DNA of 64,000 nucleotides from Candidatus Nomurabacteria bacterium RIFCSPLOWO2_01_FULL_41_18 (GTDB lineage Bacteria; Patescibacteriota; Minisyncoccia; Phycocordibacterales; UBA9973). Of the stretch, positions 1 to 64,000 are shown one piece after another. The DNA lies in contig MFUZ01000003.1 of NCBI GenBank assembly GCA_001785865.1, forward strand, positions 15,048-79,047, written 5' to 3'. The notes below the pieces were generated by a model that made no database searches, was not told the origin of the DNA, and was given only the letters and a program-made list of their open reading frames with translations. Position numbers and translations under genes: made by a program. Positions within the stretch are counted from its first letter, which is position 1. Each line of letters opens with the position of its first letter.

Positions 1-214
1 TTTTGGTGTGCCTTTTGGGTTCATTTCATATTTATTTCTACATTACGAACTCAGTGTCATATCTTTTTTCTCACATTTACCTTTTGCATCGTTTTCTATC
101 CCAAATTTCCCGCTTTGGATTACAATTTTAATTTACGTCTATTTTTTATATAAACTTTTTGGCAGAGATATAAAAAGTTTTTTTATCGAATCTGAATAAA
201 ACTTGTCGCAGGCG

Positions 215-276
215 TATTTTTTAGAAAGCCTTGCGCAGTTGGGTAGACGAGCAGTTCGCTCGCAAAGCTTTGCGAG
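215..276 (-). repeat. Copy 1 of a ~62-nt conserved noncoding element; copy 2 lies inverted at 33591-33652
   Basis: The reverse complement of 215-276 aligns base-for-base with 33591-33652. Shared core: AGCGAACTGCTCG..CTGCGCAAGGC.TTCTAAAAAT. It is preceded by a hairpin whose two arms differ between copies but stay complementary. Confidence 0.6.
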
Positions 277-313
277 ATAGATTGCTTTATAAAAAGTATG
301 CCAAGAAAGAGTT

Positions 314-907
314 TTATTTCGCCTTTTTGAAATTTTCTTCTATTATTTTCCAGTTTAGATTTTCAAAAAATACTTCTACGTACTTCTTTTTTTCTGAAGT
401 CGGGTAATCATAAACAAAAGCATGTTCCCACATATCAATTCCCAAAATTAGAGTACAATCTTGAAGCTGTCCCAAATGCTGTTCATCCACCCAAGTAGAG
501 AGGAGTCGCCCTTCTTTTCTATCATAGTAAAGCATTGCCCAGCCTATACCACGAGTCAAAGCTATAGCCTTAAAACGGTTAAGCCATAAATCAAAAGAAC
601 CCCATTCAGCAATAATTGCCTTTTTTAATTCACTACCGTCAACCTGAGGCTGAGCTCCTCCAGAAAGAGAATTGAAATAAATCTCATGATTTCGCATGCC
701 ATTATATTCAAAACCAAACCTTCTCTGAACTTCTCCTAGCGCGTATGCGTTTTTTTCAGCATCTTTTGAAAGTTCGTCAATTTTTTCTAGTATTAAATTA
801 GAGTGTTTTACATAGCCCGCATAAAGTTTCAAATGTTCCTCAATATTTTTTGCTGATATTCCTTTTAATGTTCCTATATTAAATTTTAATTCTTCAAATT
901 TTTTCAT
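314..907 (-). CDS. Fe/Mn-family superoxide dismutase
   Basis: 197 aa with the Fe/Mn SOD C-terminal signature DMWEHAFVYDY and a QVDGSELKKAI-type N-terminal domain. Confidence 0.9.
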   Translation of the reverse strand: MKKFEELKFNIGTLKGISAKNIEEHLKLYAGYVKHSNLILEKIDELSKDAEKNAYALGEVQRRFGFEYNGMRNHEIYFNSLSGGAQPQVDGSELKKAIIAEWGSFDLWLNRFKAIALTRGIGWAMLYYDRKEGRLLSTWVDEQHLGQLQDCTLILGIDMWEHAFVYDYPTSEKKKYVEVFFENLNWKIIEENFKKAK

Positions 908-984
908 ATATATTTATTAGTCGTTCAGACTCTGAGAGTCTTCAGACTCGAATGAGTTACTTGTTAATGTGTTAACATTATAAC

Positions 985-1866
985 ATGTTTCAACAATATA
1001 AAACATCTGGCAAAAAGTATGGACTGCTGATTTTCACCTCTCTTCTTTTGCTGGCGACTACTTTTCTTTTCTATCAAGATTTTCACAATTCTGGAAATAA
1101 GCTTACTTTTGCAATGTTAGATGTAGGTCAGGGTGACGCTCTTTTCATAGAGTCGCCGACCGGAACACAAATATTAATTGATGTAGGTCCGCCCAGAAAG
1201 ATACTAAGTCAGCTTTCTCGGGTTATGTCTCCCTTCGATCGCACAATCGATGGCATTATTATTACTAATCCCGACACAGACCACATTGGCGGTTTTCTGG
1301 ATGTTTTGAAGATATATAAGGTAGACCAAGTTTTTGAGCCGGGTACTTTGAATGACTCCAAAACATTTCAAAATGTTAAAACAGAGATAAAAAATAAAAA
1401 GATTTCTAACATTTTAGCAAAGAAGGGGATGCGGTTAGACATAGGCGGAGGGGCAGTGATTGATATCTTGTTTCCTGATAGAGATGTTTTCGATTGGTCT
1501 ACAAATGATGGGTCTATCATCGCGAGGCTTACTTATGGCGAAACTTCTATAATGTTGACTGGTGATTCTACAAGCGTAACAGAGAAAATAGTTCTTGAAG
1601 GAAATTCTGAGACTACACTGGATAGCACTATTTTGAAAGTTGGACATCATGGGTCACGTACTTCCACCTCAGAAGCTTTTGTAAAAGCTGTTTCTCCAGA
1701 ATATGCAGTTATTTCAAATGGTAAGGACAATAATTATGGTCATCCACATCCGGATACCCTAGATACCCTGACTTCTTTTGGCGCAAAAATCTTTAGAACA
1801 GACTTACTGGGTACCATAATCATGAAGTCTGATGGCAAAAATGAAGAGTTTTCATTTCGTAAGTAA
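985..1866 (+). CDS. ComEC/Rec2-like metallo-beta-lactamase-fold protein with an N-terminal membrane anchor
   Basis: Hydrophobic N-terminus, then MLDVGQGDALFIE, ITNPDTDHIGG, KVGHHGSRTSTS and YGHPHP motifs typical of the ComEC C-terminal MBL domain. Confidence 0.6.
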   Translation: MFQQYKTSGKKYGLLIFTSLLLLATTFLFYQDFHNSGNKLTFAMLDVGQGDALFIESPTGTQILIDVGPPRKILSQLSRVMSPFDRTIDGIIITNPDTDHIGGFLDVLKIYKVDQVFEPGTLNDSKTFQNVKTEIKNKKISNILAKKGMRLDIGGGAVIDILFPDRDVFDWSTNDGSIIARLTYGETSIMLTGDSTSVTEKIVLEGNSETTLDSTILKVGHHGSRTSTSEAFVKAVSPEYAVISNGKDNNYGHPHPDTLDTLTSFGAKIFRTDLLGTIIMKSDGKNEEFSFRK

Positions 1867-1883
1867 TTTGTTATATTATAAAC

Positions 1884-3128
1884 ATGCGAGATAAACTAGT
1901 AGAAAAATTGATAAAAGGGGAGGAAAAAAGGCAGAAAGAAGGTTTAGAATTAATTCCTTCTGAGAATTACGTCTCTGAAGATGTTTTGAGGGCGAATGGG
2001 TCGGTTTTTACTAACAAATATTCGGAAGGTTATCCTGGCAAGCGTTATTATGGAGGGCAAGAATTTACCGATAAAGTGGAAAGTCTGGCTATTGAGCGTG
2101 TTTGTAAACTTTTTAATTGTAAATTTGCAAATGTGCAACCACATTCTGGCGCTCCAGCAAACTTGGCTGTTTATGCTGCATTACTTCAACCAGGGGACAC
2201 AGTCTTGGGGATGGATTTATCTCATGGAGGGCATCTGACTCATGGTCATCCGATGACTCTTCCTGCAAAGATTTATAAATTTGTCACATACAAAATGAAG
2301 AATCCGGAAACGGGAGAAATAGATTATGAAGACATGAGGAGAGTGGCTATAGCCAACAAACCCAAACTAATTATCGCTGGTTTTTCTGCTTATCCTCGTA
2401 CACTAGACTACAAAAAATTCGTAGAAATTGCTCGCGAAGTAGGGGCTATCACTATGGCAGACATGGCTCATATTGCTGGACTTATCGCAGGAGGGGTACT
2501 TCGCAATCCGTTTGATGATGGTTTTGACATTATCACCTCTACGACTCACAAAACACTCCGCGGTCCACGGGGAGGAATAATTTTAACTCGTGAAAGTGAA
2601 GAAATTGCTACAAAAATAAATAAATCTATTTTCCCTGGGATTCAAGGTGGTCCGCATATGCATATAATTGCTGCGAAAGCCGTTGCTTTCGGTGAAGCAA
2701 TGACTCCAAAATTCAAAAAATATGCGGGACAAGTTTTGAAAAATGCCAAAGCAATGGCAGAAGTTTTGCGAAAAAATAAAGTTAGAATGATAGGTGGTGG
2801 GACTGACAATCACCTCATTCTCGCTGACGTTTTTGGCTCTTTGAGGGTGACAGGTAAAGAAGCACAAACGGTTCTAGATGAAGTAGGTATTACATTAAAT
2901 ATGAATGCTATTGCAGGGGACACCAGAAAGCCAATGGATCCATCTGGAATTAGATTTGGAACCCCAGCTATTACAACTCGTGGTTTCAAGGAAAAAGATT
3001 GTGCAAAAGTTGCTGAGCTGATGATTAAAGTTTTAAAAAATAAAGACGATAAAAAATTAAAAGAATCAGTGCATAGAGAAATTAAAGCTCTTGCCAAAAA
3101 ATTCCCTATACCAAAGAAGTTTGTATAG
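1884..3128 (+). CDS. glyA: serine hydroxymethyltransferase
   Basis: 414 aa; LELIPSENYVS, YSEGYPGKRYYGG, and the PLP-lysine region TTHKTLRGPRGG. Confidence 0.95.
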   Translation: MRDKLVEKLIKGEEKRQKEGLELIPSENYVSEDVLRANGSVFTNKYSEGYPGKRYYGGQEFTDKVESLAIERVCKLFNCKFANVQPHSGAPANLAVYAALLQPGDTVLGMDLSHGGHLTHGHPMTLPAKIYKFVTYKMKNPETGEIDYEDMRRVAIANKPKLIIAGFSAYPRTLDYKKFVEIAREVGAITMADMAHIAGLIAGGVLRNPFDDGFDIITSTTHKTLRGPRGGIILTRESEEIATKINKSIFPGIQGGPHMHIIAAKAVAFGEAMTPKFKKYAGQVLKNAKAMAEVLRKNKVRMIGGGTDNHLILADVFGSLRVTGKEAQTVLDEVGITLNMNAIAGDTRKPMDPSGIRFGTPAITTRGFKEKDCAKVAELMIKVLKNKDDKKLKESVHREIKALAKKFPIPKKFV

Positions 3129-3135
3129 AAAATTT

Positions 3136-3867
3136 ATGGATTTAAAAGATAAAAACATTTTAATAACAGGTTCATCTTCAGGAATTGGGGCGGCTACTGC
3201 TCGTTTAGCCAAAGAATATGGGGCAAAACCAATTTTGCATGGAAAGACAGAAAGCGAAGAATTAAAAAAACTAGCAAAAGAATTAGAATGCGAATATATT
3301 TTTTGTGATGTTGCTGACAAGATGGCCGTTGATTCTGAAGTAAAGAGAATCCTTAAAAAAGTTGAAAAAATAGATATTTTAGTAAATTCAGCTGGTATTG
3401 CAACTAGGCAAAAGTTTTTGGAATCAACAGAGGAAACATGGTTGGATATTTTTAAGATTAATGTTCTCGGTACCACTCATTTTTGTCAGGCAGTGATTCC
3501 ACAAATGCAAAAAAATAAATATGGCAGAATTGTTAATATTGCTTCCATAAGAGCTTTTGGTTCTACGTCTGGTCGCCCCGCTTATTCTGCCTCTAAAGCA
3601 GCTGTGATGAACTTAACATCAGTATTAGCAAAGGAATTTGCGCCAGATATTCTCGTAAATGCTGTTGCGCCTGGATTTATAGAAACCCCGATGTCTAAAG
3701 TTTGGGATGAGGAAATATGGAAAAAGATAAAAACTGCACTCTTGGGAAGAGTTGGCCAGCCGAAAGAAATTGCAGAAGCGATTTTGTTTTTAGCGAGTGA
3801 TAAAGCTAGTTTTATCACTGGGCAGACGATCATTGTTGATGGTGGGTATTCAATTTCAGGTAAATAA
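3136..3867 (+). CDS. SDR-family oxidoreductase (3-oxoacyl-ACP reductase-like)
   Basis: TGSSSGIG Rossmann motif, NSAG, and YSASK catalytic Tyr-Lys. The ATG at 3136 follows the glyA stop; the ORF-track start at 3091 overlaps glyA. Confidence 0.8.
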   Translation: MDLKDKNILITGSSSGIGAATARLAKEYGAKPILHGKTESEELKKLAKELECEYIFCDVADKMAVDSEVKRILKKVEKIDILVNSAGIATRQKFLESTEETWLDIFKINVLGTTHFCQAVIPQMQKNKYGRIVNIASIRAFGSTSGRPAYSASKAAVMNLTSVLAKEFAPDILVNAVAPGFIETPMSKVWDEEIWKKIKTALLGRVGQPKEIAEAILFLASDKASFITGQTIIVDGGYSISGK

Positions 3868-3868
3868 T

Positions 3869-4570
3869 ATGGCAAAAAAGGGCAAACTCATAGTAATAGA
3901 CGGTACGGATAGTAGTGGAAAGGCGACTCAAACGGAACTTTTAATTAAACATTTAAGAAAAGATGGGCGCAAAGTGAAAATTGTTGATTTTCCAGATTAT
4001 TATTCAAATTTCTTCGGTAAATTTATCGGGCACTGTCTTTCGGAGCAATATTACAATTTCGTGAAAGTGCATCCAAAGATCGCTTCAGTGCTTTACGCTG
4101 CGGACCGCTTTGAATCAAGAGATAAAATTAAAAAATGGATTGCCGAGGGTAATATAGTCATTGCAAACAGGTATGCTAGTGCGAACCAAATCCATCAAGG
4201 CGGAAAAATTGCCAATACAAAAAAAAGAGAAAGTTTCTTGAAATGGCTGGCAGAGATGGAATACGAAGTTTTCAAAATTCCAAAGCCAGATGCTATATTT
4301 TATTTGAGCGTGCCTATTCCTGTTGTTTTGAAATTAATTCGCCAAAGAGATCAGGAGAAAAAAAATAAAAACAGAAGATATCTTGGTAAGAAGAAAGATG
4401 TTCATGAGAAAGATGTAAATTTTTTGATAAATTCTCGCAAAACTGCCCTTTGGCTCGCAAAAACTCAAAAGGGATGGGTAAAAATTGAATGTGTAAAAGG
4501 TGGAGTACTAGATACTCGTGAAAATATACATAAAGAAATTTATGCGAAAATTAAAAAAGTTTTAAAATAA
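3869..4570 (+). CDS. tmk: thymidylate kinase
   Basis: P-loop IVIDGTDSSGKAT, and a DRF/ANRY-like LID region. Internal ATG at 3869. Confidence 0.8.
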   Translation: MAKKGKLIVIDGTDSSGKATQTELLIKHLRKDGRKVKIVDFPDYYSNFFGKFIGHCLSEQYYNFVKVHPKIASVLYAADRFESRDKIKKWIAEGNIVIANRYASANQIHQGGKIANTKKRESFLKWLAEMEYEVFKIPKPDAIFYLSVPIPVVLKLIRQRDQEKKNKNRRYLGKKKDVHEKDVNFLINSRKTALWLAKTQKGWVKIECVKGGVLDTRENIHKEIYAKIKKVLK

Positions 4571-4571
4571 A

Positions 4572-5084
4572 ATGAGAATTCAAATTGTAAATGAAAAAGA
4601 TGAAGTAATTAGTTGCAAGGAACGAGAGAAAACGGTACATGAAGATATACGTCGTATTACTGCCGTTTGGGTTTTTAATAAAAAAAAAGAATTTCTAATA
4701 GCTAAAAGACAATCAACAAAAGTTCTTAGTCCAAATAAATGGGGTCCTTCGGTTTCAGGCACACTAGAGGAAGGAGAAACTTATGAATCAAACGCGATTA
4801 AAGAGACTGAAGAAGAAATAGGACTAAAAAAGGTGTTTTTAGAACCTTTTAGAAAGATTTTCTATGAAAACATTAATGGGAGAAGATTTTGTTATATATT
4901 CACAACTTTGATAGATAAAGAAGTAAATGAATTTATTTTACAAGAAGATGAAGTTTCCGAAGTTAAATGGATTAGTTTAGAAGAGTTATCCAATTGGTAT
5001 CAAAGTTCTCCTGGTGATTTTATCCCTTCGCTTATCGAAACAATTAATCTTATTAAAGAATATCAAAATGCAAATAAAAGTTAA
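4572..5084 (+). CDS. NUDIX hydrolase
   Basis: Nudix box GTLEEGETYESNAIKETEEEIGL. Confidence 0.8.
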   Translation: MRIQIVNEKDEVISCKEREKTVHEDIRRITAVWVFNKKKEFLIAKRQSTKVLSPNKWGPSVSGTLEEGETYESNAIKETEEEIGLKKVFLEPFRKIFYENINGRRFCYIFTTLIDKEVNEFILQEDEVSEVKWISLEELSNWYQSSPGDFIPSLIETINLIKEYQNANKS

Positions 5085-5490
5085 AAAACTTAAGGAGAAT
5101 GCAAAGTTGCCTACATATCATCATCCGGGGGATGTGGGGATGGATTTGTATTCTATGGAGACGGTGACTATGAAGCCGGGGGAGCATTATCGTTTCTGGC
5201 ATGGGTTTGCGTTGGAATTTCCCGAAGGCTATGGGGCGATAATTATGGATAAAGGAAGTATCTCAAAGGCGGGGTTTGTGCATATGGGTGGGGTGTTTGA
5301 TGCGGGTTATAGGGGTGAATACAACACTCTTTTAGTGAATTTGTCTGATAAGAGTTATACTTTTGAGGAAGGAGACAAAGTTGCCCAGCTCGTGATTGTG
5401 CCTGTGGTTATTGCAAAGTTGAGAGAAGTCGATAAATTAAAAGATTCCGCTCGCGGCGAAGGAAAGTTTGGAAGTACAGGAAAGAAATAA
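5068..5490 (+). CDS. dut: dUTP diphosphatase
   Basis: GDVGMDL, a beta-strand core, and the C-terminal RGEGKFGSTG motif. Start taken at the ATG at 5068 (MQIKVKKL), overlapping the Nudix gene by 17 nt. Confidence 0.85.
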   Translation: MQIKVKKLKENAKLPTYHHPGDVGMDLYSMETVTMKPGEHYRFWHGFALEFPEGYGAIIMDKGSISKAGFVHMGGVFDAGYRGEYNTLLVNLSDKSYTFEEGDKVAQLVIVPVVIAKLREVDKLKDSARGEGKFGSTGKK

Positions 5491-5491
5491 A

Positions 5492-7156
5492 ATGGAGCAA
5501 AAAATTAAAAATTGGATAAAAGAAATTTTAAAGATCGAAGGGGATTTTGTTTTAGTGCATCCAAAAGATATAAAAAATGGCGACTATACTTTCATTTCAT
5601 CTTTAGAAAAACCAGCAGAAGATTTAGAAAAATTAAAAAAAAATAAATTGGTAGAAATAGAAAAGATAGAAATGGTAGGTAGATTTATAAATTTATATTT
5701 GTCACGAAAGTTTTTTGCTTCGAGTGTGGAAGAAATTTTAAATCAGGGAGGAAATGTTGGTAAAAATGACTTCTTTACCGGAAAGAAAATAATGATTGAA
5801 TATACCGACCCGAACCCTTTCAAACCTTTTCACATTGGGCATTTGATGAGTAATGCTATAGGTGAATCTATTTCGCGACTTATGGAATTCTCTGGCGCAG
5901 AGACATCACGAGCAAATTACCAGGGCGACTTGGGGCTTCATGTAGCTAAAGCCATATATGGTCTTTTGCAAAATGAGAAATTGCAAGCAAAAATTGGTTC
6001 TCATAATCTGCAAGCAGAAAACATAGGGCGGGCTTATGCCTTCGGTGCTGAAGCATATGAAATCGACAAAAAAGCTAAAAAAGAAATTGATAAAATAAAT
6101 AAAAAACTTTACGACAAAAAAGATAAAAAAATAATTGAGATTTATGATTGGGGTTTCAAGGTGACGATGGATGCCTTCCAAGATTTGTACGAAACTCTTG
6201 GCACAGAATTTGATTTTTATTTCTTGGAGAGTCAGATGGCACCGATTGGAGAACAAATTGTTCGTGCAAATACTGGTAAAATTTTTGAAAAATCTGATAA
6301 CGCCATAGTATTTAAGGCTGAAAAGTATGACCCGAAGCTTCATACCAGAGTTTTCATTACCAGTGAGGGCTTACCTACTTATGAGACCAAAGAGCTTGGC
6401 TTGGCTGAAGAGAAGTTTAAAACAGAACCAAACTTGGATTTGTCCGTTGTTGTCACTGCAAGTGAACAAATGGATTATATGCGTGTTGTTGCCAAAGCCA
6501 TTTCTTTGATAAATCCAGAACATGAGAAAAAAATGAAACACATTACGCATGGCATGATGCGTCTTTCAAGTGGCAAGATGAGTTCTAGGAAGGGGAATGT
6601 TGTTACAGGTGAATCACTTCTGAATGATGTTCGCGATGCAATTTTAGAAAAAATGACGGATAGAGAATTCTCAAATGAAGAAAGAGAGCAAGTGGCTTCT
6701 AGTGTTGCTGTGTCTGCCATAAAATATTCAATATTAAAACAAGGGATTGGTGGAGATATTATTTATGATTTTGAAAATTCTATTTCTTTTGAAGGGGATT
6801 CTGGTCCATATCTGCAATATTCTTTTGCGCGTGCAAATTCAGTTCTAGAAAAAGCAAAGAAAGAAAATATTTTGCCCGACCCGCATGCTTTTCCTGCTGA
6901 AACCTTTGAAGTAGAAAAATTATTATACAAATTTCCCGAAATTGTTTTACGTTCTGCAAAAGAATACGAACCGCATTATATCGCGAATTATTTGATAGAA
7001 GTCGCCCGCGCGTTCAACAGTTTTTATGGCAATAATTTAATTATAGATAAAAAAAATAAAACTTCTTCCTACAAAGTAGCTCTCACTTTTGCTTTTACGT
7101 TTGTAATGAAAAGTGGTTTGCACCTCCTTGGCATCAAAGCTCCAGAGAAGATGTAG
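5492..7156 (+). CDS. argS: arginine--tRNA ligase
   Basis: Class I HIGH motif (PFHIGHLMSNAIGES), ArgRS-like N-terminal domain, an MSSRKG segment and a DALR-type anticodon-binding C-terminus. ATG at 5492, directly after the dut stop. Confidence 0.85.
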   Translation: MEQKIKNWIKEILKIEGDFVLVHPKDIKNGDYTFISSLEKPAEDLEKLKKNKLVEIEKIEMVGRFINLYLSRKFFASSVEEILNQGGNVGKNDFFTGKKIMIEYTDPNPFKPFHIGHLMSNAIGESISRLMEFSGAETSRANYQGDLGLHVAKAIYGLLQNEKLQAKIGSHNLQAENIGRAYAFGAEAYEIDKKAKKEIDKINKKLYDKKDKKIIEIYDWGFKVTMDAFQDLYETLGTEFDFYFLESQMAPIGEQIVRANTGKIFEKSDNAIVFKAEKYDPKLHTRVFITSEGLPTYETKELGLAEEKFKTEPNLDLSVVVTASEQMDYMRVVAKAISLINPEHEKKMKHITHGMMRLSSGKMSSRKGNVVTGESLLNDVRDAILEKMTDREFSNEEREQVASSVAVSAIKYSILKQGIGGDIIYDFENSISFEGDSGPYLQYSFARANSVLEKAKKENILPDPHAFPAETFEVEKLLYKFPEIVLRSAKEYEPHYIANYLIEVARAFNSFYGNNLIIDKKNKTSSYKVALTFAFTFVMKSGLHLLGIKAPEKM

Positions 7157-7176
7157 TTACGTAATCGATTACGTAA
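7157..7176. repeat. Perfect 20-bp palindrome TTACGTAATCGATTACGTAA spanning the stop codons of two convergent genes
   Basis: Exact reverse-complement symmetry. The argS stop is TAG at 7154-7156; the stop of the minus-strand gene (TTA on plus) lies inside the palindrome at 7169-7171. Related to the TACGTAA palindromes at 8054, 9714 and 11871. Confidence 0.7.
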
Positions 7177-7834
7177 TTTGCGAATCTAGATACAAATTTC
7201 CATCGTGTGCTAATTTAGAAACATAGCCAGTATAAGTTTGTGGGCTATTATCTTTTTGTAGTTGAGCGATCAAATCTTCCAAACGAAAGTCACTAATATC
7301 AAATTGTGCTTCTTCTAAAATTGACTGAATGTTTTGATCGAGACGAACATCGTTTGTTATTCTTTGAATCCTTAAAGTTTCTATACCTTCTTTTTGGTGG
7401 GTATATCCTCCTTTTTTCAAGAGTACATGATTTTTTTCTACGAATTCAAGAAAATATAAAACATCTTTTTCTAAAAATTCAAGCACAAAATGCATACCGA
7501 CAAAATCGTATTTCTTTTGTTTAAGTTTTTCTACTACTAAAGTAGATTTAAATCCGTTTTTCTTTAAAAGAGCCAGTGCGACAAGCGTCAGATCACTACA
7601 TGGGTTCATAAATCCGGTATCTCCGTCTGCGAGGATTTGTTCCGCATTTCTTTTTACAAATTTTTCAGCAATCTCTTCATTGCTCCATTGTTTTCTTTTA
7701 ACTCTCTCATTTATCCATAAAACCAGGCTATTTATTTTCTGCTCAAGATTGCCTTCAAACGTTTCCAGACTACTTTCATCAAAAGTGCTTGGTTTTGCCC
7801 TAGTTAGAGGAATATTTGGTCCTTTATTTTCCAT
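7169..7834 (-). CDS. hypothetical protein (a transglutaminase-like Cys fold is possible but weak)
   Basis: 221-aa ORF with no strong family motif. GFMNPCSDLTLVALALLKKNGF resembles the Cys region of transglutaminase-like proteins. Confidence 0.4.
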   Translation of the reverse strand: MENKGPNIPLTRAKPSTFDESSLETFEGNLEQKINSLVLWINERVKRKQWSNEEIAEKFVKRNAEQILADGDTGFMNPCSDLTLVALALLKKNGFKSTLVVEKLKQKKYDFVGMHFVLEFLEKDVLYFLEFVEKNHVLLKKGGYTHQKEGIETLRIQRITNDVRLDQNIQSILEEAQFDISDFRLEDLIAQLQKDNSPQTYTGYVSKLAHDGNLYLDSQIT

Positions 7835-7880
7835 GGGATTGTATAGATAATAATATCACAAAATCTGGTATAATATTTTT

Positions 7881-8060
7881 ATGCAAGAAGAAACAAAACA
7901 AAAGTTCGGAGAACATTATATTTGCCTTGGGGGCTGTAGGGGAGTTTCCAAAGTTCCCGGTGCCTGCAATTCGCCTAGTTGCGTAAATCACAATCACAAA
8001 CTCGTGAAGTGCAATTGTACAGATGGTTTGCATAACAATTTTGAACTCTTATTACAATAA
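7881..8060 (+). CDS. possible leaderless Cys-rich micro-protein (59 aa)
   Basis: Below the 60-aa track cutoff. The ATG at 7881 lies 7 nt after an extended -10 (TGGTATAAT, 7866-7874). 8 Cys and 4 His (CLGGCRGVSKVPGACNSPSCVNHNHKLVKCNC). Its stop sits inside palindrome copy A. Confidence 0.25.
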   Translation: MQEETKQKFGEHYICLGGCRGVSKVPGACNSPSCVNHNHKLVKCNCTDGLHNNFELLLQ

Positions 8061-8090
8061 GTACGTAATGTATTACATAATACATTGTTT
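8054..8090. repeat. Palindromic repeat copy A (ACAATAAGTACGTAATGTATTAC-ATAATACATTG)
   Basis: Shares AATAAGTACGTAATGTATTAC with copies at 9714 and 11871. Imperfect inverted symmetry; lies just upstream of the helicase gene. Confidence 0.65.
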
Positions 8091-8119
8091 TTGCAAATAC
8101 GTAGTACAATGCTTGAGCC

Positions 8120-9718
8120 ATGACTCAAGATCAAGCATTGAATATTTTAAAAACTGGTGCTAATGTTTTTCTCACTGGCGAGCCGGGAGCTGGTAAGACG
8201 CACACAATAAATAATTTTGTGAATTATTTGCGTGCTTGTGATGTTGAGCCGGCTATTACAGCTTCTACGGGCATCGCGGCGACGCATATCGGTGGGATGA
8301 CCATTCATTCTTGGAGTGGTATAGGCATCAAAACAAAACTAGATAAATATGATTTGGACAAAATTGCTAGCAGTGAATATGTTGTGAGGCGTGTTAATCG
8401 CACGAGGGTTTTGATTATAGATGAGGTTTCAATGTTGTCGGAGAATATGCTCAACATGATGGATGCTGTTTGTAGAGAAATAAAACAAAATAGCCAGCCG
8501 TTTGGTGGGATACAGATTATTTTGGTTGGTGATTTTTTTCAGTTGCCGCCAATTGTGAAAAAGGACTTTATAGACGAAAAACAGAATTTGCTTATTAAAA
8601 ATATTGTGAAAAATAACAGTTTTGCATATGAATCAGGCGCATGGGAACGTGCACGACTAATTGTTTGTTATCTTTCTGAACAACATCGCCAAGATGATGC
8701 TGATTTTCTGTCTGTACTGGGAGGAATACGAGCCAATAATTTTTCGCAATCACACAGGAATCACATAAATACTAGAAAAATTAATTTAGATAGTCAGCCT
8801 GCGAATATTACAAAACTTTTCTCACACAATGTGGATGTGGACAAAGTAAACAATACTGAACTTGTAAAATTAGACGCAGAAGTAAAATCATTTAAAATGT
8901 CTGGAAGTGGAAATGATAAAATAGTTGAAACGCTCAAGAAAGGATGTTTGTCACCAGAGAATTTAGAACTCAAAATAGGTGCTGTGGTGATGTGTACCAA
9001 AAATAATCCAAAAGAAAGATTTGTGAATGGCACTCTTGGTAAGGTGACGGGCTACGAAGAATTTAGTGGAAACCCGATTATTAAAACCAAGAATGGACGG
9101 AATATTGTTGTTGCGCCTATGGATTGGACAGTGGAAGAGAACGGTAAAATTCGCGCGCAAATAACTCAAGTTCCGCTTCGATTGGCTTGGGCTATCACAG
9201 TGCACAAGAGCCAGGGGATGAGTATGGATGCGGCGGTGATGGATCTCTCGCAAGTGTTTGAATTTGGGCAGGGGTATGTGGCACTTTCCCGAGTGCGCAG
9301 ACTCTCTGGACTTTATTTGCTTGGCATAAATGAGCATGCGCTCAAAGTGCATCCAGAAATTTTGAAAAAAGATATTGATTTTAAAAACAAGTCGCAAGAA
9401 GCTGTGCAAGTTTTCGGTAAAATTCTGGAAAATGATTTAAAAAAGATGCATGATGATTTCGTGGTGGCTTGCGGAGGGAAGGTGGGGAATTTATCCACCC
9501 CGACGCAAGCGTCACCCCTCAAGAGGGGAATTAAAAATGGATTTGCTGAAATCAGAGAGAAACATCCGAACGCATACAGGCCATGGAACAAAGAACAAGA
9601 CGAAGAACTTAGCAAATTATTTATTTCCGGTTTTAAAATACCAGACCTAATGAAAAAATTTGGCAGAAAAAGGGGAGGGATTTCTGCAAGACTTGAAAAG
9701 CTTGGGTTGGTGAAATAA
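8120..9718 (+). CDS. PIF1/RecD-family 5'-3' DNA helicase (AAA_30 + C-terminal helicase domains) with an extra ~90-aa C-terminal tail
   Basis: Walker A (LTGEPGAGKTHT), Walker B (LIIDEVSML), QLPPI, and a C-terminal ITVHKSQGMSMD with GQGYVALSRVR — the PIF1 signature arrangement. Tail: PWNKEQDEELSKLF...GGISARLEKLG. Confidence 0.8.
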   Translation: MTQDQALNILKTGANVFLTGEPGAGKTHTINNFVNYLRACDVEPAITASTGIAATHIGGMTIHSWSGIGIKTKLDKYDLDKIASSEYVVRRVNRTRVLIIDEVSMLSENMLNMMDAVCREIKQNSQPFGGIQIILVGDFFQLPPIVKKDFIDEKQNLLIKNIVKNNSFAYESGAWERARLIVCYLSEQHRQDDADFLSVLGGIRANNFSQSHRNHINTRKINLDSQPANITKLFSHNVDVDKVNNTELVKLDAEVKSFKMSGSGNDKIVETLKKGCLSPENLELKIGAVVMCTKNNPKERFVNGTLGKVTGYEEFSGNPIIKTKNGRNIVVAPMDWTVEENGKIRAQITQVPLRLAWAITVHKSQGMSMDAAVMDLSQVFEFGQGYVALSRVRRLSGLYLLGINEHALKVHPEILKKDIDFKNKSQEAVQVFGKILENDLKKMHDDFVVACGGKVGNLSTPTQASPLKRGIKNGFAEIREKHPNAYRPWNKEQDEELSKLFISGFKIPDLMKKFGRKRGGISARLEKLGLVK

Positions 9719-9756
9719 GTGCGTAATGTATTATGTAATATATTACGTAACTTTAG
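9714..9756. repeat. Palindromic repeat copy B (AATAAGTGCGTAATGTATTATGTAATATATTACGTAAC)
   Basis: A degenerate version of copy C with 3 transitions. Starts at the helicase stop codon. Confidence 0.65.
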
Positions 9757-9830
9757 TAGAAAAATAGACTGGATTACGGCATGACTGGAAAAGCATGGAT
9801 TGGGATAGTATTTTACCATTACGAAATTGC

Positions 9831-9859
9831 TTGACATTTTATATAAATGGGTATATACT
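9831..9859 (+). promoter_or_regulatory. Near-consensus sigma70-type promoter upstream of the GHKL ATPase gene
   Basis: TTGACA (9831-9836), 17-nt spacer, TATACT (9854-9859). Followed by two copies of TTGGTGGCA..GCTATCGAGG at 9887-9915 and 10007-10030. Confidence 0.45.
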
Positions 9860-10041
9860 TTTTATATTATTAATTTAATTATAGTTTTGGTGGCACTTTA
9901 GGGTGCTATCGAGGCTTTCAAAAATTTATGACTACTTGATATATATTTGGTTTGCAGGAATATTCTGTATTTCTGCGTTTTTAGCTGTTTATTAACTAAT
10001 AAGTCTTGGTGGCAAAAGCTATCGAGGTAAAGAATAAAAAT

Positions 10042-11583
10042 ATGGAAACAATAAAATACAACAAAGAAAACACACCAAACGCTGCTAAATTAATGGAATC
10101 TCTTAGGTATAGTGGTTATGACAACAATATTGCAATAGCTGATCTTATAGATAACTCACTTGACGCTAATGCTACAAATATAAACATTGAAATAAATCTA
10201 GATTCAAAAAAAGAAGAGCATATCGTTATAATAGATGACGGTTCGGGTATGGACGAGGAAACACTAGGACAGGCTCTTCGTTTGGGCTCTATTACTCATC
10301 GAAATGTGGAATCAGATTTAGGTAGATTCGGTATGGGAATGGTAACCGCTTCTATTTCCATAGCAAAAAGAATTGAAGTATTTACCAAACAGAAAGACAA
10401 ACCAATGCTTACCAGCATTATGGATCTTGAAGAAATGGCAAAAAGTAACAACTTCAATGTTTATAGGGAAAAATCTACCTCAGAAGAAATTAAATTTGCT
10501 AAACATCGTGGACTTGAAGATTCCGGAACTATTTTGGTATTAAGAAAATGTGATAAATTAACGAAATCAGGTGTTGTAGAATTTACGGACTCTCTTAGAA
10601 AAGATGTTGGAGAGACTTATCGTTATTTCTTAAGATCTGGTAAAAAAATTACAATAAATAATAAGTTAGTGGAAATTGTCGATCCAATGTGGACGGACGG
10701 AGGACTCACAAAGGAATACAAACAAAAGTCGGAAATCTTCAGTGATGAAAGATATGAAATAAAAATCGATGGCGCAGACAGCAAAGAGTCTTTTGCAGTT
10801 AAAATTTATGTTCTTCCGCAATTTGACCAAAGTGTAATGCGAAAATTAAAAATCAATGTCAAGAATCAAGGGTTTTATATTTTAAGGAATTATAGACAAA
10901 TATCTAAAGCAGATCATTTGGGTGGATTATGGGAACAACACAATGATCTAAACCGAGTCAGGGTAGAGGTAATATTTTCTGGAACGTTAGATTCGGCTAT
11001 GGGAGTTAATTACACAAAGCATAATATAAAACCAATACAAGCTATAGTGGATAAGTTTCAAAGTGACATCATGCCTCAGATTGACACTCTTAGAAAGAGG
11101 TTCAAAAAGGATACAAAAAGAGAGTCAGCAAAAGACCTGAATTTTTCTGAAGCAGAAAGAATTATTTCACAGAAAAATAAATTACTAGATAAAGCTGAAC
11201 CAGATAAAAAGGGTAAACCTACTCCTATAAATCCAGTTGTAAAAAGACCGAAAACGAAAGTTGAGGAAGAAGTAATAAAAAGAGGAAGACCCAGTTTGGC
11301 ACACCTTGCGAGATTTGAATCACATAGTTTTGGTCTGACTGGCCCTATTTTTGAAGTTGAAAAACAGGGCAAAATTACTATTATTCAATGGAATATCGAT
11401 CATCCTTTTTACGAAAGATTTCTTATAGAATATAAAGATAATATAGATCTGGTAAATGCTGTATCATTTCTTGCTTACTCTCTTGGAGAATCAAAACTAA
11501 AATATAGTAGCGATGAAACCTACGAGATGTTGGAAAACATTATGAGTACCATCTCTACAAATTTAAGGGTATTATTAAGTTAA
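10042..11583 (+). CDS. GHKL-superfamily ATPase (HATPase_c_3 / MORC-like 'paraMORC' type), 513 aa
   Basis: Bergerat-fold motifs: N-box ADLIDNSLDA, G1 IIDDGSGMD, G2 GRFGMGM, G3 GTILVL, followed by YRYFL...ITIN..V...DPMW, typical of MORC/MutL-like ATPases. The track start at 10006 is a TTG; the ATG at 10042 has a GAGGT 13 nt upstream. Confidence 0.7.
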   Translation: METIKYNKENTPNAAKLMESLRYSGYDNNIAIADLIDNSLDANATNINIEINLDSKKEEHIVIIDDGSGMDEETLGQALRLGSITHRNVESDLGRFGMGMVTASISIAKRIEVFTKQKDKPMLTSIMDLEEMAKSNNFNVYREKSTSEEIKFAKHRGLEDSGTILVLRKCDKLTKSGVVEFTDSLRKDVGETYRYFLRSGKKITINNKLVEIVDPMWTDGGLTKEYKQKSEIFSDERYEIKIDGADSKESFAVKIYVLPQFDQSVMRKLKINVKNQGFYILRNYRQISKADHLGGLWEQHNDLNRVRVEVIFSGTLDSAMGVNYTKHNIKPIQAIVDKFQSDIMPQIDTLRKRFKKDTKRESAKDLNFSEAERIISQKNKLLDKAEPDKKGKPTPINPVVKRPKTKVEEEVIKRGRPSLAHLARFESHSFGLTGPIFEVEKQGKITIIQWNIDHPFYERFLIEYKDNIDLVNAVSFLAYSLGESKLKYSSDETYEMLENIMSTISTNLRVLLS

Positions 11584-11592
11584 AAAAAATAT

Positions 11593-11841
11593 ATGATGTC
11601 AAAATGTACATGTAATAGTTTCAGATTTGAGCTAAAAGAAGCCTCTCCTGAAAATTCTAGATATAAATTTTATTTCATTCAATGTGCATTATGTGGAAAT
11701 CCGATTGGAGTTACGGATTATTATCATACACATACAGCGATAGAAGCTATGAAAAAAGAAATTGAATCTAAGATAAGAAATATAGAGTCAAGTCTTGTAA
11801 ATATCGAACATTCATTAAGAGCAATTACTAATAAGCAATAA
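11593..11841 (+). CDS. small zinc-ribbon plus coiled-coil protein (82 aa), partner of the GHKL ATPase
   Basis: CTC...CALCG Cys pairs, then a heptad-like C-terminus (EIESKIRNIESSLVNIEHSLRAI). Starts 9 nt after the ATPase stop. Confidence 0.5.
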   Translation: MMSKCTCNSFRFELKEASPENSRYKFYFIQCALCGNPIGVTDYYHTHTAIEAMKKEIESKIRNIESSLVNIEHSLRAITNKQ

Positions 11842-11864
11842 AAGAATTAATAATTCTTTTCATT
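11841..11864 (+). terminator. hairpin plus T-tract after the Zn-ribbon gene
   Basis: AAAGAATTAATAATTCTTT, a near-perfect palindrome, followed by TTTC. Confidence 0.4.
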
Positions 11865-11870
11865 CCATGC

Positions 11871-11911
11871 TACAATAAGTACGTAATGTATTACGTAATA
11901 CATTACGTAAC
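11871..11911. repeat. Palindromic repeat copy C; contains a perfect 30-bp palindrome TACGTAATGTATTACGTAATACATTACGTA (11880-11909)
   Basis: Exact reverse-complement symmetry checked base by base. 5' flank ACAATAAGT and 3' flank ACGTAAC are shared with copies A and B. Confidence 0.75.
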
Positions 11912-11914
11912 TAA

Positions 11915-12091
11915 ATGCCTACACAAAAACTTATAAATCAAAATGTTCGGAAGATAACCAAACTTGGCGGGAAGTCTTTAGCTGTGACTTTGCCTAGAGA
12001 ATTGGTGACAAAGCTCGGATGGAAAGAAAAACAAAAAGTGACAGTCAAAAGAGTCCGAGGCGGGTTGCTGATTAAAGATTGGAAGAAATAG
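11915..12091 (+). CDS. AbrB/MazE/SpoVT-family swapped-hairpin DNA-binding protein (58 aa), antitoxin-like
   Basis: Not in the ORF track (<60 aa). MPTQKLINQNVRKITKLGGKSLAVTLPRELVTKLGWKEKQKVTVKRVRGGLLIKDWKK; G.S..VTLP.ELV..LG...GD.V is the AbrB-family core. The ATG is 5 nt after palindrome C. Confidence 0.55.
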   Translation: MPTQKLINQNVRKITKLGGKSLAVTLPRELVTKLGWKEKQKVTVKRVRGGLLIKDWKK

Positions 12092-12099
12092 ATAAAACT

Positions 12100-12690
12100 T
12101 GCATTTTTAACATAGCCGTGCTATGGTGTTGGCTGTTCGTTCTTAGTTTTTAGTGTTCTTAACCTCACAACCAACAACCAAACTGCAGTAGTTTTTGTTT
12201 CTTATGACCAAAATAGCAATATGGGAGTCACATCCCATCTTTTCGGAGGCAGTAGTCTCGTTAAAAACCGAACTTCCACTGTGTCACTTGTGGCACATGT
12301 ATGCCATAGCATGGAAGTGTGTCGTAAATGTTGCTGAGTACGGGCCGGCTTTAAGAAGCCTAAACCCGGACGAGCTCGATATGTACGATTTTCATGAGGT
12401 GGCACTTGGTCAGGTTGGAGTTCAACTTGATCAGGCTTCACAGAAAACACGGGATTACCGGTGTCTTCTCTTGATTTACAGCATCAATGTCGAGGTTTCA
12501 ACTTTGGTGACCCACTTCTTGGCGTCCATCGTCCGGCATCTGCAAGCAATCACACCCCAGCTTGCAACAAACAAATAAGGGGGATCAATTTCACGAAGCC
12601 GTGGCCAATAAAGGTCCACGGTCTTCTCTTTTTTAGGGCAAAAAAATAGAATAAAAAAGTGTAAAAACAGATATTTTGTGCTAAAATCAG
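12100..12690. ncRNA. GC-rich (~50% against an AT-rich surround) region with no credible ORF: candidate structured RNA of unassigned class, possibly an ileS leader or a standalone ncRNA
   Basis: The composition jump is sharp. ORFs overlap on both strands (12195-12578 plus; 12202-12450 and 12476-12742 minus) and none looks protein-like. Multiple local hairpins, for example CGTGGCCAATAAAGGTCCACG. I could not convincingly place RNase P, tmRNA, SRP or T-box signatures. Confidence 0.3.
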
Positions 12691-12696
12691 GCAATA

Positions 12697-15600
12697 ATGG
12701 CTGAAAACGAAGAAAACAATCCCGTGCGAAACAACGGTTCACAAAGTGAACCTGTTTCTAACGGGACAAGTAAAAAAAGTGAAGTAGCTTTAAGAGAAGA
12801 AAAAGTTCTTGAATTTTGGCATAAAAATAAAATTTTTGAAAGGTCTTTGGAGAAAAAATCCCCAAAGGGACGCTACGTTTTTTATGACGGCCCCCCCTTT
12901 GCCACGGGGCAGATTCATTATGGACATATTTTAGGCAGTACGGCGAAGGATGTCATCGGCAGATATCGGACTATGCAGGGATACTATGTGCCGAGGAAAT
13001 GGGGGTGGGATTGCCATGGTTTACCGATTGAAAATATAGTTGAAAAAGAATTAGGCATCGCCGGCCACGTCGAGATTGAAAAATACGGAATTGATAAATT
13101 TGTTGAATACGCGAGGAGTAAGGTTTTGCAGTACGACAAGGATTGGGAAAAGGGAATCGAGCGAATTGGACGCTGGGTGGATTTTCAAGGTGGGTATAAA
13201 ACCATGGATAATACCTTCATTGAATCCGTCTGGTGGGCATTGTCTGAACTTAATAAAAAAGATCTTATTTATGAAGGTGTGAGAGTGCTGGCCTATTGTC
13301 CGAGATGCGAGACGCCTATAGCCAACTCTGAAATCGCGATGGATAACAGTTATAAAGATATTTCCGATATTTCGGTGTACGTAAAATTTGAATTGGAAGA
13401 TGAACCGGGGACATATCTGCTCGCTTGGACGACGACCCCGTGGACTTTGCCAGGCAACACAGCTATCGCCATAAATAAAAATATTGTCTATGTGAAGGTG
13501 AAAGTCGAAAATGACGTGATTATCCTTGCCAAGGATACCCTATCAAATGCTCTTAAAAACAAAGAATATTACTTGCTCGGGGAAATCAAGGGGGAAGGAC
13601 TCATAGGCAAGAGATATATCCCGGTTTTTCCATATTATCGAACTTCAAATGAAGCTCAGAGTAAAAACATTTGGAAAGTGTGGCATGCGGATTTTGTGAC
13701 CGCGGATCAAGGTACAGGTCTGGCCCATGAAGCGCCGGCATTCGGTGAAGACGATATGAATCTCGCGAAGCAAAATAATATTCCTTGGATAATTCATGTT
13801 GATGAAACCGGAAAGTTCAAAAAAGAAGTTTCAGATTTCGCTGGGTTGCTAGTGAAACCAAAATCGTCCGAAAAAGACGGCCATCAAAAATCCGACATTG
13901 AGGTAATAAAATACTTGGCAAAAAATAATTTTCTCTTTGCTAAAGAGAAAATAATCCATCCCTATCCGCATTGTTATCGATGTGAAACGCCGATCATATA
14001 TTACGCGTTGCCTTCTTGGTTTATTAACATTCAAAAAGAAAAAGAAAATATTCTCACACAAGGGAGGAGTCTCAACTGGATTCCAGCTCATTTGAAAGAG
14101 GGAAGATTTAAAAATATCTCAGAGAATGCTCCAGACTGGAATATCTCAAGAAACCGCTACTGGGCGAGTCCGTTGCCTATTTGGAAGTGCGACAAATGCA
14201 AACAAAAAACCTTCGTCAGTTCTCTCAAAGATTTAAAAGAAAAAACAAAAAAATCCGGCAATAAATATTTTGTGATGCGACATGGGGAGGCAATGTACAA
14301 TGCCAAACACCTTGATGATCCAAAAGGAGATCCCGACAATCATTTGACAAAGCAGGGCGAGGGTGAGACGGTTGCGGCCGCGAAAAAATTAAAAAGCGAA
14401 AAAATCGACATTATATTTTCTTCTCCATTTTTGCGCACCAGGGAAACGGCGGAAATTTTAAGGCGTGAACTTGGCTTCGGAGAAGAGCAATTGATTATAG
14501 ATGAAAGATTGCACGAGATAAACGAAGAGGACCAAAATTTGGTGGCTAAAAGAATGGGTGATTTCATTTATAGTACAGAAAAAAAATTTCAAGGGAAAAA
14601 TATTATTGTGATTTCACATGGCAATCCCATTTGGACCTTGCAAAGGATTGTGGCCGGCGTACCGCATGCCGATTTTTCAGAAAAACAAATGTTGAATACG
14701 GGGGAGGCCGAAGAATTGAATTTCATTCCATTTCCCCACAACGCAAATTATGAGCTAGACTTGCACCGGCCGTACATTGATCAAGTTCCTCTCGTGTGTA
14801 GTTGTGCTGGCAGTCTAACGCGTATACCAGAAGTGTTGGATTGTTGGTTTGAATCTGGTTCGATGCCTTTCGCGCAAGATCATTATCCGTTTAAAAATCT
14901 AGAATGGAAAAAAAATAATTTTCCGGCAGCTTTTGTCGCTGAATACATAGCTCAGACAAGAACTTGGTTTTATTATACCCACGTAGTATCTGCAATACTT
15001 TTCAAACAGGCACCTTTTAAAAATATTGTGACGACCGGGACTTTGCGCGCAGAAGACGGAGAAAAAATGTCCAAATCCAAAAATAATTATCCAGATCCTT
15101 GGATTTTTATAAATAAATACGGCGTCGATGCGCTGCGTCTTTACCTGATGTCTTCAACTCTGATGAAAGGCGAGGATGCTAATTTCTCGGAAAAAGCAGT
15201 GCAAGACATTGCCACTAAAATAATCGGGCGACTTTTTAATGTTTTTGCCTTTTATGAAATATATCGAAATAAAACACTGGAAAAAAATGACAAACCTAGG
15301 TCAAAAAATGTTCTAGATATTTGGATCTTGTCTAGATTTGAGCAAATTTTAAATGAAATTACCAAAGGGATGGAAAATTATGATTTGGCCGAAGCGACCA
15401 GGCCAATAGATTTATTTGTGGATGATCTTTCTACTTGGTATTTGCGTCGTTCACGAGAGAGGATAAAAGAAGAGGCCGCAAACCCCGCCAGGGAGGACGG
15501 GGCAAGGCAAACTTTATATTTTGTTCTAAAAACGCTTTCAAAACTTATGGCCCCTTTTGCGCCTTTTACTGCAGAGGATATTTGGCTTAAATTGAGGACT

Positions 15601-16227
15601 GGCTACGTTCCAGTGGACGGTACGCGGCATGATTTCGCTAAATCAGATGCAGAAAGTGTGCATCTAGAAAATTGGCCCAGTGTGTCAAGGGGCATCTTTG
15701 ACATTTTTGGAAATGGAAAGAGTAAAGTTCTGGAAGAGATGTTAATAGCTAGAGAAATTTGTACAATTGGAAATGCTGAAAGACAGAAAATTAATATTCC
15801 TGTGCGTCAGCCATTACAAACACTCTTAATTAAAGATGCAGCATTTAATCTAATATCAAAAAATAATCAAATATTAAATTTGATTAAAGAAGAGTTAAAT
15901 ATAAAAAATATAGTTTTCGATAATTCAGTAAAAAAGGGGAATAAGAGCATAACTTTGGATACGAATATCACTCCAGAATTAAAACAAGAAGGGGATTATA
16001 GGGAGCTGGTACGAGCACTACAAGATATGCGTAAAAAGATGGGGTTGACGCCTAGCGATGTAGTAAAAATTGTACTTGACACTAATGAGACAGGACAAAA
16101 ATTAATAGAAAAATTTGCGTCAGATTTAAAAAAGACTGTTCTTGTGTCTCAAATTAAATTTGAAAATAACGATGGGCAAGAAGTGAAAATAGATGATTTA
16201 AATTTCAAAGTTAAGATAGAAAGATAG
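12697..16227 (+). CDS. ileS: isoleucine--tRNA ligase with a histidine-phosphatase (PGAM-like) domain inserted between its zinc-knuckle Cys pairs
   Basis: HIGH (PFATGQIHYGHIL), WNISRNRYWASPLP, EVLDCWFESGS and KMSKSKNNYP. 1176 aa against a typical ~920-1050. The insert (residues ~520-700) carries the RHGE catalytic motif, SSPFLRTRETAEI and VISHG, and is bounded by CDKC ... CSCAG. Confidence 0.85.
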   Translation: MAENEENNPVRNNGSQSEPVSNGTSKKSEVALREEKVLEFWHKNKIFERSLEKKSPKGRYVFYDGPPFATGQIHYGHILGSTAKDVIGRYRTMQGYYVPRKWGWDCHGLPIENIVEKELGIAGHVEIEKYGIDKFVEYARSKVLQYDKDWEKGIERIGRWVDFQGGYKTMDNTFIESVWWALSELNKKDLIYEGVRVLAYCPRCETPIANSEIAMDNSYKDISDISVYVKFELEDEPGTYLLAWTTTPWTLPGNTAIAINKNIVYVKVKVENDVIILAKDTLSNALKNKEYYLLGEIKGEGLIGKRYIPVFPYYRTSNEAQSKNIWKVWHADFVTADQGTGLAHEAPAFGEDDMNLAKQNNIPWIIHVDETGKFKKEVSDFAGLLVKPKSSEKDGHQKSDIEVIKYLAKNNFLFAKEKIIHPYPHCYRCETPIIYYALPSWFINIQKEKENILTQGRSLNWIPAHLKEGRFKNISENAPDWNISRNRYWASPLPIWKCDKCKQKTFVSSLKDLKEKTKKSGNKYFVMRHGEAMYNAKHLDDPKGDPDNHLTKQGEGETVAAAKKLKSEKIDIIFSSPFLRTRETAEILRRELGFGEEQLIIDERLHEINEEDQNLVAKRMGDFIYSTEKKFQGKNIIVISHGNPIWTLQRIVAGVPHADFSEKQMLNTGEAEELNFIPFPHNANYELDLHRPYIDQVPLVCSCAGSLTRIPEVLDCWFESGSMPFAQDHYPFKNLEWKKNNFPAAFVAEYIAQTRTWFYYTHVVSAILFKQAPFKNIVTTGTLRAEDGEKMSKSKNNYPDPWIFINKYGVDALRLYLMSSTLMKGEDANFSEKAVQDIATKIIGRLFNVFAFYEIYRNKTLEKNDKPRSKNVLDIWILSRFEQILNEITKGMENYDLAEATRPIDLFVDDLSTWYLRRSRERIKEEAANPAREDGARQTLYFVLKTLSKLMAPFAPFTAEDIWLKLRTGYVPVDGTRHDFAKSDAESVHLENWPSVSRGIFDIFGNGKSKVLEEMLIAREICTIGNAERQKINIPVRQPLQTLLIKDAAFNLISKNNQILNLIKEELNIKNIVFDNSVKKGNKSITLDTNITPELKQEGDYRELVRALQDMRKKMGLTPSDVVKIVLDTNETGQKLIEKFASDLKKTVLVSQIKFENNDGQEVKIDDLNFKVKIER

Positions 16228-16228
16228 T

Positions 16229-16879
16229 ATGTCAAAAACAATTTCTGAAATTTATACGGAATATAAAATAATGCCGAACTTGCAGGAGCACATGCTTCGT
16301 GTGGCAGGAGTTGCGTCTTTGATATGTGACAATTTTGATGAGCCACTAAATAAAGAAGAGATAATAACTGCATGTTTACTTCACGATATGGGAAATATTA
16401 TTAAATTTAAATTAGAAATCTGGCCACAATTTTTAGAACCGGAAGGACTGAAATACTGGCAAAATGTACAAAGCGAATTTAAAAATAAATATGGAAATAA
16501 TGAGTATTTAGCCCACGGAAAAATAGCGAATGAAATCGGCATAAATAATAGAGTTTTAGAAATAATTAATGCTATTAGTTTTTTGGGTGGGACTGGAAAT
16601 GCTTCAAGTGAAGATTTTGGCAAAAAAATTGCCCATTATTGTGATGACAGAGTAAGTCCTTTTAGTGTAGTAAGTTTAAAACAGCGTTTTACGGATTTAA
16701 GAAAACGTTATGCTCACCATGGCAACGATACACCGGAACGTGATGCATATGAAGTAGCATTAAGGCAAATCGAAGAGCAAATTTTCTCAAAATGCAAAAT
16801 AAAACCAGAAGATATAAATAATGACACAGTTGCGCCCATAATTTCAGAACTAAGAAATTTTGTGATCCGTTCGAACTAA
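16229..16879 (+). CDS. HD-domain phosphohydrolase
   Basis: H...HD motif pair (EHMLRVAGVA ... LLHDMGNI). Start overlaps the ileS stop. Confidence 0.55.
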   Translation: MSKTISEIYTEYKIMPNLQEHMLRVAGVASLICDNFDEPLNKEEIITACLLHDMGNIIKFKLEIWPQFLEPEGLKYWQNVQSEFKNKYGNNEYLAHGKIANEIGINNRVLEIINAISFLGGTGNASSEDFGKKIAHYCDDRVSPFSVVSLKQRFTDLRKRYAHHGNDTPERDAYEVALRQIEEQIFSKCKIKPEDINNDTVAPIISELRNFVIRSN

Positions 16880-16924
16880 CTCAGGATCATGGTGATAGAA
16901 ATAGAACCATGATAAAATAGGATT

Positions 16925-17446
16925 GTGGACAACAAATTTATCTACGTAAATGATAAATATCAGATCGATGCTCTAAATAAAGATTGGATTGGTTTACCAG
17001 TTTTTTTTGAAAATTTACCTGAAGAAATAAAAATAAAAGGAGATACTTTCTATTTTCCAACTCCATTTCATATTAGTCTTGTATATATCGGGAAAATAAT
17101 TGAAAAATACAATATTTCAATCCCAGATTTCAGAGACAAAATCATAGATGATTTTTCTAATTTTACGAAAACTGATAATATTGAAGTTATTAAATATAAT
17201 AATAAATATAAACTTGTTTCTAGAGATGGCATAAATAAAACTATTGTAGTAATGTGTGAAGTTTCAAACTTGAACAATTTTTTTGATTTTATAAATAAAA
17301 AATATGAGCTAAATATAAAATACCCAGCTACTCATGTTACTCTCTATAACACATCAAAGGGTAAATCTGGTATTTGGCTAATGGACGAAGATGATATTAA
17401 AAACATTACTGTAACTATACCAAATCCGATAGGTCGCCCTCTGTAA
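16925..17446 (+). CDS. 2H phosphoesterase superfamily protein (LigT/ThpR-like 2',3'-cyclic or 2'-5' phosphodiesterase)
   Basis: Two H-x-[ST]-x motifs (FHISLVY, THVTLYN) about 89 residues apart in a 173-aa protein — the defining 2H architecture. Confidence 0.55.
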   Translation: MDNKFIYVNDKYQIDALNKDWIGLPVFFENLPEEIKIKGDTFYFPTPFHISLVYIGKIIEKYNISIPDFRDKIIDDFSNFTKTDNIEVIKYNNKYKLVSRDGINKTIVVMCEVSNLNNFFDFINKKYELNIKYPATHVTLYNTSKGKSGIWLMDEDDIKNITVTIPNPIGRPL

Positions 17447-17480
17447 TTTTAATATGCTAAATACTTAGTAACATAATAGA

Positions 17481-17491
17481 TACGGCCGTTG
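17481..17491. repeat. ACGGCCGT-core palindrome upstream of the PaaX-like gene
   Basis: TACGGCCGTTG. Related to the perfect 18-bp palindrome TAGCAACGGCCGTTGCTA at 18095-18112, just downstream of the same gene. Confidence 0.5.
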
Positions 17492-17512
17492 TCAATATGC
17501 TATCATATCTTT

Positions 17513-18073
17513 ATGAAAATAATTGATAAAGAATCTAATTCGGGAAAGATAATCCGTGCCTTGGGTATGGGAATAGGAGTGACAGTAGCTTTATCAAATA
17601 AAAGAACAAGTTATAAAGTCACTAAATTATTGATTAAAGAAATTTTTGGCTTAAACAGAAAACCTGCAAATATGGCTGGTTATTTTTCAAAACTTAGGAG
17701 ACAAAAATTGATAGAGATTAAAAAATCTGGTAAATATCATAAAATTTTTCTTACAGAAAATGGTAGGGAAATATTTTTACGATTTAACTATGACGAATTA
17801 AAAATAAAAAATCCCAAAATTTGGGATAGAAATTTTAGAGTGATTGTTTTTGATATTCCAGAAACTAAGAGGGTAGCCAGAGATTCCTTAAGAGAAAAGA
17901 TGAAGGAACTAGGGTTTGTTAAATTTAACGACAGTGTATGGGTTTATCCGTATCCGTGCCAGAAAGAGATTGATTTTATTGCTAATTATTGGGAAATAGG
18001 TAGGTATGTCCATTTTATTTTGGCTCGGGATATCACCAATCGAGATTTATTAGAAAAAGCCTTTAGTTTGTAA
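17513..18073 (+). CDS. PaaX-like regulator domain protein (Cas2-like ferredoxin fold segment)
   Basis: WDRNFRVIVFDIPETKRVARDSLREKMKELGFVKFNDSVWVYP matches the PaaX middle domain (WDGKWLLLL...LIWQGFG...). The track start at 17489 is a TTG inside the palindrome; the ATG at 17513 is used. No CRISPR array nearby. Confidence 0.45.
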   Translation: MKIIDKESNSGKIIRALGMGIGVTVALSNKRTSYKVTKLLIKEIFGLNRKPANMAGYFSKLRRQKLIEIKKSGKYHKIFLTENGREIFLRFNYDELKIKNPKIWDRNFRVIVFDIPETKRVARDSLREKMKELGFVKFNDSVWVYPYPCQKEIDFIANYWEIGRYVHFILARDITNRDLLEKAFSL

Positions 18074-18094
18074 GTTACTTCAAACATAGCGTAA

Positions 18095-18112
18095 TAGCAA
18101 CGGCCGTTGCTA
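18095..18112. repeat. Perfect 18-bp palindrome TAGCAACGGCCGTTGCTA
   Basis: Exact reverse-complement symmetry. The partner site at 17481-17491 flanks the other side of the PaaX-like gene. Confidence 0.6.
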
Positions 18113-18168
18113 TAGTGTTATTATATATTTATTCTTTTTACTTATTTTGTCTGTGATATAATTAAAAT

Positions 18169-18807
18169 ATGAAGATAAAAAAGCTTGGACATTGTTGCTT
18201 TGTTGCCGAACCAAAAGAGGGAATTAGGGTAATGACAGATCCTGGCGCTTTTTCAACAATGCAAAGCGAAGAAAAAAATATTTCTGCTGTACTCATTACT
18301 CATGAACATCAAGATCACCTACATATTGATTCACTAAAAAAAGTCTTAGTAAATAATCCCACTGCAATTGTTATTACAAATACTGCTGTCGGTAAATTGC
18401 TCGACGAAGCTGGAATTAAATATATAAAAATAGAAGAAGGGCAGGAATACGATTTAAGTGGGGTAAGCATAAATGGTTTTGGAAATTTGCATGCGGAAAT
18501 TTATGAGACATATGGCAGAGTGCAGAATACAGGTTATATGGTTGATAAACTTTGTTATCCTGGAGACGCGTTTGCTAATCCAAATACTGAGGTAGATATT
18601 GTGGCGCTTCCCGTTACTGGTCCATGGATGAGAATAAAAGATGCTATCGATTATGCAAAAATGCTTAAGCCAAGAGTTGCCTTTCCGGTTCACGATGCTC
18701 ACATACACGAATGGGCTGGTTTTATTTTAAAAGTTCCCAATTTATTGCTTGGAGAAGTTGGAATAGATTTTAAGAAGATGGATCTAGGTAAAGAAGAAAA
18801 TTTATAA
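18169..18807 (+). CDS. MBL-fold metallo-hydrolase
   Basis: HxHxDH motif (ITHEHQDHL) and downstream His/Asp ligands (PVHDAHIHEW). Confidence 0.75.
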   Translation: MKIKKLGHCCFVAEPKEGIRVMTDPGAFSTMQSEEKNISAVLITHEHQDHLHIDSLKKVLVNNPTAIVITNTAVGKLLDEAGIKYIKIEEGQEYDLSGVSINGFGNLHAEIYETYGRVQNTGYMVDKLCYPGDAFANPNTEVDIVALPVTGPWMRIKDAIDYAKMLKPRVAFPVHDAHIHEWAGFILKVPNLLLGEVGIDFKKMDLGKEENL

Positions 18808-19389
18808 ATGCATCACATTTATCATACAGAGGGGATAATATTGAGCAGTAAGAATTTTGGAGAAGCGGGGAAACACTTTTCTATTTTCACTCGTGATTTG
18901 GGGATGATAACAGCGACGGCGCAAGGAGTTCGAAAGATTTCTTCAAAACTTCGCTTTGTGTTGCAGGATTTTGCATATATAAAAATTGATTTGGTGCAAG
19001 GTAAAAATATTTTTAGAGTAACGACCGCATCGAAAACGAACCAGCTGGAGCAGTTGATTAAAAATAGAGAGACTTTTGCGGTTTTTGCCAATATTTCTCG
19101 CTTATTAAAGCGGTTACTTGCTGGCGTTGAACCCAACGAAGCATTATTTTCGGATTTGATTGGTGGTTTGTTTATTTTAGAAAAAACAGAAAAAAGGGAA
19201 GATTTAAGAAATATAGAAATAGTTATTGTTTTAAGGATTCTGAATAATCTGGGGTATATAGGTGAAAATGAAATATTAGAAAATCTCACCAAATCTCCAT
19301 TTGAAGAAGATTTAATATTCAAAGTTTCAGAATCAAGAATCCACGTATTAAATCAAATAAATAAAGCTCTTAAAGAGACACATCTATAG
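18808..19389 (+). CDS. recO: DNA repair protein RecO
   Basis: N-terminal OB-fold signature (TEGIILSSKNFGEAGKHFSIFTRDLGMITATAQGVRKISSKLR) matches RecO. Start is immediately after the MBL gene stop. Confidence 0.6.
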   Translation: MHHIYHTEGIILSSKNFGEAGKHFSIFTRDLGMITATAQGVRKISSKLRFVLQDFAYIKIDLVQGKNIFRVTTASKTNQLEQLIKNRETFAVFANISRLLKRLLAGVEPNEALFSDLIGGLFILEKTEKREDLRNIEIVIVLRILNNLGYIGENEILENLTKSPFEEDLIFKVSESRIHVLNQINKALKETHL

Positions 19390-19408
19390 ACTATGGTATA
19401 ATCTTAGA

Positions 19409-21358
19409 ATGCCTCAAAATGATAGGGATAAGTTAAATAGAATAGAAGAGTTAAAAAGCAAGCTTTTCAGCAAAAGCTATCAGACAAAAATAGAACACAA
19501 GGATCGTTTTACTCATTTCGAGAAAAAAGACGTGCCAGATGCCTGGGGGAAAAGCCCAAAATTCGACCTTGCGCCATCATATTCAAGCGAAAAATTTTTT
19601 ATGAAAACCTCGGTTTTCAAAAATTTCTTCATATTTTCTTTAGTTTTTTTTGCTTTGACCCTTCTATACGCTTCTTATGTCTTTTTCGGTGGTAGCAATA
19701 CTGTTTCCAATGACAATATCGATATTTCCATAGTCGGCAACAATTTCACGGCCGGAGGAGAAGAATTGTCACTGGTCGTCGGAATCACGAACAAAAACAG
19801 TTCTGCACTCGACTTGGTGGACCTGGTCGTAGAGTATCCGAAGAGCTCTCGTCTAGGTAGTACTGCGCCGCCCTCTGGGACAGAGAGATTTCGAGAATCC
19901 CTGGGCACAATTCCCGCCGGAGTGGTGCGCAATGAAAATATAAAACTTATTCTTTTTGGAGAACAGGGCACAGAGCGGCAGATAAAAATTTCCTTGGAAT
20001 ATCGGGTAGAAGGATCAAACGCCATTTTCGTAAAAGAGAAATTCTACGAGGTGACCATTAGCTCTACACCGCTCAATATCTTAGTCGATGCGCCTAAAGT
20101 GATAAGTCCGAACCAGGATATTACTCTCAATATAAAAACAACACTGAACGCTACCAACCCAGCATCCAAAATACTTCTGAAGATCGATTATCCTCTCGGA
20201 TTCCAATTTAAGTCATCCGTTCCGGTTCCGTCCCTTGGAAACAATATCTGGAATTTGGGGGACCTAGCTCCTGGCGCTGAGCGCAATGTCGTGGTCACTG
20301 GTCAGATGATTGATGTGTTTGATGGAGAAGAGAAAATATTTCATATCTCAAGCGGATCCCAGTCGGGAGGAGACAAGTCTCTTATCGATGTCGTCTTCAA
20401 TTCTCTAGCTTACTCGGTCGGTATCCAAAAGCCTTTCATCGAAGCGAAGCTGTATGTAAATGGCGTATATCAGAGGGAGTACGCTACTACTGCAAAGAAT
20501 CCGGTCCGAGGCGAAATAAAATGGACCAACAATTTAGATACGAAAGTAAATGACCTAGAGATTCGAGCTAAGATTTCCGGGAATTCATTCGATCGGGAGA
20601 CCATAGATAGCGACCAAGGGTTTTATGATTCGGCGATCGATACCATAATCTGGGACAAGAATTCTGAAAGTGAACTTTCCGAAGTGAATCCTGGAGATTC
20701 GGGTTCAGTGAACTTTTCCGTCTCTCCGCGTTTGCTGTTTTCAGCTACTGGCGGGATAATTTCCGATCCGTCGATTAATATCAATATTTCTATTTCTGGA
20801 AAGCAGATGACTACCGGCTATACCACTGTCGATCTAAACAATTCCGATTCCTCGGTCATTAGGATCATTTCGGACGTGGGATTCGCGACCAAAGCGCTCT
20901 ACTATTCGGGTATTTTTACAAATACCGGTCCGGTGCCTCCCCAAGTCGGAAAAGAAACCACTTATACTGTAGTGTGGTCCTTATCCAATACTTCAAACAG
21001 TATTTCGAAAGGCATTGTCCGTTCATCGTTGCCATCCTGGATGAAGTTTACCAACAAGATCTCGCCGGAAAGTGAAGATGTGACTTACAATCCTTCAACT
21101 CGGGAAATCGTCTGGAATATCGGCAGGATTCCGCGAGGCACAGGTATCGCCACCGTCGACAAAAGCGTTTCTTTTCAGGTAGCATTTACCCCATCCCTGT
21201 CTCAGGTTCGCACAACGCCGGTTATCGTCAACGAAGCTGTTTTGACGGGTCATGATGATTTTGCTAATGTGGATGTGCGGGTAAGTAAGTCGTCAATCCG
21301 AACACAGCTCGAGAATGACCCTTCTTTCCCTCCGGGTGGGGGCACAGTAGTGGAATAA
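19409..21358 (+). CDS. hypothetical membrane-anchored extracellular protein (649 aa)
   Basis: Short cytoplasmic N-terminus, one TM helix (FFIFSLVFFALTLLYASYVFF), then a large Ser/Thr/Asn-rich beta-type ectodomain. No family recognised. Confidence 0.5.
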   Translation: MPQNDRDKLNRIEELKSKLFSKSYQTKIEHKDRFTHFEKKDVPDAWGKSPKFDLAPSYSSEKFFMKTSVFKNFFIFSLVFFALTLLYASYVFFGGSNTVSNDNIDISIVGNNFTAGGEELSLVVGITNKNSSALDLVDLVVEYPKSSRLGSTAPPSGTERFRESLGTIPAGVVRNENIKLILFGEQGTERQIKISLEYRVEGSNAIFVKEKFYEVTISSTPLNILVDAPKVISPNQDITLNIKTTLNATNPASKILLKIDYPLGFQFKSSVPVPSLGNNIWNLGDLAPGAERNVVVTGQMIDVFDGEEKIFHISSGSQSGGDKSLIDVVFNSLAYSVGIQKPFIEAKLYVNGVYQREYATTAKNPVRGEIKWTNNLDTKVNDLEIRAKISGNSFDRETIDSDQGFYDSAIDTIIWDKNSESELSEVNPGDSGSVNFSVSPRLLFSATGGIISDPSININISISGKQMTTGYTTVDLNNSDSSVIRIISDVGFATKALYYSGIFTNTGPVPPQVGKETTYTVVWSLSNTSNSISKGIVRSSLPSWMKFTNKISPESEDVTYNPSTREIVWNIGRIPRGTGIATVDKSVSFQVAFTPSLSQVRTTPVIVNEAVLTGHDDFANVDVRVSKSSIRTQLENDPSFPPGGGTVVE

Positions 21359-21394
21359 TCATAAAGTTCATAAAGTAAAAAGTTATAAAGTAAA

Positions 21395-22609
21395 ATGAAA
21401 AAAGAAAGTAAGGAAAACGACTTGATGGAAAAGATAGTCTCGCTCGCTAAAAGGCGTGGGTTTGTTTTTCAGGGCTCGGAGATATATGGGGGATTGGCGG
21501 GGACTTACGACTGGGGGCATTTTGGTGTTGCTTTAAAAAATAATATTAAGCAGAATTGGTGGAAAAAATTTGTTGATTCTCGCCGAGACATGTATGGCAT
21601 AGATGCGGCGATATTGATGCGTCAAGAAGTTTGGCAAGCGACAGGCCACGTGGCAAATTTCGCAGACCCTCTTGATGGTAAACAATTTAATACAATGCTC
21701 AAGACTCAAGTCGGTGCAGGGGAGGAGGCTACGGTTTCCTATCTGCGACCAGAAACAGCACAGGGTATGTTTGTAAATTTTAAAAATACAGTAGATGCAT
21801 TTCACCCAAAACTGCCTTTCGGTATGGCTCAGATCGGTAAAGCTTTCAGAAACGAAATTGCCCCTCGGGATTTCTTGTTTCGACAGCGCGAATTTGAGCA
21901 AATGGAAATAGAATATTTTATTCGTTCAGTTGATTGGGAAAAATATTTTGAATATTGGAGAAGTGAGATGTTAGACTGGATGCAAGAACTAGGCCTTGAT
22001 ATGGGTCGTGTGCATGAGCTGGAAGTTTTAGATGCTGACAGAGCGCATTACTCTAAAAGAACAATTGATTTTGAGTTTGATTTTCCTTTCGGAAGAAAAG
22101 AACTTTTTGGCTTGGCATATCGTACTGATTTTGATTTGAAAACTCATAAATTGGAATATGTAGATGAAGAAAATTCAGAAAAAATTGTTCCACATGTAAT
22201 CGAACCATCAATGGGAGTCGATAGGGCAGTATTGTCTCTCCTTATCTCTACATATACGGAAGACGAAAAGGATGGGGAGGTGCGTTCATACTTGAAATTT
22301 AAGCCCAATATTGCTCCAGTCATTTGCGCTGTTTCGCCTTTGCTTAAGAATAAACCAGAGCTTGTAGAATACGCTAATGCAAAAGTCTATGCTCCACTCA
22401 AAGAAGAATTCGGCAGGGTGGCATGGGACGACAACGGCAATATCGGCAAACGTTATCGCCGTCAAGACGAAATCGGCACACCTTTTTGCATTGTTGTTGA
22501 TTTTGATACTTTGACAGATGATTCTGTGACTGTGCGAGACAGAGATACAGGCGAACAGGAAAGAATAAAAGTAGAAGATTTAAAAAAATATATAAAGGGG
22601 AAGATTTAG
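21395..22609 (+). CDS. glyQS: glycine--tRNA ligase (alpha2 GlyQS type)
   Basis: YGGLAGTYDWGHFGVALKNNIKQNWW (motif 1 region), class II motifs and a C-terminal anticodon-binding domain. Confidence 0.8.
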   Translation: MKKESKENDLMEKIVSLAKRRGFVFQGSEIYGGLAGTYDWGHFGVALKNNIKQNWWKKFVDSRRDMYGIDAAILMRQEVWQATGHVANFADPLDGKQFNTMLKTQVGAGEEATVSYLRPETAQGMFVNFKNTVDAFHPKLPFGMAQIGKAFRNEIAPRDFLFRQREFEQMEIEYFIRSVDWEKYFEYWRSEMLDWMQELGLDMGRVHELEVLDADRAHYSKRTIDFEFDFPFGRKELFGLAYRTDFDLKTHKLEYVDEENSEKIVPHVIEPSMGVDRAVLSLLISTYTEDEKDGEVRSYLKFKPNIAPVICAVSPLLKNKPELVEYANAKVYAPLKEEFGRVAWDDNGNIGKRYRRQDEIGTPFCIVVDFDTLTDDSVTVRDRDTGEQERIKVEDLKKYIKGKI

Positions 22610-22622
22610 CACCCCCTCCCAG

Positions 22623-22720
22623 CCTCCCCCTTGGCGAAGAGGGAGGGGAAGATAAATTAATCACCACCCCTGACCCCTCCTCCACAAGGTGGGGTGCCTT
22701 TAGGAGGGGTGGTGATTTTT
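22623..22720 (+). terminator. GC-rich compound hairpins plus T-tract after glyQS
   Basis: CCTCCCCC..GGGAGGGG, and ATCACCACCCCT...AGGGGTGGTGAT (12-bp arms) followed by TTTTT. Confidence 0.65.
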
Positions 22721-22734
22721 ATATAAAAAAAGTT

Positions 22735-22769
22735 CAGCCACGACCCCCGGTTTCCCAGAGACGTGGCTG
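22735..22769 (-). terminator. hairpin CAGCCACG..CGTGGCTG with a T-run on the minus strand; terminator for the small minus-strand gene
   Basis: 8-bp stem. The minus-strand reading has AACTTTTTTTA immediately 3'. Confidence 0.5.
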
Positions 22770-22777
22770 TGATTGTT

Positions 22778-23023
22778 TCATTGCTCGGTTCTTTGTTTCG
22801 GGAGGGGGCGCCCAAGAACATAACCCGTGACGAGTCCGGAAATCCACAGGAGTGTAATTCCCAGAATCAGGTAGTGAACTTGGATGTTGTCATCTTTTTG
22901 TACGCTTGCTATAAGCGTCATACCAAGAGCCAGGGGAATAAAAATCCCCAATGCCCATCTTGTTCGGTAGTCCATTTTAGTGAAGTGTGCAAATTGAGGT
23001 ATCCATCCTCGTTCAGGTCGCAC
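22778..23023 (-). CDS. small two-TM membrane protein (81 aa), hypothetical
   Basis: Two hydrophobic helices (ALGIFIPLALGMTLIASV; LILGITLLWISGLVTGYVL), followed by a terminator. Preferred over the overlapping plus-strand ORF 22763-23053. Confidence 0.4.
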   Translation of the reverse strand: MRPERGWIPQFAHFTKMDYRTRWALGIFIPLALGMTLIASVQKDDNIQVHYLILGITLLWISGLVTGYVLGRPLPKQRTEQ

Positions 23024-23129
23024 GCCTGTTTTGTTGTTGAAAGGACGAAATAGTTACATAAAAGTTGTACAATATTTTATGCACAATTGCAAGCGTTTTT
23101 AAAATTACTATAATGCTATACTTTTTTGT

Positions 23130-24398
23130 ATGAAATTCTCAAAAAAAGTTTTAAGAAATGGCCTGCGAGTTATAACTGTGCCGATGAAGGACAATCCCAC
23201 CATAACCGCCTTGATTTTGGTAGAAACAGGCTCAAAATATGAAAAAAAGGAGATAAATGGCATTTCGCACTTTTTGGAGCATATGTGCTTTAAGGGCACA
23301 ATAAAGAGGTCAAAAGCTGTTGATATTTCCAAAGAATTAGATGCACTAGGGAGTCAATACAACGCTTTTACTGCTCAAGAATACACAGGATATTACGCCA
23401 AGTCCGACGCTCGGCATTTCAAGCAAATTTTTGACATTGTTTCAGATATTTATCTTAATTCTACTTTTCCAGAACAAGAAATGGAAAGGGAAAAGGGAGT
23501 AATAATAGAAGAAATAAATATGTATGAAGATATGCCACAAAGACATGTGCAAGACCTGATGATGAAATTGCTTTATGGAGATCAGCCAGCTGGATGGAAC
23601 ATAGCCGGTGAAAAGAAAAATATTTTAAAAATGAAACGTGATGATTTTGTTAAATATAAAAAATCTCACTATTTACCAGAAGCGACAGTGCTCGTGGTAG
23701 CAGGACAGGTTACAGAAAAGCAGGTTTTAGAAGAGGTAAATAAAATTTTTAGCAAAGTTTCCTCTGGCCGGAAGGGAAATAAATTAAAAATAAAAGAAAA
23801 ACAAAAAAAACCGCAAGTATTATTGAATTTTAAAAAAACAGACCAGACTCATTTTGTTTTGAGTGTGCGTACGTATGATCTATTTGATAAGAAAAATACG
23901 GTTCTTTCTGTCCTTGGTGGAATTCTTGGAGGAGGAATGAGTTCGCGCCTTTTCGTAAAGCTTCGTGAAGAAATGGGTGTAGGATATTATGTTCGCGCAT
24001 ATAACGATTCATATACAGACCATGGATTTTTCCAAATCTCGGCTGGAGTTGATAATAAAAGAATTGATGAGGTGCTGGAGGCCATTCTTCTAGAATGTAA
24101 AAAATTAAAAGACCAGAAAGTTTTCAAAGAAGAATTGGATAAAGTAAAAGAATATTTGATAGGTAATATGAAGCTTTCTCTCGAGTCAAGCGATGACATT
24201 GCCCACTTTTATGGTGGCCAAGAGCTTTTGAAAAGAGAGATCTTGAATGCTCATGAAAAGGCGGAAAAAATACGCAAAGTTACTGCAAATCAAGTTCATA
24301 ACTTGGCCAAGGAAATTTTCAAGAACGAAAAGCTCAATCTGGCCATCATCGGCCCGTTTAAGAAAAAATCAAATTTTCTTACGATACTCCGGTTCTAA
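23130..24398 (+). CDS. M16-family zinc peptidase (insulinase/pitrilysin-like)
   Basis: Inverted zinc motif HFLEHM (HxxEH), with a downstream E in EEINMYED, in a 422-aa two-half fold. Confidence 0.8.
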   Translation: MKFSKKVLRNGLRVITVPMKDNPTITALILVETGSKYEKKEINGISHFLEHMCFKGTIKRSKAVDISKELDALGSQYNAFTAQEYTGYYAKSDARHFKQIFDIVSDIYLNSTFPEQEMEREKGVIIEEINMYEDMPQRHVQDLMMKLLYGDQPAGWNIAGEKKNILKMKRDDFVKYKKSHYLPEATVLVVAGQVTEKQVLEEVNKIFSKVSSGRKGNKLKIKEKQKKPQVLLNFKKTDQTHFVLSVRTYDLFDKKNTVLSVLGGILGGGMSSRLFVKLREEMGVGYYVRAYNDSYTDHGFFQISAGVDNKRIDEVLEAILLECKKLKDQKVFKEELDKVKEYLIGNMKLSLESSDDIAHFYGGQELLKREILNAHEKAEKIRKVTANQVHNLAKEIFKNEKLNLAIIGPFKKKSNFLTILRF

Positions 24399-24435
24399 TC
24401 TTTTACTGCAAGCCTGTTTGTGGTATCATATTTCT

Positions 24436-25518
24436 ATGTTGGAAAAAAACAGCCTAACTTCTATTTCTATCACTACTGGCACCATGGTACGCGCGATCCT
24501 GGTTCTGCTTGTTGTTTTTCTCATTTGGTTCCTGCGTGATCTGGTTCTGGTGGTTTTGACCTCGATCGTGATCGCTTCTTTTGTTGAATCAGCGGTTCCA
24601 TATTTTAATAAGTTGCATATGCATCGGGTGGTCGGTATAGTAGTGCTGTATATTTTTTCGCTTACCATTCTGGCGGGTGTATTTTATCTTTTTGCACCCC
24701 TTCTCATAACTGAAATATATAATTTTTCTAATTTCATTTCGGCTTACATCCCAGGTGTTTCTTTCTTTGACTTCTTCAAGAACGAAGAATTTTCTGGCGC
24801 GAAAGATATAATTTCCTCTCTTGGAAACAACTTTTCGATTTCTTCCTTATTTTCAGTTTCAAAAGCTTTTGTTCTGAATCTCTCTGGGGGCTTTTTTCAG
24901 ACAGTTTCTGTCGCTTTCGGGAGCTTTTTCAATTTCATACTAATCGTCATAATTTCTTTCTATCTCACTATCCAAGAAAAAGGAATAGAAAATTTTCTTC
25001 GGCTCATATTCCCAATCGACCAAGAGGATTACGTGGTAGATCTCTGGGAGCGCTCTAGGCGCAAGATCGCGCTCTGGATGAAGGGGCAAGTGGTCTTGGG
25101 AGTTGTGGTGGGAGTGCTTATTTATCTAGTCTTGTCGCTTCTCGGCATAGAATACGCTCTTCTTTTTGCTATTATCGGAGGCATAATGGAAATGGTACCT
25201 TATGGGATTTTAGTCTCGATGATTCCAGTTTTTTCCTTTTCTTATTTAACCAGCGGGCTCTCAAGCGCACTAGTGGTCGCAGGTGCCTATTTCATAATCC
25301 ATCAATTCGAAGTGTTCCTTTTTGCTCCGCTGATTATCAAAAAAATTGTTGGGCTTTCGCCAATCGTTATCATCTTGTCCGCTTTAATCGGTTTCGAATT
25401 GAGTGGATTTTGGGGGTTGGTGCTCGCTATTCCGGCCGCGGTTATCGTAATGGAATTTTTAAGCGATCTCGAGAAAAGAAAAATTTTAGCTCGTACGCAA
25501 GAAAATAAAGGCAAATAA
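24436..25518 (+). CDS. AI-2E family transporter (PerM/YdiK-like)
   Basis: ~8 TM helices, with the conserved MEMVPYGILVSMIPV region. The upstream part of the track ORF (from 24247) overlaps the peptidase gene and is rejected. Confidence 0.65.
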   Translation: MLEKNSLTSISITTGTMVRAILVLLVVFLIWFLRDLVLVVLTSIVIASFVESAVPYFNKLHMHRVVGIVVLYIFSLTILAGVFYLFAPLLITEIYNFSNFISAYIPGVSFFDFFKNEEFSGAKDIISSLGNNFSISSLFSVSKAFVLNLSGGFFQTVSVAFGSFFNFILIVIISFYLTIQEKGIENFLRLIFPIDQEDYVVDLWERSRRKIALWMKGQVVLGVVVGVLIYLVLSLLGIEYALLFAIIGGIMEMVPYGILVSMIPVFSFSYLTSGLSSALVVAGAYFIIHQFEVFLFAPLIIKKIVGLSPIVIILSALIGFELSGFWGLVLAIPAAVIVMEFLSDLEKRKILARTQENKGK

Positions 25519-25520
25519 TA

Positions 25521-26957
25521 ATGAAAAAAGATAGCTTCTATATTACAACCACTATTCCATATGTAAACGCAGATCCCCATATCGGTTTTGCGCTGGAGTT
25601 GGTGCAGGGAGACGCCATCGCCAGATACCAGCGCCTTTATGGTCGTGAAGTCTTTTTCAGCACTGGTACGGATGAATACGGTCAAAAGATCTGGGAAGCA
25701 AGCATAAAAGAAGGGAAAAACGTCCAAGATTATGTTGACCATTATGCGCAAAAATTTATCGATTTGAAGGGAACATTAGATCTTTCTTACGACAATTTCA
25801 TCCGGACGACGAGTAAAGAGCATGTTCGTGCCACCCAAGAATTTTGGAGGCTTTGTGACGTCGCAGGTGATATTTATAAGAAGATATACCGGGGATTATA
25901 TTGCGTGGGGTGTGAGAAATTTCTGACAGAAAAAGATCTGATGGAAGGAGTCTGCTCTCTTCATCCGAATAAAACTCCCGAGATGGTGGAAGAAGAAAAT
26001 TATTTTTTTAAGCTGACCAAGTACAAAGAACAGCTTTTACAATATCTTTCTAATAAAAAAGTTATCATTCCAGAGTGGCGCAGGCAAGAAGCCATAGATT
26101 TTGTAAAAGATGGTATGGAAGATTTCTCCATTTCCCGCAACAAAGAGCGATTTTCTTGGGGCATCCCGATACCTGGGGATGACAAGCAAGTCATGTACGT
26201 CTGGTTTGGCGCTTTTATAAATTATATTTCGACTTTAGGGTGGCCCGACAGTAAGGGAAAGTTTGAAAAATTTTGGCAGGAGGGAAAGAGAATCCAAGTG
26301 GCTGGCAAAGATATGGTGAAATTCCAGTCAGTGATGTGGCAGGGGATGCTCATGTCCGCAGGGATGCCTGCGACCGACGTCGTCGTTTATCACGGCTTTA
26401 TCACTGGTGAGGGTGGAGTCAAGATGTCAAAGTCTCTCGGCAATGTAGTGAGTCCGAATGAAATAGTGAAAGAATACAGTACTGACGCACTGCGCTATTT
26501 TCTTTTACGTGAAATTTCTTCTTTTGAGGACAGTCCGTTTACCATGGAAAGATTTAAAGATGCTTATAATTCAGGCTTGGCAAATGGTTTGGGAAATTTA
26601 GTTTCAAGGATTTTAACTTTGTCAGAAAAATATTTAGAAAAATGTCCGGAGATCCTGGAGCATTCCATGCCGCAAGAATTTAAAGACCACCTGGATAAAT
26701 TTGAAATTCAAAAAGCTGTAAATTTTACCTGGAATGAAATAGGCGCACTCGACCGATTTATCCAGGAGACCGAGCCATTCAAAGTGGTAAAGACCGACAA
26801 AGAAAAAGGGAAAAAGATAATTACTGATATGGTGCTCCGTCTGTACACCATTGCTCGAATGTTAAATCCGATAATGCCGGAAACCAATATTTTGCTCAAA
26901 GCTCTGATCAAAGCGAACAAGAAGCCCGATAAGCCTTTATTCCCCAGAAAAGACTAG
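25521..26957 (+). CDS. metG: methionine--tRNA ligase (minimal form)
   Basis: TIPYVNADPHIGFALELVQGDAIARYQRLYGREVFF aligns to MetRS [38 protein letters not shown]..C zinc knuckle, YVWFGAFINY, and KMSKSLGN. Note HIGF in place of HIGH. Confidence 0.8.
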   Translation: MKKDSFYITTTIPYVNADPHIGFALELVQGDAIARYQRLYGREVFFSTGTDEYGQKIWEASIKEGKNVQDYVDHYAQKFIDLKGTLDLSYDNFIRTTSKEHVRATQEFWRLCDVAGDIYKKIYRGLYCVGCEKFLTEKDLMEGVCSLHPNKTPEMVEEENYFFKLTKYKEQLLQYLSNKKVIIPEWRRQEAIDFVKDGMEDFSISRNKERFSWGIPIPGDDKQVMYVWFGAFINYISTLGWPDSKGKFEKFWQEGKRIQVAGKDMVKFQSVMWQGMLMSAGMPATDVVVYHGFITGEGGVKMSKSLGNVVSPNEIVKEYSTDALRYFLLREISSFEDSPFTMERFKDAYNSGLANGLGNLVSRILTLSEKYLEKCPEILEHSMPQEFKDHLDKFEIQKAVNFTWNEIGALDRFIQETEPFKVVKTDKEKGKKIITDMVLRLYTIARMLNPIMPETNILLKALIKANKKPDKPLFPRKD

Positions 26958-26970
26958 AAGGAAAAATAAT

Positions 26971-27813
26971 ATGCTTCCCAAATACATAGATATACACAGT
27001 CATGTAAATTTCAAAGCCTTCGATGAGGATCGAGATAAAGCCATCCGCCGTGCTTTGGATAGTGGTACTTGGGTTATAAATGTTGGTACGCAGATAGAGA
27101 CCTCAAAAAAGGCTGTAGAAATGGCAAACCAACACGAGGAAGGGGTGTATGCGATTGTAGGTCTACATCCGATACATACTGGCGCTTCGTATCATGATGA
27201 AAAAGAATTGGGCGAAGGTGGTAAAGAATTTACTTCTCGAGGAGAAATTTTTAATAAAGAATCTTACAGAGAACTTTTGAAAGATAAAAAGGTTGTTGGC
27301 ATAGGGGAGTGTGGGCTCGATTATTATCGAATGGATCTGGAATCGATTGAAAAGCAAAAACTCGCTTTTATCGGACAGATTGAGCTCGCGAATGAATTCA
27401 ACAAGCCTCTCATGCTACACATAAGGAATAGCATAAATAAAGAGGGCCCGAGCGCCTACAAGGACGCTTTAGAAATTTTGAAGCAGTATGCCAAGGTAAA
27501 AGGAGACGTACATTTTTTTGCAGGGAACTGGGTCGATGCGAAAGGTTTTTTGGATTTCGGCTTCACCCTTTCTTTTACCGGAGTCATCACCTTTACCCAT
27601 GATTATGATGAAGTCATCAGAAATACTCCGCTCGATATGATATTGTCCGAGACGGATTCGCCATATGTCGCTCCGGTGCCCCATAGAGGCAGGCGCAACG
27701 AGCCGTCATATGTGAAGGAAGTAGCAAAAAGGATTGGTCTTATAAAAAAAATACCAGAGGATGAGGTATTTGTCGCCTTGATTGCTAATGCAAGGCGGGT
27801 ATTTGGCATATAG
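26971..27813 (+). CDS. tatD: TatD-family metal-dependent hydrolase/DNase
   Basis: N-terminal IDIHSHVNF, and GECGLDY. 280-aa TIM-barrel pattern. Confidence 0.8.
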   Translation: MLPKYIDIHSHVNFKAFDEDRDKAIRRALDSGTWVINVGTQIETSKKAVEMANQHEEGVYAIVGLHPIHTGASYHDEKELGEGGKEFTSRGEIFNKESYRELLKDKKVVGIGECGLDYYRMDLESIEKQKLAFIGQIELANEFNKPLMLHIRNSINKEGPSAYKDALEILKQYAKVKGDVHFFAGNWVDAKGFLDFGFTLSFTGVITFTHDYDEVIRNTPLDMILSETDSPYVAPVPHRGRRNEPSYVKEVAKRIGLIKKIPEDEVFVALIANARRVFGI

Positions 27814-27880
27814 ATCCTAATTTTTCGATGTAGCCCCCTCGATCCTTTACTTTCCAGAAGGTTTTTGATAGTATAAAAAA

Positions 27881-28384
27881 ATGCCCGAAAACAATAGTGA
27901 TGTTGCAAATGAAGTGCTAGAGGAAGGAAATTCGCAGGTCTATGAGCTCGGCTATCTTTTGGTGCCGACGATCAAAGAAGAGGATATGCCAATAAGCTAT
28001 GGCAATCTCAAAGAACTTGTTTCTTCTTTTAGGGGCGCCGTCATAGCAGACGAGATGCCAAAAATGATCAATCTTTCCTATACTATGTCCAAAGTCATAT
28101 CGAACGTGCGCAATAAGTTCAGCACAGCGTACTTTGGCTGGGTGAAATTCACCATGGATTCGCAAAAAGTTCTAGAGCTCAAGAAGAATCTTGATCTTGA
28201 TCCGAATTTTATCAGATTCCTGATATTGAAGACGGTTAAAGAAAATACTATTGCCGCGAAAAGATTTATCCGCGGAGACATTTACAAAAAGCCTAAAACC
28301 AAGAAAACTGCTGAAAATGAGACAGCTCTTCCTATAAATAAAGAGGAGATAGATAAAGAGATAGAAGCTTTGATCGCAGCTTAA
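27881..28384 (+). CDS. rpsF: 30S ribosomal protein S6 with N- and C-terminal extensions
   Basis: S6 core (YELGYLLVP...AYFGWVKFTMD...IRFLILKT), in the conserved rpsF-ssb-rpsR order. Confidence 0.7.
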   Translation: MPENNSDVANEVLEEGNSQVYELGYLLVPTIKEEDMPISYGNLKELVSSFRGAVIADEMPKMINLSYTMSKVISNVRNKFSTAYFGWVKFTMDSQKVLELKKNLDLDPNFIRFLILKTVKENTIAAKRFIRGDIYKKPKTKKTAENETALPINKEEIDKEIEALIAA

Positions 28385-28403
28385 TTATTATATAAACATA
28401 ATC

Positions 28404-28856
28404 ATGTATTTAAACAAGGCAATATTAATAGGAAACCTTACCCGTGACCCAGAGCTTCGTTCTTTGCCCTCCGGCGTCAAAGTATGCTCATTTTCTTTAG
28501 CCACGAATCGTGTCTGGAAAGACAAGAACGGCGCACGTCAAGAATCTGCTGATTATCACAATGTCGTAGTTTTCGGACGCCAAGCCGAGACAGTCGCACA
28601 ATATATGAAAAAAGGCAGTTCTATTTTAGTCGAAGGCCGGATGCAGACCAGAAGCTGGGATGATAAGACCAGTGGGGAGAAGAAATATCGCACCGAAGTC
28701 ATTGCTGATCGTACGCAGTTTGGTCCTAGATCAGGCAATACCAATGCAGGGTCAGTTCCAAGCAAATCCGAACCAAGTGTAGCTCCTAAGAATGGAGAAG
28801 TCGACACCATAGAGTATCCGGAGGAAGACATTAATCCAGAAGACATTCCATTTTAA
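28404..28856 (+). CDS. ssb: single-stranded DNA-binding protein
   Basis: OB-fold (NKAILIGNLTRDPELR...ADYHNVVVFGRQAE...VEGRMQTRSW) and an acidic C-terminal tail ending in DIPF. Confidence 0.9.
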   Translation: MYLNKAILIGNLTRDPELRSLPSGVKVCSFSLATNRVWKDKNGARQESADYHNVVVFGRQAETVAQYMKKGSSILVEGRMQTRSWDDKTSGEKKYRTEVIADRTQFGPRSGNTNAGSVPSKSEPSVAPKNGEVDTIEYPEEDINPEDIPF

Positions 28857-28870
28857 TAACTAAAACAAAT

Positions 28871-29071
28871 ATGAAACAAGATTACTTTTCAGCTAACAAT
28901 ATAAAATACATAGATTATAAGGACATAGAGATCTTAAAGAAATTCCTTGGTCCGAACGGCAAGATTGTAGGCCACAAAAGGACGGGAGTCACTTCCAAAA
29001 ATCAACGACAATTGACTTCGGCTATCAAACATGCCCGGTTCCTTGGCTTGCTTCCTTTCGTGATAAAGTAA
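28871..29071 (+). CDS. rpsR: 30S ribosomal protein S18
   Basis: YIDYKDIEILKKFL..GKI......G...K.QR.L..AIK.AR.LGLLPF. Confidence 0.85.
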   Translation: MKQDYFSANNIKYIDYKDIEILKKFLGPNGKIVGHKRTGVTSKNQRQLTSAIKHARFLGLLPFVIK

Positions 29072-29082
29072 AAACTTACCCA

Positions 29083-29160
29083 ACCTCACCTCAATCCTCT
29101 CCTGAAAGGAGAGGAGAAATTCAGCCCCTTCCCCTTTCAGGGGAAGGCGGGGGATGAGGT
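29083..29160. terminator. GC-rich nested hairpins between the convergent rpsR and efp genes (bidirectional terminator)
   Basis: CCTCTCC-TGAAA-GGAGAGG and CCTTCCCC-TTTCA-GGGGAAGG, nested inside CCTCACCTCAATCC..GGATGAGGT. Confidence 0.55.
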
Positions 29161-29741
29161 TAAACCCTCTCCACATATTCTCCAGTTTCTGTATTGATGC
29201 TCACTGTGTCACCTTCGGCGATAAACATCGGAGCGTTAAGAGTGGCTCCATTTTCAAGCGTGATGATCTTGTTGCCTCCTTTGGAGGTGTCTCCGCGCAC
29301 AGCCGGGGGGGCCTCTTTTACTTTGAAATTCATTTTGATAGGTAGGGTGACTTTTATTATTTGTTCAACTTCATCTTCATTTTCCCAAATCACAGCTTCA
29401 GCATTACTGTTTTGTTTCAAAAATTTTTCGGCATTGCCTATCAGCGCTGCGTCCAGTTTAAATCTTTTACTTTTATCTGTCGGGTCGCAGAACCAATACT
29501 CGTTCCGATTGTGGTAAAGGAAGGTGATAAGTTTTTTTTGGATGTCGGCTTCATCAGCTGATTCGGAAACGTGAAAAGTGGCATTGATGGTCTTACCGGA
29601 TATCAATGTCTTCAATTTTACCTGGTTTTGAGGCTTTCTCTGTTGAGTTCGGGCCACATGGGACTCGATGACTTCGCAAGGTTCACCATCGTAAATGATT
29701 ATCTTTTTCTCGCGAATTTCGTTATATTCAAGTTTTGACAT
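29160..29741 (-). CDS. efp: elongation factor P
   Basis: 193 aa; KPGKG-type loop region (RTQQRKPQNQVKLK...) and three OB/KOW-like domains. Confidence 0.85.
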   Translation of the reverse strand: MSKLEYNEIREKKIIIYDGEPCEVIESHVARTQQRKPQNQVKLKTLISGKTINATFHVSESADEADIQKKLITFLYHNRNEYWFCDPTDKSKRFKLDAALIGNAEKFLKQNSNAEAVIWENEDEVEQIIKVTLPIKMNFKVKEAPPAVRGDTSKGGNKIITLENGATLNAPMFIAEGDTVSINTETGEYVERV

Positions 29742-29759
29742 GGCACCATCCTAGCAGAT

Positions 29760-30827
29760 TTAGACTTCCTCCGCAAATTTTTTCAGAATTTCTTTTAAGA
29801 TCTGGTCAGATACTTTCTTTTCCTCTTTCAAGAATTTGCGAGTGGCGTCATAGCCGACTCCCAATTTAACCTTTTCTTTTCCTTCACCTGCCGGTGTATA
29901 GAAATATGAATTTCCGGTTTTTTCAATTATTTTGAATTTCTCTCCGAGAGCCATAATCTCGCCTTCTCTCGATATGCCTTCATTATAGATGATGTCGAAT
30001 TCTGTCTGTTTAAATGGAGCGGCAACCTTGTTTTTTACCACTTTCACGCGGGTGCGGCTTCCGACTACCTCTTCTCCCTTTTTTATCTGGGCGATCTTGC
30101 GAATGTCTAGACGGACCGAAGTATAGAATTTGAGCGCCTTTCCTCCCGGAGTGGTCTCCGGATTGCCGAACATGACACCGATCTGCATTCTGATCTGATT
30201 GATAAATATTACCACTGTTTTAGATTTGGCCACGATCGCAGTGAGCTTCCGGAGTGCTTGTGACATCAGCCGGGCTTGTTTTCCGACATGATACGCACCC
30301 ATATCGCCCTCGATCTCATCTTTTGGGGTGAGCGCCGCCACAGAGTCGACAACAATAACGTCAATTTTTCCTGTTCGTACCAAAGATTCCACTATTTCAA
30401 GTGCCTGTTCGCCGTTGTCCGGCTGGGAAATGAGCAAATTGTTTATATTGACTCCGAGCTTCTTGGTATATTCGGGGTCCATGGCGTGTTCGGCGTCGAT
30501 GTAGGCACAGACTCCGCCTTTATTTTGCGCTTCAGCAACAATGTGTAGGGAGAGGGTGGTCTTGCCCGAAGATTCAGGTCCGAATATCTCGATTATTCGG
30601 CCTCGAGGTATTCCGCCGACTCCTAGCGCCATATCGAGACCTATGGATCCGGTAGGGATCACATTGATATTTACTTTTGGCGAATCGCCGAATTTCATTA
30701 TTGAACCTTCACCGAATTTGGTTTGGATAGCTTTCAAAGTGTCTTCAAGTACTGCTATTCCGATGGTCTTGTCCCCGTCCGCATGACTCGTGTCAGCGTG
30801 TCGGGCAGGCTTTTTCTTGTTTTGCAT
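29760..30827 (-). CDS. recA: recombinase RecA
   Basis: Walker A ([10 protein letters not shown]), L1/L2 loop regions, and [13 protein letters not shown]. Confidence 0.95.
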
Positions 30828-30833
30828 AAATTA

Positions 30834-31265
30834 TTAGGGTTTTAGGTGGTCTATAGACTGTCTGAGACCGAGGCCTCCCAATTCCTCTGTTAATATTAAT
30901 TTATAATTTTTTTCATCCACATAGCCGAATTTATCTTTGGCTGTGATATTCATCACATTATATCCCTCAAGCAGGGTAATCGTTTCGTTGAAATTGCCGT
31001 CCTGATTTATGGAGATCTCTCGGCCATTGATGGTCAAATTTGTGGCGTTTACCGCGTTTCCGGTAATTTTTAAGACTCCGTTTTCAACCTTGATGCCGGA
31101 CTCTGCGGGCATATCGCCTAGATTTACATCCTTTATTCTGACTCCGAAGATCAAATTATGAGAGCCGAAAAACGCATAAGCGACAATGATTATGAAAAAA
31201 GCCGAGAGGCCGATTATTGGTATTATTTTTCTGCTGTTTTTATTCATCTGGTTAGAAACTTGCAT
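30834..31265 (-). CDS. hypothetical membrane-anchored protein (143 aa)
   Basis: N-terminal TM helix (IIPIIGLSAFFIIIVAYAFF) and a beta-rich ectodomain. Co-directional with, and immediately upstream of, recA. Confidence 0.4.
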   Translation of the reverse strand: MQVSNQMNKNSRKIIPIIGLSAFFIIIVAYAFFGSHNLIFGVRIKDVNLGDMPAESGIKVENGVLKITGNAVNATNLTINGREISINQDGNFNETITLLEGYNVMNITAKDKFGYVDEKNYKLILTEELGGLGLRQSIDHLKP

Positions 31266-31306
31266 TGATTACATTATATCAGATATCTCTCGCTTGGCGA
31301 GTTGTG

Positions 31307-33529
31307 TCATATCATGTTTTCTCCACCCTCATTTCTTTGTATCTTTTCCAATACTTCTCTCGGTTTTGCGCCGTCTCCAGGTCCGATCACTCCTTTTTCT
31401 TCCAATTTATCCATCAGCCTCGCTGCTCGGGCGTACCCTAATTTAAGTTTTCTTTGCAGATAAGAGGTCGATGCCTTACCAGCCTCGATGACGCAGGCTC
31501 GCGCTTCCTCGTACATCTCATCGTCATCTTCGGAATCCTCATCATCCAGTGTGCTTTCGAAAATACTTTTATCGGCCGATACTGAACCAGATGTCAGTGT
31601 TATTTCTTCTAGAACTTCGTCTTTATATGCATCTGCCAAATAATTAACGACTTTTTTTACTTCTATTTCTGAAATAAATGCGCTTTGTAGGCGTTCTGGC
31701 TGAGCTTCACCCGAAGAATATAACATGTCACCAGCACCCAAAAGTTTTTCTGCTCCACCAGCATCCAAAATAGTTCTCGAATCCACTTGAGAAGATACTT
31801 TCAAGGCAACACGGGCCGGAATGTTTGCTTTAATGAGTCCGGTAATGATATTTACTTCCGGGCGCTGGGTGGAAAGTATAAGGTGGATACCTACAGCTCG
31901 GGACATTTGTGCCAAACGGACAATGGCTGACTCAAGCTCTCTAGGATATGAACTCATTATGTCTGCTAATTCATCTATTATAATGACAATATATGGCAAT
32001 CGGTCTACACCCACTTCTTCATCTATTCCCTCACTGTTTTTTACCATTTTCTTTTGGTTTTTATCAAAAACATTACTATGATAACTCTCTATGTCTCGAA
32101 CACTTTCGGCTTCCAGTATGTCATAACGACGGTCCATTTCCTTTGCTGCCCATTTTAATGCAAAGATAGTTTTCTTTGCTTCAGTGATAACGGGGGTTAA
32201 TAAATGGGGGATATTGTTATAAAGGGTAAGTTCTACTCGTTTTGGGTCTATTAAAATAAGTTTTAAATCGTCTGGACCATTTCTGTATAAGAGGGAAGTA
32301 ATAATAGAGTGGATAGTTACTGATTTTCCAGATCCAGTCGTGCCTGCGACGAGGCAGTGCGGCATTTTCGCTAGGTTTCCAAAAACCGCTTTACCAGCGA
32401 TGTTTCGACCGAGTGCGATGGTAAGGGCTTTCGCAGAATTTTGGTATTTGTCATCTCCGAGAAGGGTAGCGAGGCCGACTATTGATTTTGATTTGTTTGG
32501 AATTTCAATACCCACTAGCGATTTGCCTGGAATCGGCGCTTCTATTCTGATGGGATGTGCCGCGAGCGACAGAGCCAAGTCGTTTTGTAGTCCTACGATG
32601 CGGGAGAGTTTTACTCCTTCAGCTGGTTTCAATGCATAACGAGTGACAGTCGGGCCGATTGTTATTTCATCCATTTCCACTTCAATGCCAAAGTTTTGAA
32701 GCGTGCGCTTGATTATGTTCGCATTAGCTTTGATGTCTCCCGTATTCGGTTTGCCTTTATCTTCTTCAAGGAGAGCAAGGGGAGGGGGAACGTAATTGGT
32801 ATGGAGGTTGGTCCTAGGCTTCAGTTTCTTGATTTCTATCTCATCTTCGTCCTCTTTCTTTTTTCCTACTCCCAATGCTTTTTTTATCTTTTCTCCCGTG
32901 CTCTCTTCTTCCGCATCTTCGTCGTTCTCTTCCTCATCTTTTGGCAGGGAAGCTACCAGAAGTTTTTCTCCCTCTATTAGTGTTTCTTTCGTTTCACTCG
33001 AATTGTCTGCAGTTTTTTTGTTAGCTCGCAGGTTCCACATCTTTTTGATAAAAGGTATCGGGTTTAGTTCGGTATCAAACAAGACAAGGATTGAAATTAT
33101 TAAAATAGCTCCCAGGAAGATGGTGCTCGCATAGACATCAAATAGAGCGACTAAGGGCGTAGACAAGACCTCACCCAAAATTCCTCCAAAGGGTCCGCCG
33201 GAGATGATGTCTATAATCCCTAAACTAGAGAGCAGGAACAAGATTGCACTCGCGATACTCCTCCATCCGATATCCGGAGTCTTGGATCGGAGAAATGAAA
33301 TTCCGAGCATGATAAAAAGAATAGGGAGAAGGATATAGCCGACACCGAGCAGAATATCGAATTTTTCGTAAACGAATACACCCGCTTTTCCGGTGATGTC
33401 AAAATATGACATTAAAAAAAATAATGCCAGAACAAAAAAAACTATTGCCATGATCCCGTGTTTTGTTTGACTCTTTAATCCAAAATTTTCATTTCCAAAA
33501 TCCTTCTTCTTATTTCCATTTTTCGCCAT
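31307..33529 (-). CDS. ftsK: DNA translocase FtsK/SpoIIIE
   Basis: N-terminal TM helices, an acidic linker, an ATPase domain with Walker A (GTTGSGKSV), and a gamma-domain winged helix (ARACVIEAGKASTSYLQRKLKLGYARAARLMDKLEEKG). Confidence 0.9.
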   Translation of the reverse strand: MAKNGNKKKDFGNENFGLKSQTKHGIMAIVFFVLALFFLMSYFDITGKAGVFVYEKFDILLGVGYILLPILFIMLGISFLRSKTPDIGWRSIASAILFLLSSLGIIDIISGGPFGGILGEVLSTPLVALFDVYASTIFLGAILIISILVLFDTELNPIPFIKKMWNLRANKKTADNSSETKETLIEGEKLLVASLPKDEEENDEDAEEESTGEKIKKALGVGKKKEDEDEIEIKKLKPRTNLHTNYVPPPLALLEEDKGKPNTGDIKANANIIKRTLQNFGIEVEMDEITIGPTVTRYALKPAEGVKLSRIVGLQNDLALSLAAHPIRIEAPIPGKSLVGIEIPNKSKSIVGLATLLGDDKYQNSAKALTIALGRNIAGKAVFGNLAKMPHCLVAGTTGSGKSVTIHSIITSLLYRNGPDDLKLILIDPKRVELTLYNNIPHLLTPVITEAKKTIFALKWAAKEMDRRYDILEAESVRDIESYHSNVFDKNQKKMVKNSEGIDEEVGVDRLPYIVIIIDELADIMSSYPRELESAIVRLAQMSRAVGIHLILSTQRPEVNIITGLIKANIPARVALKVSSQVDSRTILDAGGAEKLLGAGDMLYSSGEAQPERLQSAFISEIEVKKVVNYLADAYKDEVLEEITLTSGSVSADKSIFESTLDDEDSEDDDEMYEEARACVIEAGKASTSYLQRKLKLGYARAARLMDKLEEKGVIGPGDGAKPREVLEKIQRNEGGENMI

Positions 33530-33590
33530 GAAAGTATTTTAACACGGGCTAGAAGTTTCAGCTAGAATCAATTTTTATAATGCAATCTAT

Positions 33591-33652
33591 CTGGCGTTGC
33601 TACGCCAGCGAACTGCTCGCCTCGTCAGCCTGCGCAAGGCATTCTAAAAATT
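33591..33652 (+). repeat. Copy 2 of the ~62-nt conserved noncoding element, in the divergent ftsK / 33733 intergenic region
   Basis: See 215-276. Here the 5' hairpin is CTGGCG-TTGCTA-CGCCAG, against CTCGCAA-AGCT-TTGCGAG in copy 1. Confidence 0.6.
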
Positions 33653-33732
33653 ATTCTGGCTTACACCTTGCCCATCCTTGCTTTTTTCCTTGTCCGATAT
33701 ATAATGGACACACATAACCTACTTACAAGGAC

Positions 33733-34620
33733 ATGAATAAAAACATAAAAGACACTCAATCGTCCATATCCACCCAGTCTTCTAATTTTGGAGAACAGGG
33801 AGCTCTCGTGTCCTTTAGCAAGACCTACCAGCCTGCTATTGTAAATAAGGCCGGCAAGCTGATCACAGCATTGTACATGGTAACGGACGTAATGGACAAA
33901 GAAGAACCGATAAAAAATAAGTTAAGGACATTGGGTACAGAAATCATATCAGACATGCATTCAGTGCCATCGGATATAGATAGTAAAATTACGGAAATCA
34001 TGTCCTTTTTGAATATAGCTACAGCCATGAGCTTTATTTCAGAAATGAATTGCTCTATTCTCAAAAAAGAATTTTCAGTCTTACAACAATCCATAAAAGA
34101 ATCAGCTCAAATGAAGCCTGCCTGGCTCGAGGATTTTTTGGAAGAAGAATTTCCTCCCCTTCTTGATAAGGAGGGGAATGAGGGGAGGTTTCTGGAGAAT
34201 TCACCTCACCCCAACCCTCTCCTTATTAAGCCTGCCCGCCTGGAGCGTTCGGGCGGGGAGAGGGGGAGTCCAATTTCTAAAGGACATGTTAGAATTGGTG
34301 TCCAAAAGAGAGACGCCTTTTTAAAAATTATAAAGGACATGTCCGATAGAAGTATAGTTTCACAAGGTGTTCACACAGGATCTGATTTTGGTGTATTAAA
34401 GAAACAAAGACGCAACGACATCATCAATATGGTGAAGGTTGTTGGCGGGAGTGCTACTATAACGGACATCAGGGACCAAGTTCAGATGGCTCCAGCCCAG
34501 GCCGGCCTGCTCGTTTCTTGCAGTGAAAAAACGTTGCAAAGAGAGTTGATGTCCATGACGAAGGACGGTCTATTGAAGAAGACAGGGGAAAAAAGGTGGA
34601 GCCGGTATTTCATCAAATAA
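33733..34620 (+). CDS. hypothetical protein with a C-terminal winged-helix domain; a GC-rich hairpin repeat is embedded in frame
   Basis: C-terminus ATITDIRDQV...SEKTLQRELMSMTKDGLLKKTGEKRWSRYFIK resembles Fic/RecG-type wHTH tails. Nucleotides 34141-34290 (EEFPPLLDKEGNEGRFLENSPHPNPLLIKPARLERSGGERGSP) are made of CCCCTT..AAGGGG-type hairpins. Confidence 0.45.
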   Translation: MNKNIKDTQSSISTQSSNFGEQGALVSFSKTYQPAIVNKAGKLITALYMVTDVMDKEEPIKNKLRTLGTEIISDMHSVPSDIDSKITEIMSFLNIATAMSFISEMNCSILKKEFSVLQQSIKESAQMKPAWLEDFLEEEFPPLLDKEGNEGRFLENSPHPNPLLIKPARLERSGGERGSPISKGHVRIGVQKRDAFLKIIKDMSDRSIVSQGVHTGSDFGVLKKQRRNDIINMVKVVGGSATITDIRDQVQMAPAQAGLLVSCSEKTLQRELMSMTKDGLLKKTGEKRWSRYFIK

Positions 34621-35127
34621 CCTCTTAAATTCAACCCTCCCATCCTCCCCTTATCAGGGGAGATAGAATGTCGAATCCCCTTAATAAGGGGATTTAGGGG
34701 GTTGTATCTTTTACATTTGCATTTTGCTCAAATTGTGATAATATAGCTTTGTGGGTTTTATTCGCTTAAAAGGCGAGTTATCCACATAATATCTTGCTCT
34801 ATCTTGGAGCTATGTATTATAATAATATTGTGTTTATGTGGCGCGCATTTTATGCGTATCATGTATTCACAAATTATATTTGTTTTCACTTTGATTTTTG
34901 TTTGAGATTTCGTCGAAAAGATTTCAAGCAATGCGGAGAGAAAATAAATGCCCATTGAAAACCGAATAGCTATGTTTTTAATGGTTTAGTTTACATCTGT
35001 TCGTTATTTTAAATCCGTTGCATTATAAATTATTAATAGTTATTAACGGATGAGGAATAATGATAGAAAAAATTGCGCTTTTAGTTTTGTCGAAACTTAT
35101 TAATAGCGTAAAAATTAGAAAAATTAT

Positions 35128-37179
35128 ATGAGTAATATATTAAATTTAAAAGGAGTAAAGCTTTTTGCCATCATCGTGTTGGCATTGGCTGTACTCGCAA
35201 CATTCGGAATGGTTGCTGTGCAATCAGCAAGTGCTGATGCAGCTGCTCTTGCGACTTGCCCTACGTTGAGCCAAGGTTCATCTGCACAAAGTTGTGTTAT
35301 GAACCTACAAGGCGCGCTCAATTCGTTTGGAGCAACGCTCGTAGTTGATGGAGCTTTTGGTCCTATGACCAAGGCCGCAGTCGTATCCTTCCAATCTGCT
35401 CGTAATCTAGTTCCTGACGGAGTCGTCGGTCCTTTGACAAAAGCAGCTTTGATGGGTGCAACGGGAGGAGTATTCCCAGCAGGTTGTACTTCAGCTGCAG
35501 GGTTTAGTACCACTACTGGTGCTCCTTGTACCTCAAGTTCTCTTCCAGCAGGTTGTACTTCAACCGTAGGTTACAGCCCAACTACTGGCACAAAGTGTGA
35601 TGGTAGCCAAGGCGGTGGCGGTGGTGGAGGAGATACAGGCCTACAAGGTGGTGCAGGATCAGCTAACTATTCATTAATGTCAGATTACAGTAGTGAAACA
35701 GTTGGCGAAGGTGCAGAAGATGTGAAAGTTGCTGGTATCGAAGTCGAAGCAAATGGCTCTGACCTTGAACTTACAGCAGTTCGTTTAGTCTTTACACAAG
35801 GCACAGCAGGTAGCGACTTTGAAGACTATGCTGCCGAAGTTTCTGTATGGCTTGATGGAGAAGAACTCGGTCGCGTAGATGCTGATGAATTCACTGATGG
35901 CAACAATTACACCAGCACTATCACTCTTGACAGTGGCGTCATCGAAGAAGATGCGACTGGAGAGCTCGTAGTGGCTATTTCAGGAATTGGTAATCTTGAC
36001 ACCAACGATGCAGGTGACACTTGGACGGTAGATTTCCGTTCAGTTCGCTTCCTCGATGCGTTGGGAGATTCAACTTCCGAAGACCCATCAACAGCTACCA
36101 AGACGTTCTCTTTTGAGAACTTCGCTACATCTTCAGACAGCAGACTCGATATGCGTTTGACGACTGGTGATGCTGCAGATGCGATCAACAAAGCTCACTT
36201 GATCAACTCTCATGCAACTGATGAGACTGAAATGAAGAACGTTGTGCTCTTGGAATTCACTATGGAAGCGGAAGGAGACTCTGACCTTGAAATTAGAGAC
36301 TTCGGAGTTGACATTGTGGTTGCCACAGAAGATCATGTAGATGATCTTATTGCTGGCGGCACAGCACCTGAAGTTTTCCTTGAAATCGAAGGCGAGAACT
36401 ACGGTACTGCTGGTTACAACGAAGATGCTGATGACACAGACGTAGGGGTAGACGAAGAAGTTGCCTTTGCTGACGTGGATTACACCATCGATGCCGGCGA
36501 TACGGTTACAGTTCGCATAGTTGCAAACTTGACCGCTGCTGATGTTCACGCTGCAGGCTCTACTATCTACGCTCAGGTTACCGAGACTCAAAGCAACGAT
36601 ACCGCTTTGTTTGATATTCGGGATGAGTCCAACACCCAGCTCGCGGATGCCGATATGGTTGGTACTCCAACTGGCGAAGCTAGCACCTTGCGAGGTAGTG
36701 GATTTAACCTTGTTTTCGTATCAGAATCTGCAACTGAAAGCCACTCCGGCAACGTTGCTAACGCTTCTGACCACGACGAAGGAACATTCACTCTCGTATT
36801 CACAGTAGAGGCATGGGATGACAATGCTACAAGCATCTTCATCGACAACACCGCTCCAACTGAGACTGGTGGTGCTACGGAATCAGACGTGAATGTTACA
36901 GGCACAGATACCTATGTAACATCAAGTATTGAAAGGACTGGTGGTGATACTGCGGTAGAATCTGGCGATGACTTTGAAGTGTTAGCTGGAGACACGGTAG
37001 AATTTACCATTACCTATGTCACTGCAGCTGGCGCAGATGGTTTGTTTGATGTATCTCTTGGAAGTCTTCTATACGCCCTTGCTACGGGTGATGGAGACCT
37101 TACCGTTGCTGATGCACAAATCGATCTTCTCGACTTCAAGACGACACCTCCACTCAACTTGAACTATGATGTTGACTAA
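35128..37179 (+). CDS. secreted protein: N-terminal peptidoglycan-binding domain (PG_binding_1-like), Cys-containing short repeats, and a long acidic Thr/Asp/Glu-rich C-terminal region
   Basis: Signal peptide or TM helix (LFAIIVLALAVLATFGMVAVQSASA). LQGALNSFGATLVVDGAFGPMTKAAVVSFQSARNLVPDGVVGPLTKAAL is the PG-binding motif. AGCTSxxGxSxTTGxxC appears twice, then a Gly run. Gene GC ~50%, clearly above its surroundings. Confidence 0.6.
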   Translation: MSNILNLKGVKLFAIIVLALAVLATFGMVAVQSASADAAALATCPTLSQGSSAQSCVMNLQGALNSFGATLVVDGAFGPMTKAAVVSFQSARNLVPDGVVGPLTKAALMGATGGVFPAGCTSAAGFSTTTGAPCTSSSLPAGCTSTVGYSPTTGTKCDGSQGGGGGGGDTGLQGGAGSANYSLMSDYSSETVGEGAEDVKVAGIEVEANGSDLELTAVRLVFTQGTAGSDFEDYAAEVSVWLDGEELGRVDADEFTDGNNYTSTITLDSGVIEEDATGELVVAISGIGNLDTNDAGDTWTVDFRSVRFLDALGDSTSEDPSTATKTFSFENFATSSDSRLDMRLTTGDAADAINKAHLINSHATDETEMKNVVLLEFTMEAEGDSDLEIRDFGVDIVVATEDHVDDLIAGGTAPEVFLEIEGENYGTAGYNEDADDTDVGVDEEVAFADVDYTIDAGDTVTVRIVANLTAADVHAAGSTIYAQVTETQSNDTALFDIRDESNTQLADADMVGTPTGEASTLRGSGFNLVFVSESATESHSGNVANASDHDEGTFTLVFTVEAWDDNATSIFIDNTAPTETGGATESDVNVTGTDTYVTSSIERTGGDTAVESGDDFEVLAGDTVEFTITYVTAAGADGLFDVSLGSLLYALATGDGDLTVADAQIDLLDFKTTPPLNLNYDVD

Positions 37180-37295
37180 ATTCTTTAGTCAGATAGTTTA
37201 GAGTAGGAGTTTCGTTTAATTAGTCACGACTCTGGTTAATACACCTTAAAAAGTATTCCCGCTTTCGGACGGGTAAAACAAACGAAACAAAACAA

Positions 37296-37327
37296 CCCCC
37301 GCCTCTTACGAGAGGCCGGGGTTTTTT
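37296..37327 (+). terminator. rho-independent terminator
   Basis: CCCCCGCCTC-TTACGA-GAGGCCGGGG followed by TTTTTTGTTTTT. Confidence 0.75.
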
Positions 37328-37361
37328 GTTTTTATTGGAGAAATTGTTTATAATCAATTTT

Positions 37362-39287
37362 ATGGCGCGAACATGGATAGTATGTATAACGGTTGTTTCT
37401 ATTTTTTTATTTCCTCTATTATATATAGGAGGATTTTCTTTCCCGGCGATTTTTCCCCACGCTATGTTTATATTTTTTATATCAGAGCTATTGCTTTTAC
37501 TCTTTTTGTGGGGCGGAATACGCAAACAACAATTGGTTTTCAAAAAAAGTCTTCTTACTGCGGGGCTTTTGGCATACATTGTCGTTTTATTTATTTCCGC
37601 GCTCGCGGGCGCTGATTTCTTGCAGTCGTTTTGGTCAAGCTATAGTCGGATGACTGGCTTGGTCACCTGGGTTCATTATTTTATTTTGTTTTTCGTTCTC
37701 TCGTCGGTTTTAGAACGGCAGGACTGGAAATATGTTTTTCGGGCGTTGATTCTTTCCGCAATTGTGCTTGCGATAGGGTCTTTTCTAGGACCGACTGGTT
37801 TCAATATCGGATGGAAACCGATTGCAGGGGCAGGATCGTTACTAGGAAACAGTAGCTACAGCGGTATCTATTATGTACTGGTGTTTTTTATGTCTGTTGT
37901 CGGATTTGCATTGGAAGACAGAAGAAAATGGAAATATATATACGGATTCGGCTGGCTAATAATATTCATTAGTCCTGATCTGTTTAATTTTCAATTTTTC
38001 ACGGGAGCGATATCTTTCTCTGAAATTTTCGGAAACCCCTTTTTGCTTCTTGGGTATGCGCGGGCGTCAACTGTGGCATTGTGGACGGGGATTGTCTTAC
38101 TGGGGATTTTGTATGGCATCCATACTATATCTAAAGTTTTTATCCAGAAGATGCTTTTGGGGATTGTGTTTGTTTGTCTTAGTGGAGGGTATGTGTTCGG
38201 CTTCTTGTCTATCATCAACAAGCAGGGAATTGTCTATGAAAAATATATAGAGGAGGAGGGCGAACATATTCGGTCAAGTGTGTGGAATATTGCCTTACAG
38301 AGCATAAAGGAACGTCCATGGTTTGGCTACGGGCTGGAGAACTTTGAGCATACATATCAAAAACATTTAAACGCAAGCATGATTGAGAATAAAAATGATT
38401 TGCGGATGGTTACGCTTAGAGAGACTTTATGGTTTGATATGGTGCATAATACAACACTGGAATCGCTAGTTTATAACGGTGTTATTGGTACGCTTACAAA
38501 AATATTGCTTTTGGGAATAGTTCTTTTTCTGTGTATGCGCCGGTATTTTCAAAAGAGAGAATTTTATTTCCTAGTTGTACCTTTCGTTTTTATTTTGCAT
38601 TTACTCCAGACACAGACATCGTTTGAGACAGACAGCGGGTTACTGCTCTTGTTTTTATTGCTTGCCTTTCTAGTCTCGCGCGAAGAAAAGATCATTGCCT
38701 TGTCGCTTCCCGGAAACAGGTGGTGGTACAGAGTTGGGGCTGTGGCATTGTTTATGGTTACGTTGTATAGCTTTATATTTGTTCCAATTCGTGAGAATAA
38801 GACATTGGCAAATATACAAAGTGCGGCATATGTTGATAAAAGAATTCCTCTATATAAAGATTTGTACTCTTTACGTATGTCTCCCGAAAAGAGTTTGCGG
38901 ATTTTATCCGGTAAATACACGGCTGGTATTGTTACCAAATATGAAGACATTTTACAGTATCAACAGTCGGACAATGTCCGCAAGGAATTGAATATATATC
39001 TTGACTTGTATGAACACTATTTACCACGTTATGAGAATAGTTACAGGTATTTGATTGACTATGCAAATGTCATACACATCGCGTATCTTTTTGGTATTAA
39101 TGAAACAGAGAAGGGTGAAACGCTGTCGCGTCGAGCACTTTCTATCTCACAGTCATATCCTCATGCGTACTGGTTTCTCGCGTTTAATATGTATCGTCAA
39201 GAAAGGTTTGACGAAGCAAAAGAGTATATGCAAGCGGCGCAAACAATTGATCCATCAATAAAATCTGACTTTCTGTATAAAAATTAA
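37362..39287 (+). CDS. O-antigen ligase / Wzy_C-family polytopic membrane protein with a C-terminal TPR-like domain (WaaL/PglL-like)
   Basis: 10+ TM helices and a periplasmic loop with RPWFGYGLENFEH, typical of Wzy_C. Soluble C-terminal ~200 aa with helical repeats. Start could be 37326. Confidence 0.6.
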   Translation: MARTWIVCITVVSIFLFPLLYIGGFSFPAIFPHAMFIFFISELLLLLFLWGGIRKQQLVFKKSLLTAGLLAYIVVLFISALAGADFLQSFWSSYSRMTGLVTWVHYFILFFVLSSVLERQDWKYVFRALILSAIVLAIGSFLGPTGFNIGWKPIAGAGSLLGNSSYSGIYYVLVFFMSVVGFALEDRRKWKYIYGFGWLIIFISPDLFNFQFFTGAISFSEIFGNPFLLLGYARASTVALWTGIVLLGILYGIHTISKVFIQKMLLGIVFVCLSGGYVFGFLSIINKQGIVYEKYIEEEGEHIRSSVWNIALQSIKERPWFGYGLENFEHTYQKHLNASMIENKNDLRMVTLRETLWFDMVHNTTLESLVYNGVIGTLTKILLLGIVLFLCMRRYFQKREFYFLVVPFVFILHLLQTQTSFETDSGLLLLFLLLAFLVSREEKIIALSLPGNRWWYRVGAVALFMVTLYSFIFVPIRENKTLANIQSAAYVDKRIPLYKDLYSLRMSPEKSLRILSGKYTAGIVTKYEDILQYQQSDNVRKELNIYLDLYEHYLPRYENSYRYLIDYANVIHIAYLFGINETEKGETLSRRALSISQSYPHAYWFLAFNMYRQERFDEAKEYMQAAQTIDPSIKSDFLYKN

Positions 39288-39308
39288 TATGATACAATAC
39301 ACAGCATT

Positions 39309-40220
39309 ATGAAATGTTTAGTAACAGGTGGGGCGGGGTTTATCGGCTCGCATTTAGTGGATCGTTTATTCCAAGAAGGTCATGAGGTATATGTCGTTGA
39401 TAACCTTTCTACCGGGAAACGAGAGAACATTAACAAAAATGCACGCTTTCTTGAAGGAGACATAACAAATTTCGACGAACTTCAAAAGATATTTACTGAA
39501 ACAAAGCCAGAATATGTGTTCCACGAGGCCGCTATTCCACGTATGCCTGTTTCTATCGAAGACCCCGTCGGTACATCAAAAGTAAATATCTTAGGCACAA
39601 TTAATGTGCTGAAAGCTGCGGTGGATGCTGGAGTTAAAAAAGTTATCTTCGCTTCTTCTTCTTCGGTTTATGGCGACCAGAAGACCTTGCCCCTAAAAGA
39701 AGATATGTCACCAAACCCCATGAGTCCGTATGGTTTACAAAAATATACTGGAGAACTCAACCTTCGTCTGTTTTCGTCTCTCTATGGTTTGCCCACTGTT
39801 GCTCTGCGTTACTTTAATGTGTATGGACCAAGAGCTGATATCAATTCCGATTATAGTTTAGTTGTAGGCAAGTTTTTAAGGTTGAATAAAGAAATGAAGC
39901 CGCTTACGATATTTGGGGATGGAAAGCAATCCAGAGCTTTTTGCTATGTAGAGGACGTAGTGGAAGCAAATATAAGAGCCATGAATTCTGCTCGCGTGGG
40001 AACCGGAGAGGTAATTAATATTGGGGCTAGAATTCCAGTTTCTGTGGAACAAATTGCCGAAGCCATAGGCGGAAAAAAAGAATATCTACCACCTAGAACT
40101 GGAGATCCTATGCATACAGCTGCTGATCTCTCCCGTGCAACAGAACTTTTAGAATGGGAGCCTAAAGTAAGTTTTCAAGAAGGTCTTAAGAAAACAAAGG
40201 CATGGTTTGATAGACAGTAA
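39309..40220 (+). CDS. NAD-dependent nucleotide-sugar epimerase/dehydratase (GalE-like SDR)
   Basis: MKCLVTGGAGFIGSHLVDRL, and a YxxxK-containing catalytic region (SPYGLQKYTGE). Confidence 0.8.
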   Translation: MKCLVTGGAGFIGSHLVDRLFQEGHEVYVVDNLSTGKRENINKNARFLEGDITNFDELQKIFTETKPEYVFHEAAIPRMPVSIEDPVGTSKVNILGTINVLKAAVDAGVKKVIFASSSSVYGDQKTLPLKEDMSPNPMSPYGLQKYTGELNLRLFSSLYGLPTVALRYFNVYGPRADINSDYSLVVGKFLRLNKEMKPLTIFGDGKQSRAFCYVEDVVEANIRAMNSARVGTGEVINIGARIPVSVEQIAEAIGGKKEYLPPRTGDPMHTAADLSRATELLEWEPKVSFQEGLKKTKAWFDRQ

Positions 40221-40244
40221 CAAGTAATACATGGCTGACATAAA

Positions 40245-40324
40245 TTACAAGTTACTATTTACATGTTACGGATTATTAGTTACTATTTACCAGTTACGTG
40301 TTACTAATTACTAGTTACTAATTT
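40245..40324. repeat. Tandem/direct repeats of GTTACTA(A/T)TTAC-type units (5 copies) between the epimerase and dehydrogenase genes
   Basis: AGTTACTATTTAC at 40250 and 40278. TGTTACTAATTAC at 40299. AGTTACTAATT at 40313. GTTACGG and GTTACGTG variants. Confidence 0.6.
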
Positions 40325-40331
40325 TAAAACA

Positions 40332-41171
40332 ATGAATAAAAAAAACTTAAAAGACATTAAAATAGCGATAGTGGGTGTCGGAATGGTCGGAGGAGCAATG
40401 GCTAATTATTTTAAAAAAGCTGGAAGAACTCCGTTTCTGTATGATCCCCACAAGAACATGGGTTCCAAAGGAGATGTGAACCAAGCAGATGTTGTTTTTA
40501 TTTGTGTGCCAACCCCGTTTTTGAAAGATGGGAGTGGATTCGACTTGTCGTATGTAAAGGAAGCTTGTGAATTTTTAGAAAAAGGGAAGATCGTGGTCAT
40601 CAAATCAACCGTTGTTCCCGGAACTACAGAGAAGCTCCAGAGGGAATACCCTCATCTTAAGTTTTTATTTAATCCAGAGTTTTTAACGGAAATTACCGCT
40701 GATCAGGATATGAACTATCCTGATCGCCAGATTCTGGGATATACCAAAGAGAGTTACAACGTTGTTGGTCACTTGATGCGACTACTGCCACTTGCGCCGT
40801 ATGAGAAAATAATGCCCGCGACAGAAGCAGAGATGGTGAAGTATTACGGGAACACTTGGTTTTCCGTGAAAGTAACCTTTGCCAATCAGATGTACGACCT
40901 CTGCGAGAAATTGGGCATTGATTACGATTTGGTAAAGGAAGCCGCCGCAGCTGATAAGCGTATCGGTCCGTCACACCTTGAGGTGTGGCACAAAGAATAT
41001 CGGGGATATGGTGGCAAGTGTTTGCCGAAAGATACACGCGCTCTCATTGAGCTCGCTGACTCTATAGGCGTGGATATGAAACTTCACAAGATGGCGGAAG
41101 AGATAAACAATAGAATGATGGATGAACAGGGAATAGAAGACCCCGAGAAATTTTCAAAGAGAGAGGGCTAG
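40332..41171 (+). CDS. UDP-glucose/GDP-mannose dehydrogenase-family protein lacking the usual C-terminal domain (279 aa)
   Basis: N-terminal Rossmann motif IAIVGVGMVGGAMA, and the catalytic Cys region GYGGKCLPKDT (compare GGSCFPKD). Ends well before the usual UDP-binding domain. Confidence 0.55.
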   Translation: MNKKNLKDIKIAIVGVGMVGGAMANYFKKAGRTPFLYDPHKNMGSKGDVNQADVVFICVPTPFLKDGSGFDLSYVKEACEFLEKGKIVVIKSTVVPGTTEKLQREYPHLKFLFNPEFLTEITADQDMNYPDRQILGYTKESYNVVGHLMRLLPLAPYEKIMPATEAEMVKYYGNTWFSVKVTFANQMYDLCEKLGIDYDLVKEAAAADKRIGPSHLEVWHKEYRGYGGKCLPKDTRALIELADSIGVDMKLHKMAEEINNRMMDEQGIEDPEKFSKREG

Positions 41172-42416
41172 CTAAATTCTTTGAAAGAAAAAAAATATCA
41201 TTGCCGATCTTACCACTTCTGTAATAAGTATTGTCCCTACGACTCCCCAAATGCCGAAAAAGGGCGTTAGTAGAAGAAGGAGAATAATCCTAAAAATAGA
41301 GGATCCTACCCTAATGACATAAAGGTCCTTTTTTCTTAAGTCGCTTACAAGCGCGGTTTCCAAAAGTTGGAAAGGAATCATTATTCCAATAATTGATAAT
41401 GCTTGCAGATAGATTATCGACTCTAGATAGTTCGGAAAGAATATTTTATAGATAAAAGGTATAATTGCAATATTAGCAATGACGAATGGTACTGATAGAA
41501 AAAATAAAGAAAAGAATTTATTCAGCAGTCCTTTTTTGATATCTTTTACATTTTTCTCACCAATTTTTGGGAGCGCGAGTGCTTGTATTGGTAAATAATT
41601 GTTTAATGCTTTTATGGGAAAGTAGCTGAAAGAATATACAGCGACCTGAATAGGACCGAGGAAGTGCCATAGAATTACTGTATCAAAATTTTTCCCAATT
41701 TTAGCGATTGCATCCATTATTGTCATATCTTTGCCAAATTTTATTGCACTGCCATCCTGTTCGTTGTTTTTCAGTTGTCTGATGGTTTTATATAATAAGA
41801 ATCCTTCGAAAACCGCATGGGCGACAAGGGTTGTAAAAATAACCCAGAAGACGCTGTTGGTGAAGTAGATAACAGGAAAAAGCGCTAGTAGTATTAAGAG
41901 TGCAGGCCCGAATTTATATAAGCTCTCTTTGGCAAACTTTTTTTTAGCATTCCAAAAAACCCTAGCAAGAGGAAATGTGGTCCAGAAAGGCAGGAAAATA
42001 GCGGCAACAAAAAAACTGCTCGCCAGTTCCATATTTTGGTGCGCGAGGTACCAACCAGCCGCTGTAGTAAGACCGAGTGAACCAACTAAAGACCACTTCA
42101 TTTTTTTCTTAATAACAGTGATGAGCGCGCCCTCGCTATTACGAGCAATGCTTCTAATAAGCGTTGTATTTAACCCAGACAAAGCGAAAATGCTTGCAAT
42201 ATCAATTCCAGCAAGCACGAATTGATATGTACCATACATTTCTTTAGGGAACCAACGCGCGAATGCCATCATTGTTACAAATGAAATAGTAAGCACTCCA
42301 ATTCTGCCAAGAATAATCCAGAAACTTCCTCCGGCAACGTAAACCATATCCGTTTTTGTATAACGTTCCGACCAGCGGAGCAATTGCAATATTTTGTTCC
42401 GTAATAATAATTGCAT
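41172..42416 (-). CDS. polysaccharide flippase (Wzx-like, MOP superfamily)
   Basis: 414 aa with ~12 TM helices. Polysacc_synt-like N-terminal region (LLRWSERYTKTDMVYVAGGSFWIILGRIGVLT). Confidence 0.6.
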   Translation of the reverse strand: MQLLLRNKILQLLRWSERYTKTDMVYVAGGSFWIILGRIGVLTISFVTMMAFARWFPKEMYGTYQFVLAGIDIASIFALSGLNTTLIRSIARNSEGALITVIKKKMKWSLVGSLGLTTAAGWYLAHQNMELASSFFVAAIFLPFWTTFPLARVFWNAKKKFAKESLYKFGPALLILLALFPVIYFTNSVFWVIFTTLVAHAVFEGFLLYKTIRQLKNNEQDGSAIKFGKDMTIMDAIAKIGKNFDTVILWHFLGPIQVAVYSFSYFPIKALNNYLPIQALALPKIGEKNVKDIKKGLLNKFFSLFFLSVPFVIANIAIIPFIYKIFFPNYLESIIYLQALSIIGIMIPFQLLETALVSDLRKKDLYVIRVGSSIFRIILLLLLTPFFGIWGVVGTILITEVVRSAMIFFFFQRI

Positions 42417-42446
42417 ATATCCTATTTTACCAAAAGATGATATGAT

Positions 42447-43397
42447 GTGCTAATCGTTAATATGTTTTCACGAATCAAAAATTTTCCACACCAATTCTTT
42501 TTTACAGGGGTGTCAAAGTTCCACATTTTTTGGCGTGGATTTCAACTATTATTCTATGAAATATTTGGCAAAAAACAGATCGTTTCCAATGTCAATGGTT
42601 TCTCGATGCTTCTAGACTTGCAGACTCCGGGCATATCAAAGGCGCTGTTTGTTTACGGTACAAGAGAGATTCTTGACACACAAATTGTGCAAGAGGTTAT
42701 GCGCGACAATATGGATGTTATTGAAGTTGGGGGGAATATCGGCTATTATACTCTTTTAGAAGCTAATGGGAGCGCGGGCACAATCTATGTGTTTGAACCG
42801 GATCCAAGAAATAAACCGATTCTTGAGAAGAATATACGAATGAACAATTTACAAGATCGTATTAAACTTTATCCTTGGGCCGTCGGAGACAAGTCTGGCA
42901 ATCAACAGTTTTATTTGGGACGCAAATCAAATTTAAGCAGTACGCAACCTCGGTTCGGAACTACCACGGGAGGACAATTAGAGGTAAAATCTATTAAACT
43001 GGATGATTTTAAGCCGGCATACGCCGCTTCATTCTTGCGCATGGACATTGAGGGCGCAGAGGACTCTGTGATTCGTGGCATGGAAAAAATACTTTTACAA
43101 GGCAAGCCATTTGCTTTTTTGATTGAGCTTCATCCCACTCTATATAAAACGCTTAACATTCCCTTTGTTGAGACTTTGCGTCATTTAAAGGACATTGGTT
43201 TTATTTGTCGCTATGCAATTTCCGCAGGCGTTATTGAACATCCCTTGCTTATATCAAAAGGGTATAAACCCATCCGTGGCGTTCAAGAGACGGAAAAAGG
43301 GCATGGGTTGTACGAACACATTAAGATGGACGATCTTATAGAAATGATGGACGAAAAGAAAAAAATTGTTCGCTCCGTTTTATTAGTGCGTGAATAA
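42447..43397 (+). CDS. FkbM-family methyltransferase
   Basis: IEVGGNIGYYTLLEA, and the downstream FkbM pattern (YPWAVGDKSG...DIEGAE). Confidence 0.65.
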   Translation: MLIVNMFSRIKNFPHQFFFTGVSKFHIFWRGFQLLFYEIFGKKQIVSNVNGFSMLLDLQTPGISKALFVYGTREILDTQIVQEVMRDNMDVIEVGGNIGYYTLLEANGSAGTIYVFEPDPRNKPILEKNIRMNNLQDRIKLYPWAVGDKSGNQQFYLGRKSNLSSTQPRFGTTTGGQLEVKSIKLDDFKPAYAASFLRMDIEGAEDSVIRGMEKILLQGKPFAFLIELHPTLYKTLNIPFVETLRHLKDIGFICRYAISAGVIEHPLLISKGYKPIRGVQETEKGHGLYEHIKMDDLIEMMDEKKKIVRSVLLVRE

Positions 43398-44937
43398 AAA
43401 TACAGGTATGGTAAAAAATACTTCTTTAATAGATTTATTAAAAAAAGGAAGCATTTCATTGTGGGGATATCACGACAAATGTCTTCCCGATTTATTGTTA
43501 GAAAATCATAATGTTTGCATTCACACACGCGACAAACCCTCTACAATTTCACGGGAACAATCAGAAGTTTGTTTTTTAGACAGGGAAATAATTAAAGCGC
43601 TACTGGTGGCATTTCCCCAAAATTCTCGATATATTCTTGTGCGTCTTGCATTCAGAACCTCGTGGCTTATAGGATTTTTTGGGATTATTCGCTGGCTCGC
43701 CCAAAAACAATTTATTTTTAGAGGAATACTACCTTTGCGATCAAGAAAGTCTTGGCAGTTTTGGGTGGTTCTCGAGCGCAGAAAACAAAAAAAAGTGGTC
43801 CAACAGTCCAATTTGTCGGCAGAAATCGGAGTGCAGGGTTTGTTGGACTTTCTGCGAAAAGAAGATATAAATTATGTTGTTTTGCGCTCTTTTGATAAAT
43901 TGCCGAAACTTGCTAGAGAGGGCGGTGATCTTGATATTCTTGTAGCAGACAAAGATGAATTACGAGTGAGAGAATTTTTAAATTTGAATCAGGGTAATAT
44001 TCCTATAGATATATATTCGGTTTCCGGTTTGTCTGCAGGTGGCCTTCCTTATTACCCCCCTCCTCTCGCCAGAAAAATTTTAGAAAGCGCAGTCGAAGGT
44101 CCTGCAGGATCGCGCGTGCCGGCTTTAAGGGAGGCATTTTTAAGTTTTGCCTATCATGTGCTCTATCATAAGGGTTCCCTCACCGAACACAGACATATGG
44201 AAAATCTTTTATTAATGGCCCAAAAGATGGATATTTTTATGGATATTACACTGGAGAACTTAGAGGAGTATCTTGCCGGCCAAGGATGGCGACCGAAACG
44301 CGACACGCTTGCCAAAATTGCTGTGATGAATGAATGGGTTTGGAAAAGATTCTTAGCCGATTCTTCCCCGAAAAACGAGATTGGCCTGGGGGTTTTTATA
44401 CTGAAGGGTGGGGCGGTAAGGCTGGGCTTTGCTAGCGCCGTGGTAAAAGCTATTGAAAGGGATGGTTTTGCCATAATTCATAAAATTCAATTTAATGATA
44501 AGCAAAAACATTACGCCGCAGATCATTTAAGAGGCGGGAACTGGATTTATCAGTCATCGATTTCGCCGGAGGATTATCTACCCGCTATGGCAATTGTTGT
44601 GCTTGATCGCAATCCCATAAAATGGATTAATGAGCAAGCGCTCGGCCAAGTCCCTGCTGGCCGGATGCACGCATTAAAGCTGAAACTGCGGAAAGAGTTT
44701 GATTTAAGCGGACAAAAAAGCTTTATTCATGGCACCGACAATACAACCGAAGCATGGGAATACATAGAAATTTGTTTTCCGGGAGAGTTAGCTCTTATCG
44801 AAAAGAAAATGGAAAATTTCAAACAAAAAAATGGTTTCAATTTTTTAAAAAAAATGCATCTATATTTACGTCTATCGCCTTATTTATTACGGCATGGTTT
44901 GAAAAGATTTATTATTAAGCGTATTATAGAGCGATGA
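43390..44937 (+). CDS. multidomain hypothetical protein with a C-terminal nucleoside-diphosphate-kinase-like domain and a possible minimal nucleotidyltransferase motif
   Basis: C-terminal: GVFILKGGAVRLGFASAVVKAIERDGFAII...KHYAADHL, then AIVVLDRNPIKWIN, then FIHGTDNTTEAWEYIEICF. These parallel the NDK motifs ERTFIIKP.AV..G....I..R.E..GF...HY...; the Kpn loop; and N.IHGSDS.E.A.REI..WF. Mid-region: REGGDLDILVADKDE. Confidence 0.5.
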   Translation: MNKNTGMVKNTSLIDLLKKGSISLWGYHDKCLPDLLLENHNVCIHTRDKPSTISREQSEVCFLDREIIKALLVAFPQNSRYILVRLAFRTSWLIGFFGIIRWLAQKQFIFRGILPLRSRKSWQFWVVLERRKQKKVVQQSNLSAEIGVQGLLDFLRKEDINYVVLRSFDKLPKLAREGGDLDILVADKDELRVREFLNLNQGNIPIDIYSVSGLSAGGLPYYPPPLARKILESAVEGPAGSRVPALREAFLSFAYHVLYHKGSLTEHRHMENLLLMAQKMDIFMDITLENLEEYLAGQGWRPKRDTLAKIAVMNEWVWKRFLADSSPKNEIGLGVFILKGGAVRLGFASAVVKAIERDGFAIIHKIQFNDKQKHYAADHLRGGNWIYQSSISPEDYLPAMAIVVLDRNPIKWINEQALGQVPAGRMHALKLKLRKEFDLSGQKSFIHGTDNTTEAWEYIEICFPGELALIEKKMENFKQKNGFNFLKKMHLYLRLSPYLLRHGLKRFIIKRIIER

Positions 44938-45710
44938 AACAAAAAGCGTGGATCAAAAACTTTCTTAAAAAATATTTTCCACCAGCACACGCTTTTTCAG
45001 TGCGCTGTTCGTTGGTTCTCCGGGCATTTTTGAGATATGGGTTGGATTGCAACCCGTTGCGTCTTTTTTGGATTGTTGAGCCTTATACTATGGTAGGGCA
45101 TGCGCGACTTTTTAATGCATACGATCTGAGTCAACGTTGCCAAAAAGAGCATATTGAAGGGGCGTTTGTTGAATGCGGAGTTTGGCGAGGAGGATGTGCG
45201 GCTATAATGGCTGCTGTCGCAACTCGTCATGGTGCAAGGCGGAAAACATGGCTCTTTGACTCGTTTGAAGGATTACCGCACCCAACAGAAAAAGACGGCG
45301 AAAAAGCCGCATTATATGCCAAGCAAAATGTGACTGGGGAACTGGCGTCCATTAAGATAAATGTAGGACCCCTTCAGGATGTTGAGAGGCTGTTATTCAA
45401 GATTCTCAAACTTCCACGAGAGTCTGTTTATGCAGTGAAAGGGTGGTTTCAAGAGACACTGCCCCAAAAGAAAGATCAGATTGGACCTATTGCGATACTT
45501 CGCATGGATGGCGACTGGTACGAATCAACAAAGTGTATTTTAGATAATCTTTACGACAGTGTAATACCAGGCGGATATATTATAGTGGATGATTACGGAA
45601 GCTGGGAGGGGTGTAAAAAGGCAGTTGATGACTTTTTCCGCGCCAGGATGCAGCCTGAAATTGACTTTAAAATGATTGATCTTGCGGGTCTTTATTTCCA
45701 AAAACCATGA
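44934..45710 (+). CDS. TylF/MycF-family class I SAM-dependent O-methyltransferase
   Basis: GAFVECGVWRGGCAAIMAAV, WLFDSFEGLP, and LRMDGDWYESTKCILDNLYDSVIPGGYIIVDDYG. Confidence 0.75.
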   Translation: MKQKAWIKNFLKKYFPPAHAFSVRCSLVLRAFLRYGLDCNPLRLFWIVEPYTMVGHARLFNAYDLSQRCQKEHIEGAFVECGVWRGGCAAIMAAVATRHGARRKTWLFDSFEGLPHPTEKDGEKAALYAKQNVTGELASIKINVGPLQDVERLLFKILKLPRESVYAVKGWFQETLPQKKDQIGPIAILRMDGDWYESTKCILDNLYDSVIPGGYIIVDDYGSWEGCKKAVDDFFRARMQPEIDFKMIDLAGLYFQKP

Positions 45711-45717
45711 CGAGACT

Positions 45718-46518
45718 ATGTATTTAAAAATAAAAAAATTCCTTAAAAAGCGTATCAAAACCGGCGGGCTTCTATGGCATTTGTTGGTGTTTCCCCAAAG
45801 GTTTCAACGTCATAGGTTTAGAATTTTCAAAGGGTATTGGGAGGCGCGCGAAACAAAAGAAATGATAGCTCCTTTGAAGACGCGAGAATTTCTAAAAGAA
45901 CATGTTTCTATAGTTATTCAAAGTGCCGGTCGGGGTGAATATTTAAAAAGGACTATTGAAGCTCTACGAAAATATTTTGACTACGACCCAACGAAAACCC
46001 ACTGGCTCATTATTGACGACTATCCGGATTCAAAAGAAACGAGGGATTATATTAAAAGTTTAGATTTTTTTGAAAAAGTGATCTTGAACGAGAAGAACCG
46101 CGGAATCGGCTACTCAATTAACAGGATTTTCGCTGGAGTTCACACTGAATTTATTTTTTATTGCCAAGAGGATTTTGAAATTCTCCAGTCCGTGCCAATA
46201 CAGCGGATGATTGATATTCTTCGGGGGAATTCGCATTTAAGCCAGCTTATGATCAAGGGGACCAAGGAATATGTTGGAGCGTTGCAGACAGACAGGGGTT
46301 ACTTTGAATATTATAGAATGTTCGGATTTTGGCCGTATCTTGCGTCCATGAATTTTTTGCGCGAGCATCTTCCTTTTCCTTTTTATTTTACGGCTCCCGA
46401 GTTTACATTTCGACTGCATAAAAAAGGATGGAGTACTGCTGGCGTTTTAGGAAACAAAAACGATTCCCCCTTGGTAAGGCACATAGGAGAAGAACGAAAA
46501 GTATTTGTGGTAAAATAG
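45718..46518 (+). CDS. glycosyltransferase family 2-like protein
   Basis: VSIVIQSAGRGEYLKRTIEAL ... WLIIDDYPDSKET ... NEKNRGIGYSINRIFAGVHTEFIFYCQEDF follows the GT2 pattern. The ATG at 45718 is used to avoid overlapping the upstream gene. Confidence 0.5.
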   Translation: MYLKIKKFLKKRIKTGGLLWHLLVFPQRFQRHRFRIFKGYWEARETKEMIAPLKTREFLKEHVSIVIQSAGRGEYLKRTIEALRKYFDYDPTKTHWLIIDDYPDSKETRDYIKSLDFFEKVILNEKNRGIGYSINRIFAGVHTEFIFYCQEDFEILQSVPIQRMIDILRGNSHLSQLMIKGTKEYVGALQTDRGYFEYYRMFGFWPYLASMNFLREHLPFPFYFTAPEFTFRLHKKGWSTAGVLGNKNDSPLVRHIGEERKVFVVK

Positions 46519-46545
46519 TATTTATGGTAAAATAGCATTACACAT

Positions 46546-47466
46546 ATGAATTATCACGATCTCCTCACATTAGATGACAAAGCTTACAAAGAGTTTAGTT
46601 ATTACATAGAACAATCCAGGGGAATTCTCACTCATCTCGTTCGCCTAGGCCGGTATAAATGGAGATATATTTTTCATGCACTTTTACGCCTAGGATTTAC
46701 GCCGAGGTTTATTATAAAAAGTCAAAAAACATTTTGGGGCAAGGATTTATATATGCGTATTTTAGACCAGCAGTTTGGGCCATTGCTGTTGTTTGGCACA
46801 TTGATTATAGAGGAACACAGCCTAACAAGATTTTTAATTAAAAGAATAAAATCGGATGATGTATTTTATGATGTTGGGGCAAACTATGGATTTTACACTC
46901 TTCTCGGAAATGAGCTCGCAGGAGAAATTCATTCTTTTGAGCCTCTGCCCTCGGTTTTTTTATGCCTTGAAAAAAGTATAAAGGGAATGAGCGCTAATTG
47001 CTATTTGAATAATATTGCTTTGAGTGATACTGCAGGAAAAATAAATTTTTACGATACCAGTAAAAAACACAGGGGGACGGCGGCAAGCTCTATGATGAAA
47101 AAAGTTGCAGAGGAACGTCTCAAGAATTACAATACAATCTCTGTTTCTTCAACAACGCTGGATGACTATGTTAGTAATCACAAACCCCCTACGATCATTA
47201 AAATAGATGTAGAGGGAGCAGAGGAGTTAGTGGTTCGAGGTGCAATGGAGACATTCTCAAAACATAAACCACTTATTATAATGGAAATATGGGGGAAGGA
47301 AAGATTGTATGGAGATTCCGCGCATTTTAAAGCCGTGCGCATGCTTTTAGGGCTTGGGTATAAAGCACATCACTTAGATGAGGATGGGGAGATTCATTAT
47401 CTTAATGAAGATTCTCTCGGTCGGCACATGGCTAAATTGAAACGTGATAACATAGTTTTCTCTTAA
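46546..47466 (+). CDS. FkbM-family methyltransferase
   Basis: FYDVGANYGFYTLL, and IKIDVEGAEELVVRGA. Confidence 0.65.
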   Translation: MNYHDLLTLDDKAYKEFSYYIEQSRGILTHLVRLGRYKWRYIFHALLRLGFTPRFIIKSQKTFWGKDLYMRILDQQFGPLLLFGTLIIEEHSLTRFLIKRIKSDDVFYDVGANYGFYTLLGNELAGEIHSFEPLPSVFLCLEKSIKGMSANCYLNNIALSDTAGKINFYDTSKKHRGTAASSMMKKVAEERLKNYNTISVSSTTLDDYVSNHKPPTIIKIDVEGAEELVVRGAMETFSKHKPLIIMEIWGKERLYGDSAHFKAVRMLLGLGYKAHHLDEDGEIHYLNEDSLGRHMAKLKRDNIVFS

Positions 47467-47507
47467 ACTATCAGTATAAGTAGGTTTTATTTTAAAAACT
47501 ATAGAAC

Positions 47508-48275
47508 ATGAATCCTAGAAAATTATACACTTTTCTTGCGAGGTGCTACAAATTCGGAATTTTTTGGTGTATCAAAATGAGCACCACAAAATTATTGTCT
47601 CGACGGGATGAGTTCGGTATACGCATCCCCGGCTATAAACAAAAAATGTTTTTGAGAAAACATACTTCAGACGAAGATGCATTTGATCAGATTTTTGTTG
47701 CGCAAGATTACACCAATCCTTTTTTAGATGGTTTTTCTCCTAAAGTTATAATTGATGCCGGAGCCTATGTTGGATATAGCTCGGTTTATTTTGCCAATAA
47801 ATACTCAGATGCAAAAATTATAGCTATAGAACCCGAAGACTCTAATTTCGAGTTACTTCAAAAAAACACTCTAAACTATAATAATATTTATTGTATACAG
47901 GCGGCGTTGTGGGGCGAACCGGAAAAATTGAAAGTTGTTGAGGGTGATGCTGGAAGACATTGGGCGTTCAAAGTAGAAAAGCTTTCGGGTGATGGAAATG
48001 CGAATAGCAGGGCAGTGTCCGTAGTAACTATGCCACAGATTATAGCTACCTATAAATTGGAGACTATAGATATTTTAAAAATTGATATTGAGGGTGCGGA
48101 GAAGGAACTTTTTTCTAAGAACTATGAATCATGGATCTCGAAGTGTAAGATTATTGTCATTGAGTTGCACGATAGGTTTTTGCCTGGCTGCAGTAAGGTA
48201 TTTTATTCCGCTCTTTCTACTCTCCCGTTTAATCAGCATACTAAAAGAGAGAATATTTTTGTGGATTTAAGATAA
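47508..48275 (+). CDS. FkbM-family methyltransferase
   Basis: IIDAGAYVGYSSVYFA, and LKIDIEGAEKELF. Confidence 0.65.
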   Translation: MNPRKLYTFLARCYKFGIFWCIKMSTTKLLSRRDEFGIRIPGYKQKMFLRKHTSDEDAFDQIFVAQDYTNPFLDGFSPKVIIDAGAYVGYSSVYFANKYSDAKIIAIEPEDSNFELLQKNTLNYNNIYCIQAALWGEPEKLKVVEGDAGRHWAFKVEKLSGDGNANSRAVSVVTMPQIIATYKLETIDILKIDIEGAEKELFSKNYESWISKCKIIVIELHDRFLPGCSKVFYSALSTLPFNQHTKRENIFVDLR

Positions 48276-48288
48276 CTTAAGAAAATTT

Positions 48289-48879
48289 TTATACCCCTTC
48301 TTTAGTAAATTTATAAATTACCTGAGATTTATACGGCTCTGTGTGAGTGCATTGAAAGCCTGCATTCTCAAAGATCTTAATGAATTCCACTGAACTGTAA
48401 TAATTAACCCAGCCCATCACTCCTCGGTTACTTTTGTTCGTATCTGTTACTGCGTATGAGGCAATAATGGTATCGACGAAATGCGATAAATGTGATACTA
48501 CCTTTGGTACGTCATTAACATATTCAAAAACACCGCTGAGAACAGCAACGTCGTAAGATTTGAATTTCGGAAGTGGGTCATTATTTAGGTCGCAGACAAT
48601 CGTATCTTCCCCTCTGTGAACAAGGTCAGATGGAGTATAAGAGCAATTTGTGGGTAATAAGGTTTTCAAAACGAGTTTCCCCGCGCCAAATTCAATTACC
48701 GACGTTCCCGGCTCAATGAGTTTGGCCATTTGTTCGGTTCTTGTGTCCCAATCCTGACGTAAATTTTTATTGTTACTCCACTTTCGGTAATCGGATTTTC
48801 CAGTGGCTTTTCTTAAAGACGTATAAATCCCTCTTTTTAGCCAAACAATTTTCCTTAGCAGTGTTTTAATCCCACTCAT
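48289..48879 (-). CDS. class I SAM-dependent methyltransferase
   Basis: Motif I VIEFGAGKLVLK, with downstream acidic and DVAVLSGVFEY motifs. Confidence 0.6.
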   Translation of the reverse strand: MSGIKTLLRKIVWLKRGIYTSLRKATGKSDYRKWSNNKNLRQDWDTRTEQMAKLIEPGTSVIEFGAGKLVLKTLLPTNCSYTPSDLVHRGEDTIVCDLNNDPLPKFKSYDVAVLSGVFEYVNDVPKVVSHLSHFVDTIIASYAVTDTNKSNRGVMGWVNYYSSVEFIKIFENAGFQCTHTEPYKSQVIYKFTKEGV

Positions 48880-48899
48880 TATAATTTTATTGCTTCTGC

Positions 48900-49829
48900 T
48901 CAGTTATTTATAAAATTCTCGCACGTTTTCCGTAACGCTTCCTGTAATGGTGTAATATCGCGCGGATTAGGCAGGGGATTTTCCCAATTTATTTCATGAA
49001 TATTTTTCTTGAAGTCTTCTGTGGAGTAAGCCCTTAGGTAATCAAGAAGCCCGCCGAATCTCGGATCGTTTAAATCTTTATATACAAATATGACAGGCGT
49101 GCCAAACGCCAAGCAAGGAAGTGCGCAGTGGAGCCTTGAAGTTACCACAAGTTTTGCTCCAGCGTACGTTTTGAGCAGTTCACGAGCCTTCTTAAATTTA
49201 TCTCCTTCTTGGATCTTGTTTAGAAAAAACCATGAGAGTGTGTTAAGCCCTAATTTTCTTATAAAAGATTTCAAAGGGTGAGGGATAAGAGCAGATGCTT
49301 TTTTCGTATATTGAGAGTATCCCCAATGGTTGGTGTATATAGAGTGGTCTCGTATTTCTTTTGGCAATACTTTTTCAGCCTCTTTTTCAAGATCAGCGAT
49401 TACTATATTGTTGTGTTTGTCTACGGATGGCTTTTTGAGTGTCAAAGTCAGGCATCCTGAAAAGTATGCTTGCACTCCTTTATCTTCAAGTATTTTTTGC
49501 GTATGCGTGTCTCTACAGCCAATAGGTTCATGTTTCTTGAAGTAGTCTATTGATTTTGGTGAAGTAAAGTTTTCAACGGCGCACTGTGCAATATGGAACG
49601 AGAGGAACAGCGGGTCTATGATGTCCGATGGCGGCCAATTGTGCGGTTCATGGCTAAACCATCCATTCATGATAATTCTTATCTTGTTTTTGCTTTTTAC
49701 TTTGTTGAGGGTACCTGCATCAAGGCGTAGGTCAACGCGGGGAAGAAATTGTAATGTCGCCACGCTTTGTATTTCATTTCCCACATTTCCAGTTTTGTGG
49801 GATAATAATCCATATATGAATTTTTCCAT
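48900..49829 (-). CDS. polysaccharide pyruvyl transferase-family protein (tentative)
   Basis: N-terminal GNVGNEIQ, as in the PS_pyruv_trans GN.GD..I motif. ~300-aa size and locus context fit. Confidence 0.4.
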   Translation of the reverse strand: MEKFIYGLLSHKTGNVGNEIQSVATLQFLPRVDLRLDAGTLNKVKSKNKIRIIMNGWFSHEPHNWPPSDIIDPLFLSFHIAQCAVENFTSPKSIDYFKKHEPIGCRDTHTQKILEDKGVQAYFSGCLTLTLKKPSVDKHNNIVIADLEKEAEKVLPKEIRDHSIYTNHWGYSQYTKKASALIPHPLKSFIRKLGLNTLSWFFLNKIQEGDKFKKARELLKTYAGAKLVVTSRLHCALPCLAFGTPVIFVYKDLNDPRFGGLLDYLRAYSTEDFKKNIHEINWENPLPNPRDITPLQEALRKTCENFINN

Positions 49830-49915
49830 ATATTTTAACTATACACTTTTTTTTTCTAATGAAAAGCGAATAAAATAGTACAAATAGAGTTTTATGTATA
49901 TAATGACTTTATCAA

Positions 49916-50569
49916 ATGAAAGAAATAATTTATAAGGATTTTGGAGAAGCTAATCGCAAGTATGAACTCGATCGCATAGAGTATGAACTTGCTCTTGGTA
50001 TTATGGCTGGTAGGGAATTTGGCAATGATGTCCTTGATGTTGGAGCAGGTAAAGGTGAGTTTACTGATATGCTTTCAAAGCGTGGATACAGAGTAAATTG
50101 TGTCGAAGGGACAAAAAAGCTTTTTGAAGAACTTAAAGAAAAAGGATACAAGAGTGTGCTTGTTGATTTGGAGGAAGAAAAATTACCTTTTCCAGATAAT
50201 TCTTTTGATTTGGTTGTTTCTTTGGAGGTAATAGAACATCTGTGGAATACAGATCATTATTTAAGCGAGTTAAAGCGAGTGGTTAAACCAAATGGATATG
50301 TGATTATCACCACCCCGAATTATAATTACTGGAGTTTTCGTCTGCGCGCATTCTTTGGACAAGCAGAGAAGTTTTTAACGCAGGACTATCATAAAAAATT
50401 ATTTACAGCGCGTTCTCTCCCACAGAGATTAGCTCCATATTTTGAAATTTTGAAATTTAAAGGACGGGGAATGGTACCCAAAACACGAAAGCATTATGCT
50501 ACGCCATTTTTTCTTAATTTTTTTGCTATGCACATCGGAGTCTTATGCAGGCCCAAGAAAGACATATGA
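49916..50569 (+). CDS. class I SAM-dependent methyltransferase
   Basis: VLDVGAGKGEFTDML, DLVVSLEVIEHL, and VKPNGYVIITTPN. Confidence 0.7.
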   Translation: MKEIIYKDFGEANRKYELDRIEYELALGIMAGREFGNDVLDVGAGKGEFTDMLSKRGYRVNCVEGTKKLFEELKEKGYKSVLVDLEEEKLPFPDNSFDLVVSLEVIEHLWNTDHYLSELKRVVKPNGYVIITTPNYNYWSFRLRAFFGQAEKFLTQDYHKKLFTARSLPQRLAPYFEILKFKGRGMVPKTRKHYATPFFLNFFAMHIGVLCRPKKDI

Positions 50570-51606
50570 AATTTTTATTCATAGCTCCACGCTTTCATAA
50601 TAATCAGTATTATTGGGTGAAGAGTCTAACCGATCATAACCATGAGGTGCGGTTTTGGGTATGGAGAAAGGAGCCATTGGAAAATTATAGCGCGCTTACT
50701 CCGAGTCTTATCCCACGTTCTAGTTTTGGTTTGCCGAAAATACTTTCGTGTTACAGAGAAATGAAAGCACTAGACCCTGATATTGTTGTTGTGAGAGATC
50801 CCAGATCTTTTTTATTCGTATTTGTTTCTATGCTTATAGCACGAATGCAGAAACGAAAAGTTTTCATATACAGCCAAACACCACTATACCAAACAATGTC
50901 ATGGGTAAAAAAAATAACCGTAAGATTAATGCTTCGGTTTTTCGGTTCTCTTTGGATTACCCCAATTATTGGAGATATGAGATATCCCAAATTTCACCCA
51001 AGAGCTTTTTATGTGCCTTTTGCTATAGAGCCGCAAGCCCAAGAGAAATCTCCTGTCAGGAGGCCTATTAGAATTATCTCTGTGGGGAAGATTTATCAGG
51101 AAAGAAAAAACCACCTGCTTCTACTCGAAGCTTTTTATGACTCTTTGAAAAAGTCGGATATTCGTCTTACGATTATCGGCGCATTAAGTGGGAATAGTCC
51201 GGAGTATTTTAACAAAATGCGGGTTTATATTAAAAAGTATGACTTAGAGCAGACAGTGGAGATAAAGACTAATTTAGAGCATAACGAAGTGCTTAGAGAA
51301 TATGCAAAGCACGATCTTTTTGTTCTCCCTAGTTCCAACGAACCTCTCGCTTATTCTCCCTTAGAGGCTATGGGCGCGGGACTCCCTGTCATCTGTAGCG
51401 ATACGAATGGTTTTAGGTGGTATGTGAAAGATGGAGAGAATGGATATATTTTTAAGAGTGAAGATGTTTCCGATTTGAAAGACAAAGTGAGTTTGGCGAT
51501 TCCTCGTCTTCAGGAGATGAGTAAAAATAGTTTAAATTCTGTCAAACAGTTCTATACCCCAAAATCTTTTTACGAAAAATTTATGGAAGCAGTTCAGAGT
51601 GTATAA
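50566..51606 (+). CDS. glycosyltransferase family 4 (GT-B)
   Basis: C-terminal EPLAYSPLEAMGAGLPVICSDTNGF (the E-x7-E region). ATG at 50566 gives a 4-nt ATGA overlap with the upstream gene. Confidence 0.7.
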   Translation: MKFLFIAPRFHNNQYYWVKSLTDHNHEVRFWVWRKEPLENYSALTPSLIPRSSFGLPKILSCYREMKALDPDIVVVRDPRSFLFVFVSMLIARMQKRKVFIYSQTPLYQTMSWVKKITVRLMLRFFGSLWITPIIGDMRYPKFHPRAFYVPFAIEPQAQEKSPVRRPIRIISVGKIYQERKNHLLLLEAFYDSLKKSDIRLTIIGALSGNSPEYFNKMRVYIKKYDLEQTVEIKTNLEHNEVLREYAKHDLFVLPSSNEPLAYSPLEAMGAGLPVICSDTNGFRWYVKDGENGYIFKSEDVSDLKDKVSLAIPRLQEMSKNSLNSVKQFYTPKSFYEKFMEAVQSV

Positions 51607-52037
51607 CGAAGGCCCCAAAATGGGCGACTCTCTGCCTTGTCTTTAAATCCGCATTTTTCTATATAAAATCTGCGCGCTCCCTCTCTTCTCGTTGAAAGGT
51701 CAACACACCTTGCTCCTCTTTCTTGGGCATCTTTTAACATTTGTTCTGTAAGTTTTTTTCCGACTCCTTTGCCTCGCGCAGATTCATCAACCACAACATC
51801 CTCGATAGTCCATACTTCTCCCCCCAGTTTTTCATAAGAAGCAAGCTCCGATGTGCCAACTATTTCTCCGCCTATCGTTGCAATATACATACTTACGTTT
51901 GGGCTATTTACCACTCTTTGGAATTTTTCAAATTCTAGAGGCGGTATTTCGGGGTAGAGTTGTGTCAGCAGATTGCGGATTGCATTATATGTTTTTTCAT
52001 CTACTGCTTTTACTTTTTCTATACGTACCCTATTCAT
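51594..52037 (-). CDS. GNAT-family N-acetyltransferase
   Basis: Acetyl-CoA binding motif ARGKGVGKKLTEQMLKDAQERGA. Confidence 0.75.
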   Translation of the reverse strand: MNRVRIEKVKAVDEKTYNAIRNLLTQLYPEIPPLEFEKFQRVVNSPNVSMYIATIGGEIVGTSELASYEKLGGEVWTIEDVVVDESARGKGVGKKLTEQMLKDAQERGARCVDLSTRREGARRFYIEKCGFKDKAESRPFWGLRYTL

Positions 52038-52081
52038 ATCTCAAGTATACATAAATCCAATAATTTGTTAAGATAGATGTT

Positions 52082-53080
52082 ATGGTAAATCAAGAGACAG
52101 TATTCATCACCGGAGGAGCAGGGTTTCTCGGGTCTTACATTGCGAGTAAACTTGTTGCGGAGGGATATAAGGTTGTTGTCTACGATGCATTTATTCGATA
52201 CTCAAACCCTTTTTTCGACTCTAAGTTTTTAGAAAGGCAATTTCAGAGCCGTTTTCAAGGTACTAAAGACAAAGTGATTTTTGTAAGGGGAGATACTTCT
52301 CACAAGTCATTTCTACAAAAATCTATTCTTGACCACAAGCCGTCTGTAATTATTCATTTGGCCGCTCTCCCAATAGCTGATATTGGAGACAAGAATCCGG
52401 ATGAAGCGATTTCGAGCATTATTGATGGCACAATTAATATTTTAAATATTATTAAAGATGTGAATTTTGTGCGACGTTTTGTCTATACTTCATCAAGTAT
52501 GGTTTATGGAGATTTTGAACATAATCCAGCTGATGAGGAGCACCCCAAAAAACCCAAGAGTATATATGGAGGTACAAAGCTTGCCGGTGAAGTTCTTACA
52601 GAGGCGTACGCAAGGAGGTATAGAATACCGTACACCATTATAAGACCATCTGCTATTTATGGCCCTGGTGATGTGAACCGTCGAGTTGTTCAGATTTTTT
52701 TGGAGAATGCTTTTGAAGATCGTCCGATTAAACTTCACAATGGGGGGACATCAAAGCTAGACTTTTCTTTTGTGGAAGATATTGCAGATGGTTTCATTCT
52801 CGCGGCTTTTCATCCTAAAGCCGAAAATCAAATATTCAATATTACAAGAGGTGAGGGTAGACAACTAAAAGAGGCTGTTGATATTATTCAAAATCTTATT
52901 GGGCACCCATTAAAAATTGAAATAACTTCACCGGACTTTCACCGACCGGAGCGAGGGGCACTAAGTATTGAAAAAGCAAAAAAACTTATCGGATATGATC
53001 CAAAATATTCACTTGAGCAAGGAGTAGAAAAATATTATCAGTTTTTTAAGCAATTTTATACGGATGATGCAAGAGAATAA
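52082..53080 (+). CDS. NAD-dependent epimerase/dehydratase (extended SDR)
   Basis: VFITGGAGFLGSYIASKL, and the YGGTK catalytic motif (SIYGGTKLAGE). Confidence 0.8.
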   Translation: MVNQETVFITGGAGFLGSYIASKLVAEGYKVVVYDAFIRYSNPFFDSKFLERQFQSRFQGTKDKVIFVRGDTSHKSFLQKSILDHKPSVIIHLAALPIADIGDKNPDEAISSIIDGTINILNIIKDVNFVRRFVYTSSSMVYGDFEHNPADEEHPKKPKSIYGGTKLAGEVLTEAYARRYRIPYTIIRPSAIYGPGDVNRRVVQIFLENAFEDRPIKLHNGGTSKLDFSFVEDIADGFILAAFHPKAENQIFNITRGEGRQLKEAVDIIQNLIGHPLKIEITSPDFHRPERGALSIEKAKKLIGYDPKYSLEQGVEKYYQFFKQFYTDDARE

Positions 53081-53087
53081 TTCAAAA

Positions 53088-54194
53088 ATGTCCTGCAAAG
53101 TTCCTCTTTGTAAGGCAGATATCGGAGAAGAGGAGTTGAACGCTGTTCGTGAGGTTCTAGCTTCGGGTTGGTTGACCCATGGGCCTAAAAACAAGGAGTT
53201 TGAAGAGGCGTTCGCGTCTTATATCGGCGTCAAACACGCGGTTTCTTTAAATTCTTGCACGGCAGCTCTGTTTTTGGCGCTAAAGGCGCACAACATTACA
53301 GGCGAAGTGATTTTGCCCAGTTTTACGTTTTCTGCTTCAGCCAATGCGGTTGTCACTGCCGGCGCTGTGCCCCGTTTTGCAGATATTGATGAAGAAACTT
53401 ATATGCTAGATCCAAAGAGCGTAGAGGCTCTTATCACGCCTAAGACCGAGGCTATTATGGTTGTGCATTTTGGAGGACAGGCGGGTCCGATCAAAGAGCT
53501 CAAAGAGCTTGCCGATAAACATAAACTTTTATTTATTGAAGATTCTGCAGAGGCTATAGGAGCAGAATACAAAGGCGAAAAAACCGGTTCTTTCGGTGTG
53601 GGGTGTTTTTCTTTTTTTCCCACGAAAAATATGACAACTGGTGAGGGTGGGATGCTAACCACTAATGACAAAAAAATTGCTGAAACAGTTGCGCTTCTTT
53701 CTGCGCATGGCATTCCAAAGTCGGTTAATCCACCGCATGTTGGATATCGTTCAGCGGTTATGCCTGGATATAATTTTCGTTTGAGTAATATTCTTGCTGC
53801 GCTTGGCACGGTTCAGCTAAAAAAATTGGATGCAATGAATGAAAAGAGAAGGGTTGCGGCCGCAAAGTATAATAATTTACTCTCTGCGATACCGGGGGTT
53901 GTTACGCCAGTTGAGAAACTAGGCAGAAAACATGTATACCAAATGTATACAGTGAGAGTTGCAAAAGAAAAAAGAAACAAATTTATACTGAAATTAAAAG
54001 ATGCAGGCATAGAAGTTTCGGTTCATTTCAACCCACCAGTGCATTTGCAAGACTATTACAAAGAAAAATATCCCACTAATTTGCCTGTTACCGAGAAAAT
54101 CGCTGAAGAGATTGTTACTCTACCGATGTACCCCGATATTAGAGAAGAGGACATAGCTTATGTGTGTGATATCATACGGGAAAATATCGCATGA
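53088..54194 (+). CDS. DegT/DnrJ/EryC1/StrS-family PLP-dependent sugar aminotransferase
   Basis: N-terminal VPLCKADIGEEELNAVREVLASGWLTHGP, FSFFPTKNMTTGEGG (PLP-lysine region), and GYNFRLSNILAALG. Confidence 0.8.
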   Translation: MSCKVPLCKADIGEEELNAVREVLASGWLTHGPKNKEFEEAFASYIGVKHAVSLNSCTAALFLALKAHNITGEVILPSFTFSASANAVVTAGAVPRFADIDEETYMLDPKSVEALITPKTEAIMVVHFGGQAGPIKELKELADKHKLLFIEDSAEAIGAEYKGEKTGSFGVGCFSFFPTKNMTTGEGGMLTTNDKKIAETVALLSAHGIPKSVNPPHVGYRSAVMPGYNFRLSNILAALGTVQLKKLDAMNEKRRVAAAKYNNLLSAIPGVVTPVEKLGRKHVYQMYTVRVAKEKRNKFILKLKDAGIEVSVHFNPPVHLQDYYKEKYPTNLPVTEKIAEEIVTLPMYPDIREEDIAYVCDIIRENIA

Positions 54195-55306
54195 AAAAAA
54201 TAAAGTTATTTGTGTTTATTCCTTCTTTGAAAGGGGGAGGCGCCGAAAGAGTTTCATCTAAAATTGCTTCGCGCCTTGACCCAAAATTATTTGATACAAC
54301 TCTTGTTGTAGGCAAGAAAGAAGGAGAATATGTTTCTGCGCTTCCAGCTAATCTTGCGGTGCGCGATCTTGGCAAGGTCCACGTACGTGGCTGTATAGTT
54401 CCTCTCGCATTTCTTTTTCGGCGGGAGAAGCCGGATGCGGTAATTTCCTTTATGCATCACAGTAATATTGCGGTGCTTCTAGCTAAAGCTATAAGTATGA
54501 GCGATGTAAAAATAATAACCGCAGAGCGAAACGTTATGGAATATGTGTACGAGCATGTTCCTAAAATCGTTCTACCTTTTGTGCGTTTTTTGTACCGCCT
54601 ATCAGCGGCATCGCTAGGAGGTTCAAGGGGTTTACAGAAGAATGTTCAAGCATTTCTAAGAATTCCAGAGGATAAATTTCGCGTTATTTATAACCCTATT
54701 GATTTCGATTTTATTCAGAATAAAGCTAAAGAACTGACGCATCATCCGTGGTTGCAAGATAATTATCCACCAGTTGTTTTGGGCGTGGGCAGACTTGTTC
54801 CCCAAAAGGATTTTGCCACGCTTATTCAGGCGTTTGCGCGCGCCGAAAAGCCGGAAGGTACAAAGCTTATTATTTTAGGGCAGGGTCCGCTTCGCGATGA
54901 TTTACTTGGTTTAGTAAAAAAACTGGAAATTGCCAAGTATGTTGATTTGCCGGGATTCCAGAAAAATCCCTATTCATTTTTCGCAAATGCGGATGTGTTT
55001 GTTCTATCTTCGCTTTGGGAGGGATTTGGTAATGTAATTCCAGAAGCCTTTGCTCTCGGAGTGCCGGTGGTAAGCACTGATTGCAATTATGGCCCGAACG
55101 AAATTGTGCATAATGGAATAAACGGCTTGCTGGTCCCGCCGGGGGATATAGAGGCTATGGCTCGGGGCATAGAGCGGATGCTTCGCGATAGAGAATTTGC
55201 TCTGCGGTGTGGCGTAAACGCGAGAAAAGAATCAGAGAGCCTTTCGATAGAAAACATTGTAAAACAATATCAAGATTTTGTTAATTTTGTAATTAAAAGG
55301 AAATGA
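54191..55306 (+). CDS. glycosyltransferase family 4
   Basis: EGFGNVIPEAFALGVPVVSTDCNYGPNEIV. Confidence 0.75.
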   Translation: MKKIKLFVFIPSLKGGGAERVSSKIASRLDPKLFDTTLVVGKKEGEYVSALPANLAVRDLGKVHVRGCIVPLAFLFRREKPDAVISFMHHSNIAVLLAKAISMSDVKIITAERNVMEYVYEHVPKIVLPFVRFLYRLSAASLGGSRGLQKNVQAFLRIPEDKFRVIYNPIDFDFIQNKAKELTHHPWLQDNYPPVVLGVGRLVPQKDFATLIQAFARAEKPEGTKLIILGQGPLRDDLLGLVKKLEIAKYVDLPGFQKNPYSFFANADVFVLSSLWEGFGNVIPEAFALGVPVVSTDCNYGPNEIVHNGINGLLVPPGDIEAMARGIERMLRDREFALRCGVNARKESESLSIENIVKQYQDFVNFVIKRK

Positions 55307-56427
55307 AAATTATTCATGTTATTACAGGTCTTAATGTCGGTGGGGCTGAAATGATGCTGTATAAGATCTTGCAACATTCCTCCGGCAAAGAATTTCTACA
55401 TGAAGTGATATCTCTCACAGATGTCGGTTTAGTTGGTGAGAAGATACAAAAGCTTGGTGTACCCGTGCGCGCTCTTAATATGAAAGAAATTGATTTACCA
55501 ATTACGGTTATTCGTCTTGCGCTCTGGCTCCGAAAGAGTAATCCTGATGTTGTGCAGACTTGGATGTATCATGCAAACCTTGTTGGCGGACTCGCGGCGA
55601 CGCTCTGTTTTAAGAAAATACCAGTTGTGTGGGGGATAAGACAAAGTGATCTTAATCCAAAACTGAATAAGCGGAGGACTATATTGGTCGCACAAGTTGG
55701 AGCTTTTCTTTCTCGCTTTATTCCTGGGAATATTATTATAAATTCAATACGAGGTAAAAAAAATCACGAAGCTTTGGGATATGAAGCAAGTAAAATGGTT
55801 GTAATTCCAAACGGTTTTGATTTAAAAGTGTTCCGTCCCGACACAGAAGCGAGAATTTTGTTTCGTCAAAAGATAGGAATTTCTCCAACGTCTTTTATTA
55901 TTGGATCTGTCGCGCGGTTCGATCCATCAAAAGATCAAAAAACTCTCATCCAGTCGGCTAAAATTTTGCTCAACGGATACAAGGATCTGCATTTTGTTTT
56001 GTGCGGTAGGGGAATGACTGATAAAAATAAGCTGCTCACAGAATGGATTAACGAAATAGATATAGCTCCCCGGTTACACCTTTTAGGTGAGTGTGAGGGC
56101 ATAGAAAATATTACCGCTGCTTTTGATGTTGCCGTGCTTTCTTCGGTTTCAGAAGGATTCCCGAATGTGATAGGAGAGGCGATGGCTTGTGGCGTTCCTT
56201 GTGTTGTAACCGACGCAGGGGATTCTGCCTATATTGTCGGAGATACTGGTTTGATGGTGCCGCCTAGTGATCAGGTGGCTTTAGCTAATGCCTTTCGGCA
56301 GATGATTGAGATGAAAGATATAGAACGTAAGGCGCTCGGGGAACGAGCGAGGAAGCGTATAGAGGAAAATTTTTCTATTGATCTGGTTGTTAAAAAATAC
56401 ATAGAATTGTATACTAGTTTGGCATGA
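55303..56427 (+). CDS. glycosyltransferase family 4
   Basis: N-terminal GGAEMML, and C-terminal EGFPNVIGEAMACGVPCVVTDAGDS. Confidence 0.75.
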   Translation: MKIIHVITGLNVGGAEMMLYKILQHSSGKEFLHEVISLTDVGLVGEKIQKLGVPVRALNMKEIDLPITVIRLALWLRKSNPDVVQTWMYHANLVGGLAATLCFKKIPVVWGIRQSDLNPKLNKRRTILVAQVGAFLSRFIPGNIIINSIRGKKNHEALGYEASKMVVIPNGFDLKVFRPDTEARILFRQKIGISPTSFIIGSVARFDPSKDQKTLIQSAKILLNGYKDLHFVLCGRGMTDKNKLLTEWINEIDIAPRLHLLGECEGIENITAAFDVAVLSSVSEGFPNVIGEAMACGVPCVVTDAGDSAYIVGDTGLMVPPSDQVALANAFRQMIEMKDIERKALGERARKRIEENFSIDLVVKKYIELYTSLA

Positions 56428-57872
56428 ATATTTTTATAGGACTTCTTTTTATTTTAGGTCTTTCAGGTGTCTTGGGAGCGATTATGTGGAAGCTCGGTAT
56501 GCGCGATAGGCGAGCGTATATTTTATTTGGAATTTCTTTATTGATACATATTCTCGCGGTTCTTTTTATTTATGCATTTGACTTTCAACCTTTTAGTGGA
56601 GGCGGGGGAGATTATGGTAGCTATCACAAAACCGCTGTGCTCATTACCGACGAAATCGGACAAGGGAATCTTTTGCCAGACATAGAAATAAGAGGGGTTC
56701 CCCACCACTTTCCCACTATTATTGGGTATGTTTATTTTTTCACTGTCCCCTCTATGGTGGTCGGGCAACTTTTCAATGCATTTGTTGCATCAGTGGGGAT
56801 TATGCTCTTATATTTTATAGTACTTGAATTCTCACAATCGTTTCGGTGGGCGTTTGGTATTGGGCTCTTGGCAAATCTGTATCCCAGCTTTTTATTTTAC
56901 TCCAGCTTGCTCCTGAAAGATGTTTTTGTAGTTTTATTTGCGCTGGTGGGAGCGTTTCTAATGCTTCGTATTTTGAAACGTTTCTCTTGGGGATTATTTG
57001 CATTGTTTTATATATCCCTAATAGCACTGACTCACTTCCGTTTCTATGTGGGGATTGTTCTTTTGATGGCCTTTTCTATTTCTTGGTTTTTGCTTTCGAG
57101 CAAACCGATCAAAGCGCGTTTTGCTTATGGGCTTGGGATGATCTTTCTGCTCGGTTTTATTCCACAGATGTTTGGAATGGGATACTATGGATTTTCAACA
57201 CTTCGGCATTATACAAATCCAGATACCCTTACTTATTACCAGGATATTGCTTATACAGGCAAAGATGTTGCTTCGCCCTCATCCGTCCCACCTGCCCCTG
57301 ATGTTGTCTCTCCGCCTCCACCTGCCCCATCTACGCCTGTTGATGTTACTCCTTCATCATCTGCCCCACCCACGCCTATTGTTGATCCCGTACCTCCTCC
57401 CACCCCATCTACACCTTTTGGTGAGCTTTTAGAAGAGTCTTCATCTTCAGGAGAAAATAGTGGTTTTACTTCTACGGTTGATTTAAAAGTTAGTTTCGGA
57501 AGCCCTATGGCATTTATTACCACCTTCCCTAAATCTTTTGCTTTTGTGGCAATTGGTCCGTTTCCTTGGCAGTTCACTGCAGATAGACATTACCTCGCTC
57601 TCTTAGAAACAATTCCATGGACTATTCTAAGTGTTTTGGCGTTGTTAGGTATCATACATACATTACGATCTCGACACAGAGTATTGTCACTTGCGATATT
57701 TAGTTTCGGGCTTTTCCTTATCCTTACCATTTATATAAATAATTTTGGCATTACAACACGCATTCGCATGCCGGCGTTTTTCTTGTTGCTTGCCTTTGTT
57801 CCGTTTGGGGTTGTTGAATATCAACGTTGGAAATATTATATTTATAATTTTCTGTATGGAAACAAAAAGTAA
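56424..57872 (+). CDS. polytopic membrane protein with a Pro/Ser/Thr-rich loop; possible GT-C-fold glycosyltransferase or polymerase
   Basis: ~11 TM helices. An acidic first loop (DFQPFSGGGGDYGSYH). A PAPDVVSPPPPAPSTPVDVTPSSSAPPTPIVDPVPPPTPSTP linker. Family not firmly recognised. Confidence 0.35.
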   Translation: MNIFIGLLFILGLSGVLGAIMWKLGMRDRRAYILFGISLLIHILAVLFIYAFDFQPFSGGGGDYGSYHKTAVLITDEIGQGNLLPDIEIRGVPHHFPTIIGYVYFFTVPSMVVGQLFNAFVASVGIMLLYFIVLEFSQSFRWAFGIGLLANLYPSFLFYSSLLLKDVFVVLFALVGAFLMLRILKRFSWGLFALFYISLIALTHFRFYVGIVLLMAFSISWFLLSSKPIKARFAYGLGMIFLLGFIPQMFGMGYYGFSTLRHYTNPDTLTYYQDIAYTGKDVASPSSVPPAPDVVSPPPPAPSTPVDVTPSSSAPPTPIVDPVPPPTPSTPFGELLEESSSSGENSGFTSTVDLKVSFGSPMAFITTFPKSFAFVAIGPFPWQFTADRHYLALLETIPWTILSVLALLGIIHTLRSRHRVLSLAIFSFGLFLILTIYINNFGITTRIRMPAFFLLLAFVPFGVVEYQRWKYYIYNFLYGNKK

Positions 57873-58743
57873 TAAACTACCACTTATTGTTCTGGCGACA
57901 TATTGGAACGAAAGTCGTTTTGTTCAGCCTTCGTTAGCACAAATTGAGGAATTGAATCCGGTTGAGGTTATTATTTGTGATGGGGCATTTAATCCGAAAA
58001 TCCTTGACCATTCAACAGATGGCACTAGAGAAATTCTTGAGAACTTTATTGAAACACATAAAAATGCGCGCGTTGTTTCTCCTATTCGCCCAGGGATTCT
58101 AAAATCAGCTTGGCTATTACTTCTTGGACATAAACATCTTCCATGGTGGACAATATTTAGATTTGCTAGGTGGAAATTTCTCATTGTGTCAATGATAAGG
58201 ACACCATATCAGCGCAATGAGGGGTTAAATTTTCAACACATGATAAGTTTGTCTAAGGAATGGAAGCCGGGTGCATGGTTTATGACGTGTGACTCGGATC
58301 AATTCTTTAGCGATGAGATGATGGAAAAGATAAAGAAAATTATAAGCGATGGACAATTTGATTTAGACTTGATAACGGGGAACGAGATGACCTTTTTTAG
58401 AGACTTTAAGCATTATGTAAATTCTTATGAGAAGCGCATTTTTAATAATATGCCCCACCGTATCTATAGTGACACCAACATTCAGCCCCAGAGAAGTGTG
58501 ATAAGGGAAACTAGGTCCGGGAGTTTGATGAATCCACGCGATATCTTGGCAAAGCATTTGTATGTACGTTTTGGTAAACAATTGCATGCTGGAACATATT
58601 TTCACTATAAACTCAATTCAAGAGAGCGTCATGACTTGGGCTATAAAATTGGAGACCGCAAAAAACCGAATCCGCAAGATTACCCAGAGCTGGATTTTAT
58701 TGGCGAACACCCACGTGTCATAATAGAGCATTTTAAGCTATGA
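57856..58743 (+). CDS. glycosyltransferase family 2-like hypothetical protein
   Basis: LIVLATYWNESRFVQPSLAQI...VIICDGAF...DGTREIL resembles the GT2 N-terminal half. The ATG at 57856 overlaps the upstream gene by 17 nt. Confidence 0.35.
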   Translation: METKSNKLPLIVLATYWNESRFVQPSLAQIEELNPVEVIICDGAFNPKILDHSTDGTREILENFIETHKNARVVSPIRPGILKSAWLLLLGHKHLPWWTIFRFARWKFLIVSMIRTPYQRNEGLNFQHMISLSKEWKPGAWFMTCDSDQFFSDEMMEKIKKIISDGQFDLDLITGNEMTFFRDFKHYVNSYEKRIFNNMPHRIYSDTNIQPQRSVIRETRSGSLMNPRDILAKHLYVRFGKQLHAGTYFHYKLNSRERHDLGYKIGDRKKPNPQDYPELDFIGEHPRVIIEHFKL

Positions 58744-59561
58744 AAACTTCACTTGTGTCAGTTGTTCTGCCAACCCGCAATCGCTTAAAAACGTTGCGTG
58801 ATGCGTTGGATAGTGTGCTTAATCAATCGTATTCTGATTTAGAAGTAATCTTGGTTGATGATTATTCAGACCAGGAAACCAAAGTTGGAATTGAGGAAAT
58901 AGTGCGAAAAGATTCACGCGTTAGAATTATAAGAAATGAAGAGAATATTGGATTTGTCCGTTCTTTAAATAAGGGTATCAGAGAATCAAGGGGAGAATAT
59001 ATTGCGAGGATTGATGACGATGACGCTTGGATGGATAAAGCAAAATTACTAAAACAAGTAGTGTTTTTAGACAAACACCCTCTGTATGCAGTTGTTGGCG
59101 GTGGCATTGTTCGAGTTGACGGTGATGGCAAAGAGATATCTCGGCAGCTTTTTCCTGAAACCGATGAGGCCATCAGAGGTATAATGCTTATTACAGATCC
59201 CATTGTACATGTCGCGGTTGTTTTTAGGAAAAAAGATTGGGAAAGTGTTGGGGGCTATGATGAAGAATTTGATTACTCACAAGATTGGGAACTATGGATG
59301 AAATTTGGCAAGCGCGGAAAGTATTATAACTTCCCAGAATATTTTGTGCGGTCTATTTTTTCAAAGGAAGGGCGCTCTAGTAAAAATATGCGTCACCACC
59401 TTTGGTTGGCTATAGTTGCAAGAAAGAGGTATAAAAATGAGTTTCCAAATTTTTTGAAGGGGTATATACTCGGCTGGTTATCATACTTATTTTCTTTTAT
59501 TTCCATCAGATATCGCGTTAGTTTCATCCTTACTAAAATAAAGAGGCTGTTTTTAAAATAA
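58740..59561 (+). CDS. glycosyltransferase family 2
   Basis: VSVVLPTRNRLKTLRDALDSVLNQSYSDLEVILVDDYSDQET ... IARIDDDD (DxD). Confidence 0.8.
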   Translation: MKTSLVSVVLPTRNRLKTLRDALDSVLNQSYSDLEVILVDDYSDQETKVGIEEIVRKDSRVRIIRNEENIGFVRSLNKGIRESRGEYIARIDDDDAWMDKAKLLKQVVFLDKHPLYAVVGGGIVRVDGDGKEISRQLFPETDEAIRGIMLITDPIVHVAVVFRKKDWESVGGYDEEFDYSQDWELWMKFGKRGKYYNFPEYFVRSIFSKEGRSSKNMRHHLWLAIVARKRYKNEFPNFLKGYILGWLSYLFSFISIRYRVSFILTKIKRLFLK

Positions 59562-59568
59562 ATACATA

Positions 59569-60384
59569 ATGAGAAAAATCATTAAGATAATAAGTTATTT
59601 GAGATATCTCCCAGTAATCATTTTTAAAATTAAAAATTGGCCAATTTTTTTATTGAATTATGCCCATCTTCGAAATACAGCCGCCGAATATATTTTCAGA
59701 AACGGTCTTAGAATAAAAACTTTTGACTCTGTTAGTGCTACTACTATAGCCGTAATTTTTATCAAAAGAGATTACGGTGGCATCCCTAATGATTCTGTTA
59801 TAATAGATGTCGGAGCGAATATAGGAGTTTTTTCAATATTTTCTGCTGGTAAAGGCAATGTTGTTTACAGCTACGAACCGATGCCAGACAATTTTCACTT
59901 ATTAGAAGAAAATATAAAGCTTAATAAACTAGAAAACAGAGTTTTTGCTTTTAATCTTGGAGTGGCGGCTAAGCGAGAGAAAAGAAAACTATATCTAGGC
60001 AAGTCGCCTTTTCACTCGTTTCTACCAGTGGGGAGTTCACCATTTAATGTTTTACATAATGACAGAGAAGGCGTAAGTAAACAAAGTTTTTTAGAAGTTG
60101 ATTGTATCTCTTTAAAAGATATTTTTGATGAAAATCAAATAAGTGAGTGCGATATTCTAAAAATAGATTGCGAAGGCGCAGAATACGAGATTTTATATAA
60201 TCTACCGGACATTTATTTTAAAAGAATTAAAGAAATTAGAATGGAGTATCATAATCACTTAAATCAATATAAGAATAATGGAGAGTATTTAAAAAGTTTT
60301 CTGATAAATAGGGGTTTTTCTGTTGAGAAATTAAAAAAGGGATCACCTTACCAGGGTGATGTTTGGTTTAAAAAAGTAGATTAA
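59569..60384 (+). CDS. FkbM-family methyltransferase
   Basis: IIDVGANIGVFSIFSA, and LKIDCEGAEYEIL. Confidence 0.65.
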   Translation: MRKIIKIISYLRYLPVIIFKIKNWPIFLLNYAHLRNTAAEYIFRNGLRIKTFDSVSATTIAVIFIKRDYGGIPNDSVIIDVGANIGVFSIFSAGKGNVVYSYEPMPDNFHLLEENIKLNKLENRVFAFNLGVAAKREKRKLYLGKSPFHSFLPVGSSPFNVLHNDREGVSKQSFLEVDCISLKDIFDENQISECDILKIDCEGAEYEILYNLPDIYFKRIKEIRMEYHNHLNQYKNNGEYLKSFLINRGFSVEKLKKGSPYQGDVWFKKVD

Positions 60385-60389
60385 ATTCA

Positions 60390-61562
60390 ATGCAGACAAA
60401 ATCCCAGACCAAAGTATGCCATATTGCAACTGTCGACATAGCCCTTAGATTTTTACTGCTTAATCAGCTACTTTTTCTAAAAAATAAGGGTTATGATATT
60501 TCGGCTGTTTGTTCGCCCGGACCATGGGTCTCCGAGATTGAACGATCAGGGATTAGAGTAAAACAAATTTCTATGACGCGCCGTATTACTCCATTGCGAG
60601 ATTTTACAGCTCTTGTGCGGCTTATACAATATTTTCGCGAACAAAAACCTGATGTGGTGCATACTCATACACCGAAGGCTGGATTTTTAGGTACGCTGGC
60701 GGCTAGGTTGGCTCGTATACCTATCATCATTCACACCAATCATGGCTTTTATTTTCATGAAAATTCTTCTTGGTTACACAAGCAGATTTTTATGTGGATG
60801 GAGTGCATTATAGCTTCCAATGCGCATTTAGTTTTCTCCGTGAATAAAGAAGACATAGTTGTGGCGGGAGAGAAGCATATTGCAGGTCCTAATAAAATGA
60901 AATATTTTGGCGGGTGGGTTAATATTGATAAGTACAATCCGAACCGTTTTTCTAAGGAATTTGTAATTAGTAAAAAGAAGGAGTTGGGGATTCCTGATGG
61001 AGTTCCCGTAGTTGGGATTGTAGCTAGACTAGTTAGGGAGAAAGGATACTTTGATCTTTTTGAAGCAATGAGGACGGTCGTTCTTAAATTCCCCAGCGCA
61101 TTACTTGTTTCTGTTGGGTTTACTGAACCAGAAAAAAAGGATGGATTTCAACCTGAGATTGCAAGTAAATACGGAATAGAAAACAACACTCTTTTTTTGG
61201 GGAAAAGAACAGATGTTGATGAAATTCTTCCAGTAATGGATGTTTTTACTCTTCCTTCGTGGAGAGAGGGAATTGGTACCTCTATTTTAGAAGCCTCGGC
61301 AATGGAATTGCCGGTTGTTGTTACAAATGTTCGTGGATGCCGTGAGGCAGTGGATGATGGGATAACCGGTAAACTTGTTCCGCATAAAAACGGAGATATG
61401 CTGGGAGAGGCACTTATCTCTATGCTAGAGCATCCTAAAGAGGCAAAGTTTATGGGCAAGGCCGGTAGACTAAAAATGGAAAAAGAGTTTGATGAGCGTA
61501 TTGTATTTGAGCGATTAGATAGAGAATATAAGAGATTGATTCAAACTAAACTTAAAAAATGA
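60390..61562 (+). CDS. glycosyltransferase family 4
   Basis: REGIGTSILEASAMELPVVVTNVRGCREAVDDGITG. Confidence 0.75.
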   Translation: MQTKSQTKVCHIATVDIALRFLLLNQLLFLKNKGYDISAVCSPGPWVSEIERSGIRVKQISMTRRITPLRDFTALVRLIQYFREQKPDVVHTHTPKAGFLGTLAARLARIPIIIHTNHGFYFHENSSWLHKQIFMWMECIIASNAHLVFSVNKEDIVVAGEKHIAGPNKMKYFGGWVNIDKYNPNRFSKEFVISKKKELGIPDGVPVVGIVARLVREKGYFDLFEAMRTVVLKFPSALLVSVGFTEPEKKDGFQPEIASKYGIENNTLFLGKRTDVDEILPVMDVFTLPSWREGIGTSILEASAMELPVVVTNVRGCREAVDDGITGKLVPHKNGDMLGEALISMLEHPKEAKFMGKAGRLKMEKEFDERIVFERLDREYKRLIQTKLKK

Positions 61563-62143
61563 TGTATTTTATCGTAAAACGAATAATGGATATTACAATA
61601 AGCGCTCTCGCTCTTCTTTTGCTTGCTCCATTACTGTTTGTCATTGCTTTATTTATAAAAATGGATTCGCCAGGACCGGTATTTTTTGCGCAGTCGCGTG
61701 TTGGGTACAAAAAGAAGATTTTTAAGATTCTTAAGTTTCGCACGATGGCTAAAGATGCGGATAAGGTTGATATAGCTGTTCAACAAGTGAGAGATTGGGA
61801 GATCAATAGCAATGATCCAAGAGTTACACGGGTTGGGAAATGGTTGCGCAAGACGGGGGTGGACGAGATTCCACAGTTTTTTAATGTTTTGAAAGGAGAT
61901 ATGAGTTTGGTTGGCCCAAGACCGTATTATCAGCCTCGAATAGACGCCGATCCAAACCTAGAAGAGCGACTTTCCATAACACCAGGGTGTATTTCTTTGG
62001 CGATTGTGAGTGGAAGAGTACGCCTTTCTGAGGAAGAAATAAAAAAATATGACAGGGAATACCAAAACAAAAGAGGTTTATGGTTGGATATTAAAATTTT
62101 ACTTAAGGCTGTATATTTGGTAATATCAGGAAAGGGATTTTAA
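61559..62143 (+). CDS. undecaprenyl-phosphate sugar phosphotransferase (small bacterial sugar transferase, PglC/WbaP C-terminal type)
   Basis: N-terminal TM helix, PGPVFFAQSRVG, KFRTM, DEIPQFFNVLKGDMSLVGPRP. Confidence 0.85.
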   Translation: MMYFIVKRIMDITISALALLLLAPLLFVIALFIKMDSPGPVFFAQSRVGYKKKIFKILKFRTMAKDADKVDIAVQQVRDWEINSNDPRVTRVGKWLRKTGVDEIPQFFNVLKGDMSLVGPRPYYQPRIDADPNLEERLSITPGCISLAIVSGRVRLSEEEIKKYDREYQNKRGLWLDIKILLKAVYLVISGKGF

Positions 62144-62146
62144 ACT

Positions 62147-62533
62147 ATGGAAGACAGATTTAAAAACTGGTCAAGGCCGGATATTAAGGAAGGAGAATTA
62201 ACAAAGTGGCACTGGAAAGTTATTGGTGTTGACGGTTTTAAATTGGGCGACAAAACTGATATTGGTGCTTTTACTTTAATCAACGCCAAATATGGCGTTG
62301 TAATTGAAGATGAAGTACAAATCGGCGCGCATTGCGCAATTTATTCAGAGTCGACCATTGATGATAAGCGTGGCAAGGTAACGTTAAAAAAGAATTGTAA
62401 AATAGGCGCCCACTCTGTCATTTTGCCGGGGGTGACAGTGGGAGAGAATGCTGTGGTTGGGGCAATGTCGCTCGTTAAAAGTGATATACCTCCCAATGTT
62501 GTAGCTTTTGGTGTTCCGGCGAAGATCAAGTAA
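62147..62533 (+). CDS. hexapeptide-repeat sugar N-acetyltransferase (PglD/WbbJ-like)
   Basis: Left-handed beta-helix repeats (IGAHCAIYSESTID; IGAHSVILPGVTVGENAVVGAMSLV). Confidence 0.75.
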   Translation: MEDRFKNWSRPDIKEGELTKWHWKVIGVDGFKLGDKTDIGAFTLINAKYGVVIEDEVQIGAHCAIYSESTIDDKRGKVTLKKNCKIGAHSVILPGVTVGENAVVGAMSLVKSDIPPNVVAFGVPAKIK

Positions 62534-62541
62534 ATAAATTT

Positions 62542-63675
62542 ATGACTTGGAAAATTCCCTTATTTAAATTGCATTCGGATAGCAAAGACATCAATGCTGT
62601 TTCCCGAATCATCAAAAGTGGTATGAATTGGGCAACTGGAGATGATATTGTTTTTTTTGAGCGGGAGCTTGCAGCATATGCGGGTGTAAAATACGCCGTC
62701 TCTTTCAGTTCCGGCACCGCGGCTCTACATGCACTTTTGCTTGCGCTTCACATCGGCAAGGGAGACGAAGTTATCGTGCCTTCATTTACCTTTATTTCCA
62801 CCGCAAATGCGGTTCTTTTTGTGGGAGCCACGCCGGTCTTTGCTGAGATTGAGCGCGAGACTTTTGGACTTGATTATAAAGATGTGGAACGAAAAATTAC
62901 TAAAAAAACCAAAGCTATCATTCCTGTTCACATCGGAGGGCTTGCTTGCAAGATAGAAGAGTTGAAGCGGGTGGCGGAAAAACATAAATTGTTGCTTATC
63001 GAAGATGCCGCTGAATCCCTTGGAGCAACCATCAAGGGGAAAAAAGTTGGTTCTTTCGGATGTGCGGGGATGATTAGTCTGTGCGGTCCAAAAGTTATCA
63101 GCACCGGCGAGGGTGGTGCTATTGTCACCGATTCCCGAGATATTTATGAACAATTAAGACTTCTTCGCTCTCACGGCCGAGCCGATACCAAGGATTATTT
63201 TAAAACCACTGAATATCTGGATTATATTCAGCTCGGGTATAATTTCCGACTTTCAAATATTCTTGCCGCATTGGGGCGCACTCAGCTCAAAAAGATTGAG
63301 AAATTGATTACCGCTCGCAGAAAAAATTCGGCTTATTTATCACAGCAACTAAAAAATATTCATGAAATTTCTGTGCCGACGGAACCCAAAAACAACCGCC
63401 ACATTTTTCAAATGTATATCGTGCGTGTGGGGGGAGGAAAAAATAAGCGAGATGCTCTGCAAAAACACCTAAATGAAAAAGGCATCATGGCAAAGGTGTA
63501 TTTTCCGCCAGTGCATCTATCTCAATTTTACAAATCGAAAGGATTCAAAAAAGGGCATCTTCCCGAAACCGAAGCGATATCGAATGAGGTTCTTACTTTG
63601 CCCATGTTTCCAACACTCACGAAACATGAAATGGATTTTATGGCAAAGGAGATAAAAGCATTTTTCCATGAATAA
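62542..63675 (+). CDS. DegT/DnrJ/EryC1/StrS-family PLP-dependent sugar aminotransferase (PglE-like)
   Basis: GDEVIVPSFTFISTANAV, and LGYNFRLSNILAALG. Confidence 0.8.
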   Translation: MTWKIPLFKLHSDSKDINAVSRIIKSGMNWATGDDIVFFERELAAYAGVKYAVSFSSGTAALHALLLALHIGKGDEVIVPSFTFISTANAVLFVGATPVFAEIERETFGLDYKDVERKITKKTKAIIPVHIGGLACKIEELKRVAEKHKLLLIEDAAESLGATIKGKKVGSFGCAGMISLCGPKVISTGEGGAIVTDSRDIYEQLRLLRSHGRADTKDYFKTTEYLDYIQLGYNFRLSNILAALGRTQLKKIEKLITARRKNSAYLSQQLKNIHEISVPTEPKNNRHIFQMYIVRVGGGKNKRDALQKHLNEKGIMAKVYFPPVHLSQFYKSKGFKKGHLPETEAISNEVLTLPMFPTLTKHEMDFMAKEIKAFFHE

Positions 63676-64000
63676 ACTCATATCTTTTGTAAAACAGCAT
63701 AAAGTGTCTGTAACATTCTTTGCCGACCTTGGACTTGTTGCGCTTGCGACATATATGGCATTTTTGATTCGTTTTGATGGTGTCATTCCAAGAGCTCGGT
63801 ACGATGGATTTCTCTGGTTTATGGCCTCCGCGCTGATCATAACACCGATTGTGTTTGTTTTTTTTAGATTGTATCGTTTCCCCTATTCTTTTATTAGTTT
63901 GACCGACCTTCCTTCTATTGGGAAGGGAGTCCTTTTTTCTGTGTTTATTCTTGGTACCGGGCTCTTTCTTTTTCGCGACGCGCCACCATTTGAGGAATTT
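63668..64000 (+). CDS. polysaccharide biosynthesis protein CapD/PglF/WbpM-like (UDP-sugar 4,6-dehydratase), 5' partial
   Basis: Open frame to the window end. MNKLISFVKQHKVSVTFFADLGLVALATYMAFLIRFDG... is the typical membrane N-terminus of PglF/CapD. The ATG overlaps the upstream stop (ATGAATAA). Confidence 0.6.
   Translation, partial: MNKLISFVKQHKVSVTFFADLGLVALATYMAFLIRFDGVIPRARYDGFLWFMASALIITPIVFVFFRLYRFPYSFISLTDLPSIGKGVLFSVFILGTGLFLFRDAPPFEEF

Follow-up and report, generated by a model that had tools for sequence, protein, structure and literature searches.

The window, i.e. the whole 64,000-nucleotide stretch of DNA analysed, which comes from a bacterium of the candidate phyla radiation (CPR), contains on its forward strand a real ORF of 515 aa (43390..44937), which shares 8 nt at its 5' end with the upstream FkbM methyltransferase gene and 4 nt at its 3' end with the downstream TylF methyltransferase gene. 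Since the closest homologue, P0001, aligns with the window protein only from about residue 11, the ATG at 43408 (Met7) may be the real start. The protein is a three-domain enzyme, made up of a methyltransferase (MTase)-like domain, a nucleotidyltransferase (NTase) and a divergent nucleoside diphosphate kinase (NDK)-like domain, followed by a basic tail. Its features are:

43390..44937, + strand: whole ORF, 515 aa, with a GTG start and an alternative ATG at 43408
43426..43779, + strand: N-terminal alpha/beta domain with a putative class-I methyltransferase-like Rossmann fold, aa 13-130
43807..44019, + strand: NTase core, aa 140-210, in which G179-D180-L-D182-I-L-V-x-D187-x-D189 forms the metal-binding motif
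44050..44379, + strand: NTase helical subdomain, aa 221-330, with helices in the model and invariant motifs
44386..44784, + strand: divergent NDK-like domain, aa 333-465
44728..44730, + strand: codon of His447, at the NDK phosphohistidine nucleophile position (aligned to the His of IHGSD and present in 228 of 228 relatives)
44788..44934, + strand: basic amphipathic tail at the C-terminus, aa 467-515 (modelled as helices 467-480 and 485-514)

A sequence-only reading of this DNA had assigned the last ~170 residues to an NDK domain, and the strings it pointed to are present: VFILKGG at aa 335-341, KHYAADHLRGGNW at aa 373-385 and SFIHGTDNTTEAWEYIEICF at aa 444-463 (nt 44719-44778). The NDK-like domain is real, but it measures ~133 aa (333-465), the last 50 aa forming the basic helical tail. 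Pfam profile PF00334 matched the window protein over profile positions 5-132 of 135 with E=2e-6 and 28.2 bits, a small margin over the gathering score of 27; the C-terminal 180 aa alone gave E=4.2e-7, and 23 of 39 relatives matched individually (E<=1). A search of the PDB with the family profile retrieved NDKs only (best E=7.7e-5), and the predicted alpha/beta fold of the C-terminal domain matched NDKs at ~16% identity. Judged by these searches, the resemblance to NDKs is beyond chance. Since the NDK HMM matches, the catalytic His region aligns in sequence and the fold agrees, the two outcomes named beforehand as speaking against an NDK (no HMM match, or a His region failing to align structurally) were not those obtained.

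The residues of the NDK active site correspond to those of the window protein as follows: K12 to K339, F60 to W385, R105 to R434, N115 to S444, H118 to H447, S120 to T449, D121 to D450 and E129 to Y458. W385 lies in the family motif L-R381-G-G-N-W385 and R434 in K430-x3-R434. H447, R381 and R434 are invariant in all 228 relatives, K430 and D450 are each kept in 227 and W385 in 225; the K12 position (339) is always basic (K in 104, R in 124), and the N115 position is mostly Ser (127) or Asn (94). E129 is not kept, its position being Tyr in 224 of 228, the Y52 position is variable and, in HMMER alignments, those of R88 and T94 are not conserved; it is therefore not assured that the domain has NDP kinase activity. 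The closest structures are those of the mimivirus NDKs (2b8p and 3ejm, wild type without the Kpn loop). With NDKs the family shares the nucleophile-position His in (N/S)-x-x-H-(S/G)-(S/T)-D, the basic K12 position, the Arg at the R105 position and an aromatic side chain where F60 stacks on the base, but it differs from them in its invariant Tyr458, in the added invariant R381-G-G-x-W385 and K430, in the absence of Kpn-loop equivalents, and in lying downstream of a fused NTase, an arrangement that is obligatory throughout the family. Scoring 21.3 bits where the NCBIfam ndk equivalog NF001908 demands 155, the window protein is not a housekeeping NDK.

The ~330 residues preceding this domain, set aside by the sequence-only reading as one region of unknown function, form two domains, the MTase-like one and the NTase. 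Its comparison of the GGDLDILV…DKDE segment (present at aa 178-190 as GGDLDILVADKDE, with nt 43924-43959 reading GDLDILVADKDE) to nucleotidyltransferases was borne out by fold and by DxD conservation. The region from aa 140 to 330 is an NTase of the ANT(2'')/Lnu/MenT type, PF14907-like, with an NTase fold and a helical subdomain following it. The [DE]h[DE]h metal-binding motif is present, D180 being conserved in 223 and D182 in 224 of 228 relatives, and D207 is a candidate for the third carboxylate (Asp or Glu in 178 of 228, Gly in 42 within a single paralogue clade). The helical subdomain, which probably provides the nucleotide/acceptor pocket, carries the invariant motifs Y255-H256-x-x-Y259-H260-K261-G262 and G299-W300-R-P302-x-x-D305-T-L as well as N314 and W316; H256, K261 and D305 are kept in 225, 218 and 223 relatives, respectively.

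Compared with small Pol-beta NTases, i.e. ANT(2'')-Ia (4xje), LnuA (4wh5), MenT1 (8an4), TM1012 (2ewr) and PF14907 (NTP_transf_5), of which ANT(2'') and LnuA are structurally closest, the family has the same D-x-D metal motif, and 10 of 39 relatives gave weak matches to PF14907 (best E=2.4e-4). In contrast, the window protein scored 11 bits (E=0.32) with this profile, below the gathering score of 31.2, and at the level of sequence the family matches no NTase of known structure. It also lacks the canonical hG[GS] motif upstream of DxD, where the strand reads V-L-R166-[FWS] (R166 in 217 of 228), and differs in its family-specific Y-H-x-x-Y-H-K-G and G-W-R-P-x-x-D-T-L motifs and in the NDK-like fusion. 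There was no match to the LicD profile, and neither FKRP nor LicD was the closest structural match.

The N-terminal domain (aa 13-130) is probably a degenerate methyltransferase-like Rossmann domain. In the family alignment it has no Gly-rich motif I (GxGxG) and no invariant acidic SAM-ribose residue, its only near-invariant residues being L63, L71, P76, G98, R101, R102 and W125. The Pfam search of the window protein gave no MTase profile match, and the family profile found no match among PDB sequences for the N-terminal 330 aa. A working SAM methyltransferase was ruled out, as no conserved motif was found, and since the domain is missing from many relatives it is regarded as accessory. At the other end, the tail has no transmembrane segment and carries a net charge of +4 to +6 in each stretch of 18 residues (family mean for the last 45 aa, +6.4); it may be a peripheral membrane anchor.

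The protein belongs to a large conserved family of ~1,370 clusters at 50% identity, whose members are mostly from Patescibacteria but also from Rhodobacteraceae HIMB11, Georgenia and one archaeal MAG. A genome scan relying on short patterns, on which its yield depends, located at least 9 loci. We found no description of the family in Pfam, NCBIfam or the literature, and nothing in the literature on an NTase–NDK-like fusion; the combination of these two nucleotide-handling catalytic centres is previously undescribed. One relative, P0073, carries the JGI name 'nucleoside diphosphate kinase'. N-terminal fusions in relatives involve two unrelated groups of GT2 and one GT4 glycosyltransferase, and there were therefore at least three independent fusion events; the fused GT2s are unrelated to neighbouring GT2s and to one another. 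In many relatives an apparently active protein-kinase-like domain is fused C-terminally. It matched only generic protein kinases (CK2, MELK and PknB) and gave no match of useful significance to WbdD, choline kinase or Kdo kinase, by which a WbdD-like kinase was ruled out. The sequence-only reading had overlooked the MTase-like domain, the basic tail, the four replaced NDK active-site residues, and the size and conservation of the family with its recurrent kinase and glycosyltransferase fusions.

The glycan-locus setting proposed earlier is correct: all loci examined, in the window and in relatives, are glycan loci with Wzx, Wzy_C-TPR, glycosyltransferases and enzymes modifying NDP-sugars. P-loop genes resembling TMK and APS kinase directly adjoin the family gene in 7 of the ~16 loci examined, their likeness to TMK, APS kinase and dNK being limited to the Walker A region and the LID arginines. 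One locus contains tandem paralogues together with three P-loop kinase paralogues, and in L004 a P-loop domain is fused to a GT4. Canonical activating enzymes occur in three related loci (NTP_transferase in L010; CTP_transf_3 in L016 and L019). The window locus, as annotated (37-64 kb), contains neither a canonical sugar-1-P nucleotidyltransferase nor a kinase partner. An obligate orthologous partner gene was ruled out, the FkbM genes upstream in different loci not being orthologous, and so were NeuB, sulfotransferases and P-loop kinases as constant partners, each occurring in a subset of the loci and none in the window.

Two kinds of known multi-domain systems invite comparison. HldE is a kinase/adenylyltransferase, FKP a fucokinase/GDP-fucose pyrophosphorylase, and AmgK-MurU a pair of enzymes; they share with the family the logic of a kinase and a nucleotidyltransferase feeding a glycan pathway, which in relatives of the window protein is realized by fusing a kinase to the NTase-NDK unit. 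The fold of every component differs, however, none has an NDK-type domain, and the activity of the family is predicted. The O-antigen terminators of the WbdD type combine a methyltransferase, a kinase and a membrane-binding helix. They resemble the family in being multi-domain cytoplasmic enzymes of a glycan locus with a methyltransferase-like N-terminal domain, a kinase domain (present in relatives of the window protein) and a basic C-terminal amphipathic helix, but i) the MTase-like domain of the family lacks conserved SAM motifs, ii) a search with the kinase profile fails to retrieve WbdD, iii) NTase and NDK-like domains are missing from WbdD, and iv) the loci of the family are of the Wzx/Wzy type rather than the ABC-transporter type.

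As the residues conserved in 228 relatives show, both catalytic centres are under strong selection. It is possible that they form a coupled phosphohistidine (NDK-type) and Pol-beta-type NTase unit, serving either as a self-recharging module for donor regeneration attached to glycosyltransferases or as a machine for nucleotide or phosphodiester decoration of CPR surface polysaccharides; the family would then be a novel class of enzyme in glycan pathways, and we know of no described precedent for either chemistry with such folds. The functions suggested by the sequence-only reading, regeneration of NTP or NDP-sugar precursors and a novel nucleotide-modifying enzyme, both agree with the results, and we favour the former. 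Our preferred reading, which is tentative and short of an even chance, is that the NDK domain converts NDP back to NTP via a phospho-His and that the NTase re-makes a nucleotide-activated precursor beside the glycosyltransferases. The enzyme would then be cytoplasmic and probably membrane-peripheral, working with two active sites within the Wzx/Wzy assembly line. ATP would phosphorylate His447, as the conserved residues suggest, and the phosphate would pass to a nucleoside diphosphate released by neighbouring Leloir glycosyltransferases, giving NTP. The NTase would bind this NTP through Mg2+ on D180/D182(/D207) and move NMP to a phosphate ester with release of PPi, a sugar phosphate being the likeliest acceptor, so that the donor would be re-made beside the glycosyltransferase that uses it. 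In relatives, either the protein-kinase-like fusion partner or the P-loop kinase encoded next to the family gene would provide the sugar phosphate, whose source would be a different one in the window locus; the N-terminal domain would be a non-catalytic accessory, and the basic tail would tether the enzyme to the membrane. Kinase, NTase, glycosyltransferase and NDK could thereby close a salvage cycle from sugar via sugar-P and NDP-sugar to glycan and NDP, and from NDP back to NTP.

This recharging reading is in keeping with the glycosyltransferase and protein-kinase-like fusions, which point to glycan assembly and phosphorylation, with the P-loop genes that adjoin the family gene, with established sugar-activating kinase-NTase fusions (HldE, FKP), and with the missing canonical sugar-1-P nucleotidyltransferase in the window locus. 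Against it stand the canonical activators in the three related loci, the four replaced NDK residues, the missing kinase partner in the window locus, and the basic tail, as an enzyme for soluble precursors would need no membrane binding. Moreover, known NTases of the Pol-beta fold (ANT(2''), Lnu, MenT) nucleotidylylate hydroxyl groups, and we know of none that makes NDP-sugars. The tandem paralogues with their three P-loop kinases also look more like substrate-specific decoration enzymes.

Nearly as likely, and thus possible, is a direct decoration of the glycan, in which a kinase (the adjacent P-loop or the fused protein-kinase-like one) would phosphorylate one sugar in the lipid-linked repeat unit and the NTase would build on that phosphate, or on a hydroxyl of a sugar, by nucleotidylylation or by forming a phosphodiester, with the NDK-like domain as a local source of NTP. 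The structurally closest NTases use sugar-like hydroxyls, the invariant aromatics of the helical subdomain are typical for sugar binding, and the fusion partners are glycosyltransferases that work on the lipid-linked glycan; the P-loop::GT4 fusion, the presence of several P-loop kinases and tandem paralogues in a locus, and the amphipathic tail agree with this. PsmN points the same way. This NTase, which is uncharacterised and was modelled on ANT(2'') (4xje and 5cfs), requires its DxD motif, follows the kinase PsmK and puts a hexose onto the phosphate (PMC6993621). Similarly, a phosphonate cluster pairs a PF14907 NTase with a thymidylate kinase (PMC8942020). Both are accompanied by a kinase, as is the family. 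However, PsmN has so far shown no activity in vitro (PMC11912497) and its PF14907 membership is putative, the role of the NDK-like domain is less obvious here, and the window locus has no kinase.

It is unlikely that the NTase alone is catalytic, e.g. as a LicD/FKRP-like phospho-alcohol transferase or a nucleotidyltransferase, with the NDK-like domain as a nucleotide-binding or regulatory module of the sort known from eukaryotic RP2 or NME-like proteins. The replacement of E129 by Tyr, the loss of Y52, R88 and T94, the marginal Pfam score and the low equivalog score (21 vs 155 bits) would fit, but the universal H447 together with K/R339, R434, D450, K430 and R381 makes up a working phosphoryl-transfer pattern rather than a decayed one.

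Distinctly less probable is a sulfate activation by a non-orthologous equivalent of PAPS synthase, with the NTase adenylylating sulfate and the NDK-like domain and/or the APS-kinase-like P-loop protein phosphorylating the 3'-OH to feed glycan sulfotransferases. A Sulfotransfer_1 gene lies directly upstream in L014, Sulfotransfer_2 is found in L001 and an Inositol_P/CysQ-family gene in L015, there is a weak likeness of the P-loop neighbours to adenylyl-sulfate kinases (2yvu, E=3.8e-5), and NDK binds PAPS with the 3'-phosphate beside the catalytic His. Sulfotransferases, however, occur in only 2 of the ~16 loci examined and not in the window, the match of the P-loop neighbours does not extend beyond the Walker A region, and we know of no precedent. 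A MenT/AbiEii-like toxin or anti-phage defence NTase is highly improbable and was ruled out, since PADLOC was negative for the window protein and two relatives and the context is a glycan locus throughout, with GT fusions and no antitoxin-like partner. An ordinary housekeeping NDK with an N-terminal extension, to which the PF00334 score and the JGI label would lead, has practically no likelihood given the equivalog score, the four replaced active-site residues, the low identity, the obligatory NTase fusion and the placement in a glycan operon.

CPR/Patescibacteria are ultra-small episymbionts whose surface glycans probably mediate host attachment, and to our knowledge essentially nothing is known of how these glycans are built. 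The family is a recurrent, strongly conserved part of their Wzx/Wzy loci; a coupling of its two centres would mean either that nucleotides are economised in a new way where glycans are assembled or that glycans are decorated in a new manner. Orphan NTases resembling PF14907, among them the lasso-peptide enzyme PsmN (of putative membership), would likewise gain a biochemical framework, and the culturable carriers Rhodobacteraceae HIMB11 and Georgenia alba make experiments feasible.

The ORF examined here is the following:

43390–44937, plus strand, target ORF (515 aa, GTG start)

The in-frame ATG at 43408 is more likely to be the start than the GTG, since the alignment with the closest homologue begins near residue 11. 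The ORF overlaps both flanking genes, the stop of the upstream FkbM-family methyltransferase by 8 nt and the start of the downstream TylF-family methyltransferase by 4 nt. The sequence-only reading had proposed an NDK-like domain behind ~330 residues of unknown function; the sequence strings it quoted were all found in the ORF, and its domain interpretation was essentially right. Pfam PF00334 matches residues 336–465 (profile positions 5–132 of 135, E = 2e-6) with 28.2 bits, narrowly exceeding the gathering score of 27, and the C-terminal 180 aa on their own give E = 4.2e-7. With phmmer against PDB sequences, the target IHGTD pairs with IHGSD of the Thermus and Mycobacterium NDKs, and NDKs were the sole PDB matches of a family profile of 102 sequences (best E = 7.7e-5). 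The closest structures were the mimivirus NDKs, whose wild-type form, to judge from the PDB titles of '+Kpn' mutants, lacks the Kpn loop. The AlphaFold2 model from the 102-sequence alignment was confident (mean pLDDT 91, pTM 0.88), and the proposed catalytic His aligns in sequence with that of NDKs, within a matching fold. Neither outcome that would have spoken against the sequence-only reading, a missing NDK HMM match or a structurally misaligned His, was seen. The NDK resemblance is real. The model and a fold match resolve the N-terminal ~330 residues into two domains. PF14907 ('uncharacterised nucleotidyltransferase') weakly matched 10 of 39 relatives (best E = 2.4e-4) and the target only at E = 0.32. 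In the model, residues 467–515 form two long, strongly positive helices; the last 45 residues have a family mean net charge of +6.4, and no transmembrane segment was found in this tail, for which we infer peripheral membrane binding.

The target belongs to a large, undescribed family of NTase–NDK-like fusions tied to glycan assembly. A word-indexed search returned 137 relatives labelled 'hypothetical', nearly all ~540 aa and aligned over the full length, from Paceibacterota, Nomurabacteria, Kaiserbacteria and one Heimdallarchaeaceae MAG. When 1.84 billion cluster representatives were searched exhaustively with a profile, 1,367 clusters passed E ≤ 1e-3 and 603 passed E ≤ 1e-30, and a pattern scan of GTDB genomes added members from Saccharibacteria, Georgenia alba and Rhodobacteraceae bacterium HIMB11 (two tandem copies, 443-kb contig). 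The full-length member P0117 (34% identity), on a 4-kb contig of the Candidatus Heimdallarchaeaceae MAG and assigned to an Asgard archaeon, could reflect true inter-domain spread or a binning artefact. The window itself comes from a genome of Nomurabacteria/Paceibacterota type, its RecA being 94–95% identical to theirs. The family carries no functional name in the sources, NCBIfam and PADLOC contain no model of it, and no description of an NDK-NTase fusion was found in the literature. The conserved core, the NTase and NDK-like domain (profile positions ~150–505), occurs in these architectures:

Core only, ~400 aa
Core with N-terminal accessory domain, ~540 aa (the form of the target)
Core with C-terminal protein-kinase-like domain, 610–820 aa
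GT2 or GT4 fused N-terminally to core, 840–900 aa

Among the fused GT2s there are two groups unrelated to each other, both distinct from the neighbouring GT2s, which together with the GT4 fusion indicates at least three independent glycosyltransferase fusions. The kinase domain of distant relatives is compact, with invariant beta3 Lys, alphaC Glu and DFE Asp and a near-invariant (≥90%) catalytic-loop Asp. Its only matches are to generic protein kinases (CK2, MELK, E ~1e-7); WbdD, choline kinase and Kdo kinase gave no match at useful levels.

Conservation was counted in an alignment of 228 relatives spanning both core domains. The NTase retains D180 (223), D182 (224), D187 (209, plus 12 N) and R166 (217), while position 207 carries an acidic residue (D or E) in 178 and a G in 42. 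Its helical subdomain conserves H256 (225), H260 (219), K261 (218), W300 (221), D305 (223), N314 (220) and W316 (224). NDK residues correspond as follows:

NDK K12, position 339: basic throughout (K in 104, R in 124)
NDK F60, W385: 225 of 228
NDK R105, R434: 228 of 228
NDK N115, position 444: S in 127, N in 94
NDK H118, H447: 228 of 228
NDK S120, position 449: T in 124, S in 80
NDK D121, D450: 227 of 228

E129, which in NDK orients the catalytic His, is replaced by Tyr458 in 224 of the 228; NDK Y52, R88 and T94 have no conserved counterparts among these relatives, and R381 and K430 are new invariant residues. The canonical N-x-x-H-S-S-D motif reappears in the most distant relatives (~27% identity). 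Judged by residue conservation, both catalytic centres look active, and the NDK-like site keeps the ribose-, base- and transferred-phosphate-binding residues but has a remodelled phosphate cradle.

The ~16 loci of relatives examined were glycan loci without exception, with Wzx, Wzy_C-TPR, FkbM methyltransferases, GT4 and GT2 as recurrent neighbours and, in one clade, NeuB and CMP-sugar synthetase. No universal orthologous partner gene was present among them; the upstream FkbM was rejected as a conserved partner, since the FkbM genes are non-orthologous between loci. The most specific recurrent partners are ~230-aa Walker-A proteins, whose genes directly adjoin the family gene in L001, L004, L005/L017, L010, L011, L014 and L015. 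Up to three paralogues occur in one locus, and one is fused to GT4; the window's own locus has none. Walker-A genes lie at:

L001: 4287–4970, 9306–10001
L004: 13285–13986, 15784–16563, 16566–18401
L010: 11440–12132, 14122–14820, 14780–15484
also in L011, L014, L015 and L017

These proteins (GxPGAGKTT) form three paralogous groups without a Pfam family, with invariant G, K, T, D115, R163 and R167. Their likeness to thymidylate, APS and deoxynucleoside kinases is limited to the P-loop and LID arginines; probably these proteins make up a group of glycan-pathway kinases not described before. In L010 (HIMB11, contig AVDB01000001.1, 8184–16753) the gene order is identical to that of the CPR loci L004 and L011: two tandem family paralogues, P-loop, MTase, GT4, P-loop, P-loop, Wzx. 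This shared order and the GC content of L010 (41.6%) suggest that the whole cassette moved horizontally between CPR bacteria and a marine bacterium in culture.

Folds, residue conservation, genomic context and fusions are observations; the chemistry that follows is inference. NDK-type domains turn NDP into NTP via phospho-His, Pol-beta NTases attack the NTP alpha-phosphate with release of PPi, Leloir glycosyltransferases release NDP, and kinases provide phosphate esters. In the simplest reading each target domain would perform its canonical reaction, the NDK-like domain forming NTP from NDP through phospho-His and the NTase attacking the alpha-phosphate of NTP, with PPi leaving. Glycosyltransferase, NDK, NTase and kinase could then form a cycle from sugar to sugar-P, NDP-sugar, and glycan plus NDP, which returns to NTP. 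Since the relatives between them carry all four activities in fusion with the core, our tentative preference is that a nucleotide-activated donor is recharged locally. Whichever reaction the target performs, it is potentially new. Nearly as likely, though also tentative, is direct decoration of a lipid-linked glycan, consistent with the nearest structural relatives, which modify sugar hydroxyls, with the multiplication of paralogues and kinases inside loci, and with the putative membrane-binding tail. A precedent is PsmN of the lasso peptide pseudomycoidin, an uncharacterised NTase modelled on ANT(2'') (4xje, 5cfs), which needs its DxD motif, follows the kinase PsmK in the pathway and is needed to attach hexose to the phosphate (PMC6993621); no activity has yet been obtained in vitro (PMC11912497). 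PsmN, apparently an NTase of this kind, shows that such enzymes can act on a phosphate ester downstream of a kinase. The sole full-text mention of PF14907 found is in a phosphonate cluster, where it lies beside a thymidylate kinase (PMC8942020).

It is unlikely that the NDK-like domain, with its Tyr458 but invariant H447, is non-catalytic. A PAPS-synthase-like role is improbable. Sulfotransferase genes and a CysQ-family gene occur in relatives' loci (below), and the window has none of these.

L014 6103–6999, L001 7255–7905: Sulfotransfer_1/Sulfotransfer_2 genes
L015 10110–10916: CysQ/inositol-monophosphatase-family gene

These genes, present in some CPR glycan loci, hint at sulfated surface glycans; sulfate assimilation is not known in the organisms concerned. 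For the target, a toxin or defence role is very improbable, and the ndk equivalog model gives 21 bits vs 155, so the target is almost certainly not a housekeeping Ndk.

The window's locus (~37.3 to 63.7 kb) is a Wzx/Wzy-type polysaccharide cluster in the order Wzy_C-TPR, epimerase, short UDP-glucose-dehydrogenase-like gene, Wzx (minus strand), FkbM, target, TylF, GT2, FkbM, FkbM, class-I MTase, pyruvyl transferase, MTase, GT4, dehydratase, DegT, GT4, GT4, 482-aa unknown, GT2, GT2, FkbM, GT4, initiating Bac_transf and DegT. The 482-aa ORF (56424–57872), between GT4 and GT2 genes, and a 295-aa ORF upstream of the cluster (33733–34620) have no Pfam match. The cluster is methyltransferase-rich (four FkbM-family, one TylF-family and two class-I MTases at 42447–48275, 48289–50569 and 59569–60384) and encodes a polysaccharide pyruvyl transferase, suggesting a heavily O-methylated and pyruvylated polysaccharide.

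48900–49829, minus strand, polysaccharide pyruvyl transferase
40332–41171, UDP-glucose/GDP-mannose dehydrogenase-like ORF (279 aa; N-terminal domain partial, central domain present, C-terminal domain absent)

Since a comparable 292-aa form occurs in L015 (2312–3190), the latter may be a true short variant and not a pseudogene. Fusions of Wzy_C (O-antigen ligase/polymerase-like) to C-terminal TPR repeats, 650–750 aa, recur in CPR loci, adjacent or close to the target family:

Window: 37326–39287
L001: 14188–16443
L007: 11673–13868
L016: 8672–10840
L019: 8772–10967
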